This document shows positions 1-41,171 of a stretch of DNA of 41,171 nucleotides, piece by piece. Positions within the stretch are counted from its first letter, which is position 1. Each line of letters starts with the position of its first letter. Made by a program: the position numbers and the translations under genes. The stretch lies in the IMG/VR virus record IMGVR_UViG_2778261424_000010, positions 1-41,171 of that record; one strand, 5' to 3'. The stretch is from a virus. Taxonomy: Duplodnaviria; Heunggongvirae; Uroviricota; Caudoviricetes. The notes under the pieces were generated by a model, which made no database searches, was not told where the DNA came from, and was given only the letters and a program-made list of their open reading frames with translations.

Positions 1-1194
1 ATGATCACCGACACAAAGCTCAGGAAGGCGCTCGGCAAGAAAAGAGATGATATCGAGATTATTTCTGATTCGCACGGGCTCAACGCCAGAATCAGCCAGG
101 CCGGAAAAATATCATTTTTCTATCGGTATCGCTGGGCCGGTAAAGCGGTAAAACTCAATGTTGGTGATTATCCTGCAATGAGTATCACCCAGGCAAGAGA
201 GCGTCGCCAACAATTCAGAAACTGGTTAACTGAGGGACTGGATCCGCGAGAGCAGGTGAAGCTGGATAAGCAGACCCGACAGGAAGCGATGTCCGTTGCC
301 GAAGCGTTCAATTACTGGATTGAAAGGCACTGTATCGCTAACGGGCTAGTTAAAGTCGATTACTATCGCCAGGTGTTTGAGAAACATATCGCCGAACCGA
401 TGAAGAATGTCAAAGTCGATAACACAGCGAAAATGCACTGGATCAACGTCTTCGATTCTATAGAAAGCAGGGTGATGGCTCATTACATGCTTTCGCTGTG
501 CAAACGGGCGTTTAGGTTCTGCGTTAACAGAAGTGTGATCGCCTCAAACCCACTCGAGGGATTACTGCCATCTGATGTCGGGCAAAAGCCTAAAAAGAGA
601 ACTCGCAGGATGGACGATGACGATCTGCGCAAAATCTATCAGTGGTTGAAAAGCCATATGTCGATAGAGTCCGTTTTCCTGGTGAAATTTATTATGCTTA
701 CCGGATGCCGTACGGCTGAGATTCGACTTAGTGAGAGATCATGGTTTCGATTGGATGATAATGAGTGGGTCGTGCCTGCGGGCAGTTATAAAACTCGGGT
801 ACATATTAGAAGGGGACTCTCAGACGCCGCCGTTAACCTGGTCAGAAATCACCTCAAGAAAATAAACACCAATCACCTGGTGACTTCACAACGTAAAATT
901 GATGGCGGGATCAAAGATTCGCCCGTTCATTCACCTGTGGCATCCAATTACGCCCGTTCTATTTGGAATGGAACAGGTATGGCAGAGTGGTCGCTTCATG
1001 ATATGAGGCGGACGATAGCCACAAATCTCTCTGAGTTAGGTTGCCCGCCGCACGTAATTGAAAAGCTGCTCGGGCATCAGATGGTGGGGGTTATGGCGCA
1101 TTACAACCTTCATGACTATATCGATGATCAGAAACACTGGCTCCGCGTTTGGCAGAGCCATCTTGAAGAGATCATCGGAGAGCCCTTCAGTTAA
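1..1194 (+). CDS. int: Tyrosine recombinase / phage integrase (P4-type family)
   Basis: 397-aa ORF. The N-terminal segment [23 protein letters not shown] is typical of P4-like integrases. C-terminal catalytic residues are in TGCRTAEIR ... HDMRRT ... LLGH ... AHY. It sits at the prophage edge. Confidence 0.9.
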
Positions 1195-1388
1195 TTTATC
1201 TTCTTTTTATCCTCCCACTCTTTGATTGACTCAGAGCGCCAGCGGTTAGGGTTGCCGGGCCAGTCAGGGGGTGGGAACGGGCATACGAAGCCCCGAGGCA
1301 TTGTGTCTGCACTTTGCCATGACCAAAGGGTTTTGCGTGAAATTTTGTAGCGACTGGTCAGGTCTGACGTTACCAAAATATCATCCAT
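1191..1388 (-). CDS. AlpA/Xis-like excisionase or small DNA-binding protein
   Basis: 65 aa from the ATG at 1388, preceded by GGAGAGAGCT. The motif SRKTLWSW...W-x-x-x-x-IKEWE fits AlpA-type winged-helix proteins. The track's longer form starts at a TTG. It converges on int, and the two stop codons overlap (TTAA at 1191-1194). Confidence 0.6.
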
Positions 1389-1429
1389 AGCTCTCTCCAG
1401 TTGCCCGTTCGGGCCATTCAAAATCTTTT

Positions 1430-1672
1430 TCAACCAACCTGCCCGGGCAGGGAGCGGAGACGGCGCATGCCGGTCATCGCTGTGGCCACGTAGCTCGCCT
1501 TTCGGTTCACCACCTCCACCCAGACTTTCACGCCTTCAACCTTCACCGTATAAGTCTCTTTCATCTTGCTTCGCCCATAGTCGCCATATGTTTGCAAGTG
1601 AGCCGCCAGCGCAACATCGCAAGCGCGGCGACCAATAGGTGATTGCTTACTGCGATTAATCAGCTTCATCAT
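1430..1672 (-). CDS. Hypothetical early-left protein
   Basis: ORF of about 80 aa, co-oriented with the PL operon, with tandem start codons (GTG ATG ATG). I recognise no family. Confidence 0.4.
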   Translation of the reverse strand: MMKLINRSKQSPIGRRACDVALAAHLQTYGDYGRSKMKETYTVKVEGVKVWVEVVNRKASYVATAMTGMRRLRSLPGQVG

Positions 1673-1777
1673 CACTGCACTCCCAAAGTGGCTACGACAT
1701 CACTCGCTGTTTCGCGGGTACTGCCTTTGCTGGATATAGCCCGGTGCGCCCTGGCCTGCGGTAAAATGGTGTGCGTT

Positions 1778-2395
1778 TCATGCTGCACGCTCTGTGATTT
1801 TCTGAATTTCCGATTCCAGATCTGCAAGGAAGCTCTTAACCTCAGATTCGATTTCGCGCGCCAGCTCTTCATCGAAATGAATCCGCTTCTTGAAATAGGC
1901 GAGGTCAGGCGGCAGGCGATCATCGAAACTAACGAAATCACACCATTTCCGCCCGGTGCACATCATCTGTGCATGCATTTGCAGCATGTACTGGCGCTTT
2001 GGCTCACCAGTTTTCAGCGTTTCAAGATGGGTCCAGGTGTTGGGGCATTTGATTTCGATAAGCCCGTCGTCGTTGACAAGTCCGTCCGGGCTGGCTGCGA
2101 ATCCGGGTATGGTTGGGTGATCGATGAGCCCAACTTCAGTGATTGCCGCATTGAACTCATTCAGCGCGTACATTTCGCGTGCCACTGGCTCAAGTTCAGT
2201 GCCGCGCATCATCGCGGCATTCGAAAACCCTTCCTCCAGCTTCCCGGTCAGCCGTTGGCAAATCAGCTCGGCCATGTAGTTCTGGCGGCTGGTGGAGTAG
2301 CCCGACTTAGTCCGGGCCATGACATCAGCCAGGCGACTGGCTGTGACCTTGCCGCAGCGCGCAGCAAACCATTCAGGGGTGCGTTGCTCTATCAT
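1778..2395 (-). CDS. YqaJ-type viral recombinase exonuclease (PD-(D/E)XK)
   Basis: 205 aa. The N-terminus MIEQRTPEWFAARCGKVTASR and the core SPDGLV...GLIEIKCP are characteristic of YqaJ/lambda-Exo-like nucleases. Its start overlaps the bet stop by 4 nt. Confidence 0.85.
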   Translation of the reverse strand: MIEQRTPEWFAARCGKVTASRLADVMARTKSGYSTSRQNYMAELICQRLTGKLEEGFSNAAMMRGTELEPVAREMYALNEFNAAITEVGLIDHPTIPGFAASPDGLVNDDGLIEIKCPNTWTHLETLKTGEPKRQYMLQMHAQMMCTGRKWCDFVSFDDRLPPDLAYFKKRIHFDEELAREIESEVKSFLADLESEIQKITERAA

Positions 2396-3138
2396 TCAGC
2401 CTCCGTCTCTGCGACATTGACAGGTTCGGCGTTGTCGACAGCAAGACTCATGTCATACATGCGTCGTTTCTCAACTGCGCCGATCACCTGTTTCTCTTCG
2501 GCGCTCAGCGCCACCCAGAACTCCTGATACTTAACGGTTCCAAGGCGCGCGGCGGACTCACCTTTTGCGATCAGTTCCGGGCGGCGGCTATCTGATTCAT
2601 GGCCCGCATGAACCTCTGCCGTTGTTCCTTCAATTACTCGCTCTGCCTCGTCCTGGTCGAAGATGCCAGCGAAACCAAAGGCCAGACGCGCGCACTGGAT
2701 CAGCGTCTTGTGGCGAAGCATGCGGGTAGGGTGGGACTGCCATGGCTGAGTGTTGCGTTTGCACTCTCCCATGTACTCGGTGACGATGGTCGGGTGCTTA
2801 CGGTCTTTGCGGTAAATCTTGCAGGTACACGCGCCTTCCTCCTTGTCGTAAGAGAATTCCATGCCGTCAAACTGAGGATGTTCGTTGATAATGCGAGCCC
2901 ATCCATCAACGCCGACGACCGGGACAATCCCGCCTTTATCTGGAAAGGCATAAATCTCTTTGGTCCATGGGTTCAGGCCGTACTGGTTGGCGACGATTAG
3001 CAGGGCTGTAAATTGCTCGTCCGTGACGTTGCCACCTTTGAACGCTGTATTCTTCAGCGTATTCATCAGGTCTGTACCGGCATCCATGCCGAGGCGTGCG
3101 GCCAGTTTCCCGGCCATGGTGGAAAGTGCAGTACTCAT
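2392..3138 (-). CDS. bet: Bet (Red-beta) single-strand annealing protein
   Basis: From the ATG at 3138 the protein begins MSTALSTMAGKLAARLGMD...LLIVANQYGLNPWTKEIYAFPDKGGIVPVVGVDGWARIINE. This is near-colinear with lambda Bet as I remember it. The track's extra 5 codons start at a TTG. Confidence 0.9.
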   Translation of the reverse strand: MSTALSTMAGKLAARLGMDAGTDLMNTLKNTAFKGGNVTDEQFTALLIVANQYGLNPWTKEIYAFPDKGGIVPVVGVDGWARIINEHPQFDGMEFSYDKEEGACTCKIYRKDRKHPTIVTEYMGECKRNTQPWQSHPTRMLRHKTLIQCARLAFGFAGIFDQDEAERVIEGTTAEVHAGHESDSRRPELIAKGESAARLGTVKYQEFWVALSAEEKQVIGAVEKRRMYDMSLAVDNAEPVNVAETEAE

Positions 3139-3156
3139 TGTTAAATCCCTCAAAAA

Positions 3157-3441
3157 TTAAAACGGGCAGCCGGTACGGTGTTCCCAGTCGTATTCCGCCT
3201 GGGCGTAAGCAACTACCGAAATGAAATCGTTGTAGGCCTCGCCAGCTTTATCGCTGCGAAGCCCTTCGTATGGGCTGGAGTCTATCGGGATCGTGAAGTG
3301 GAAGAGGCCGGACGGCTCTTTAGGCATCATGTCGATGATTTTCTGCGCCCGGTCGTCGATCCACTTCTCTTTCTCGTCGGTGATCTGCTGCTCAGCCCAG
3401 CGCCGATCTTCGATGCGGTCGTAAGTGAGGTATGCGTTCAT
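3157..3441 (-). CDS. Gam-like protein (possible RecBCD inhibitor), divergent C-terminus
   Basis: 94 aa in the lambda gam position, immediately upstream of bet. The N-terminus MNAYLTYDRIEDRRWAEQQ resembles lambda GamS [21 protein letters not shown]. The rest is not recognisably similar. The SD GAGG lies 6 nt upstream. Confidence 0.45.
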   Translation of the reverse strand: MNAYLTYDRIEDRRWAEQQITDEKEKWIDDRAQKIIDMMPKEPSGLFHFTIPIDSSPYEGLRSDKAGEAYNDFISVVAYAQAEYDWEHRTGCPF

Positions 3442-3448
3442 GGTTGCC

Positions 3449-4420
3449 TCAGTAATGAATTTTCGCGCAGGGGATCAGGTCATCTTTCAGAGCGGTAAGC
3501 ACTTCGATAGCCTGCTCGCGGGTTAAGCTGGTTTGGCTGGTGAGCGCGTTAACGATGTTGGTGCCGACCGTCTTGCGGTGCTTAACGTCAGCTTCACGCT
3601 TTGCCTGCTCATCGGCGAGGCGCTTCTCTTCGGCCAGGCGGGCATCTTCGGCCTGTTTGGCCTTCAGGCGCTCGGCTTCAACCGCCGCGGCTTTTTCGCG
3701 TTCCGCCCTGGCTTCCGCTTCCTGCTTCTCGCGATCTGCACGCTGTTCCGCTTCGACGCGCTGGCGCTCCGCCAGTTCAGCGCGGGCTTTCTCTTCGGCT
3801 TCACGGCGCGCTGCGGCTTCAATCTCCGCTTTGTGCTTCGCTTCGGCATCGCGGCGGGCTTGTTCTGCCGCTTCCTGTTTCAGCCGCTCATCACGTTCAC
3901 GCTGAGCCTGTTCCGCCAGACGGCGCTGCTCTTCGCGGTCACGGTCAAAATCCTTGTTCATCAGTAGAGCCATTTCGTGGTCCGCTTCGAACTTGGCAGC
4001 CAGCTCCTGATCGAACCTGATGTTCATCTCCAGCGCTTCGGCGTGCATCGCGTTCATGGCTTCTTCAGCCTTAATGCGTTCCTGCTCGGCTTCCCATTCG
4101 GTGAGTGGGCGGCGGGTCGCATCGCGCAGCTCGTCGCAGGCATCAACGAATCGCTTAATTTCGGCCTCAGCCGGACGCACAGCCTCTTTCAGGCGCTTCA
4201 GGTACTCACGGCCCGGCTTTTCGATTGCCGTCTTGCTGCGGGACACCTGCGCTGCCAGAGAGGCAACACGGTCACGGCCTTTCTTCGTGGACAGGTCCGG
4301 CACTTCGTTTACAGCCTGGCGGATTTGCTCAAGGTACGCGTCAAGGCCGCCCGCTACGTAAAGCACTGGGGCCTGTTCCGGCTTGATTTCGATGACAGTT
4401 AAGTCCGTTACTTCGCTCAT
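3449..4420 (-). CDS. DUF1351-like phage protein with a long E/A/R/K-rich coiled-coil
   Basis: 323 aa with an AGGAG SD. The N-terminal third resembles DUF1351 proteins that accompany phage recombinases. Residues about 150-280 are almost pure E/A/R/K/Q repeats. Confidence 0.6.
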   Translation of the reverse strand: MSEVTDLTVIEIKPEQAPVLYVAGGLDAYLEQIRQAVNEVPDLSTKKGRDRVASLAAQVSRSKTAIEKPGREYLKRLKEAVRPAEAEIKRFVDACDELRDATRRPLTEWEAEQERIKAEEAMNAMHAEALEMNIRFDQELAAKFEADHEMALLMNKDFDRDREEQRRLAEQAQRERDERLKQEAAEQARRDAEAKHKAEIEAAARREAEEKARAELAERQRVEAEQRADREKQEAEARAEREKAAAVEAERLKAKQAEDARLAEEKRLADEQAKREADVKHRKTVGTNIVNALTSQTSLTREQAIEVLTALKDDLIPCAKIHY

Positions 4421-4490
4421 GGTTTCTCCTGAAATTTGGATGTGCAGATCCCGCCCGCGTAATGCCAGGCCGATCGGTTGAATAGGGTGG

Positions 4491-4688
4491 TTACTGCTGC
4501 GCGATGGATTTCGCCGGGAACTCGCCGTTGCGGATGATGCTTTCTACCGGCCAGCACTCAGCTGACACTTTCTGCTCTGTAGCTGCCAGGCTGCATTCCT
4601 GCTGGCTGTCGTAAACGCCGAGAATGACATCCTGATAATCACCGTTGGTCATTGCCACGGTCAGGACGAGTGCGAATAAAGTTTCCAT
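4491..4688 (-). CDS. Small hydrophobic-N-terminus protein (DUF1482-like)
   Basis: 65 aa from the internal ATG at 4688 (METLFALVLTVAMTNGDYQDV...). Its start shares one nucleotide with the stop of the upstream mini-gene. Confidence 0.5.
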   Translation of the reverse strand: METLFALVLTVAMTNGDYQDVILGVYDSQQECSLAATEQKVSAECWPVESIIRNGEFPAKSIAQQ

Positions 4689-4816
4689 CAGTGAAGAGTC
4701 CTCCCGATGGCGACGGCGTAAAGGCGTTTTGCTTCTTCCCACGCCGGAGCATTGCGATGGAGCACCGCGAACGACGCGAGCCGTTGGGCCTCTCTGATCT
4801 GCTGCTGGTTTACCAT
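4688..4816 (-). CDS. 42-aa hypothetical early-left protein (not in the ORF track)
   Basis: ATG at 4816 preceded by AGAGGAAATC. Translation: MVNQQQIREAQRLASFAVLHRNAPAWEEAKRLYAVAIGRTLH. The stop is coupled to the next start (TGATG). Confidence 0.35.
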   Translation of the reverse strand: MVNQQQIREAQRLASFAVLHRNAPAWEEAKRLYAVAIGRTLH

Positions 4817-4956
4817 GATTTCCTCTTGGCCTTATCGCGGCGAACGGAACGGTTAATACAAGACTTCAACGCATTTATTCAGTGTTTCAATGGGCGGTGG
4901 ATGGCCGCCGGTTGTCATAAATGGGCAGACTCGAAAATCTGCCTATGTATGGCCGA

Positions 4957-4978
4957 TAAAAAACCCGCCGGAGCGGGT
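4957..4978 (-). terminator. Rho-independent terminator directly after the 222-aa gene
   Basis: On the minus strand the hairpin ACCCGC-TCCG-GCGGGT (4978-4963) is followed by TTTTTTAT. It begins immediately after the TGA at 4978-4980. Confidence 0.7.
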
Positions 4979-5646
4979 CATTCATTCTTTGGTATGCCGC
5001 AAAGGGCGTTTAGCGTTTCAACGGGAATGGCAAGTGCGGTGCTGGTCGCTTCACGGCGTTCCACCTCAGGCAAATATGGCACTGCCTCAGGCCACATCTC
5101 AGCCAGTTTTTTAACAGTTGAGACTTTGGTTAGAGCACCTTTAACCTGCAATTGGAAGGCATCAACTTCATCGTAAAGAACGTTGATGGTTACCGTCGAT
5201 TCAGTGAGTCGGTCGTGTAATTTTCCAACTTTCTTCAGCGTGCTGTAACTTTCAGGAACGAAACCCGAATCAATTACAGGCGCGAAGGAAGCTCCGAAGA
5301 ACAGGTCGCTTTCAAGATCGTGCTTACCAATATGTTTTCCACGGTGGCGATAGCGATGATCCAAACCGTTCCTGGCTAATTCGTGATACTCACCATTAAT
5401 AATGACCTTTAAAATTGCAGTTTTAGCGCCGACCTTCATCTTGATGAAGGAGTTATCTTTGAAATCTTCCCGAGCCTTAGTTATTTGCTCATCGCTAGTG
5501 TTTTCCTGCTTGAGCAATGCCTGTCGAATTTCTTCAACAATTTTCGCCCTCTCATTAACCGCAGCTTTCGCTTTCTCAAACAATGGGGATGCGAGAAGCA
5601 GGTTATGGCATAGCTGATTTTTAATTTCGTTGTTAAGACGAATCAT
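4978..5646 (-). CDS. Orphan 222-aa protein, first cistron of the PL operon; function unknown
   Basis: Clean ORF with SD AGAGGG upstream of the ATG at 5646. GC content is lower than in the neighbours. Helical N-terminal third, mixed remainder, no TM segment. I cannot assign a family from sequence alone. Confidence 0.8.
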   Translation of the reverse strand: MIRLNNEIKNQLCHNLLLASPLFEKAKAAVNERAKIVEEIRQALLKQENTSDEQITKAREDFKDNSFIKMKVGAKTAILKVIINGEYHELARNGLDHRYRHRGKHIGKHDLESDLFFGASFAPVIDSGFVPESYSTLKKVGKLHDRLTESTVTINVLYDEVDAFQLQVKGALTKVSTVKKLAEMWPEAVPYLPEVERREATSTALAIPVETLNALCGIPKNE

Positions 5647-5692
5647 TGACTTACCCTCTGTCGTTACCCGCTGATGCGGGAGAAATGCTTTG

Positions 5693-5762
5693 TGGTGGAG
5701 TGCTACGGATTCGAACCGAAGTTTTCATGGGTGATCAGTCCATGCAGGCCCAGCCACACCCC
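5693..5762 (-). ncRNA. tRNA-like element (degenerate cloverleaf with encoded CCA) inside the PL leader
   Basis: Minus strand: GGGGUGU GGCUGGGCCUG CAUGG ACUGAUCAC CCAUG AAAAC UUCGG UUCGAAU CCGUA GCACUCC A CCA. It has a 7-bp acceptor stem (two G-U pairs) and a 5-bp anticodon-like stem with a 9-nt loop. The variable region is 5 nt. The T-arm has the canonical UUCGAAU loop and one U-U mismatch. The D-arm is reduced to an 11-nt stretch. Confidence 0.45.
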
Positions 5763-5917
5763 ATTACAAAACATTCCAGTTACGCACCATTGCCGCTCTC
5801 CCTGAGCCCGCCGGGCGTCCGACGCATGGTTTACTGTCGCGCCGTTCGACTGACCGAATCTCCACTTCGCCGCTGGCTAACTTCGCTCAGCTGTCGATGT
5901 TTCGTTTCGATGGGGTA

Positions 5918-5946
5918 AATTTAGCGTGATGCTAAATTATGCGCAA
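5918..5946 (-). promoter_or_regulatory. Candidate PL promoter
   Basis: Minus strand: TTGCGC (5946-5941), a 17-nt spacer, then TAAATT (5923-5918). Operator copies overlap it. It faces the leader and the 222-aa gene. Confidence 0.45.
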
Positions 5947-5994
5947 TAGCAAAATGCTAAATTGTTGAATGGTTTTATTTAGCGTATTGATTAA
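5920..5994. promoter_or_regulatory. OL operator cluster (three 17-bp sites)
   Basis: TTTAGCGTGATGCTAAA (5920-5936, perfect arms), AATAGCAAAATGCTAAA (5945-5961) and TTTAGCGTATTGATTAA (5978-5994). The same TTTAGC-N5-GCTAAA motif occurs at OR. Confidence 0.7.
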
Positions 5995-6033
5995 TAAGCG
6001 ATTAAAAATTTACAGCGAAGGAATTCGGGACGT

Positions 6034-6058
6034 AAAAAAGCCCGCGCGATGGCGGGCT
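6034..6058 (-). terminator. Rho-independent terminator downstream of cI
   Basis: On the minus strand the hairpin AGCCCGC-CATCGC-GCGGGCT is followed by TTTTTT. It lies 20 nt after the cI stop. Confidence 0.75.
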
Positions 6059-6077
6059 TGAGGGGTTTTGCGTGAGG

Positions 6078-6755
6078 TTATGGGATGTTTAGTATTTTGG
6101 CATCAACCACAACGCCGATGATTTTGCAGTTTCCATTAATTTCTAGCATTGGATATGCGGGGTTAAGGGGCTTTAGGAAGCGTCTGCCGGCATCGATTAC
6201 AAGCTTCTTAAAGGTCGCTTCGTTATCGCCTTCTAGCTTCGCGACAACCAGCTTTCCGTTGCGCGGCTCGACTTCAGGATCAACAAGTATCGCTGCTCCC
6301 TCGGGTATGCTCAGTCCAGCCGGGGAGGTCATAGAATCCCCTTTAACGTCCAGCCAGAATGAATCTTCTGAGCAGTCAACAGTCGTGTCATACCAGCGAT
6401 CTATCGCTCTTCGGTGATAAGGTTCTACAGCTTCCATCCATTGCCCCGCGCTTACCCAGCTGATTACAGGATAACTTCCTTTTGTCTCGTTCAGTCCTCG
6501 AAATGCAACGTTCGAAGGTTCTTCACTGGCGTGTAAAACATCCATCCAGCCAAAAGGCAGATCAAGCGCAGTTTCAATTTTGCGAGCCATCTTATCGCCG
6601 ATATTGCGATGAGGGTTTGGTCCCAGTAGCTGGCTAAGCGCAGCCGGACTTGTCTCGATGAGCTCGGCAAACTGCGCTTTGGTCATTCCAGACTCGTGCT
6701 GACGCTTCTCGTACAGCGCTTCCAGGTTGGCTTTTCTGATTTCTTTATTTTCCAT
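6078..6755 (-). CDS. cI: cI-type prophage repressor (HTH plus S24/LexA-like autopeptidase)
   Basis: 225 aa from the ATG at 6755. The C-terminal half is colinear with lambda cI. It has the candidate Ala-Gly cleavage site in VSAGQW, the Ser nucleophile in KGDSM, and the Lys in ATFKKL. Confidence 0.9.
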   Translation of the reverse strand: MENKEIRKANLEALYEKRQHESGMTKAQFAELIETSPAALSQLLGPNPHRNIGDKMARKIETALDLPFGWMDVLHASEEPSNVAFRGLNETKGSYPVISWVSAGQWMEAVEPYHRRAIDRWYDTTVDCSEDSFWLDVKGDSMTSPAGLSIPEGAAILVDPEVEPRNGKLVVAKLEGDNEATFKKLVIDAGRRFLKPLNPAYPMLEINGNCKIIGVVVDAKILNIP

Positions 6756-6773
6756 ACCTGCATTGTTACTGCT

Positions 6774-6839
6774 TTTAGCAAAATGATAAATGTGCAAATT
6801 GCTAAATGATGCTTGCGTAGTATTTAGCATAACGCTAAA
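6774..6839. promoter_or_regulatory. OR operator cluster
   Basis: TTTAGCAAAATGATAAA (6774-6790), a weaker ATGTGCAAATTGCTAAA (6790-6806) and TTTAGCATAACGCTAAA (6823-6839), all between divergent cI and cro. Confidence 0.7.
6799..6826 (+). promoter_or_regulatory. Candidate PR promoter
   Basis: TTGCTA (6799-6804), a 16-nt spacer, then TATTTA (6821-6826). The -10 hexamer overlaps the operator at 6823-6839. The cro SD GGAGA lies 7 nt before the ATG. Confidence 0.55.
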
Positions 6840-6871
6840 CTCCAAATCAAACGACTCACCCGGAGACACCA

Positions 6872-7105
6872 ATGAGCACTGAACTACACCGCTGGCGCAA
6901 GGCCGCCACTACCGACGAATGGGCGCAGCTCGCAAAGTTGGCTAACACGACGCCAGGTTACCTGGACCAGATCGCCTACGGAAATCGCCGGGCATCTCCA
7001 GAAATGGCATCTGCTATCGAGAAAGGCACGAAGAATTTTCACCGCCAGGCTCCGGTCCTAAAAGAAAGCCTGGTATTCGCATCGCCGCGTGATACTGCGG
7101 CCTAA
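6872..7105 (+). CDS. cro: Cro/YdaS-type small HTH regulator
   Basis: 77 aa, divergent from cI across the operator cluster. The HTH-like segment is WAQLAKLANTTPGYLDQIAYG. Confidence 0.75.
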   Translation: MSTELHRWRKAATTDEWAQLAKLANTTPGYLDQIAYGNRRASPEMASAIEKGTKNFHRQAPVLKESLVFASPRDTAA

Positions 7106-7122
7106 CCACGAAAGGGAAAGCA

Positions 7123-7665
7123 ATGCATTCACTTGCGTATCAACACAATACCGGAATACACCCGGGAGCGATGATAAACCGCGCTCAACCTAAGGCGGCG
7201 CCAGACCACGAAAAGATCCGCGATGCGGTCCGGGCATGGTCTTCGGCGCTGGACAATCAGGACGTCGTTTCGGCACTGATCATCAACGAATACCGGGAGC
7301 AGGGCGGTACCGCCATCAGCTTCCCGGAAGACATCAGCCGGGCGCGCCAGAAGCTGTTTCGCTTCCTCGATAACCGTTTCGACTCTGAGCAGTACCGCGA
7401 GAACGTGCGCCAGCTGACACCCGCAATCATGGCGGTCCTGCCGGTTGAGTATCGCACTCGCCTGATCGGTGCCGATTGCAAAATGTCTCGCCTGGCTGAG
7501 GCCGAGAAAGAACTCGCAGAGGCTAAACAGGCAGTGCTGCTGGACGCTCCAGAGCATCAGAAGCTGAAAGAGGTAAGCGAGGGTATAGCGTCGCTGTTCC
7601 GCCTCATGCCTGAGCAGGTAGGGCCGCTGATGACGATGGTTACGTCGATGCTGGGGGCTATGTGA
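7123..7665 (+). CDS. ydaT: YdaT-family protein in the cII position
   Basis: 180 aa. The segment EYREQGG...QLTPAIMAVLPVEYRTRL parallels Rac YdaT (EEYLRQGG...LIPAILAILPRELRHRL) as I remember it. It is the second gene of the PR operon. Confidence 0.65.
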   Translation: MHSLAYQHNTGIHPGAMINRAQPKAAPDHEKIRDAVRAWSSALDNQDVVSALIINEYREQGGTAISFPEDISRARQKLFRFLDNRFDSEQYRENVRQLTPAIMAVLPVEYRTRLIGADCKMSRLAEAEKELAEAKQAVLLDAPEHQKLKEVSEGIASLFRLMPEQVGPLMTMVTSMLGAM

Positions 7666-7901
7666 TGGGAAGTTTCAAAAATGGCGAAAGCCAGTCTGCG
7701 CTAACAGAACTGGCCTTCAGATGCAAATCGTGTGCACTCATTGCAGGAGGAATAATGGCAAAAAATCCACGCTATTACCATACCGCTGTACATAAAAACA
7801 TAACCCGCGACCGCTTCATCCGCTCGGTTAACCCGATTGTGGCAGAGAAGATGCGCGCCATCCTGGAAGAACTGAAACGTAAGGAGAGTGGCCGTGGGTA
7901 A
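7665..7901 (+). CDS. Hypothetical small protein (start uncertain)
   Basis: The ORF opens at GTG 7662 / ATG 7665. An internal ATG at 7755 has a much better SD (GCAGGAGGAATA) and would give 48 aa. Confidence 0.4.
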   Translation: MGSFKNGESQSALTELAFRCKSCALIAGGIMAKNPRYYHTAVHKNITRDRFIRSVNPIVAEKMRAILEELKRKESGRG

Positions 7902-8790
7902 CGTATCTAATTTAGCCGAAGCCAGAGAGGCCAGAAGGCTCCAGAAACCGCGCACGAATGACGGTAAGGGGTTTGCCTTGCTGCACCGTAAAATTATGGA
8001 TGTGCCGTTCTACAAGGATGCTGAGGCGGCTCATTTGTGGGTTCACCTGCTCCTGCGTGCCAATCACGAACAGACACTGGTATCCACGGATGTCGGCGAT
8101 GTGATCTGTGAACGCGGAGAGTTCATCACCGGGCGCAACACACTGGCAATGGAAACGGGTTTGACCGCTGATCGCGTTAAATCACTGCTCCGTAAATTCC
8201 AGAACCTGGGCATGATCACCACCAAATCGAACAACCGTTTTACTGTTCTAAAAGTGGTCAAATATGACGAATATCAGTCAAATTTTTGTCCAGCCGATGC
8301 CCAGCCAGTGTCCAGCGCAAACGCAGTTATATCAATGCCTGCGGAGGTGGAGTGTCCAGCCGATGTCCAGCCAGTGTCCACAGATAACAATATATTAAAT
8401 AACTCTCTTACTAACGTAAGAGAGTGTGCATCAGCAGCAGAAAAACCAGAGCAGAAAAAACCTTCTCTCAGCTGTGAGCAGGTAGTCGAGGTTTACCATC
8501 GCGTACTGCCTGAAGCCCAGAGCATCAGGATACTGACTGACAAGCGCCGTGCTCTGATCCGCACCTTCTGGCAGAAGGCCGGGAAAGTAACTCAGCAGCT
8601 CGACGGCCATAAGTTCACCTTGAGCGACTGGGAATCGTATCTGAGCTACATCGCCACTAACTGCCGCTGGATGCTGGAGAACCGCCCAGACCAGCGCACG
8701 GGACGCACATGGCGCCGCAAGGCTCTCGAATACTTCCTGAACGTGGATGTGTATGCCAAGACGCGCGAGGGGGCCTGTGATGACCTCTGA
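7888..8790 (+). CDS. Replication initiator (O-like; winged-helix N-domain plus conserved phage C-terminal domain)
   Basis: About 300 aa, with iterons embedded mid-gene. The C-terminal segment VVEVYHRVLP...FWQKAG...DWESYLSYIA is typical of the conserved phage C-terminus family. The likely true start is GTG 7894, 7 nt after AAGGAG. Confidence 0.8.
   Translation: MAVGNVSNLAEAREARRLQKPRTNDGKGFALLHRKIMDVPFYKDAEAAHLWVHLLLRANHEQTLVSTDVGDVICERGEFITGRNTLAMETGLTADRVKSLLRKFQNLGMITTKSNNRFTVLKVVKYDEYQSNFCPADAQPVSSANAVISMPAEVECPADVQPVSTDNNILNNSLTNVRECASAAEKPEQKKPSLSCEQVVEVYHRVLPEAQSIRILTDKRRALIRTFWQKAGKVTQQLDGHKFTLSDWESYLSYIATNCRWMLENRPDQRTGRTWRRKALEYFLNVDVYAKTREGACDDL
8287..8424. repeat. Putative origin of replication inside the initiator gene
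   Basis: The 28-bp unit TGTCCAGCCGATG(C/T)CCAGCCAGTGTCCA occurs at 8287-8314 and 8353-8380, each built from (G/C)CCAGCC / GTCCA sub-repeats. An AT-rich stretch follows at 8381-8402. It is followed by a perfect 9-bp inverted repeat CTCTCTTAC-TAAC-GTAAGAGAG (8403-8424). Confidence 0.6.
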
Positions 8791-10213
8791 AATCCTGACC
8801 GTACCCCACAACGTCGAAGCAGAGCAGAGCGTCATCGGCGGACTCCTGCTGGACGATGACAACAGCGAGCGTGTTCAAAAAGTGCTGGCAATGCTCAAGC
8901 CTGAGTCGTTTTACATCCGGGTTCATCAGATCGTCTTTGCTGAATTACGTGACATGTTCCGAGCTAACAAGCCAGTCGATGGGTTGACGCTTTTCGACTC
9001 TCTGGAAAGCAAAGGACTTACGGAGCAGATCGGCGGTTTCGCCTACATCGCGCAGATCGCAAAAAACACACCGAGCGCTGCAAACATCGTGGCATACGCT
9101 GCATCAGTCCGCGAAGCCGCAATGGAGCGCTATGGCATCAGCCGACTGACCGAAGCTACTGAGCTGCTGTATTCCCGCAATGGCATGAGCGCCACGCAGA
9201 AGTACGAGGCAATTCAGGGTGTTTTCACCCAACTCGCAGACCATTCAAAAACCGGAAGTCGTCGTGGGTTGCGGTCGTTCGGCGAGGTTATGGATGACTG
9301 GGTGGCAGATCTGGAGAAGCGATTTGACCCTTCAGGCGAACAGCGCGGAATGAGTACCGGAATCCCGTCACTCGACCGACTGCTGGCGCCGAAAGGTCTG
9401 GTTAAAGGCTCTCTGTTCGTGATTGGCGCAAGGCCAAAGATGGGCAAGACAACCCTATACGGGCAGATGGCGATCAACTGCGCGGTTCGTGAGAAAAAGC
9501 CAGCGCTGATGTTCAGCCTGGAAATGCCAGGCGACCAGATCCTCGAAAAACTGGTTGGTCAGAAGTCGGGCATTAACCCGAGCATTTTTTACATGCCCGC
9601 CACGGATGATGCCGATGACCAGTACCAGGGCGACTACGACGGCGACTTTAAGAAAGCGATCGCCACAGCCGGTCGGTTGAGTGAAATCGACATGCTATAC
9701 ATCGACGACACTCCAGGCCTGTCACTGGCGCACATCGTTAGCGAAAGCCGCCGAATCAAGCGCGAGAAGGGCTGCGTAGGAATGATTCTGGTTGACTACC
9801 TGACGCTGATGACCGCCGAAAAAGCCGACCGTAATGACCTGGCCTACGGGATGATCACCAAAGGTCTGAAGAATCTCGCAAAAGAGCTTGGCTGCGTCGT
9901 CGTGCTGCTGACCCAGCTCAACCGCGAACTGGAGAAGCGAGTGAATAAACGCCCGTTACCGAGCGATTCCCGCGACACAGGACAGATTGAGCAGGACTGC
10001 GACTACTGGGTTGGTATCCACCGGGAAGGTGCTTTCGATGACAGCGTGCCGCCGGGAGAAACCGAGTTAATCCTGCGACTCAATCGCCACGGCAGTACCG
10101 GAACGGTTTATTGCAATCAGATCAACGGGGCAATTTACGACACAGACCAGCAGGCCGCCGCCGCAGAACGCCGCGGGCGTGAGCAGCAGCCGAAAAAGAA
10201 AGGGGGATTCTGA
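8780..10213 (+). CDS. dnaB: DnaB-family replicative helicase
   Basis: 477 aa from ATG 8780. The N-terminus VPHNVEAEQSVIGGLLLD, the Walker A GARPKMGKTT, and the DnaB C-terminal motifs (LTQLNR) are present. Confidence 0.9.
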   Translation: MTSEILTVPHNVEAEQSVIGGLLLDDDNSERVQKVLAMLKPESFYIRVHQIVFAELRDMFRANKPVDGLTLFDSLESKGLTEQIGGFAYIAQIAKNTPSAANIVAYAASVREAAMERYGISRLTEATELLYSRNGMSATQKYEAIQGVFTQLADHSKTGSRRGLRSFGEVMDDWVADLEKRFDPSGEQRGMSTGIPSLDRLLAPKGLVKGSLFVIGARPKMGKTTLYGQMAINCAVREKKPALMFSLEMPGDQILEKLVGQKSGINPSIFYMPATDDADDQYQGDYDGDFKKAIATAGRLSEIDMLYIDDTPGLSLAHIVSESRRIKREKGCVGMILVDYLTLMTAEKADRNDLAYGMITKGLKNLAKELGCVVVLLTQLNRELEKRVNKRPLPSDSRDTGQIEQDCDYWVGIHREGAFDDSVPPGETELILRLNRHGSTGTVYCNQINGAIYDTDQQAAAAERRGREQQPKKKGGF

Positions 10214-10557
10214 TGACCATAACAATCCACGGGCAGATTCATGCAGCCCTGCGTAACAACCCGGGCCTGAACAGTGCTCGTATTGCCAGCATGATCGGCA
10301 TGACCACCAAAAAGATTTCCGGCCCGTTAAGCACGTTGTTTGCAGACGGCCTGATCGAGTTCGAAGGTAAGCATGGCCAGCGGCTGTATCGGCTGACCAG
10401 CTACGGAATGAAATACGCACCGGAAACCATACCTGCCATGCCGAAGGGTAATTCGAAGCTGGTGCAGCGCACAGAGAAAAACGTGATCTGCCAGGAGTGC
10501 CGCAACAGCGCGGCTATGAAGCGAGTATTGATGGTTTGGGGGAGGGCAGGGGTATGA
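10213..10557 (+). CDS. Hypothetical protein with a winged-helix-like N-terminus
   Basis: 114 aa with a start coupled to the dnaB stop (TGATG). LNSARIASMIGMTTKKISGPLSTLFADGLIE looks like a MarR-type wHTH. Confidence 0.55.
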   Translation: MTITIHGQIHAALRNNPGLNSARIASMIGMTTKKISGPLSTLFADGLIEFEGKHGQRLYRLTSYGMKYAPETIPAMPKGNSKLVQRTEKNVICQECRNSAAMKRVLMVWGRAGV

Positions 10558-10802
10558 GCGAATGGAGTGATTATCGCTGGATGGTTAGGACCATGGCGAA
10601 GGATAACGGTGTAACGCTCATCAGCATCGCCAAGCACTGCGGCGTATCGAACAGGAAACTTAATCAGATTCTCCAAGCGGGGCCATCCAAAGAACAGGAA
10701 GAACTCATAGCCGAAGCTCTGGGCTGCGCAGGGTGTGACCTTGCGGAAATCCACAGGCAAATGGGCGAGTTATCAGACAAGTACGGGAGGGCAGGGGTAT
10801 GA
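10554..10802 (+). CDS. Hypothetical small HTH-like protein
   Basis: 82 aa from ATG 10554 (ATGA coupling). An 18-bp direct repeat flanks it exactly. Confidence 0.5.
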   Translation: MSEWSDYRWMVRTMAKDNGVTLISIAKHCGVSNRKLNQILQAGPSKEQEELIAEALGCAGCDLAEIHRQMGELSDKYGRAGV

Positions 10803-11095
10803 AAATTTACATCGCAGGACCAATGACAGGTTACGAAAATTACAACCGTCCGATGTTTAACGCAGTAGCACAGCAGATGTTATCAGGTGGTCATGTGGCA
10901 TTAAATCCGGCCACGCTCCCGGATGGTTTATCTCAGCGTGAGTATATGGACATCTGCCTGGCGATGCTTCGCTGCGCCGACGCCATTCACATGCTGCATG
11001 GGTGGCAAGAGTCGGAAGGTGCCGTCGCTGAGCATGCCATGGCTAAAAAGCTGGGAATTAAAATTTCTTACCAATTTGAAGGAGCTGCCGCATGA
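10799..11095 (+). CDS. DUF4406-like protein (nucleoside 2-deoxyribosyltransferase-like fold)
   Basis: 98 aa. MKIYIAGPMTG...N...F matches the DUF4406 N-terminal signature as I remember it. Confidence 0.6.
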   Translation: MKIYIAGPMTGYENYNRPMFNAVAQQMLSGGHVALNPATLPDGLSQREYMDICLAMLRCADAIHMLHGWQESEGAVAEHAMAKKLGIKISYQFEGAAA

Positions 11096-11388
11096 AACCA
11101 ACATACGAAGAACTTGAAGCCAAGTGCGCGGCTCTGGCTGCGGAGAATGCGGGGCTGAATAACTTCATTAAGGCTGATTGCTGGGTCTGGGATGACAAAG
11201 CCGAAGAATATATCGACGCAGTTGATTGTATGCCAGAAATCCCGGCAACAGACGCTTTCCTGGCTGAAGTGCGGGCCAGCGGTGTGGAGATGCTTGCCAG
11301 AGAAACAGAAAAACTCGGATGGCATGAATCAACAGTAAGATTTGTGCTGAAGTTCGCTGCCCAAATTCGTAAAGGAGCGCAGTCATGA
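11092..11388 (+). CDS. Hypothetical nin-region protein
   Basis: 98 aa with ATGA-coupled starts at both ends and an N-terminal coiled-coil. Confidence 0.5.
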   Translation: MKPTYEELEAKCAALAAENAGLNNFIKADCWVWDDKAEEYIDAVDCMPEIPATDAFLAEVRASGVEMLARETEKLGWHESTVRFVLKFAAQIRKGAQS

Positions 11389-11570
11389 AAAACCGTAAAG
11401 CCAAAATCATCGTTCTTCGCGCTCTGAAAAACTGCTACCCGCGCCAATGGCTGAATGTAAGCAATCGACGCATGGTTCTCTTCACGCTCGGTGGTGTTAG
11501 CCGTGAAGGGCATCAATTCAAAAAGAGCGCAGCACAGAATCGCTGGAAGAATCATGTGAGGTTCCAATGA
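11385..11570 (+). CDS. Hypothetical small basic protein
   Basis: 61 aa, translationally coupled at both ends. Confidence 0.4.
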   Translation: MKNRKAKIIVLRALKNCYPRQWLNVSNRRMVLFTLGGVSREGHQFKKSAAQNRWKNHVRFQ

Positions 11571-12322
11571 GCAACATCGACAAACATGCCGTCCAAGCAG
11601 TTGCCGATTTGAAAGCTGGTTACACCCTCGGTCACGCTGATGTGGCAATCCTGAACGAGTTGGCGCGTATCGCGCTGGCATCGCTCGAAGCGGAGGCTGT
11701 GGCTGATGTTGTCGCATGGTCTTCGCCAAACGAAGAGCGAACCTGTGATATCCGTATGCGTCGTCATGATATCAAGCCTGGCTCGCTCTACACCGCACCG
11801 CCAGCGCCGGAATTCTACAAGATAGGTGACGCCACCATGCGCCACATCTTCACGCCCGCTGTCATAACTGATGTTTCTGACATGCAGGCTGTGTTTGACC
11901 AGATTGAAACCGTGTTGGCAGGAATGTGGCAGCCAGCACCGGTATCTGTGCCTGATGAGCTAACCCGCGAAGAGTACAAGCGTCGGTTCATGGAAGATGA
12001 CTCTTTTGATGACACTTTCCGAGGTGGCTGGAACGCCTGCCGCGCCGCCATGCTTCATGGTGCCGAACCTGTAAGTAATCGTGATGAGTTGACAGACGGT
12101 TGGGTGGCTTGCAGTAAGCGGATGCCAAGCCCATCAACAGGTGTGATAGTTGCTGCGCCATGGCAATCAGCTCCTGGCGGCTATGCAATGAAGTGGGCAA
12201 CAAATTGCCCTGGGCATCCGGATGCAGATATAGATGGCTGGATTATACCAGGAGCATCATGGAGCCCAACCCACTGGATGCCGCTGCCGGCAGCGCCGCA
12301 GCAGGAAGATATTATTTGCTGA
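11567..12322 (+). CDS. DUF551-domain protein
   Basis: 251 aa. The C-terminus GWVACSKRMP...THWMPLPAAP is the DUF551 signature common in lambdoid nin regions. Confidence 0.65.
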   Translation: MSNIDKHAVQAVADLKAGYTLGHADVAILNELARIALASLEAEAVADVVAWSSPNEERTCDIRMRRHDIKPGSLYTAPPAPEFYKIGDATMRHIFTPAVITDVSDMQAVFDQIETVLAGMWQPAPVSVPDELTREEYKRRFMEDDSFDDTFRGGWNACRAAMLHGAEPVSNRDELTDGWVACSKRMPSPSTGVIVAAPWQSAPGGYAMKWATNCPGHPDADIDGWIIPGASWSPTHWMPLPAAPQQEDIIC

Positions 12323-12323
12323 T

Positions 12324-12761
12324 CTAAGATGGTCTGTATGTAACAACCACCCCTAACTTACTGCCTACCGCATTGAGAGAATTAGAAATAGTTGTATAGG
12401 TTTCTTTGGGGGTGGTGTTTCTTCCTTCTTCTAAAATAGACGCAATAAGATTCAGATTCCACGAGGCCTTAAGGACATCTTTGTATCGAGGAAGGAGACG
12501 TAAAGTAGCCAACATTCCATACAAGGGTATGGCATTAGATTTTGACAACAGCAAAGCTGACGCCTGTTTGATTTCGTTTATTACTTCGCTTTTCGCATTG
12601 ATGCTAAGGATTTTATTTTGCTCACGCAGGAGAATGGCCGAAACCATCCCCAAATGTTCCTTGAATGAAATGTAAGGATCAAGCATGGATTTTACAAATA
12701 TCTGACCCAACACAAACACTGAAACACCAGTAATGACGGTAGTAAACACCCCATTATTCAT
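12324..12761 (-). CDS. Moron-encoded membrane-anchored protein, unknown function
   Basis: 145 aa. The N-terminal TM helix is VFTTVITGVSVFVLGQIFV, followed by a helical soluble part. The gene is AT-rich and antisense to the whole PR operon. Its stop lies 1 nt from the DUF551 stop. Confidence 0.7.
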   Translation of the reverse strand: MNNGVFTTVITGVSVFVLGQIFVKSMLDPYISFKEHLGMVSAILLREQNKILSINAKSEVINEIKQASALLLSKSNAIPLYGMLATLRLLPRYKDVLKASWNLNLIASILEEGRNTTPKETYTTISNSLNAVGSKLGVVVTYRPS

Positions 12762-12821
12762 AACCAGGCCATCCCTTCTGTTTTTTATCCCGATATCATA
12801 ATCTACGGATTGTTTAACAAG

Positions 12822-12959
12822 CTAGATCAAATCCAGCCTTCCCTGAAGTACTAATTGCAAATGTATTTTGTGAATCATCCCGGCGGGTAGAGATTTATAA
12901 ACCAGCATCAAGACACCAATGGCCTCTTCGAAGGCCTTTCTCTTATGTTGATTTTCCAT
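12822..12959 (-). CDS. Possible 45-aa upstream partner ORF
   Basis: MENQHKRKAFEEAIGVLMLVYKSLPAGMIHKIHLQLVLQGRLDLI from ATG 12959. The SD is weak. It shares the strand and the AT-rich island with the 145-aa gene. Confidence 0.25.
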   Translation of the reverse strand: MENQHKRKAFEEAIGVLMLVYKSLPAGMIHKIHLQLVLQGRLDLI

Positions 12960-13129
12960 AATCAACCAGCCATAATTTAACCGTCGTCGGAGTTGAACGC
13001 CCGACGGTAAGACTTCTGCGCATTTAAGGGGACTTAAATGCGACCACAATATGAACTTCTCACCTTGTCACAGATGCAGAAATGCACCTGCGATTTTCTG
13101 TATTCTGCGTTACCTCTCGGAGGTGGCGT

Positions 13130-13567
13130 ATGAAACAGCCTGTTTTCTACCTCCGCGACGAACGCGTTCGCGATAACCTCATCGACTACATCAGGAAGCT
13201 GCCTGTTAACGACGCTCTGCCGCTCGTGGTGAAGTTTTCTGAGGCTGACCGCACTCTCGCCCAAAACGACCTCTTCCACGCTCTCTGTGGCGATACAGCG
13301 AAGCAATTGCAATGGGCTGGCAAGTCGCGCGACCTCGCTTCATGGAAAGTCCTGTATGTCTCAGGCCATGCCATTGCCACCGGTAAGCCTGGTGAAGTGG
13401 TGCCGGGTCTGGAAGGGGAGTTCTGCGCCATCCGGGAAAGCACTGCGAAGATGGGCATCCGTCGCATGACCAGTCTCATCGAATACAGCCAGGCATTTGC
13501 TGTGCAAAACGGCGTGCAACTCCGTGAAGTTCGCTACTCAGGTGATTACTTCGGGAGGGTTGCGTAA
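13130..13567 (+). CDS. ninB: NinB recombination protein
   Basis: 145 aa from ATG 13130 (SD GGAGGTGG). LAQNDLFHALCGD...W...WK parallels lambda NinB (LDQNRKLWACLGD). Confidence 0.85.
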   Translation: MKQPVFYLRDERVRDNLIDYIRKLPVNDALPLVVKFSEADRTLAQNDLFHALCGDTAKQLQWAGKSRDLASWKVLYVSGHAIATGKPGEVVPGLEGEFCAIRESTAKMGIRRMTSLIEYSQAFAVQNGVQLREVRYSGDYFGRVA

Positions 13568-13737
13568 TGGCTAGCCCTCTCGCTCGCATCATCACCAACG
13601 AAATCTACCGGGTCCGGACACGCACTAAGCGCAAGCCTGAACTCAAGCCATCCGAAATCCCATCACTGCTCGGCTACACCGCGCGACTGACCCAGGTGAA
13701 ATGGGATCGCCTGAAAGCGCGGAGGTCACATGGCTAA
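13567..13737 (+). CDS. ninE: NinE-like small protein (not in the ORF track)
   Basis: 56 aa: [56 protein letters not shown]. The basic-KPxP and YTAxL...W..R...R pattern resembles DLP12/lambda NinE. Both ends are translationally coupled. Confidence 0.5.
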   Translation: MASPLARIITNEIYRVRTRTKRKPELKPSEIPSLLGYTARLTQVKWDRLKARRSHG

Positions 13738-14020
13738 TTTATGCAAAGCGGCACGCGGCCGCGATTGTCAGGTGCGGATCCCCGGCGTATGCAACGGCAA
13801 TCCTGAAACCTCAGTACTGGCTCACATACGTCTTGCTGGTCTATGCGGGACCGGAATCAAGCCGCCTGACCTGATCGCCACCATCGCATGCAGCAGTTGC
13901 CACGACGAGATTGATCGCCGCACCCGTCTGGTCGATGCGGAATTTGCAAAGGAGTGCGCGCTGGAAGGCATGGCTCGCACGCAGGTCATCTGGCTTAAAG
14001 AGGGGCTCGTGAAAGCATGA
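13730..14020 (+). CDS. ybcO: YbcO-like (DUF1364) protein
   Basis: 96 aa, near-identical in pattern to DLP12 YbcO ([29 protein letters not shown]...CHDEIDRRT). Confidence 0.8.
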
Positions 14021-14379
14021 ATGAATACCGCATTAGCCTCCCGTGGCCGCCGAGCAACAACCGCTACTACCGGCATAACCGCGGGCGCACGCACATCAGC
14101 ACAGAGGGGCAGGCGTACCGCGACAGTGTCGCCAGAATCATCAAAGACTCAATGCTGGATATCGGCCTGGCTACACCCGTGAAAATCCGCATTGAGTGCC
14201 ACATGCCGGATCGCCGTCGCCGTGACCTGGATAATCTGCAAAAGGCCGCTTTTGACGCACTCACCAAAGCAGGTTTCTGGCTGGACGATGCTCAGGTCGT
14301 TGATTATCGCGTTGTGAAGATGCCCGTTACCAAAGGTGGAAAGCTGGAACTGACAATCACCGGGCTGGAGGCCGTATGA
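14017..14379 (+). CDS. rusA: RusA Holliday-junction resolvase
   Basis: 120 aa. [19 protein letters not shown]...[28 protein letters not shown] matches E. coli RusA almost residue for residue. Confidence 0.92.
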
Positions 14380-14516
14380 CATTTGAATCCTGTTTTTCCG
14401 ATCACCTCCGCGTTCGCTGGCAGCGGCTTCGCTTATACCACTTTCCCGGCTCTGTGCTAACGGACTACCGGATACTGAAGAATTACGTGAAAACTTATGC
14501 TGGAGAAGCGCTATGA
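14376..14516 (+). CDS. ylcG: YlcG-like small protein (not in the ORF track)
   Basis: 46 aa: [46 protein letters not shown]. It has ATGA coupling to both rusA and Q, the same position as ylcG in DLP12. Confidence 0.45.
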
Positions 14517-15295
14517 ACCTTGAAAACACAGTGAAATACCACTTCGCTAAATCCACACTGATTAGCGATTCTCCGCGCGCTACCGCCTCCGATTCACTGA
14601 CCGGTACCGACATAATGGCTGCCATGGGCATGACGCAGGAACGCGCCGCAATGGGTTACAGCGCCTTCCTCGGCAAGATGGGCATAAGCAATAACGACCG
14701 GGATCGGGCGATCGGTCTGCTGGCTGAGTACGCGATGACAAAATGCGACAAGGTTGCCGCACTGCGTAAGCTCGGTGCCGCGGTTAAACCTCAGGTGATG
14801 CACCAGTTGGCCACCTTCGCTTTTGAGGACTATTCCCGCAGCGCTGCCAGCGTGAAGCAGTGCGATTGTTGTGACGGTCAGGGCTTCATTGAGGCTGACG
14901 TGTTTACCAATAAATTCCGTAAGCCAGAAGGGAGAATGACCGTGTCCGGGATGGTGAAGGTCAAAGAATCCATCAAAGTGCTATGCAAAAAGTGTAATGG
15001 CTCTGGTGTGGTTAGTGCTTCTTGCAGTGATTGCCATGGGCGCGGCAAGGCAGTGAACCAGGCTCTTACTGAGAAACAGGGCGTTCCTGTTCTGGCTGAC
15101 TGTAAGCGCTGCGGAGGGCGTGGGTATGAACGACTTCCGTCGACTGAAGCCTATGCTGCTGTATGCCAGATTACTGACGCCATTAGCCTGGACACCTGGA
15201 AAAAGTCTGTTAAGCCATTCTACGACCTGCTGATCACGAAATTTGATATCGAAGAGTCCTGGGCCGAAAAACAGCTTAAGCAGATAACGCGGTAA
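14513..15295 (+). CDS. Q: Late antiterminator Q (phage-82/DLP12 QuuD family) with four CxxCxGxG zinc-finger motifs
   Basis: 260 aa. The N-terminus [33 protein letters not shown] and the C-terminus TWKKSVKPFYDLL parallel QuuD. The central motifs are CDCCDGQG, CKKCNGSG, CSDCHGRG and CKRCGGRG. Confidence 0.85.
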   Translation: MNLENTVKYHFAKSTLISDSPRATASDSLTGTDIMAAMGMTQERAAMGYSAFLGKMGISNNDRDRAIGLLAEYAMTKCDKVAALRKLGAAVKPQVMHQLATFAFEDYSRSAASVKQCDCCDGQGFIEADVFTNKFRKPEGRMTVSGMVKVKESIKVLCKKCNGSGVVSASCSDCHGRGKAVNQALTEKQGVPVLADCKRCGGRGYERLPSTEAYAAVCQITDAISLDTWKKSVKPFYDLLITKFDIEESWAEKQLKQITR

Positions 15296-15394
15296 CGCCT
15301 ATAGCGATAGCCTATGATTTTGTCTTGGGCTATTTACTTTTCCCGAATCTGTGTTAATTTTGTCCCAACGATGGGTTAATGCCTTCGTTTCAAG

Positions 15395-15422
15395 CCCTGC
15401 GGATAACACCGTGGGGTTTTTT
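15395..15422 (+). terminator. tR'-like terminator downstream of Q
   Basis: CCCTGCGG-ATAACA-CCGTGGGG is followed by TTTTTT. It lies about 100 nt after the Q stop, analogous to the lambda 6S RNA terminator. Confidence 0.65.
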
Positions 15423-15499
15423 GCGTTTCTGGAGACAGCAATACCAAGGTTCGAGACATTCAGGTAAAATTGATGCATTACAGGATGTGAGGTTGGGGA

Positions 15500-16069
15500 A
15501 TGAATAATCTACCCGATGATTACTTTTTGGATGCGGACGACGAACTCGTTGCTTTTCTGGAGAAGCAGGGCGAGGATTGTATACGCGAAATTCACCAGTC
15601 CAACGCACTAAACAAAGAAAATGGCCAGAAGTTATTGAGTATACTCATTGCTGGCGTGGGCTCGTCATTTTTGTTATTAACGCAACGTACAGGTTTTGAT
15701 TACCTCACCGCTGGAATGTCTGTTTTTTTAGTCTACTGGGCAATGTGTGCGGCTTATCTTGTTCGCTGCGTCCTCGTTGTAAGGTCACGAGCTCTCGTGT
15801 CATCGACACCCTATGCGCTTTACCATGATGGCTATAAAGGGTTTACTGAAGATGATTACACTGGTTTTGAGTCGAAAGGATTTTCAGGAAAGCGTTCAAC
15901 ATTGAACGTCTTGCGGCGCTACCGGCTTGCGGATTTAACCAGAATGGCTGAAATGAGTAAAAAAGAGAATGCCAGAATAGGCCGAGAACTAGAAAGGGTA
16001 AGGATCGCTACAATCCTCACCCCTGTTTGTGCACTTGTAATCTCAGTACTTACTTACCTTTTTTTCTGA
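15500..16069 (+). CDS. Moron-encoded 3-TM membrane protein, unknown function
   Basis: 189 aa, SD GAGG. TM segments: LLSILIAGVGSSFLLL, MSVFLVYWAMCAAYLVRCVLVV and the C-terminal IATILTPVCALVISVLTYLFF. The gene is AT-rich and lies between tR' and the holin. Confidence 0.7.
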   Translation: MNNLPDDYFLDADDELVAFLEKQGEDCIREIHQSNALNKENGQKLLSILIAGVGSSFLLLTQRTGFDYLTAGMSVFLVYWAMCAAYLVRCVLVVRSRALVSSTPYALYHDGYKGFTEDDYTGFESKGFSGKRSTLNVLRRYRLADLTRMAEMSKKENARIGRELERVRIATILTPVCALVISVLTYLFF

Positions 16070-16199
16070 TGTTTTCAGCAGAATCGGCAACAAAGGTATA
16101 ACCTGTCCTCAGATTTCTTTCGGCTGGCTGTGGAGCCGGTTTAGGCTGTGGTGCGGGTTGAGGCTTATTTTCTCCAGATGGTTTGTTTGATTCACTCAT
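16050..16199 (-). CDS. 49-aa Pro-rich mini-protein converging on the 189-aa gene (not in the ORF track)
   Basis: ATG 16199 preceded by GGAGAATTAT. Translation: MSESNKPSGENKPQPAPQPKPAPQPAERNLRTGYTFVADSAENIRKKGK. The last 20 nt overlap the 3' end of the 189-aa ORF. Confidence 0.35.
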   Translation of the reverse strand: MSESNKPSGENKPQPAPQPKPAPQPAERNLRTGYTFVADSAENIRKKGK

Positions 16200-16291
16200 A
16201 TAATTCTCCATGTTTGATAGGGTTATTTTTGGCGATTTAACGATATCAAATACAGTGATTTGCTGCTAGAGCATGCACTTATCTATAACTC

Positions 16292-16317
16292 GCCCCGGCA
16301 CCCGCTGGGGCTTTTTT
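16292..16317 (+). terminator. Rho-independent terminator upstream of the lysis cassette
   Basis: GCCCCGG-CACCCG-CTGGGGC is followed by TTTTTTATTT. Confidence 0.65.
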
Positions 16318-16433
16318 ATTTCCGGCTCACGGTAATCATCCGCTACGTGCTTTGTTGATAAATCCAACCCGTGAAGCCTGAGCCTATTTCCCCTCATACC
16401 TGAGAGGACTCACAGCAATTAAGAGGGGGCTAA

Positions 16434-16820
16434 ATGTCCGATCCAATTTCCGGTACTGGGCTGGCTGGTGGTGCCCTGACGGGTGCCAGTGTTTATGGAC
16501 TGCTGACCGGAACTGATTACGGCGTTGTATTTGGCGCATTTGCAGGGGCTGTATTCTACATAGCAACAGCAGCGGATCTGAGCGCATCGCGCCGACTGGC
16601 ATATTTTATCGTGTCGTATATTGCCGGGATCCTTTGCTCTGGGTTGGTTGGCTCCAAGCTGGCAAGCTTGACCGGATACAGTGATAAACCTCTGGATGCC
16701 ATTGGTGCCGTAATCGTATCTGCTTTAGCCGTTAAGATCCTGACGTTCCTGAATAATCAGGATATCGGGTCGCTGGTGGCGCTCATAACGCGCCGGGGAG
16801 GTTCAGGTGGAGCTAAATGA
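16434..16820 (+). CDS. Holin-like Gly-rich multi-TM protein
   Basis: 128 aa with 3-4 predicted TM helices. It is the first gene of the lysis cassette. SD AGAGGGGG. Confidence 0.55.
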   Translation: MSDPISGTGLAGGALTGASVYGLLTGTDYGVVFGAFAGAVFYIATAADLSASRRLAYFIVSYIAGILCSGLVGSKLASLTGYSDKPLDAIGAVIVSALAVKILTFLNNQDIGSLVALITRRGGSGGAK

Positions 16821-17088
16821 CCCGACAGCAACTATAAACGCGCTGTTATGTGCTTGTGTTGTTATTACTCTGATGTTTTATCGTCGTGGTGATTCGCGGC
16901 ATCGTCCTTGGGTTTCACGTTTAGCCTGGCTGATTACTGTTACATACAGTGCTGTTCCGTTGGCCTATCTCTGTGGGATTTATCCCCATTCCTCATGGCC
17001 CATTATCGTGGCGAATACTATTTTTCTTTCCGTGCTGGTGGCCGTCAGAGGCAACGTTGCACGCCTGGTTGATCATCTGAGGCACTAA
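16807..17088 (+). CDS. Second holin/antiholin-like membrane protein
   Basis: 93 aa with 3 TM helices and a GTG start after GGGGAGG. It overlaps the previous gene and is coupled to the endolysin (TAATG). Confidence 0.5.
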   Translation: MELNDPTATINALLCACVVITLMFYRRGDSRHRPWVSRLAWLITVTYSAVPLAYLCGIYPHSSWPIIVANTIFLSVLVAVRGNVARLVDHLRH

Positions 17089-17702
17089 TGAACCAACAAT
17101 TATTTCAAAAGGCGGCTGGTATCAGCGCCGGACTGGCTGTGCGCTGGTTTCAACCAGTAGATGCAGCGATGAAAGAATTCGGCATTACAGCACCCGCGGA
17201 TCAGGCCATGTTCATCGCTCAGGTAGGTCATGAGTCAGGCGGCTTTAGCGCTGTAGTTGAAAATTTGAACTACACACCATCTGCGCTGGTGGCGACCTTC
17301 GGAAAGAGGATCACACAGCAGCAGGCTGATGCGCTTGGCAGAACAACCGAACACGCAGCCCGCCAGGATGCTATCGCCAATCTGGTGTATAGCAACCGCC
17401 TGGGTAACAAAGCGCCCGGCGACGGCTGGAAATATCGCGGCAGAGGGTTAATTCAAATCACTGGCCTCGACAATTATCGCACCTGCGGGGCTGCTCTGAA
17501 GTTAGATTTGGTGACTTCACCTGAACAACTGGAACAGGAACTACAGGCTGCGCGCTCAGCTGCATGGTTCTACACCTCTAAAGGCTGCATGATCTACGGT
17601 GCCGATATTAATCGTGTTACTCGCATCATTAACGGCGGTCTGAACGGTATTGAGGATCGTAAGGTCCGATACAACAAGGCGCGGGCGGCGCTGCTGGTAT
17701 GA
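17088..17702 (+). CDS. Endolysin, glycoside hydrolase family 19 (chitinase-like)
   Basis: 204 aa. FIAQVGHESGGF...YRGRGLIQITG...INGGLNG are classic GH19 endolysin motifs. Confidence 0.9.
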   Translation: MNQQLFQKAAGISAGLAVRWFQPVDAAMKEFGITAPADQAMFIAQVGHESGGFSAVVENLNYTPSALVATFGKRITQQQADALGRTTEHAARQDAIANLVYSNRLGNKAPGDGWKYRGRGLIQITGLDNYRTCGAALKLDLVTSPEQLEQELQAARSAAWFYTSKGCMIYGADINRVTRIINGGLNGIEDRKVRYNKARAALLV

Positions 17703-18091
17703 AGATGAGTTATTGGGCGCTCATTTTAACGTTTATTGCTTGTATTGCTGGTGGTCTTGTCTGGTCAGCGAATCATTACCATGGAAAGTTTCTGGAGGAA
17801 CAGCGGCGCGCTGACGATGCAGAACAGCGCGCTGATTCCTTTGAGACCATCACCGCGAATGTCCTGCGCACCGTAGCAATAACGAACATCATTCTGGAGA
17901 CAAATCAATATGCCAGGCAGCAGATCGCACTGGAGTCACAGAGAACCGAGAACGATATCAAGGCTGCTGTTGCGGATGATGATTGTGCTGTTCGTGTTGT
18001 GCCTGCTGGCGCAGTTAAGCGGCTGCACGAATACGCGAACGGTCTTCGTGCCGGTTCCGGTAGTTCCGTTACCAGCCAGCCTGACGGCTGA
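17699..18091 (+). CDS. Rz: i-spanin (Rz-like)
   Basis: 130 aa with an N-terminal TM anchor and a periplasmic coiled-coil. It follows the endolysin with ATGA coupling. Confidence 0.75.
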   Translation: MKMSYWALILTFIACIAGGLVWSANHYHGKFLEEQRRADDAEQRADSFETITANVLRTVAITNIILETNQYARQQIALESQRTENDIKAAVADDDCAVRVVPAGAVKRLHEYANGLRAGSGSSVTSQPDG

Positions 18092-18254
18092 AACACCCCA
18101 GCCAGATTTACCCGACCCGTTTACGTGGGGAGCAAGTCTTAACCTGAATGTCACGTTGCTGTCAGCGCTGGCGCAGTGCAACAGGGATAAGGCTGATATC
18201 AGGACTTTCGAGAACAACAGGGCAGGACAAACCGATGGCACGATTAAACGTTGA
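17976..18254 (+). CDS. Rz1: o-spanin (Rz1-like lipoprotein), overlapping architecture
   Basis: Read from ATG 17976, in the +1 frame inside Rz. It has the lipobox LAQLSGC, is Pro-rich, and extends past the Rz stop. Confidence 0.65.
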   Translation: MMIVLFVLCLLAQLSGCTNTRTVFVPVPVVPLPASLTAETPQPDLPDPFTWGASLNLNVTLLSALAQCNRDKADIRTFENNRAGQTDGTIKR

Positions 18255-18420
18255 AGTTATCCCACCAGACAGCGAGGCGCTGAACGGGATTTTTGCAGAG
18301 ATTGAGCGCAAATATGCGCGTCAGCCGCTGACACCAAAAGTAATTGATGAAATGCAACGCGAAGCGACGCGCCTTGTGCGGCGAATGATAACCACAAAGG
18401 TTACGTTCGTCCGGGACTGA
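18235..18420 (+). CDS. Hypothetical 61-aa protein
   Basis: MARLNVEVIPPDSEALNG... from ATG 18235. It overlaps the Rz1 end. Confidence 0.35.
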   Translation: MARLNVEVIPPDSEALNGIFAEIERKYARQPLTPKVIDEMQREATRLVRRMITTKVTFVRD

Positions 18421-18474
18421 CATTACAGAAGCCCTTCACTGAGGGGCTTCGATAATGGAGCACTGGAATTATTC

Positions 18475-19095
18475 ATGAACAGACCACACCCACCAGCGCA
18501 TTTTACGATGCCATCTGACCCGAAGCCTTACATCAGCATAATGCCCGCCAGTGACGTTGGCCAGTGGCTGAATCAGCACATCCTGAGTGATGAGGGTGAC
18601 CTCTACAACCCTGACCACCAGCATTTGCTTGAAGCGGATCTGTGCTTTCTCTGGGCGTCGAACGCTTTCGAGAAAAAAGGGCGTTCCGTGCTGGGACAGG
18701 CGGAAGAAGTGGCAATGCGGGCTGGAGGCTGGCAGAAAGCGCGGATGGAGCAACAGATGTATGAATGGTTCGGCAGGGTGCCGCAGTTCATCATCACGCT
18801 GGCCGCCGATTACTGTTCGCAATGTTCCGATCTGGAGTTCTGCGCGCTGATAGAGCACGAGCTTTATCACATCTGCCAGGCGACAGATGAATTTGGCGCG
18901 CCGAAGTTCACGCAGGAAGGGCAGCCAAAGCTGAAGCTGCGCGGCCATGACGTGGAAGAGTTTGTGGGCGTGGTTCGCCGTTACGGTGCGAGCCGTGATG
19001 TGCAGGAAATGATTGATGCGGCGAATCAGCCAGCGGAGGTTGCTCATCTCGATATTGCCAGAGCTTGCGGGACGTGCATGCTGCGACTGGCTTAA
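18475..19095 (+). CDS. Putative phage metallopeptidase-like protein (HExxH)
   Basis: 206 aa with ALIEHELYHI (HExxH) and a C-terminal CxxC. It sits immediately upstream of terS. Confidence 0.55.
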   Translation: MNRPHPPAHFTMPSDPKPYISIMPASDVGQWLNQHILSDEGDLYNPDHQHLLEADLCFLWASNAFEKKGRSVLGQAEEVAMRAGGWQKARMEQQMYEWFGRVPQFIITLAADYCSQCSDLEFCALIEHELYHICQATDEFGAPKFTQEGQPKLKLRGHDVEEFVGVVRRYGASRDVQEMIDAANQPAEVAHLDIARACGTCMLRLA

Positions 19096-19125
19096 AACTG
19101 GACTGAATAAGACGAATGGTGATTT

Positions 19126-19599
19126 ATGGCTGCATTAAAACCTGATGTGAAAGCCTTCATCATTCAGTCGCTTGCGTGCTATGACACGCCGACGCAGGTG
19201 GTTGAGGCTGTCCAAAAAGAATTCGGGATCAAGATCACCCGCCAGCAGGCTGAATCTCACGACCCCACGAAGGCCAGCGGTAAGACGCTCGCCAAAAAGT
19301 GGATCGAGATGTTCCACGCTACGCGCGAACGGTTCCTGACCGAAACCAGCGACATTCCGATCGCGAACAAATCCTATCGCCTCCGCGTGCTTGACCGCAT
19401 GGCAACCAAAACCGAGGGGATGAAAAACTTCTCCCTGACGGCGCAGCTGATTGAACAGGCCGCGAAAGAGGTTGGCGACGCTTACACCAATAAGCTGAAG
19501 GTTGAAAGCACTGGCAAGGATGGCGGCCCGATCAAGACCGAGACGACCAACCTCACCGCAGATCAGGCCGCAGAGATTTACCGCAAGATGATGGGGTGA
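19126..19599 (+). CDS. terS: Terminase small subunit (DUF2280-like)
   Basis: 157 aa. The N-terminus AFIIQSLACYDTPTQVVEAVQKEFG resembles DUF2280 small terminases. Its position upstream of terL fits. Confidence 0.65.
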   Translation: MAALKPDVKAFIIQSLACYDTPTQVVEAVQKEFGIKITRQQAESHDPTKASGKTLAKKWIEMFHATRERFLTETSDIPIANKSYRLRVLDRMATKTEGMKNFSLTAQLIEQAAKEVGDAYTNKLKVESTGKDGGPIKTETTNLTADQAAEIYRKMMG

Positions 19600-19618
19600 T
19601 AGCCGCATGTTGCGGCTA
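19600..19618. other. Hairpin between the convergent terS and HEAT-gene stops
   Basis: TAGCCGCA-TGT-TGCGGCTA, a perfect 8-bp stem with no U-tract on either strand. Confidence 0.4.
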
Positions 19619-19624
19619 TGGATT

Positions 19625-19837
19625 CTAGGCTTGTTTTGGTCGAGTAATACGGCCAAGAGCTTTAATTGCAGCGACTTTGACGTTGTGATTTAGATCCGAA
19701 GATAAATCAAGTAAGCGATTTACATGAGCTGGCGTTGCTGAAGCACTCTCGCCGAGAGCATAAATTGCAGACAATTTTACTTCGTTGTTAAGGTCGTTGG
19801 TTAATTCCAACAACTTAGCGCTAACTGCTGGTGTCAT
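19625..19837 (-). CDS. 70-aa protein made of two HEAT/PBS-lyase-type repeats; antisense moron between terS and terL
   Basis: ATG 19837 preceded by AGGAGG. The repeats are LTNDLNNEVKLSAIYALGE and LSSDLNHNVKVAAIKALGR (D-x-N-x-x-V-[KR]-x-x-A-[AI]-x-A-L-G). GC content is visibly lower than in the flanks. Confidence 0.65.
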   Translation of the reverse strand: MTPAVSAKLLELTNDLNNEVKLSAIYALGESASATPAHVNRLLDLSSDLNHNVKVAAIKALGRITRPKQA

Positions 19838-19908
19838 AAAACCTCCTGTAATTGGTACATAAACAATATCAACTTTGTTACGCAAAAACTCAATGCCTGG
19901 AATTGTTT

Positions 19909-21531
19909 ATGCCTCTTCCGTTTGAATTCGATTTCAGAAACCCTGATTACCAGATGGTTTTTGAATGGCGGATGGAGCGCTTACAGCGCATTCGCCAGAA
20001 CCCTGAAATGCTACCAGCGCTAAAGCAGTTTTATCGCACCAACCCGGCACAGTTCATCATCGACTGGGGTATGACTACTGACCCGCGTAACATCGATTAT
20101 GGCCTGCCGGTCACCATCCCTTTTCTGCTGTTCCCGAAACAGGAAGAGTGGATTCACTGGATCATGGAGCGGCGCGAACGACTGGAGAACGGCATCACCG
20201 AAAAGAGCCGCGAAATGGGGCTCAGTTGGACCGCGATCGGGCTGGCCTGCTCGCTTTGTCTCTTCAACAAAGAAATGGTTATCGGTTTCGGCTCCCGTAA
20301 AGAGGAATACGTCGACAGCACCGGTGACCCGAAGGCGCTGTTCTGGAAGGCGCGAAAGTTCGTGGAAACACTGCCCATCGAGTTTCGTGGTTCGTGGGAC
20401 GAGAAGAAGCATGCGCCGTATATGCGCGTTGAGTTTCCAGATACTGGCGCGGTTATCAAAGGCGAGGCTGGCGACAATATCGGACGTGGTGACCGTACCA
20501 CGCTCTACCTAGTGGATGAAGCTGCATTCCTCCAGCGTCCTCTGTTGATTGATGCGGCGCTGTCGCAAACCACCCGTTGCCGTATTGACCTGAGCTCGGT
20601 TAATGGCATGGCGAACCCGTTCGCGCAGAAGCGCCACGGCGGAAAGATACCAGTATTCACGTTCCACTGGCGAGATGACCCGCGCAAGGATGAAGAGTGG
20701 TATCGCAGGGAGTGCGAGAAAATCGACAATCCGGTGGTGGTGGCGCAGGAACTTGACCTGAACTACAGCGCATCTGCGGAAGGCGTCCTGATCCCGTCCG
20801 ACTGGGTACAGGCTGCCGTCGACGCGCATATCAAACTTGGTATTCAGCCAACGGGCAAGCGACTGGGCGCGATGGACGTCGCCGACGAAGGCCGGGACAA
20901 AAATGCCTTTTCGACCCGTCACGGCTTCCTTCTGGAGAACGTGCGTGAATGGTCCGGCGTTGGCAGCGACATTTACCAGTCTGTTGAGAAGGTCTTCGGC
21001 TTTTGCGAACAGGACAACCTCGAAGAGTTTCGCTTCGACGAGGACGGCCTGGGTGCTGGCGTTCGCGGCGATGCGCGCGCCATCAACGAACTGCGTTACG
21101 CAGCGCGCCGACCGTCAATACTCGCCACACCGTTTCGTGGTAGCGGCGCGGTATTTGATCCGGACGATGAAGCGGTGCGCGGGGACAACGGACAGGCCGC
21201 ACGCCTGAACAAGGACTTCTTCGCCAACGCCAAGGCCCAGAGCTGGTGGTGGCTACGCAAGCTTTTCCAGAACACCTATCGCGCCGTGGTTGAGGGCATG
21301 GCCTACAACCCGGACGAAATCATCTCAATCAGCAGCGCCATGGCGAGCAAAGACAAACTCATCATTGAGCTGTCGCAGCCGACCTACTCCATTAATGGCG
21401 TGGGGAAAATCGTTGTTGATAAACAGCCTGATGGCACCAAGTCGCCGAACCTCGCCGACTCGGTGATGATCAGCTACGCGCCAATGAATTCAGCCCTGAA
21501 CATCTGGGAGCTGCTAGGGAGACAGGCCTGA
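19909..21531 (+). CDS. terL: Terminase large subunit
   Basis: 540 aa from ATG 19909. It has the Walker-B-like LYLVDEAAF and a C-terminal nuclease region. The portal gene follows. Confidence 0.9.
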
Positions 21532-23000
21532 TGGCACGAAACAAGCAATCCTCTCAGCGAACGGCACAGGCCACCGCTGACGGCTACGAGAACTTCGTCG
21601 CCCGCGTTGGGATGCAGACGCCTAACCAGCATTCAGCATCGACCTACCGGGCGAACTTCACCAGCCGCAACCGCATGCTGGTGGAATGGTCATATCGCGG
21701 TTCGTGGGTTATCGGTGAAGCGGTCGACGCTATCCCGGACGATATGACCCGAAAGGGCATTCGCATCACTTCGGAGATTGACGCCAAAGACCGTGGCACC
21801 CTCGAAGCGCAACTGGATGAGTTGCAGATCTGGGATGCGCTGAACGACGTGCTGAAATGGTCGCGCCTCTACGGCGGCGCGGTCGGCTTCATCATGATCG
21901 AGGGGCAAGCACCAATGACCCCGCTGCGACTCGAAACCATTGGCGAGGGCAAGTTTAAGGGCATTCTCCCGCTCGACCGCTGGATGATTAACCCGGTGCT
22001 GACACGCCGCATTAAAGAGATGGGGCCGGACCTCGGCAAGCCTGAGTTTTACGACGTGGTGACCACCGCAACGGGCATTCCGGCCTGGCGCATCCATCAC
22101 AGCCGCCTGATCCGCTTTGATGGCGTCACGCTGCCATTCCAGCAGAAGATGACCGAAAACGAATGGGGAATGTCGGTTGTAGAGCGTATCTGGGATCGGC
22201 TTACTGCGTTCGATAGCGCTACTGTCGGCGCGGCGCAGCTGGTCTATAAAGCGCATCTGCGTACCTATAGCGTGGAGAAGTTGCGCGAGCTTATCGCGCT
22301 TGGAGGCCCGGCGTTCGAAGCGTTGCTGAAGAACATCGACCTGATCCGCCAGTTCCAGAGCAATGAAGGTATGACGCTCATGGACTCGCGGGATAAGTTC
22401 GAAACCCACCAGTACAGCTTTAGTGGTCTGGATGACATTCTTTCGCAGTTTGCTGAGCAGATCAGCGGTGCCGTTGGTATCCCGCTGGTACGCCTGTTCG
22501 GTCAATCCCCGAAAGGCTTCTCTACTGGTGATGCAGACCTCGCCAACTATTACGACCGGGTGAGCTCATTGCAGGAGCGCCGCTTACGGCTGCCGATGCG
22601 CCGGATACTGGACATTATGCACCGCTCGGAACTCGGAAAGCCGCTGCCGGACGATTTCACGTTTGAGTTTAACCCGCTATGGCAAATGTCAGACGTTGAC
22701 CGATCAACGGTGGCCGTAAACACCACCAACGCGATCAGTACCGCGCTGGGCGACGGATTGATGACGCGTAAGGCGGCGATGACCGACCTGCGCGAAAACT
22801 CTGACGTCACCGGCATCGGGGCATCCATTACCGACGAGGATATCGAGAATGCCGAAGACGAAGCGCCGCCAGGCATCGGCGAACTTGGCGACAAACCGCC
22901 AGAGCCGCCAGGCGGAGATCCGATATCGAACGAGCCTACGGCAGATAGCGCGGGCGGTCGGGGATATCGTAAATGGTCGCTACGATGGTTCAAACGATAG
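21531..23000 (+). CDS. Portal protein (DUF1073-like)
   Basis: 489 aa directly after terL (TGATG coupling), with an acidic C-terminal tail. Confidence 0.85.
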   Translation: MARNKQSSQRTAQATADGYENFVARVGMQTPNQHSASTYRANFTSRNRMLVEWSYRGSWVIGEAVDAIPDDMTRKGIRITSEIDAKDRGTLEAQLDELQIWDALNDVLKWSRLYGGAVGFIMIEGQAPMTPLRLETIGEGKFKGILPLDRWMINPVLTRRIKEMGPDLGKPEFYDVVTTATGIPAWRIHHSRLIRFDGVTLPFQQKMTENEWGMSVVERIWDRLTAFDSATVGAAQLVYKAHLRTYSVEKLRELIALGGPAFEALLKNIDLIRQFQSNEGMTLMDSRDKFETHQYSFSGLDDILSQFAEQISGAVGIPLVRLFGQSPKGFSTGDADLANYYDRVSSLQERRLRLPMRRILDIMHRSELGKPLPDDFTFEFNPLWQMSDVDRSTVAVNTTNAISTALGDGLMTRKAAMTDLRENSDVTGIGASITDEDIENAEDEAPPGIGELGDKPPEPPGGDPISNEPTADSAGGRGYRKWSLRWFKR

Positions 23001-23622
23001 CGTCACCGAAATAATGGATGCGCTGGAGCGCTACAGCGAAATCATCACCCCCTGGGCGACTAAGGTTGCTGAGAGCTTCACCGCCGACATTGCGCGCCAG
23101 AATGAAAAGCAGTGGCGTCAGCACAGTCGGAACATCAGCGCAGAACTACGCAACATGGTCGACCGCGCCCCGGTAGGCCAGGTGATGAAATCCATCGTCG
23201 CCGAGCAAATTAAGTACATCAAATCTCTGCCTCTTGAGGCCGCCGATCGGGTGTATGACATTCAGAACAAGGCCATCGAGGCTGTAGTAACTGGTGGCCG
23301 CGCTGAGCCATTCGCGAAAGAGATAGCTGATTCCGGTGACGTGTCACGCTCACGAGCGAACCTTATCGCCCGGACTGAGCTTGGGCGCGCAACCGGTGCA
23401 CTGGATCAGGCGCGTGCGCTGTCAATCGGCTCGAATGGTTATATCTGGCGTACAGCCGAAGATGGCGACGTCCGGCATTCTCATCGAGAGATGGAAGGGA
23501 AGTTTGTCGAATGGGGCCGACCTCCAACGCTTGACGGCATGACCGGTCACGCTGGCGAGCTCCCGAACTGCCGCTGTTACAAAGAAATCGTCTTCCCCAA
23601 CCCTCATTCTTATCTCGCCTGA
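22849..23622 (+). CDS. Head morphogenesis protein (Mu F / SPP1 gp7 family)
   Basis: 257 aa. ARTELGRA...W...DGDVRHSH...NCRC is the Mu-F-like signature. It overlaps the portal 3' end by about 150 nt if the first ATG is used. Confidence 0.8.
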   Translation: MPKTKRRQASANLATNRQSRQAEIRYRTSLRQIARAVGDIVNGRYDGSNDSVTEIMDALERYSEIITPWATKVAESFTADIARQNEKQWRQHSRNISAELRNMVDRAPVGQVMKSIVAEQIKYIKSLPLEAADRVYDIQNKAIEAVVTGGRAEPFAKEIADSGDVSRSRANLIARTELGRATGALDQARALSIGSNGYIWRTAEDGDVRHSHREMEGKFVEWGRPPTLDGMTGHAGELPNCRCYKEIVFPNPHSYLA

Positions 23623-23636
23623 ATCGCAGGTAAACC

Positions 23637-24869
23637 ATGAAATATTTTTTCAATACCCGGCTGGGGGAAACCCGTTATCAGCTGGCTGACGGCTCGCTAC
23701 TGTGCAAAGACGTGCCGATAGGTCGAACGGGTAAGCAGCTTTACGGCGCTGCCGATCTGCCAAACCTCAAACCCGACAAGCTCGGCGAGATAGTCGTAAC
23801 GCGCTCTCCTGATCAGGTATTCCATCCGGCCACGCTCGCCTCATTCGAAGGGATGAGCATCACGATCCTGCATCCTGAAGATGAAAACGGGAATGTGCGG
23901 CTGGTCAACCCCGAGAACTGGAAAGAGCTTGCGGTCGGGCATCTTCAGAACGTTCGGCGCGGGACTGGTGATCAGTCTGATTTGATGCTGGCTGACCTTA
24001 TCGTCAAAGACGAAAGCGCCATTCAGCTGATCGAAGATGGTCTGCGCGAAGTGTCGTGCGGCTATGACGCTGAGTACGAGCAGACCGAACCCGGAAAAGC
24101 CGAGCAGGTCGATATTACCGGAAACCATGTGGCTCTTGTCCCTAAAGGCAGAGCCGGAAATCGTTGTGCAATTGGAGACAGAGACACAATGGCAAATCAA
24201 AAGAAAAGCTGGTGGACCCGCATGCGCACGGCCATCAAAACGGGTGATGCTGACACCATGAACGAACTGCTGGACTCTGCGCCAGCGGCGGTAACGGGCG
24301 ATGAAGGGGATCTGCCGAGCGGCGTTAACCTCAACATTAATCTTTCACCGCAACAACCATTTCCGGACAAAAAGCCGGAAATGGGCGGAGAGCCAACCGG
24401 CGACGGCGAGGACGATATCAAAACCTTGCTCAAAGCCCTGCTGGCTAAGCTGGAAGGTACTGCAACGGGCGATAACGACGATAAGCCTGACGGCAAAGAT
24501 AACAAAGACCCTACCGGCGACGGTGAGGACGACGAAGAGGAAACCACGATTACCGGTGACGCTGCTTATCGTGCCGAAGTTATCGTTCCGGGTATCGATC
24601 TGAGCCGTAAGGTGAAACCGACCGCGTTCAAACGTGATGTGCTGTCCGCCGCTGACAAAACACTGGTTCGCCAGGTTGTCGGTGATGCAGATATCCGCAA
24701 ATTGCCCAAGCAATCGGTCGATATGGCGTTTAACGCCGTGTCTGAGATTGCCAAAGGGCGAAACACCCGCAGCACCACGGGCGATGCACAACGTCCAAAT
24801 ATGGGCATGACCAGCATCGCTTCCCTGAACAAACAAAACGCCGACTTCTGGTCTAACCGCAAAGGATAA
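23637..24869 (+). CDS. Scaffold/prohead-protease-like protein (DUF2213-like) with an acidic low-complexity centre
   Basis: 410 aa, positioned between the Mu-F-like and capsid genes. PTGDGEDD occurs twice in a D/E/G/K-rich linker. Confidence 0.55.
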   Translation: MKYFFNTRLGETRYQLADGSLLCKDVPIGRTGKQLYGAADLPNLKPDKLGEIVVTRSPDQVFHPATLASFEGMSITILHPEDENGNVRLVNPENWKELAVGHLQNVRRGTGDQSDLMLADLIVKDESAIQLIEDGLREVSCGYDAEYEQTEPGKAEQVDITGNHVALVPKGRAGNRCAIGDRDTMANQKKSWWTRMRTAIKTGDADTMNELLDSAPAAVTGDEGDLPSGVNLNINLSPQQPFPDKKPEMGGEPTGDGEDDIKTLLKALLAKLEGTATGDNDDKPDGKDNKDPTGDGEDDEEETTITGDAAYRAEVIVPGIDLSRKVKPTAFKRDVLSAADKTLVRQVVGDADIRKLPKQSVDMAFNAVSEIAKGRNTRSTTGDAQRPNMGMTSIASLNKQNADFWSNRKG

Positions 24870-24873
24870 TCCA

Positions 24874-25377
24874 ATGACTGCATATTTGTACCGGATGCCT
24901 GTTGGCATTGCCGGGGCTATCTCTCGCCCGCAGGACTTAACCGTCGAACCGGTGATCCTTAAATCCGCTAACGCCTTCGCTGCCTATGGTCTGGCTGGCA
25001 AATATGACGCTGACGGCTTTTTCGTGCCGCTGGCGGACGGTGACACCGCCGACAAGGTGAAGGGGATCTACGTTCGTCCGTATCCGACCACATCGCAGCC
25101 AGACATGGTTCGCCAGGTGGGGACGGATAAGAACTTCCCGGGTGACGCCATGAAGCGTGGCTACATGACCGTTAATCTCGGCTCTGATTTTGATGCCAGC
25201 ACCATCAAAAAAGGCGACCCGGTATACGTTGTCGTCTCCACTGATGAATCCATCAAAGTGCCGCTGGGCGGCTTCATGTCCACGTCCGTCAGTGGCAAAA
25301 ACGTGGCGCTGACCAACGCCGAATTCACAGGGGCCGGTGACGCTAACGGCAATGCAGAAATCTCCTGGAAGATTTAA
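24874..25377 (+). CDS. Head decoration/cement-like structural protein
   Basis: 167 aa, immediately upstream of the major capsid gene. Confidence 0.45.
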   Translation: MTAYLYRMPVGIAGAISRPQDLTVEPVILKSANAFAAYGLAGKYDADGFFVPLADGDTADKVKGIYVRPYPTTSQPDMVRQVGTDKNFPGDAMKRGYMTVNLGSDFDASTIKKGDPVYVVVSTDESIKVPLGGFMSTSVSGKNVALTNAEFTGAGDANGNAEISWKI

Positions 25378-25388
25378 GGAACAGACGA

Positions 25389-26330
25389 ATGATTACTTTT
25401 GATCAGGCAACCGTTGATAGCTCTGGTGCCTTTCTCATCGGGGAGCTGGAGCGACTCGACCAGACGCTGAACCTGCCGCTGGTGGGTTACACCTGGACCC
25501 GCGATATTCAGCTGCGTGAAGACGTTTCTATCGCAGATGACATTTCCAGCTGGACTAACACCAGTTTTGGCGCTGCTGGTACTGGCGCAAATCCGAACGG
25601 TAAAAACTGGGTAGGCAAAGACTCCACTGCTATTGCTGGCGTGAATGTTGATATCGGCAAAGACGGCAATCCGCTGAACCTCTGGGGCATGGAACTGGGC
25701 TGGACCGTTGTAGAGCTGGCAGCAGCTCAGCAGGTAGGTCGCCCGATTGATACCCAGAAGTACGACGGGATGCAGCTCAAATGGCAGATGGACAACGACG
25801 AGCAGGTTTACATTGGCGATGATGCGCTCGGCCTGAAAGGGCTGGCAAACCTTGTCGGTGTGACGCTGAACAATGCGCCGAAGACCTGGGCGAACTCCAC
25901 CAACGACGAGATTCTCGATAGCGTGAACAGCATTCTGTCGAATGCCTGGGCAGCATCCGGTTATTCCGTCGTGCCTTCTGATCTGCGCATTCCGCCAGAG
26001 CAGTATTCACTGCTGGCGAGCCGTAAGGTTTCCGAAGCGGGTAACCAGTCACTGCTGACCTATCTGGCCGTGAACACTATCGCTTTCCACCAGAACGGCG
26101 TTCCGCTGGAAATCAAAGCGGTTAAATGGCTGAAAGGGCGCGGGGTTGGCGGTAAAGACCGTATGGTCGCCTACACCAACGACAAGAAATATGTGCGCTA
26201 TCCGCTGGTGCCGTTGCAGAGCGTTCCTATCCAGTATCGCGGTCTGTACCAGATTGCGACCTACTACGGCAAGCTCGGTGCGGTTGAGCCAGTGTACAAA
26301 GAAACCCTGTCCTACGTGGACGGTATCTGA
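25389..26330 (+). CDS. Major capsid protein (DUF2184-like, HK97 fold)
   Basis: 313 aa. Position and length fit. A strong hairpin follows. Confidence 0.8.
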   Translation: MITFDQATVDSSGAFLIGELERLDQTLNLPLVGYTWTRDIQLREDVSIADDISSWTNTSFGAAGTGANPNGKNWVGKDSTAIAGVNVDIGKDGNPLNLWGMELGWTVVELAAAQQVGRPIDTQKYDGMQLKWQMDNDEQVYIGDDALGLKGLANLVGVTLNNAPKTWANSTNDEILDSVNSILSNAWAASGYSVVPSDLRIPPEQYSLLASRKVSEAGNQSLLTYLAVNTIAFHQNGVPLEIKAVKWLKGRGVGGKDRMVAYTNDKKYVRYPLVPLQSVPIQYRGLYQIATYYGKLGAVEPVYKETLSYVDGI

Positions 26331-26340
26331 TAACCAGAAC

Positions 26341-26356
26341 GGCCCCGAAAGGGGCC
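26341..26356 (+). other. GNRA-tetraloop hairpin after the capsid gene
   Basis: GGCCCC-GAAA-GGGGCC, 10 nt after the capsid stop, with no U-tract. It is probably an mRNA stabiliser or attenuator. Confidence 0.5.
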
Positions 26357-26371
26357 AGAAGGAAACTGAAA

Positions 26372-26761
26372 ATGGCGAAAGAAAAGCTGGTTACCATCCA
26401 TGTTCACACTCCGTTTACGCTGACGCTCGGCGATCAGTCAAAACAGGAGTTTGGCCGGGGGCGGCATAACGTACCGGAAGAGGTCGCGTCTCACTGGTTC
26501 ACCCAGGCGCACTCTGAGCTTTCCGAAAGCGTGATTAGCGACACCGATGATCTGCAACCCATTATCGACAGCCTGCAAGCGCAGATTGCCGACAAAGATA
26601 AGCAGATTGTCGATAAAGATCAGCTGATTGCCGATCTGAAAGAAGCGCTGCTCAAGCTGCAAGAGCAGAACGACAGCCTGCAAGCGCAGATTGCTGCCGC
26701 CCAGACTGGCGGTAATGGGGCGAAAGATGCCAAAGAATCAAAGCCTGCCAACAGTAAGTGA
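26372..26761 (+). CDS. Hypothetical coiled-coil head-associated protein
   Basis: 129 aa whose C-terminal half is heptad-like, with DSLQAQIA repeated. Confidence 0.55.
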
Positions 26762-27134
26762 TTTTCGCCGCGACTTCCCGCAGTTTGCTGACCCTGCCAA
26801 ATATCCCGAAGCGCAAATCGAGTTTCGTCTGAATCTGGCCGATGTGCTGCTAAGCGAAAAGGTCACCGGCAAAAAGTTGTTTCCGTATTTTGCCGAGTTG
26901 TTCGTTGCGCACTACATGACGCTTTGGGCGGCAGATAGCCGGGCGATGCTGGTTGGCGGCCCGGGCGGTTCAACCAATGGTGTTCAGTCCTCTAAGTCCG
27001 TTGACAAGGTAAGCGTCAGCTATGACACCAGCGCGACGCTAAACCCTGACGCAGGCTTCTGGAATAACACCCGATATGGCGCTGAATTTTATCAGCTGAT
27101 CACGATGTTTGGTGCGGGCGGTCGCCAGCTATGA
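26727..27134 (+). CDS. Head-tail connector protein (DUF4054-like)
   Basis: About 135 aa from ATG 26727. Position in the head-completion block. Confidence 0.5.
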
Positions 27135-27685
27135 GTTTCAAAAGCGGTGTGACAACGAGGGTGGATAACGCTCAGGCCATTCTGGATGCGCTCAAATCCA
27201 TCGGTAAAAAAGAAGTGCTGGTGGGCATCCCGGAAGAAGACAGCGAGCGTGAGGATGTTCCGTTTGGTAATGCCGGGATCGGTTACGTCAACGAATACGG
27301 CTCACCAGCGCAAAACATCCCCCCACGCCCGCACCTGATCCCCGGCGTTAAATCGGTAGAGGAACAGACAGTGCCGCAGCTTAAAGCAGCGGCGCAGGCT
27401 GCGCTTGATGGTAATGCGGCGGGTGCGGAAAGATCGCTCAACCGCGCCGGAACGCTGGCCGCTAATGGCGTCAGGCGTTACATGACTATTACCGGCTTTA
27501 CGCCGCTTGCTGACAGCACTGTTGAAGCCCGGGCTCGTCGGGGGCGCAAGGGGGCAACACTGGAACTTGCCCGGCGTGTTGCTGGCGAGCTCCCCGGAAC
27601 CGATCTGGTGAAACCATTAATTGACACCGGGCAATATCGCAGAGCCATTACCCACGTTGTGAGGGATAAAGATGCCGAATCTTGA
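27131..27685 (+). CDS. Head completion / neck protein
   Basis: 184 aa with ATGA coupling. Called by position. Confidence 0.45.
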
Positions 27686-28061
27686 TGTGACGGACGTACT
27701 TTTTGACCCCGATTTTTGCGACTTCAACCTGTGGGTAACGCGTCGCGTGCAAACGGTGGACGATGACGGGATCGGCAGCGACAGTGAAGTTAAAACGCAG
27801 TTTGCCGGAGTTGTTACCGTTGACCGCTCTCTCGAAAACCGACGTATGCAGTCCGGGCAGGTTATCAGTGGCGCGATTCTCATTGTGACAACTGAGCGGC
27901 TGACGCAGGGGCAGACTGGCCGTGATGCCGATATCGTGACGTATCAGAACCGTGATTACCGCGTGACATTCGTCGACCCGTATATAGCTTACGGTGCTGG
28001 CTTTGTCCAGGCACATTGCGAACTGTTGCCGTTTGATGGGGGAACTCCCGTTGAGCAATAA
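27672..28061 (+). CDS. Tail completion / neck protein
   Basis: 129 aa. Called by position. Confidence 0.45.
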   Translation: MPNLDVTDVLFDPDFCDFNLWVTRRVQTVDDDGIGSDSEVKTQFAGVVTVDRSLENRRMQSGQVISGAILIVTTERLTQGQTGRDADIVTYQNRDYRVTFVDPYIAYGAGFVQAHCELLPFDGGTPVEQ

Positions 28062-28599
28062 CACCAGCACAGAGCGCGGCTGGCTGACACCCACCAGCGG
28101 CGATCCGGATTATGACGAAGCGCTAGACAGGCTGTTAAGCCAGTGGATGCGCAACGTTTCCGGCTTGCCAGCTGGGATGGTTCGCCCGCGCTGGCAGAAA
28201 GATCAGCCGCCACTGCTGCCCATTGAAACGAACTGGTGCGCGTTCGGCGTTACCGGATGGCCCATTGATAACAGTCCTGCATTCACCAATCAGACCGACG
28301 AGGGCGCTGAGCTCTGGCGACATGAAACGTTCGAGTGCATGGCGTCGTTCTATGGCCCGGCTGGTATGTCTTATGCGTCCCGTTTTCGCGATGGCATATC
28401 TGTCCCGCAAAACAATGCTGAGCTGAACGCGCTTGGGCTGTCTCTTGGCGACTATACCGGTCTGACCCCTTTCCCCGAACTTATCAACCAGCAATGGGTT
28501 CGCCGCTACGACATGACGGTGCGCCTGCGCCGGAAGGTTGTGCGCGAGTACGGCATCAAATCGCTGGTGGAAGCGCCAGTCACCTTTTTTGGAGAATAA
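28036..28599 (+). CDS. Tail terminator/adaptor-like protein
   Basis: About 187 aa from ATG 28036, immediately upstream of the sheath gene. Confidence 0.45.
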   Translation: MGELPLSNNTSTERGWLTPTSGDPDYDEALDRLLSQWMRNVSGLPAGMVRPRWQKDQPPLLPIETNWCAFGVTGWPIDNSPAFTNQTDEGAELWRHETFECMASFYGPAGMSYASRFRDGISVPQNNAELNALGLSLGDYTGLTPFPELINQQWVRRYDMTVRLRRKVVREYGIKSLVEAPVTFFGE

Positions 28600-28602
28600 A
28601 CT

Positions 28603-29763
28603 ATGACGCAGGGTTTACCTGTATCCAACGTTGTAAACGTTGATGTGATCATCTCGCCGAAAGCGGCTACTGGTCGTAACTTCGGCGCGCTGCTGATCCT
28701 CGGTTCTTCCACTGTCATTCCGGTGCAGGAGCGCGTTCGCCTTTATGCGTCCGTTGAGGACATTGGCGAAGACTTCGGTGTCGACAGCCCGGAATATAAA
28801 GCAGCGCAGGTTTTCTTCAGCCAGTCACCGAAGCCGACACAGGTTTATGTTGGTCGCTGGGCGAAGACGCTGAGTTCTTCCGAGAGTGGAGATACTGAAA
28901 CTATCGTGCAAGCCGTTAATGCCTGCCTGCAATATACCAACTGGTATGGGCTGGTTGTCGCTGATGATGTTGTCGCTGGTGGCGATGTGCTTGATGCTGA
29001 TGACGTGATTGAGGTCGCCAAACTTATTGAAGCGTCCAGCCTTAGCCGTATCTTTGGTGTGACCTCTGCCGACGCCGAGATTATCAGCACGACTTCGACG
29101 ACCGATGTTGCGTCGAAATTAAAGGCTGGCAAGTATGCCCGTACCTTTATTCAGTATTCCACCAGCAGCCCTTACGCAGCGGTTTCTGCTTTCGGTCGTG
29201 CGTTTACTGTCAATTTCAACGGCAGCAATACCACCATTACCCTGAAGTTCAAACAGGAACCAAGCGTAACCTACGAAACGTTGACGGTAGGCCAGGCGGC
29301 TGCGGTGGATACGAAGAATGCGAACGTGTTCGTGTACTACGCCAACGACACGGCGATCCTGCAACAGGGTGTCATGGCGAACGGTGACTTCTTCGACGAG
29401 CGCCACGGGCTCGACTGGTTGCAGAACTACGTTCAGACCAACCTCTATAACCTGCTTTACACCAGCACCACCAAAATTCCGCAGACTGATGCCGGTGTGA
29501 CCCGTCTGCTTTCCAACGTTGAACAGTCCATGGATCAGTCCGTCACGAACGGTCTGGTAGCTGCTGGCGTGTGGAATGGTGGACCTATCGGACAGCTGAA
29601 TTCCGGCGATACGCTGACCAAAGGCTATTACGTGTATGCGCAACCGCTGTCCGAACAGGCGCAGGCCGACCGCGAAGCGCGCAAAGCACCGTTAATCCAG
29701 GTGGCCTGTAAGCTGGCTGGCGCAGTTCATTATGCCGATGTGCAGATCAACGTGGTTCGCTAA
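28603..29763 (+). CDS. Contractile tail sheath protein (DUF3383-like)
   Basis: 386 aa. The tube, chaperone and tape measure genes follow. Confidence 0.8.
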
Positions 29764-29773
29764 GGAGCGATAA

Positions 29774-30214
29774 ATGGCAACTTATTCTTTTCTCGATGTA
29801 ACCGCGTCGCTCACCGGGCCGACCGGCGTTATCGATCTTGGTCAGGGTTCTGCGAACTCTGAGGAAGGTATCACCCAGACCATGGGCGGCAACAAAAACA
29901 CCATGACCATCGGTGCCGATGGCGAGGTGATGCACAGCCTGCACGCCGATAAGTCAGGCACCATTACGGTGACGCTACTCAAAACCTCCCCGGTGAATAA
30001 AAAGCTGTCTCTGGCGTATAACGCGCAAAGCCAGTCCTCTGCCACCTGGGGCAATAACGTGATCGTCATTCGCAACACGGCATCGGGTGATATTTCTACT
30101 GCGCGTTCGTGTGCATTCCAGAAACAGCCTGATTTCAATAACGCTAAAGAGGGCGGAACCGTCGCCTGGGTATTCGACTGCGGCAAGATTGACCAGCTTC
30201 TCGGGGAGTTTTAA
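29774..30214 (+). CDS. Tail tube protein (DUF3277-like)
   Basis: 146 aa directly after the sheath gene. Confidence 0.75.
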   Translation: MATYSFLDVTASLTGPTGVIDLGQGSANSEEGITQTMGGNKNTMTIGADGEVMHSLHADKSGTITVTLLKTSPVNKKLSLAYNAQSQSSATWGNNVIVIRNTASGDISTARSCAFQKQPDFNNAKEGGTVAWVFDCGKIDQLLGEF

Positions 30215-30217
30215 CGC

Positions 30218-30643
30218 ATGGAATTCGAAATTAAAGGCGTGAAATATCGCACCGCAAAGCTCAGCGTTTTCGAACAGCTGAAGGTGTCCCGCAAGCTGTT
30301 GCCGGTTCTGGCCGGGATGGTTTCGGACTTCCGGAGCGTTCAGGAGAAGATCAGCAGCAAAGACACCGAAGGCGCGATGGCTACCATCCTGCCAAAGATT
30401 GCCAATGCTGTGTCCGATCTGAGTGATGGCGACGTGGACGCTATCCTGTTCCCCTGTCTTTCCGTTGTTTCACGCGAGCACATGAAAGGCTGGGTGCCGG
30501 TCTGCCAGCATGGCGAAATGGCGTTTGACGATATCGACCTGCTTACCATGCTGCAACTGGTGGCGCGGGTGGTCGCCGACTCTCTGGGAAATTTTTTGCA
30601 AGGACTCCCTACCAGCGAGACGCCCACCCCGCTAGCGGAATAA
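30218..30643 (+). CDS. Tail assembly chaperone (short form)
   Basis: 141 aa between the tube and tape measure genes. A slippery heptamer lies near the 3' end. Confidence 0.7.
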   Translation: MEFEIKGVKYRTAKLSVFEQLKVSRKLLPVLAGMVSDFRSVQEKISSKDTEGAMATILPKIANAVSDLSDGDVDAILFPCLSVVSREHMKGWVPVCQHGEMAFDDIDLLTMLQLVARVVADSLGNFLQGLPTSETPTPLAE

Positions 30644-30831
30644 CCTTCAACAGCCTGCCGGGCGGTGAAGATTTTATTCTTCGCCCGGCGCTTGCCTTCC
30701 ATATTGACCAGAAAGACCTTAACAGCGGTGCGGTAGACCTTTGCCGCATCGCGCTTCTCAATGACTACCTCGACATGCGCGAGGATAACGACGCCCGGGT
30801 AGATAAATGGAGAGCGGCCAATGAGCGGTAA
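30218..30831 (+). CDS. Tail assembly chaperone, -1 frameshift-extended form
   Basis: The -1 frame is open from the slip site to TAA 30829-30831, adding 78 aa (...FFARTPYQRD...DKWRAANER). This frame has no start codon of its own. It ends 10 nt into the tape measure gene. Confidence 0.6.
30589..30595 (+). promoter_or_regulatory. Programmed -1 ribosomal frameshift slippery heptamer
   Basis: A AAT TTT in the zero frame (X XXY YYZ), in the context GGG AAA TTT TTT G. Confidence 0.6.
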
Positions 30832-33088
30832 CGCAGATACGATTAAAGATTTCCTTGTTTCGCTGGGATTCGATATCGATCAGGCTGGCGCTAATAAGTT
30901 TGAAGCCGTGCTGAAAGGCGTTACAGCTAACGTTCTGAAGGTCGGCGCGGTGGTGGAAGGCGCAGCGCTGAGCATTGTCGGATTTACCACTCAGATCGCG
31001 AACGGTCTGGATAAAATTTACTGGGCATCCCAGCGGACGGGGGCCAGTGTCCAGGGCATCAAAGCGCTGGGATACGCCGCATCGCAAACCGGTGCCAGCG
31101 CCGAGTCGGCTATGTCCTCCCTCGAAGGGCTGGCCGGTTTCATGCGTAGCAATCCGGGCGCGGAAGGCTTCCTGAACCGCCTGGGCGTCCAGACTCGCGA
31201 TGCCAGCGGAAAGATGCGTGATACTGCGGCCATCTTTACTGGCGTTGGGCAAAAGCTCAACAACATGCCGTATTACCGCGCGAAACAATACGCGCAGATG
31301 CTTGGCATCGATGAAAACACGCTGATGGCGATGCGGCGCGGCATGAATGGCTTTACCGCCGATTACCAGTCGATGCTGCAAAAGACAGGGTTCAACGCTG
31401 ATAAAGCGGCTGTTCAGTCCAACAAATTCATGACGTCCATGCGCGGGCTTACGTCGCTGTTCGGCATCATGCGGGACAAGATCGGCTCAAACCTCGCTGG
31501 TGGCCTGGCTGGTTCGCTGGACAGCCTGCGGCGGCGCATCCTCGACAATTTCCCGAAGATTGAAGAGACGCTGACCAGAGTTATTAAAGGCGTGATCTGG
31601 CTTGCGAACGCATTCACGAGAATGGCGTGGCGGCTGATACAGGGCGCTGGCTCTGTCATCGACTGGTGGAAGCGTCTTGACGATGGCAGTAAAAATCTGC
31701 TGAAAATATTCGGTGCTCTACTTGTCGCATGGCGTCTGCTTAATTCTGCGTTCCTGAAATCCCCGATTGGAATTATCACCACGCTGATTCTGGCGATCGG
31801 ATTACTCTATGACGATTATCAGACGTGGAAAGAAGGCGGTAAAAGCCTGATTGACTGGTCCAAGTGGGAGCCTGCAATAGAAAAGGCGAAAAAGGCAATT
31901 CTCTGGCTGCGCGATAAGCTTCTGGGGCTGAAAGATTCTGTTGGTGGATGGCAGAACTCGCTGGAAATTTTGGCTACTTTCATCGCTGGGGTATGGGTAA
32001 CAAAAGTATTGGGAGCATTCGCAAAAATATCCGGTCTTCCGATACCTCCATGGCTTAAATTATGGGGAGCGTATGCTGGTTACCTGGTTTCAGATCGTGA
32101 AAACATAAAAGCCAGTGCTAAATCATCTTTGGACTATACCAAAAGGAACATTGGTGATGCTCTTGCTACGGTTGGCATCAAAACCGACCTTGGGCGAAAA
32201 GATGTTAGCGAGGTAAGAGAATGGCCCGCATGGATGGATTGGCTGCATGGTGGCCCAGGTAAGATTATTCGTCAGGCGCAAAGCAATGGCGTCGTTTATG
32301 GCGATAATGTTCAGCCTGACATTCCCGGGGCGGAACAGCATGTTCGTAGTAATGAAATTGCCCCGCATGAAAGAGATGAAATAAAAAACCGTCAGCAGGC
32401 TGCTAATGGTTATCTTGAAAAAATCTCAGACGGGATTGCCAAAATCGGTAATTTATTTTTCTCCCCGGTTGGAGCTGCTGAAATCTCTCCAAATATATCG
32501 GGTGACCCCTCCCAGTTTGCGCAATCAGTCAAACGTCCACAGGCCACAGCCCAGGGCAAAGTATTGCTCGACTGGATGGGGCCAATGTTCAATAAACTTG
32601 AGTCGCTTTATCAACTTCCAGCTGGTCTATTGAAAAGTGTGGCGATAACCGAGTCAGGTGGTAACCAGTTCGCCATGTCCGGCGCAGGCGCGAAAGGTCT
32701 GTTTCAGTTTATGGATGGTACGGCGCGCGACATGGGCCTTCGCGGAAACGATGTATTCGACCCGCAAAAGTCAGCTCAGGCCGCAGCTAAGTACCTCAGC
32801 CAGCTGTTGCGGCAGAACGGCGGAGACCTTAGCAAAGCACTGGCATCATATAACTGGGGGATCGGGAATGTTAAGCGCTATGGCATGGGGTTAATGCCGC
32901 AGGAAACGCGTAACTACATTCCGAAAGTAATGAGCAACATGCCCACCAGCGCCCCGGTGATTCAGCAGGAAACGAATATTAACATCCACGGCGTTTCCGA
33001 TCCGCGCGAGGCTGCCCGTTTGACTGTTGATCGTCAAAAGGGCGTGAATTCACAGTTAACCCAGCAACTCCCCGCAGGACCGAGATAA
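30821..33088 (+). CDS. Tape measure protein with a C-terminal lytic transglycosylase (SLT) domain
   Basis: 755 aa with central TM-like and helical segments. The SLT signature ITESGGNQ...GLFQFM...AAAKYL...YNWG lies at about nt 32627-32890. Confidence 0.9.
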   Translation: MSGNADTIKDFLVSLGFDIDQAGANKFEAVLKGVTANVLKVGAVVEGAALSIVGFTTQIANGLDKIYWASQRTGASVQGIKALGYAASQTGASAESAMSSLEGLAGFMRSNPGAEGFLNRLGVQTRDASGKMRDTAAIFTGVGQKLNNMPYYRAKQYAQMLGIDENTLMAMRRGMNGFTADYQSMLQKTGFNADKAAVQSNKFMTSMRGLTSLFGIMRDKIGSNLAGGLAGSLDSLRRRILDNFPKIEETLTRVIKGVIWLANAFTRMAWRLIQGAGSVIDWWKRLDDGSKNLLKIFGALLVAWRLLNSAFLKSPIGIITTLILAIGLLYDDYQTWKEGGKSLIDWSKWEPAIEKAKKAILWLRDKLLGLKDSVGGWQNSLEILATFIAGVWVTKVLGAFAKISGLPIPPWLKLWGAYAGYLVSDRENIKASAKSSLDYTKRNIGDALATVGIKTDLGRKDVSEVREWPAWMDWLHGGPGKIIRQAQSNGVVYGDNVQPDIPGAEQHVRSNEIAPHERDEIKNRQQAANGYLEKISDGIAKIGNLFFSPVGAAEISPNISGDPSQFAQSVKRPQATAQGKVLLDWMGPMFNKLESLYQLPAGLLKSVAITESGGNQFAMSGAGAKGLFQFMDGTARDMGLRGNDVFDPQKSAQAAAKYLSQLLRQNGGDLSKALASYNWGIGNVKRYGMGLMPQETRNYIPKVMSNMPTSAPVIQQETNINIHGVSDPREAARLTVDRQKGVNSQLTQQLPAGPR

Positions 33089-33690
33089 TGGATATTTTAT
33101 CAGCGATTTTTCGCCAGCAATCCCGGCGAATTGGCCTGCTGATCCCCAGCGTGGTCGTCTCCGAAAAGCATTCTGATGTGCTCGAAATTACTGAGCACCC
33201 GGTGGAGAAGCCAACAACGAATAGCGCTTCGGGCTTCATCGCCGATCATGCGTATAAGCGCCCCAGCGAAGTCACAATGGAATGCGGCTTCGCTGGTGGC
33301 GGTTCGTTGCTGGACTTCATTGATACATCTTCAATCGGCCTCAGCGCCGGACTTAGCCCGAAAGAGACCTATCAGCAACTACTGGATCTCCAGTCCTCTC
33401 GGGTGCCGTTCGATGTAGTGACCGGAAAGCGGGTTTACAGCAATATGCTGGTGCGAGCCATCGAGGTGACAACGGATAAAACCAGCGAGAACGTGCTGAA
33501 CTGCACGCTTACCCTGCGTGAAGTGATCATGTCGCAGACGCAGAGCGTTAGCGTTGCAGATAAATCAGATATGCAGGATGGCGTCAGCACATCGGCGGTG
33601 CAGAATTCCGGGATGAAATCCACTACACCGCCAAACGAATCCTTGCTGAGCCAGCTGGGCGGAAGCGTTACATCAGCATTCGGGGGATGA
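33088..33690 (+). CDS. Baseplate/tail tip protein
   Basis: 200 aa with TAATG coupling to the tape measure gene. Called by position. Confidence 0.45.
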   Translation: MDILSAIFRQQSRRIGLLIPSVVVSEKHSDVLEITEHPVEKPTTNSASGFIADHAYKRPSEVTMECGFAGGGSLLDFIDTSSIGLSAGLSPKETYQQLLDLQSSRVPFDVVTGKRVYSNMLVRAIEVTTDKTSENVLNCTLTLREVIMSQTQSVSVADKSDMQDGVSTSAVQNSGMKSTTPPNESLLSQLGGSVTSAFGG

Positions 33691-33691
33691 T

Positions 33692-33997
33692 ATGCAGTTT
33701 AACGAAATACCGCTTTCTCCTGACAATCAGCAGTTCCGCGTTTTGCTGGGCAATACCACGTATACACTCAGGATCATCTGGCGTGATGCGGCTGGCTGGA
33801 TTATGGACGTGATGGATAGCGGCGGTGCTGCGCTTCTTTCTGGCGTACCTCTCCTGACCGGCGTGAACCTATTACGACAATATCCACAGCTTGGCATTGA
33901 TGGCGCGCTGGTGGTGGCGACCGATAAGGGCGCACCAGACGAGCCCACCAAAACCAACCTCGGCACATACAGCCACCTCATTTTCGTACAGGAGTAG
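33692..33997 (+). CDS. Small baseplate/tail protein
   Basis: 101 aa. Called by position. Confidence 0.45.
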   Translation: MQFNEIPLSPDNQQFRVLLGNTTYTLRIIWRDAAGWIMDVMDSGGAALLSGVPLLTGVNLLRQYPQLGIDGALVVATDKGAPDEPTKTNLGTYSHLIFVQE

Positions 33998-33999
33998 AA

Positions 34000-35064
34000 A
34001 TGTCTCTTAACTGGATGCGCCATTTTGAGCTGCAACTGTTGGACCAGAACGGGCAGGGCGTTTCCCTGTCTGACTTTAAGGTCACGTTCCAGATCGAGTG
34101 GGCAGACACACGCTGGCCACGCGTGGCGAACGTGAAAATTTACAACCTTTCGACCGATACCACGAACAAGATACTGGGGCAGGAGTTTGCAAAAATTCGC
34201 ATCATTGCCGGGTATGACGGTATTGCGCCGGATGTTGATGCGAGCCAGGTTGGTGTCGCCCGGGAGATTTCACCAGACCAGGTAGGGCAGGTGAACGGTC
34301 AGAACTACGGCCTGATATTTGACGGTGATATTCGCTTCACCGTCACCGGGAAGGACAACATCACCGATTCCTGGGTGCTGATTCAGGCCATCAGTAACCA
34401 CGAAGCGTTCCTCTACGCGACTACCATCACCACGCTTGCCGCTGGTTATACCGTTGCGGACCTGCACCGGGCGACTATGCAGGATTTCAACGCGTTCGGC
34501 GTGACGCAGGGCATTACCGGTGACTTTCCTGATACCGTGTTTCCTCGTGGCCGTGCGATTTATTCATCCACCCGTAACGTGATGGATAATATTGCTGCGC
34601 AGTGCAAAGCGACATGGCAGCTGGTGGATGGTCAGGTCCAGATGGTGCCGGAGGATAAATATATTCACGAAGCCATTGTGTTGAATGCCGATACTGGCCT
34701 GATCGGTATGCCGCAACAAACGATGGGCGGCGGCGTAAACGTGCGGTGCCTGATAAACCCAAACATCCGTATTAATGGTCTTATCCAGCTCGATCAGGCT
34801 TCGGTGTACCGCGCCGCGCTCGGCAATAGCGAAATCGCACAGTCGCCCGGGCGTATCACCGAAACAGAAGAGAACGGCAACCGTGTGCTGACCGGCACGA
34901 CGTCACAGGCTGCCAGCATTGCGACGGATGGCGTTTATATCGTCAAAGCTATCGACTATACTGGCGACACCAGAGGTCAGGCGTGGTACATGGATTTGAT
35001 GTGTTTTGCGCGTGGCGCTCGTGATCTTTATAGCCCGAAAGCAATGCAAGGGACGACGAATTAG
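34000..35064 (+). CDS. Baseplate hub-like protein (Mu gp44 / P2 gpD-like position)
   Basis: 354 aa, upstream of the spike gene. Confidence 0.5.
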   Translation: MSLNWMRHFELQLLDQNGQGVSLSDFKVTFQIEWADTRWPRVANVKIYNLSTDTTNKILGQEFAKIRIIAGYDGIAPDVDASQVGVAREISPDQVGQVNGQNYGLIFDGDIRFTVTGKDNITDSWVLIQAISNHEAFLYATTITTLAAGYTVADLHRATMQDFNAFGVTQGITGDFPDTVFPRGRAIYSSTRNVMDNIAAQCKATWQLVDGQVQMVPEDKYIHEAIVLNADTGLIGMPQQTMGGGVNVRCLINPNIRINGLIQLDQASVYRAALGNSEIAQSPGRITETEENGNRVLTGTTSQAASIATDGVYIVKAIDYTGDTRGQAWYMDLMCFARGARDLYSPKAMQGTTN

Positions 35065-35076
35065 TGAGGTGGGGCC

Positions 35077-35421
35077 GTGAGACATTTACTTTGCACTGTT
35101 ACCGTGTTCGCGGTGCTTATATCAGCACCCGCTTTTGCGGATCAGCAATGTGGTGATTTTAAAATCCATTGGGCAGATGATGGCTTAGCCAGAATCAATG
35201 GCGCAAAGCCAGAAATGCAAAAAATCACCTTCCTGAAAAACAAAGGCGATTATAACAATATCAAGATGGATTGGCGTATGGCTACCGATCAGCCTGGAAG
35301 ATGGGTTGGTCTTGAGTACATCAATCGAAACGGCAAAGCCATTCTCAACGCACAGTGGTTGCAAGCCAGCATGGATTCGCCGCGTCAGTATGCAACATAC
35401 GACTGCCGAAAAGTAAAATAG
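35077..35421 (+). CDS. Moron-encoded secreted (periplasmic) protein, unknown function
   Basis: 114 aa with a GTG start after GAGGTGGGG. The signal peptide is MRHLLCTVTVFAVLISAPAFA|DQQ. Two Cys residues lie in the mature part. It is not a lipoprotein. Confidence 0.6.
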   Translation: MRHLLCTVTVFAVLISAPAFADQQCGDFKIHWADDGLARINGAKPEMQKITFLKNKGDYNNIKMDWRMATDQPGRWVGLEYINRNGKAILNAQWLQASMDSPRQYATYDCRKVK

Positions 35422-35439
35422 CCCGCCAGATAGGCGGGC
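35421..35439 (-). terminator. Hairpin terminator shared by the convergent moron genes
   Basis: GCCCGCC-AGATA-GGCGGGC. On the minus strand it is followed by TATTTTACTTTT. It overlaps the TAG of the plus-strand gene. Confidence 0.6.
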
Positions 35440-35444
35440 ATGCG

Positions 35445-35735
35445 TCAAAAATATTGAGCTTTAATTATAATAAACACAATAATTACGAACAGGATGTTTC
35501 TAATTATTTTTTGCTTATGAGTAAGTTGTTTTTTTTCTGTCGATTTCCCGGGAGAGTAAAGGTTAGTGGTATGCGACAGCCCCGTGCCGGGAAGGCCATT
35601 TGTCATCTTTACGCCTTTTTTTCCGATGTTAATGGTGGAACCTTTACCACCAATTGAAGTGCTTACTCCGCTTTTACTAATGTTGATCGCGAGTCCGGGC
35701 GCAATCCGGATTCTTTTACGAAATCTAAATCCCAT
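35445..35735 (-). CDS. DUF4236-like protein with a C-terminal TM anchor
   Basis: 96 aa, SD AGGAG. The N-terminus MGFRFRKRIRIAPGLAINISKSGVSTSIGGKG matches the DUF4236 signature as I remember it. The C-terminus IIRNILFVIIVFIIII is hydrophobic. The gene is very AT-rich. Confidence 0.65.
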   Translation of the reverse strand: MGFRFRKRIRIAPGLAINISKSGVSTSIGGKGSTINIGKKGVKMTNGLPGTGLSHTTNLYSPGKSTEKKQLTHKQKIIRNILFVIIVFIIIKAQYF

Positions 35736-35924
35736 TTGTTACTCCTGTAGTCAATAATGCGATGGTGCAGGTCCACTCTATGGCGGCTTCATGGCTGAAA
35801 TTGATTTTCAATGCTTACTTGTTGCAAACATATCCTAATACACCTTGTGAATGTGTGCCATTGCAGCGGAAAAGCCTTACTTCACACTGATGTAGCTTAG
35901 TTACTAAGAGATAATTGATACCAA

Positions 35925-35947
35925 ACCAGCTTCGGCTGGTTTTTTTA
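35925..35947 (+). terminator. Rho-independent terminator 10 nt upstream of the spike gene
   Basis: ACCAGC-TTCG-GCTGGT is followed by TTTTTTAT. I could not find a plus-strand gene or a clear promoter between it and the DUF4236-like gene. Confidence 0.55.
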
Positions 35948-35957
35948 TGGGGGTTTT

Positions 35958-36695
35958 ATGCCAATTCCAACTCAATCACAGATCGGGGGTGAGCAGCAGA
36001 CCGCGCAGGCCATTGCCGATTCGGTGTCTACCCAGATGCGCGTAGCGATGCCCGGCATCATTCAGTCGTTCGATCCTGACACTGTTACCTGCACAGTAGA
36101 GGTAGCGCTTCGCGGTATTGTTGGCGATGGCTCCACCGAATTAAAACCGCTGGTGGATGTGCCGGTTATCTTCCCGCGCGGCGGCGGTTGCACGCTGACC
36201 TTTCCGGTAAAAGAAGGCGACGAGTGCCTGCTGATCTTTGCCGACCGTTGCATCGATTTCTGGTGGCAGAGCGGCGGCGTTCAGGAGACCGTCGACCCGC
36301 GCCAGCATGACTTATCTGATGCGTTCGCCATCGTTGGCCCGCAGTCGAAAGCGCAGAAAATAAGCGGTATCAGTACCAGCGCCGCGCAGCTGCGCAGCGA
36401 CGACGGAAGCTCGTTCTTTGAGCTCAACCCCACTACGCAGAAAATTAAAATCGTAGCGCCTGGCGGTCTGGAAGTGGTTACCCCGCTGGCCGACTTCTCG
36501 GCGAAAGTTACCATTCACGGGCTCCTTTCCTGGCTTGGTGGAATGGTGGGTTCTGTTGCTTCTGGCGTTGCATCCAAAATCACTGGCGCTGTCGAGTTTA
36601 TCGGCACCGTTAAAGCTAACGGTAAGTCAATTGATGATACGCACACTCATGGAGGCGTGCAGCATGGCACCAGCAACACAGACGGGGTGAACTGA
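35958..36695 (+). CDS. Baseplate central spike protein (Mu gp45 / gp138-N-like)
   Basis: 245 aa. MPGIIQSFDP...VDVPVIFPRGGG...GDECLLIFADR is typical of gpV/gp45-type spikes. Confidence 0.7.
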   Translation: MPIPTQSQIGGEQQTAQAIADSVSTQMRVAMPGIIQSFDPDTVTCTVEVALRGIVGDGSTELKPLVDVPVIFPRGGGCTLTFPVKEGDECLLIFADRCIDFWWQSGGVQETVDPRQHDLSDAFAIVGPQSKAQKISGISTSAAQLRSDDGSSFFELNPTTQKIKIVAPGGLEVVTPLADFSAKVTIHGLLSWLGGMVGSVASGVASKITGAVEFIGTVKANGKSIDDTHTHGGVQHGTSNTDGVN

Positions 36696-37048
36696 TGCGA
36701 TACAGACGTGAAGACGCCGACGGTGATTACACTTTCGGGCAGGGTGACGATACTTTCCTTATCGACAGTCCGGAATGTGTCGCCCAGGCAGTAAAAACCC
36801 GCTTCGAGCTGTGGCGCGGTCAGTGGTTTCTCGATCTGACGGAAGGCACGCCGTATGTTCAGTCGGTGCTTGGTAAACAGCGATCTGACGTCTACATCCT
36901 GGCTATACGTGAACGCATACAGGACACACCGGGCGTTCTGTCGATTCTTTCCTTCGATACCAATTATGACGGCACCAGCCGTCGCGTCACCTTCACTTCC
37001 TCCATTGACACAATCTACGGCCAGACGACTGTAACAAGCGAGGCATAA
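36695..37048 (+). CDS. Baseplate wedge protein (gp25/W-like)
   Basis: 117 aa, positioned between the spike and the J-like protein. Confidence 0.5.
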   Translation: MRYRREDADGDYTFGQGDDTFLIDSPECVAQAVKTRFELWRGQWFLDLTEGTPYVQSVLGKQRSDVYILAIRERIQDTPGVLSILSFDTNYDGTSRRVTFTSSIDTIYGQTTVTSEA

Positions 37049-38248
37049 ATGGCTTTGAACCTCGACACGCTGGGGCTATCGGCAACGGTAACCGCCCAGG
37101 GGATTAGTGCGCCTGATTACCAGACAATCCTTGATACACTGACCAGCTATTTCAGGCAGATTTACGGTAGTGATGCCTACCTCGAACCAGACAGCAAAGA
37201 TGGGCAAATGGTCGCGCTGGTGGCTCTTGCGGTGCATGACGCTAACAATACCGCTATCGAGATCTACAACTCTTTTTCACCGACGACAGCGCAGGCCGCA
37301 GCGCTTAGCAACAATGTGAAAATTAACGGGATCACGCGAAAAGTAGCGACAAACTCTACTGCTGACCTTCTGTTAACCGGTACGGCAGGCACGACTATCA
37401 CGAATGGCTCCGCACGGGATAAAAACGGCATTATCTGGAATTTTCCAGCGAGTGTGGCGATCGGCGTTGATGGTACTGTGCTGGTGACGGCCACATGTGC
37501 GAATAGCGGTTCGGTTGCGGCGCTGGCCGGGACTATTACCACTATCAACACCCCGACCCGAGGTTGGGTGTCGGTAACCAATCCAGTTGCGGCTACTGTC
37601 GGTTCACCAGCCGAAACCGACGCAGAGCTGCGCATTCGGCAGGGGCAAAGCGTCGCGCTACCATCGATCACACCGTTTGAAGGTGTCGACGGTGCTATCG
37701 CTAATGTTGCTGGCGTGACACGTCACAAACTATATGAGAACGACACTGGGGCAACCGACAGCAACGGGCTGCCGCCACACTCTATTTCCGCCATCGTCGA
37801 TGGAGGGGATGTTACCGAGATAGCCCAGACCATCAGGGGGAATAAAGGGCAGGGAACCGCAACTTACGGTAAAACTTCTGTCACAGTGCCGGATACTTAT
37901 GGTAATCCTCACGTCATCAGTTTTTCGCGCTCTACCGATGTGCCAATTTTCGTAGCCATTACCCTGAAAGTTTTTACCGGCTATACCTCTCAAATCGGCG
38001 AGCAGATTAAACAGGCTGTTGCCGATTATATAAATGGCCTAACAATTGGCGACGACGTTCTGCTGAGCCGTATTTATTCCCCGGCAAACCTCGGCGTTGT
38101 GAGCGGCGGGAATGCCCGCTATTACGATATTACCGACCTGCTGATCGGTAAGTCGTCTGGCAGCGTATCGGCATCAAACATTGATATTGCCTATGATGCT
38201 TCAGCGTCCTGTAGCACCGCGAATATCAGTATCACGGTGACCTCATGA
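37049..38248 (+). CDS. Baseplate J-like protein
   Basis: 399 aa. Size and position fit, and the motif ETDAELRIR is typical of the J family. Confidence 0.7.
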   Translation: MALNLDTLGLSATVTAQGISAPDYQTILDTLTSYFRQIYGSDAYLEPDSKDGQMVALVALAVHDANNTAIEIYNSFSPTTAQAAALSNNVKINGITRKVATNSTADLLLTGTAGTTITNGSARDKNGIIWNFPASVAIGVDGTVLVTATCANSGSVAALAGTITTINTPTRGWVSVTNPVAATVGSPAETDAELRIRQGQSVALPSITPFEGVDGAIANVAGVTRHKLYENDTGATDSNGLPPHSISAIVDGGDVTEIAQTIRGNKGQGTATYGKTSVTVPDTYGNPHVISFSRSTDVPIFVAITLKVFTGYTSQIGEQIKQAVADYINGLTIGDDVLLSRIYSPANLGVVSGGNARYYDITDLLIGKSSGSVSASNIDIAYDASASCSTANISITVTS

Positions 38249-38925
38249 GCAAATACACCGAACTGATCACTAACTACCACGCTACCAAGCCACTCTTTTT
38301 TGACCATATAGATCTGAGCACCCGCCCGCTGATTGATGTGTCCAGCACTATGTCAGGGCTTATAACAGCCTTCGATATCGATACTGCTGTCGGTGTACAG
38401 CTCGACATCCTCGGTCTGTGGATCGGACGCAGTCGCATAGTCAGCCAGCCAATTGGCGGAGTTTATTTCAGCTGGGACACTGACGGGCTTGGGTATGACC
38501 AGGGCATCTGGCAAGGGCCATATGATCCTGATTCTGGCTATACGACGCTAAGCGATGAGACGTACCGCATCATTCTGAAAGCGAAAATCGCTATCAACAA
38601 CTGGGACGGTCGGAACGACTCTCTGCCTCCCATCCTTGACGCTGCTACCGCAGGCTCAGGCCTGAGGATGCAGATCGTCGACAACCAGGACATGACGATT
38701 TCGGTCTGGGTTTTCCCTGAAACTGATATTTCTGATGTGTCTCTCGAACTGATCGCCGCTATCAAACAGGGCTATCTCACCGTTAAATCAGCTGGCGTAT
38801 GGGCCGGTGATGTTGAAACGCCTTCGGTAGAAACACCGTCAGAAGGCTCTAAATTCTTTGGGTTTGATATGGATAACGAATACATCGGCGGGTTCGATGT
38901 TGGAGCATGGGGGACAATACTCTAA
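38245..38925 (+). CDS. Baseplate/tail-fibre adaptor protein (DUF2612 / gpI-like)
   Basis: 226 aa, between the J-like protein and the fibre. Confidence 0.5.
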   Translation: MSKYTELITNYHATKPLFFDHIDLSTRPLIDVSSTMSGLITAFDIDTAVGVQLDILGLWIGRSRIVSQPIGGVYFSWDTDGLGYDQGIWQGPYDPDSGYTTLSDETYRIILKAKIAINNWDGRNDSLPPILDAATAGSGLRMQIVDNQDMTISVWVFPETDISDVSLELIAAIKQGYLTVKSAGVWAGDVETPSVETPSEGSKFFGFDMDNEYIGGFDVGAWGTIL

Positions 38926-39824
38926 TGGCAATAAACAACTTTAAACCTTTCGCGCTTGATCCGAACGCTAACGTCACCTCACAAGCTGACTGGGAAGCAC
39001 TTCCGGCTCTGCTTTCAGGGTTTACGGCAGGTAAAGCATCCAGCGCACAGGTCAACAAAGCTATTCGGCAAGCCAGCTTTATCGCGGCAGCGTTGGCGCA
39101 GTACACCGCCAACAAAAGCGGGCTGGATGTGCTTGATGATGGAGACCTGAACGGGTTTATATCCAAAATGGGGACCGCTTTCGGGAAAGATTTCCAGGCG
39201 CTTGATGCCACGCTGTCGGCATTAGCTGGGCTCGCAACAGGTGCAAATAAACTCCCATATTTCACTGGAAATGATACAGCAGCGCAGACTGATTTAACTT
39301 CTGTTGGCCGTGACATTATTGGGAAAAATACTATTGCTGACATTCTCACATACCTTGGTTTGGGAGAAACGATAAATAAAGCCTCCGGAGCTATGCAGAA
39401 ATCGGCTAATGGAGCTGATATTTCTGATGTATCAGCCTTCCGAAATGCGCTCCAGTTAGGGACCGCAGCAACACGAGATGTTGGAGCAGATAATGCCTCG
39501 AAGTTACTGGATTTAGACAGCTTCAGGTCAATGATGTCAGGGAATGGCTACATCTACATTCCATGCATTGCGACGACAGGAAACCCGGTGAAACTTATGT
39601 TGCAGTGGGGAACGGTGGCAACACAAAAGGGAGCTGATGCTGGATATGCCTTACCATTTGCTTTTCCCTATGCAGGCTTATTTGCGACCGGAAACCGTGG
39701 AACATCTGGCTACAATGCCGCGATGAATGTGCGTATTGCCAGCAGAACGCATATCAGTATTCAGAACTGGTCGCCATCCGGAGAGGGCACCGAAGATTGT
39801 TGTTTTATCGCGCTGGGGTATTAA
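38925..39824 (+). CDS. Tail fibre protein (constant N-part plus currently expressed variable C-part)
   Basis: 299 aa from ATG 38925 (TAATG coupling). An invertase crossover site lies at codons 140-148. Its C-terminal domain resembles the inverted cassette at 40265-40570. Confidence 0.8.
   Translation: MAINNFKPFALDPNANVTSQADWEALPALLSGFTAGKASSAQVNKAIRQASFIAAALAQYTANKSGLDVLDDGDLNGFISKMGTAFGKDFQALDATLSALAGLATGANKLPYFTGNDTAAQTDLTSVGRDIIGKNTIADILTYLGLGETINKASGAMQKSANGADISDVSAFRNALQLGTAATRDVGADNASKLLDLDSFRSMMSGNGYIYIPCIATTGNPVKLMLQWGTVATQKGADAGYALPFAFPYAGLFATGNRGTSGYNAAMNVRIASRTHISIQNWSPSGEGTEDCCFIALGY
39343..39368. repeat. Hin/Gin-family crossover site 1 (inside the fibre gene)
   Basis: TTCTCACATACC TT GGTTTGGGAGAA: two 12-bp half-sites (10/12 symmetric) around a 2-bp core. 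The reverse complement reads TTCTCCCAAACC AA GGTATGTGAGAA. Confidence 0.75.
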
Positions 39825-39826
39825 GA

Positions 39827-40237
39827 ATGAATAAATTTTATAAAGGCTCTTTCTATCCGAAAGCACTAAAAGAGGTATATATCAGCGCCGGTTCATGGCC
39901 TGAAAATGGCGTTGATGTTGATGATGAAACAATGGCAATTTACACAGGCGTAGCGCCACAAGGCAAAACGCTGGGGGCTGATAAAAATGGTAATCCTGCG
40001 TGGATTGATATCCCGCCACTCTCCGCTGAACAACAGATTATTCAGGCTGAACAGAAAAGAACGGTATTGCGTTCTATGGCTGATAAGGAAATAGTCTGGA
40101 GACAGGATGCTTTTGATGCGGAAATCGCGACGGCAGAAGAAACCGCCGCGTTATCTGAATGGAAAAAATACCGGGTGCTGCTGATGCGCGTTGATACCTC
40201 AAAAGCCCCCGATATTCTGTGGCCTCCGCAACCGTAA
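39827..40237 (+). CDS. Tail fibre assembly protein (Tfa/U-like)
   Basis: 136 aa from ATG 39827. The C-terminus WKKYRVLLMRVDTSKAPDILWPPQP is the typical Tfa ending. Confidence 0.8.
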   Translation: MNKFYKGSFYPKALKEVYISAGSWPENGVDVDDETMAIYTGVAPQGKTLGADKNGNPAWIDIPPLSAEQQIIQAEQKRTVLRSMADKEIVWRQDAFDAEIATAEETAALSEWKKYRVLLMRVDTSKAPDILWPPQP

Positions 40238-40266
40238 CAAAAAGCCGCTGTTTGCGGCTTTCTCTT
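40238..40266. terminator. Bidirectional terminator in the middle of the invertible segment
   Basis: AAGCCGC-TGTTT-GCGGCTT. It is followed by TCTCTTAT on the plus strand and by TTTTTG on the minus strand. Confidence 0.55.
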
Positions 40267-40570
40267 ATATCCCCAGCGCAAGATAGGTGTAGCTGTCAAT
40301 ATTGTTTGCCGTACCGTTTCCACCCCAGCCATAGAGACTAAACCCGGTCTGCGTGTAATTAACAGATGTTACATACCGATGGTCAGCTGTGATTTTATGC
40401 GGAAGAACGATAAATGGGGTGACATTAAACGGTTTTTTAAAGCTTACCGTAGCATTGGTCGCCTGAACCGAGCCGTGCCCCCATTGCAGCAGCAATCCTC
40501 CCGGTAATTCAAAGTACCCATCAGCCTCCAGTAACCGTTCTCCAAATCCAACCTTTTTTATAACCATCAA
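40265..40570 (-). CDS. Silent alternative tail-fibre C-terminal cassette
   Basis: The cassette contains LLLQWGHGSV...YTYLALGI, compared with LMLQWGTVAT...CCFIALGY in the expressed fibre. Its first codons (KKVGFGE) carry crossover site 2. It would be expressed only after inversion. Confidence 0.65.
   Translation of the reverse strand: MMVIKKVGFGERLLEADGYFELPGGLLLQWGHGSVQATNATVSFKKPFNVTPFIVLPHKITADHRYVTSVNYTQTGFSLYGWGGNGTANNIDSYTYLALGI
40538..40563. repeat. Hin/Gin-family crossover site 2
   Basis: TTCTCCAAATCC AA CCTTTTTTATAA. The left half matches the reverse complement of site 1 at 10/12 positions. The core dinucleotide is inverted relative to site 1. Confidence 0.7.
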
Positions 40571-40622
40571 AAATCTGGTGATGCTTCGCCGTTTCTCCTG
40601 TTTTCATAACAGGAGAAATCCC

Positions 40623-41171
40623 ATGATTTACGGTTATGCCCGAGTATCAACAAACCACCAGGACACTGAATTGCAACTAACGGCGCTCAAGTCAGCGGGT
40701 TGTGAGAAAATTTTTGAAGAGCATGCCAGCGGGAGGAAATCGAATCGGCCGGTTCTAAAACGGCTGATCGCCACTATGCAGCCGGGGGATGAACTGGTGG
40801 TCTGGAAGCTGGACAGGATAGGCCGCAACGTTCTGCATGCGCTGTTGATGTTCCAGCAGTTACAGGAAAAGGGTATCAACTTCCGCAGTATTACCGATGG
40901 CGTGGATCTCAAAACAGCCAGCGGCCGCTATAACTTTCGTAACATCCTTTCCGCAGCACAATATGAATCTGATCTTAATAGCGAACGTACCTTAGCAGGG
41001 CTGGCCGTAGCCAGGGCAAAAGGGCGAGTTGGTGGTCGCAGGCCTAAGTTCACGGATGAGCAATGGCGGGAAATGGGGGAGCGGATGGCAACCGGTGAAT
41101 CACGACAAAGCGTATCAAAAACGTATGGAGTAGGGCTCTCAACTCTGTATAAAAAGTTTCCAGCTAGCTGA
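40623..41171 (+). CDS. Serine DNA invertase (Hin/Gin/Pin/Cin family)
   Basis: 182 aa from ATG 40623. MIYGYARVSTNHQD carries the catalytic Ser. VWKLDRIGRN and the C-terminal HTH (SKTYGVGLSTLYKKF) are also present. The stop is at the window end. Confidence 0.92.
   Translation: MIYGYARVSTNHQDTELQLTALKSAGCEKIFEEHASGRKSNRPVLKRLIATMQPGDELVVWKLDRIGRNVLHALLMFQQLQEKGINFRSITDGVDLKTASGRYNFRNILSAAQYESDLNSERTLAGLAVARAKGRVGGRRPKFTDEQWREMGERMATGESRQSVSKTYGVGLSTLYKKFPAS

Follow-up and report, generated by a model that had tools for sequence, protein, structure and literature searches.

In the window, i.e., the whole stretch of 41,171 nt of phage DNA analyzed here, the interval 35065-35957 separates two conserved plus-strand genes of the baseplate operon. 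To its left lies the gene for the baseplate hub (34000..35064; phrog_196, E 5.4e-84), whose product also gives a weak match to the Pfam model E217_GP41. The gene to its right (35958..36695) encodes the central spike; it carries the Pfam phage spike N-terminal domain (E 1.1e-41) and a weak Apex motif that stays below threshold (Pfam E 0.027; 15 bits versus a cut-off of 20.8), and in RefSeq the protein appears as baseplate assembly protein V or membrane-puncturing spike. The interval itself contains a plus-strand gene for a Sec-type secreted protein of 114 aa (35077..35421), a convergent minus-strand gene for a 96-aa DUF4236 protein with a putative tail anchor (35445..35735), two terminator-like hairpins (35421..35439, minus strand; 35923..35946, plus strand), a leader of the DUF4236 gene (35736..35789) and a non-coding spacer (35790..35922). 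Further upstream, the phage encodes a Q-type antiterminator (14513..15295, plus strand; Pfam Antiterm, PF03589, E 1.9e-45).

The G+C content drops from 0.543 in the hub gene and 0.568 in the spike gene to 0.455 in the gene for the secreted protein and 0.413 in the cassette delimited below (0.388 in the DUF4236 coding sequence), which bears out the original prediction of an AT-rich interval, made from the letters of the DNA alone. The same prediction held that hub and spike genes are normally contiguous. This applies to Salmonella phage yarpen, a virulent, distant relative in which the two genes adjoin directly, but not to the temperate lineage of the window phage, where they are never contiguous. 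Comparison of hub-spike junctions shows 35065-35957 to be an accessory-gene hotspot of temperate Enterobacterales myophages with a Pam3/E217-type baseplate. It is built from three separable layers, a resident gene for a periplasmic protein, a swappable cargo slot and a conserved terminator, a layout that is familiar from prophage morons and hotspots.

A swappable cargo slot between hub and spike

Homology to relatives with other cargo ends at 35406-35419 and restarts at 35935-35940. These breakpoints rule out the secreted gene as a part of the insert and leave the segment 35420..35934, which is replaced or absent in relatives, as the true moron of the window. According to the definition of Juhala/Hendrix, as given in PMC3594210, morons are extra DNA that is replaced or missing in otherwise collinear relatives, deviates in base composition, brings its own promoter and terminator and is expressed from the repressed prophage. 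The segment 35420-35934 is such extra DNA, its G+C content differs from that of both hub and spike gene, and the minus-strand hairpin 35439-35421 provides, on sequence evidence, a terminator of its own. These observations support the view that the DUF4236 cassette, an AT-rich antisense insert in a late structural operon, has been swapped horizontally and is as such a moron in the classic sense.

The complete cassette was detected in 19 of 5,426 E. coli genomes, every time at the hub-spike locus. Lysogens with this cassette include the E. coli strains TOK-001 (NZ_AP018395, 1334997-1335878) and PEC422. In other relatives, the slot holds the Phd/Doc toxin-antitoxin system, the defense systems PD-Lambda-1 (E 2.8e-82) and PDC-S42 (E 1.7e-36), an EACC1-like membrane protein, T5orf172, a weak HEPN-like pair, other secreted proteins or diverged DUF4236 alleles. 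Rahnella (L028) and Pantoea (L040) have an empty slot of 61-113 bp with the terminator only, and the slot of L031 and L037 is likewise empty behind the tandem arrays described below. The slot may be a defense hotspot: three recognizable systems are found among about a dozen cargo types, most of which carry no annotation. A limited literature search yielded nothing specific on a hotspot at this position and, to our knowledge, it has not been described before. Recombination exchanges the cargo between two conserved stretches, the 3' end of the resident secreted gene on one side and the terminator-RBS-spike junction on the other. Cargo is delimited by the same two elements, the secreted gene's 3' end encoding ...PRQYATYDC and the junction in front of the spike gene, and both can be used as search anchors.

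In the original prediction, the secreted and the DUF4236 gene were combined into a convergent two-gene moron, acquired as one unit and encoding an exclusion device in which an envelope part cooperates with an inner-membrane part. It is true that the two convergent genes lie side by side and have a G+C content below that of the flanks, that an action at the envelope is predicted for both products and that both are present in this arrangement in 53 E. coli genomes. However, the secreted gene accompanies every other cargo type and also the empty slots, the swap breakpoints leave it outside, and in some relatives it and the stop codon of the hub gene overlap, suggesting that it is translationally coupled to the late operon. 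Conversely, DUF4236 genes occur without a secreted homologue in Leclercia and Pseudomonas siphophages, in a satellite-like element and in genomic islands. As the breakpoints exclude the secreted gene, a cooperative device is unlikely, and we consider the two-component reading as a whole very improbable. What stands is the insert, confined to 35420-35934; the grouping of the two genes into one unit does not, since the secreted gene stays in place when the cargo is swapped. An exclusion function is still plausible.

The resident secreted protein

The 114-aa protein starts with GTG and matches phrog_3443 (E 6.9e-46). As originally proposed, it has a predicted Sec signal peptide (residues 1-21), a hydrophobic N-terminal segment ending in AFA|DQQ, and two cysteine residues, C25 and C110, in a mature protein of about 93 aa. 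Inspection of alignment A1 revealed the pattern A/S-x-A, followed by D or A and then x-x-C, in almost all of the 40 family members, and this pattern is retained even in remote ones. The gene resides directly 3' of the hub gene in nearly every relative examined, irrespective of the cargo downstream, and no terminator precedes it. In the Hafnia loci L014 and L015, an unrelated secreted protein of 158 aa takes its place. Judged from this gene order and the breakpoints, the 114-aa gene is a resident of the late operon and lies outside the insert.

The family is genuine but small. An exhaustive profile search of 1.84 billion proteins yielded just 57 clusters and did not connect the family to any larger one. 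At E up to 10, no Pfam model matched any of the 40 members, NCBIfam gave no match, the only match in PADLOC-DB v2.0.0 was a chance-level one to Cas11a (E 0.045), and Foldseek against BFVD returned none at E up to 0.001. Sequence searches of the PDB produced weak matches to avidin and nanobodies only. The protein is predicted to be a small periplasmic, disulfide-bonded and eight-stranded beta-barrel of calycin/avidin-like type with one hypervariable edge. This barrel class includes many binders and inhibitors. Avidin and the resident protein are both secreted and share an in-register local motif (VNWKF...FIDRNGKEVLKTMWLL versus MDWRM...YINRNGKAILNAQWLQ in the secreted protein), and avidin likewise has a cysteine near the mature N-terminus. 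Nevertheless, the Pfam Avidin model matches none of the 40 members, which keeps the protein out of the avidin family, and the hhalign probability is only 43.5%. Furthermore, mature avidins comprise about 125 aa, and their N-terminal strands carry the biotin contacts, while the same strands are hypervariable in the secreted protein.

The hypervariable segment corresponds to residues 27-40 (35155..35196, plus strand) in the predicted strands b1-b3, where mean column entropy amounts to 1.53 bits as compared with about 0.7 bits in the remainder of the mature protein. Several relatives carry arrays of four to eight diverged paralogues of the secreted gene, which arose independently in L012, L031 and L037/L038. 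The 3' end of the hub gene was copied together with the secreted gene in these arrays, and the paralogues diverge mainly within residues 27-40.

These properties bring up a reading in which the secreted barrel is the key element of the locus and the DUF4236 gene incidental. As a periplasmic binder acting late in infection, the protein would mask a receptor, inhibit the lytic transglycosylase of the tail in the manner of T4 Spackle or exclude related phages, with the hypervariable edge setting specificity. Such a role would fit the position behind the hub gene without an intervening terminator in nearly all relatives, the hypervariable residues, the independent origin of the tandem arrays, the presence of an SLT domain on the tape-measure protein and the predicted barrel class. 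On the other hand, no similarity in sequence or fold emerged to Spackle, Llp, Cor or any lysozyme inhibitor, the function of the protein is wholly inferred, and the DUF4236 cassette is left without an explanation. We regard this reading as possible, though only tentatively; it is compatible with the main explanation given below and does not exclude it.

The DUF4236 cassette

The second gene conforms to what had been expected of it, encoding a convergent 96-aa DUF4236-like protein with a predicted C-terminal transmembrane segment. Residues 3-55 match Pfam PF14020 with 73.6 bits (E 1.8e-20), well above the gathering threshold of 27 bits. The AlphaFold2 model (pLDDT 81) consists of a six-strand beta-meander (residues 7-60) and a helix (residues 73-95). 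The protein is strongly basic, with 17 lysine and arginine residues versus a single acidic one and a pI of 11.6. The positive-inside distribution of charge and the SH3b domain that follows the helix in some relatives lead to a predicted N-in orientation. We infer a C-terminal anchor in the inner membrane and a basic beta-sheet domain that would face the cytoplasm. No matches to the protein were found in NCBIfam, among the PDB sequences or to any model of PADLOC-DB v2.0.0, and a limited literature search on DUF4236/PF14020 gave one incidental mention and nothing on function.

On the 3' side, the gene is followed by a hairpin (35421..35439; -16.7 kcal/mol, z -3.7) that lies within the swapped segment. 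Seven G-C pairs are followed by TATTTTACTT, with a U-tract on the minus strand only. The hairpin itself had been correctly recognized in the original prediction; its proposed use by both convergent genes was not confirmed, and a bidirectional terminator was rejected, as the plus strand lacks a T-run. As an intrinsic-terminator-like element, the hairpin belongs to the DUF4236 gene alone.

The 5' leader (35736..35789) is conserved between unrelated phage contexts. An alignment with 75% identity to the locus of a Leclercia siphophage extends to 54 nt upstream of the DUF4236 ATG, and that to the E. coli locus L020 to 28 nt; in strain EC2001, the leader is replaced. The adjoining spacer (35790..35922) is the presumed site of the DUF4236 promoter and tolerates deletions of 11 and 39 bp in relatives. 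In agreement with the original prediction, neither consensus scans nor a relaxed scan revealed a convincing sigma-70 promoter on either strand of 35736-35957. The best match in the window allele reaches 8/12 positions (ATGGCA-18-TAGGAT, 35861-35832, minus strand). In L059, the most frequent DUF4236 allele of E. coli, a 10/12 promoter (TTGATA-17-GATAAT) occurs together with a terminator.

DUF4236 is a very widespread domain. Apart from 192 close relatives, a profile search collected 6,106 clusters, and at least 539 IMG/VR contigs encode a viral member. Alleles whose proteins are 58-64% identical occupy the same slot, always in antisense orientation, in phages of Hafnia, Serratia, Klebsiella and E. 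coli. In a Leclercia siphophage, the gene lies antisense between the tape-measure gene and gpM. It is also found between gpK and gpJ in a prophage of P. syringae B728a, on the margin of a satellite-like element, and in islands with restriction-modification or other conflict genes. Among the 80 IMG/VR loci that were best by similarity, and are hence biased toward close relatives, 62 have the gene in the tail-tip cluster, antisense in 61 of these 62 cases. This recurrent, mostly antisense placement in tail-tip regions of unrelated prophages offers a concrete hypothesis that is cheap to pursue.

A role other than defense also has to be considered, i.e., that of a host-fitness or physiology factor, a membrane toxin or an addiction module, with a role, e.g., in membrane stress tolerance, lysis timing or prophage maintenance. 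The small size of the protein, its very basic nature and predicted tail anchor would suit such a role, periplasmic SH3b domains in relatives suggest a link to the envelope or peptidoglycan, known defense models give no match, and toxin-antitoxin modules use the same slot. Yet DUF4236 genes consistently take accessory positions in phages and satellites beside recognized conflict genes, their antisense placement in late operons fits a function that needs to be shut off during the phage's own lytic growth, and the 515-bp cassette contains no ORF for a partner antitoxin. Taken together, a purely non-defensive role appears rather unlikely to us.

The conserved terminator in front of the spike gene

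The 3' boundary of the slot is formed by a hairpin (35923-35942; -11.3 kcal/mol, z -3.4) with a run of seven T residues, ending 11 nt ahead of the start codon of the spike gene (ATG, 35958), where a plus-strand terminator had originally been placed. It had been described there as an orphan. However, the element at 35923-35946 recurs in every one of 38 distinct related loci, including those with an empty slot, and is no orphan. In the stem, 81.5% of the cells are paired, as opposed to 33-51% with slid partners, and three pairs show compensatory changes. With its G+C-rich stem-loop and U-tract, the element has the characteristics of a Rho-independent terminator as far as these can be read from the DNA. 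The alternative of an insulator, raised in the original prediction, was essentially right; the element is a fixed slot boundary kept even where there is no cargo. Both the "orphan terminator" and the "two-gene device" are explained by ordinary moron/hotspot architecture.

The other function proposed for this region was that of a small RNA, transcribed from the plus strand of 35790-35946 and ending at the pre-spike terminator. Some 190 bp of non-coding DNA with a good terminator at the end may be taken as a hint in this direction, as may a full-length but weak match to isrK, a small RNA of prophages (23.4 bits; E 0.0033 when 291 nt were searched). Against this, the isrK score does not reach half the gathering threshold (50 bits), and it is the hairpin that carries the alignment; Rfam returned only sub-threshold matches to isrK and the Trp leader, both driven by the terminator hairpin. 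Moreover, no plus-strand promoter scores above 8/12, close relatives tolerate the 11-bp and 39-bp deletions within 35790-35922, the total distance between DUF4236 gene and spike gene is only 96-145 bp in other alleles, and empty slots have the terminator as well. We consider a small RNA extremely unlikely.

A model for the function of the locus

In the lysogen, the cargo would be transcribed from its own promoter, in the window from a minus-strand cassette that consists of the presumed promoter, the conserved leader, the DUF4236 gene and its terminator. The pre-spike terminator would keep plus-strand transcription in the prophage state away from the spike and wedge genes. Since the phage encodes a Q antiterminator, late transcription would read through the slot terminators. 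Upon induction, Q-modified RNA polymerase would pass both hairpins, and the resulting transcription antisense to the DUF4236 gene would silence it. If this holds true, DUF4236 genes placed antisense in tail-tip operons are switched off by the phage's own late transcription. The DUF4236 protein would most likely be a conflict function encoded by a single gene, which does not depend on the secreted protein and either blocks genome entry at the membrane or causes abortive infection. A lysogen-expressed role in exclusion or abortive infection is our best guess for DUF4236.

Taken as a whole, this explanation, comprising the three-layer hotspot, cargo expressed in the lysogen and DUF4236 as a single-gene conflict function, is in our view probably correct. 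A more far-reaching combination, in which DUF4236 proteins, each encoded by a single gene and expressed from the prophage, make up a new class of exclusion or abortive-infection factors and the secreted barrel is at the same time a periplasmic protein of repertoire type that serves exclusion or immunity against incoming tail tips, is conceivable but appears doubtful.

Comparison with known systems

T4 Spackle, T5 Llp and Cor of phages phi80 and N15 are exclusion proteins of the periplasm or envelope whose genes lie next to tail genes. The resident 114-aa protein resembles them in being small and, as predicted, exported, in its location among tail-tip genes and in an arms-race-like diversification. 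However, neither sequence nor fold similarity to any of them was found, and the resident protein is not a lipoprotein and is predicted to form the avidin/calycin-like barrel.

For the DUF4236 gene, HK97 gp15 comes closest, a moron-encoded superinfection-exclusion protein of the inner membrane whose gene resides inside the tail operon (Cumby et al. 2012, reviewed in PMC3594210). In both cases, a temperate phage with Q-dependent antitermination carries a gene for a small membrane protein in its tail-morphogenesis operon, as a separate transcription unit (presumed for the DUF4236 gene) with its own terminator and a base composition unlike that of the flanks, and the DUF4236 protein, too, would presumably be made by the prophage and work at the inner membrane. 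Inner-membrane superinfection-exclusion proteins of the HK97 gp15 and P22 SieA type stop the genome of an incoming phage from entering while leaving adsorption intact; the features that point to such a role for DUF4236 are its predicted tail-anchored topology and its place in a tail operon. In contrast to gp15, the DUF4236 gene is antisense and its product is predicted to combine a cytoplasmic beta-sheet domain with a C-terminal anchor; we propose a likeness and do not claim homology.

The slot, in turn, is comparable to the hotspots for defense and accessory genes that temperate phages and satellites such as P2 and P4 carry (e.g., PMC13586616). As in these hotspots and in lambdoid accessory regions, the position between conserved genes is fixed, recombination swaps unrelated cargo (PD-Lambda-1, PDC-S42, Phd/Doc) and empty states occur. 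It differs from them by its location in the middle of a baseplate operon, between the hub gene with its secreted companion and the spike gene, in a different phage lineage, and by its boundary, a conserved terminator that the next start codon follows after only about 11-25 nt. Should the slot resemble other prophage hotspots in its behavior, its contents form a ready list of candidate genes for anti-phage defense or lysogen fitness.

Composition of the hub-spike interval

The late operon encodes, on the plus strand, a tape-measure protein (30821-33088) whose C-terminus carries an SLT domain, a Dit-like protein (33088-33690), a Pam3_gp18-type plug (33692-33997), the hub (34000-35064) and the spike (35958-36695), followed by a sheath-initiator-like protein and then baseplate J. 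Between hub and spike reside a plus-strand gene for a 114-aa secreted protein (35077-35421) with an n-h-c signal peptide ending AFA/DQQ and two cysteines, a G+C-rich hairpin (35421-35439), a minus-strand gene for a 96-aa DUF4236 protein (35445-35735; Pfam DUF4236, E 1.8e-20) with a hydrophobic helix at its end, and a second hairpin with a T7 run (35923-35946). The flanks have a G+C content of 0.54-0.57; the secreted gene, at 0.455, is lower, and the DUF4236 cassette lower still at 0.39-0.41. Both open reading frames, both hairpins and the AT-richness had been noted in the original prediction and are all present.

The tape-measure protein (30821-33088) carries a C-terminal lytic transglycosylase (SLT) motif, its relatives are annotated with an SLT domain, and the motif is a possible target of a periplasmic inhibitor. 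Among otherwise 95-98% identical relatives, spike homology is lost at about 36406 and regained at 36695, which argues that the C-terminal half of the spike (36406-36695) is a separately exchanged module.

A one-gene cassette in a variable slot

Fifty-two complete E. coli genomes share the hub-spike junction, as does Citrobacter phage Omnitron. In all relatives first inspected, a homologue of the secreted protein is encoded directly 3' of the hub, and the DNA between secreted gene and spike varies. Five contents were seen: this DUF4236 cassette again, a 53-aa ORF next to an unannotated antisense EACC1-like membrane protein, a second secreted protein unrelated to the 114-aa one, a 128-aa secreted protein, and a Phd/Doc toxin-antitoxin pair. 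Pairwise BLAST against the relatives placed the swap breakpoints at 35406-35419, in the final codons of the secreted gene, and at 35935-35940, within the 3' arm or T-run of the hairpin preceding the spike. Judged by these breakpoints, the swapped unit spans 35420-35934: it takes in the 35421-35439 hairpin and the DUF4236 gene together with some 200 bp on the upstream side of that gene. What had been described as a two-gene moron is in fact a one-gene DUF4236 cassette in a cargo hotspot plus a resident secreted gene, which lies outside the breakpoints and does not belong to the insert. The 35421-35439 hairpin, previously assigned to both genes as a common terminator, folds equally well on both strands (-16.4 and -16.7 kcal/mol), but a U-rich tail (TATTTTACTT) follows it on the minus strand alone; the plus strand reads on ATGCGTCAAAAAT. 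It also lies within the swapped segment, and is most probably the terminator of the DUF4236 gene and not of both genes.

Sampling one genome from each species gave 31 loci, in Escherichia, Rahnella, Yersinia, Pantoea, Serratia, Kosakonia, Enterobacter, Citrobacter, Raoultella and others. The order hub, secreted gene, slot, spike was found in every locus whose contig reached the spike. In Hafnia (L014/L015) an unrelated 158-aa signal-peptide protein encoded right after the hub (5418-5894) replaces the 114-aa family, and a DUF4236 gene still follows 3' of it. The slot is empty (61-113 bp, hairpin only) in the Rahnella (L028) and Pantoea (L040) loci and also 3' of tandem arrays of secreted genes in Pseudescherichia vulneris (L031) and Serratia aquatilis (L037). 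The remaining slots hold roughly a dozen cargo types, most without annotation, and include PD-Lambda-1 (E 2.8e-82), PDC-S42 (E 1.7e-36), Phd/Doc, a T5orf172 protein, a weakly matching HEPN-like pair, a DNA polymerase III theta homologue, a ClpP-like protein and a DUF2335 membrane protein. The 84-aa theta (HolE) homologue, an unusual gene for a baseplate operon, shares a Serratia slot (L009-L011, 4442-5228) with an antisense Cys-rich 121-aa protein. In the virulent Salmonella phage yarpen (hub 25% identical) hub and spike are contiguous, and in the temperate Burkholderia phage BgManors32 the junction holds an unrelated ORF in antisense orientation. From these comparisons, the junction behaves as an accessory-gene hotspot in temperate members of this tail type.

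A conserved terminator-like hairpin precedes the spike

From every locus, the 55 nt that precede the spike ATG were extracted, giving 38 distinct sequences. Each of the 38 has, 10-25 nt 5' of the ATG, a G+C-rich hairpin with a T5-T7 run behind it, and the hairpin is kept under any cargo and in empty slots. When 27 of the sequences were aligned, 81.5% of the cells were paired, compared with 33-51% when the 3' partners were slid, and double-sided changes occurred at three stem pairs; at one of these the window itself has A-U where the common AAACCCGC...GCGGGTTT stem has C-G. Given this conservation and stem covariation, the element at 35923-35946 is no orphan but the fixed 3' boundary of the slot. 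A small RNA from the spacer, also considered originally, finds no support: Rfam matches are sub-threshold only, scans for a promoter found no convincing one, and close relatives tolerate deletions in the spacer upstream of the 54-nt leader that the DUF4236 gene has in common with its Leclercia copy.

The window encodes a Q-type antiterminator (14513-15295; Pfam Antiterm, E 1.9e-45). On the pattern established for lambdoid late operons and morons (PMC3594210), the terminator would confine prophage-state transcription of resident and cargo genes, and Q-modified polymerase would ignore it during lytic growth. An unrelated Leclercia siphophage has this design at its DUF4236 slot too, where a hairpin and then TTTTATGGAG lead into the next tail gene.

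The resident secreted protein

The secreted family comprises 86 clusters at 90% identity in a word-indexed search, from Enterobacterales wherever the source organism was named, and only 57 clusters at 50% identity in an exhaustive profile search of 1.84 billion proteins. Every full-length member inspected has a signal peptide, a cysteine at roughly position +4 after cleavage and a (Y/F)(D/P)C motif at the C-terminus. The secreted-gene start codon of some relatives overlaps the stop codon of the hub, which points to co-expression with the late genes. A sigma-70-like site, TTTATA-17-TATACT (9/12), lies at 34934-34962 in the hub 3' end, within the segment co-duplicated in the arrays; it could be an internal promoter of the secreted gene, its conservation being uninformative in coding sequence.

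AlphaFold2 modelled the protein as an eight-strand up-and-down barrel (pLDDT 82). A local motif aligns in register with strands 6-8 of avidin; because no member of the family matches the Pfam Avidin model, we treat this as a fold-level resemblance only. Residues 27-40 are hypervariable. Tandem arrays of 4 to 8 diverged paralogues occur between hub and spike in three independent lineages, namely a metagenomic contig (L012, 1823-5935), P. vulneris (L031, 644-2840) and S. aquatilis (L037, 16-3779, and L038), with a duplicated piece of the hub 3' end, 190-300 bp long, ahead of each copy. Together with the Hafnia replacement, hypervariability and arrays suggest a periplasmic binder under diversifying selection, which could serve to exclude related phages or have its target in the envelope. 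In E. coli SY3626_hybrid (L003, 1969-2571) the secreted gene lacks its 5' part and carries a pseudogene annotation, with about 540 bp of unrelated DNA in place of the hub end and the secreted-gene start.

The DUF4236 protein and its contexts

The DUF4236 protein is strongly basic (17 K+R versus 1 D+E; pI 11.6). An AlphaFold2 model from 57 homologues (pLDDT 81) predicts a six-strand antiparallel meander (7-60), a linker and a helix (73-95); on inspection of the sequence, hydrophobic residues alternate with polar or basic ones in the strands. The positive charge, and the existence of relatives in which a bacterial SH3 domain follows the helix, suggest that the protein is tail-anchored and N-in, its basic sheet being cytoplasmic. 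The family is large, with at least 539 IMG/VR contigs encoding a relative, and a form of about 90-105 aa dominates.

Genomic context is the informative part of the evidence. The same slot holds diverged alleles (protein 58-64% identical), antisense in every case, in Hafnia, Serratia and Klebsiella phages (GZ7, RCIP0034, RCIP0098) and in 34 further E. coli genomes. The gene also occurs outside this slot: it lies between the tape-measure gene and gpM, in antisense orientation, in the lambda-like Leclercia siphophage, between gpK and gpJ in the P. syringae B728a prophage, at the end of a satellite-like element with primase and capsid genes, beside restriction-modification, HipA and ThiF/multi-ubiquitin genes in a Polaromonas island, and in a Vibrio cassette-like region. 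Among the 80 IMG/VR loci best matching the window protein, a sample biased toward close relatives, 62 have the gene in a recognisable tail-tip cluster, antisense in 61 of the 62. In the Leclercia siphophage (L016-L019) a 43-aa ORF with a signal-peptide-like start (MKKVLALLLVVAFGLMTT...) lies directly 3' of the DUF4236 gene (5338-5469), with a good terminator 3' of it (5475-5492).

Proposed function and known counterparts

In the commonest E. coli allele (L059) the DUF4236 gene is flanked by a 10/12 sigma-70-like promoter and a terminator; the best match in the window allele is 8/12. The most economical mechanism would be a lysogen-expressed single-gene function, shut off when the phage's late transcription runs antisense across the gene. 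If HK97 gp15 is taken as the model, the protein would act by exclusion at the inner membrane or by abortive infection. The functions of this tail-anchored family and of the diversifying periplasmic barrel are worth an experiment. The secreted-protein arrays recall, in their layout, the orphan-module arrays beside polymorphic toxin loci, and the arrangement as a whole is a new instance of a well-known kind, that of tail-operon morons and prophage accessory hotspots.
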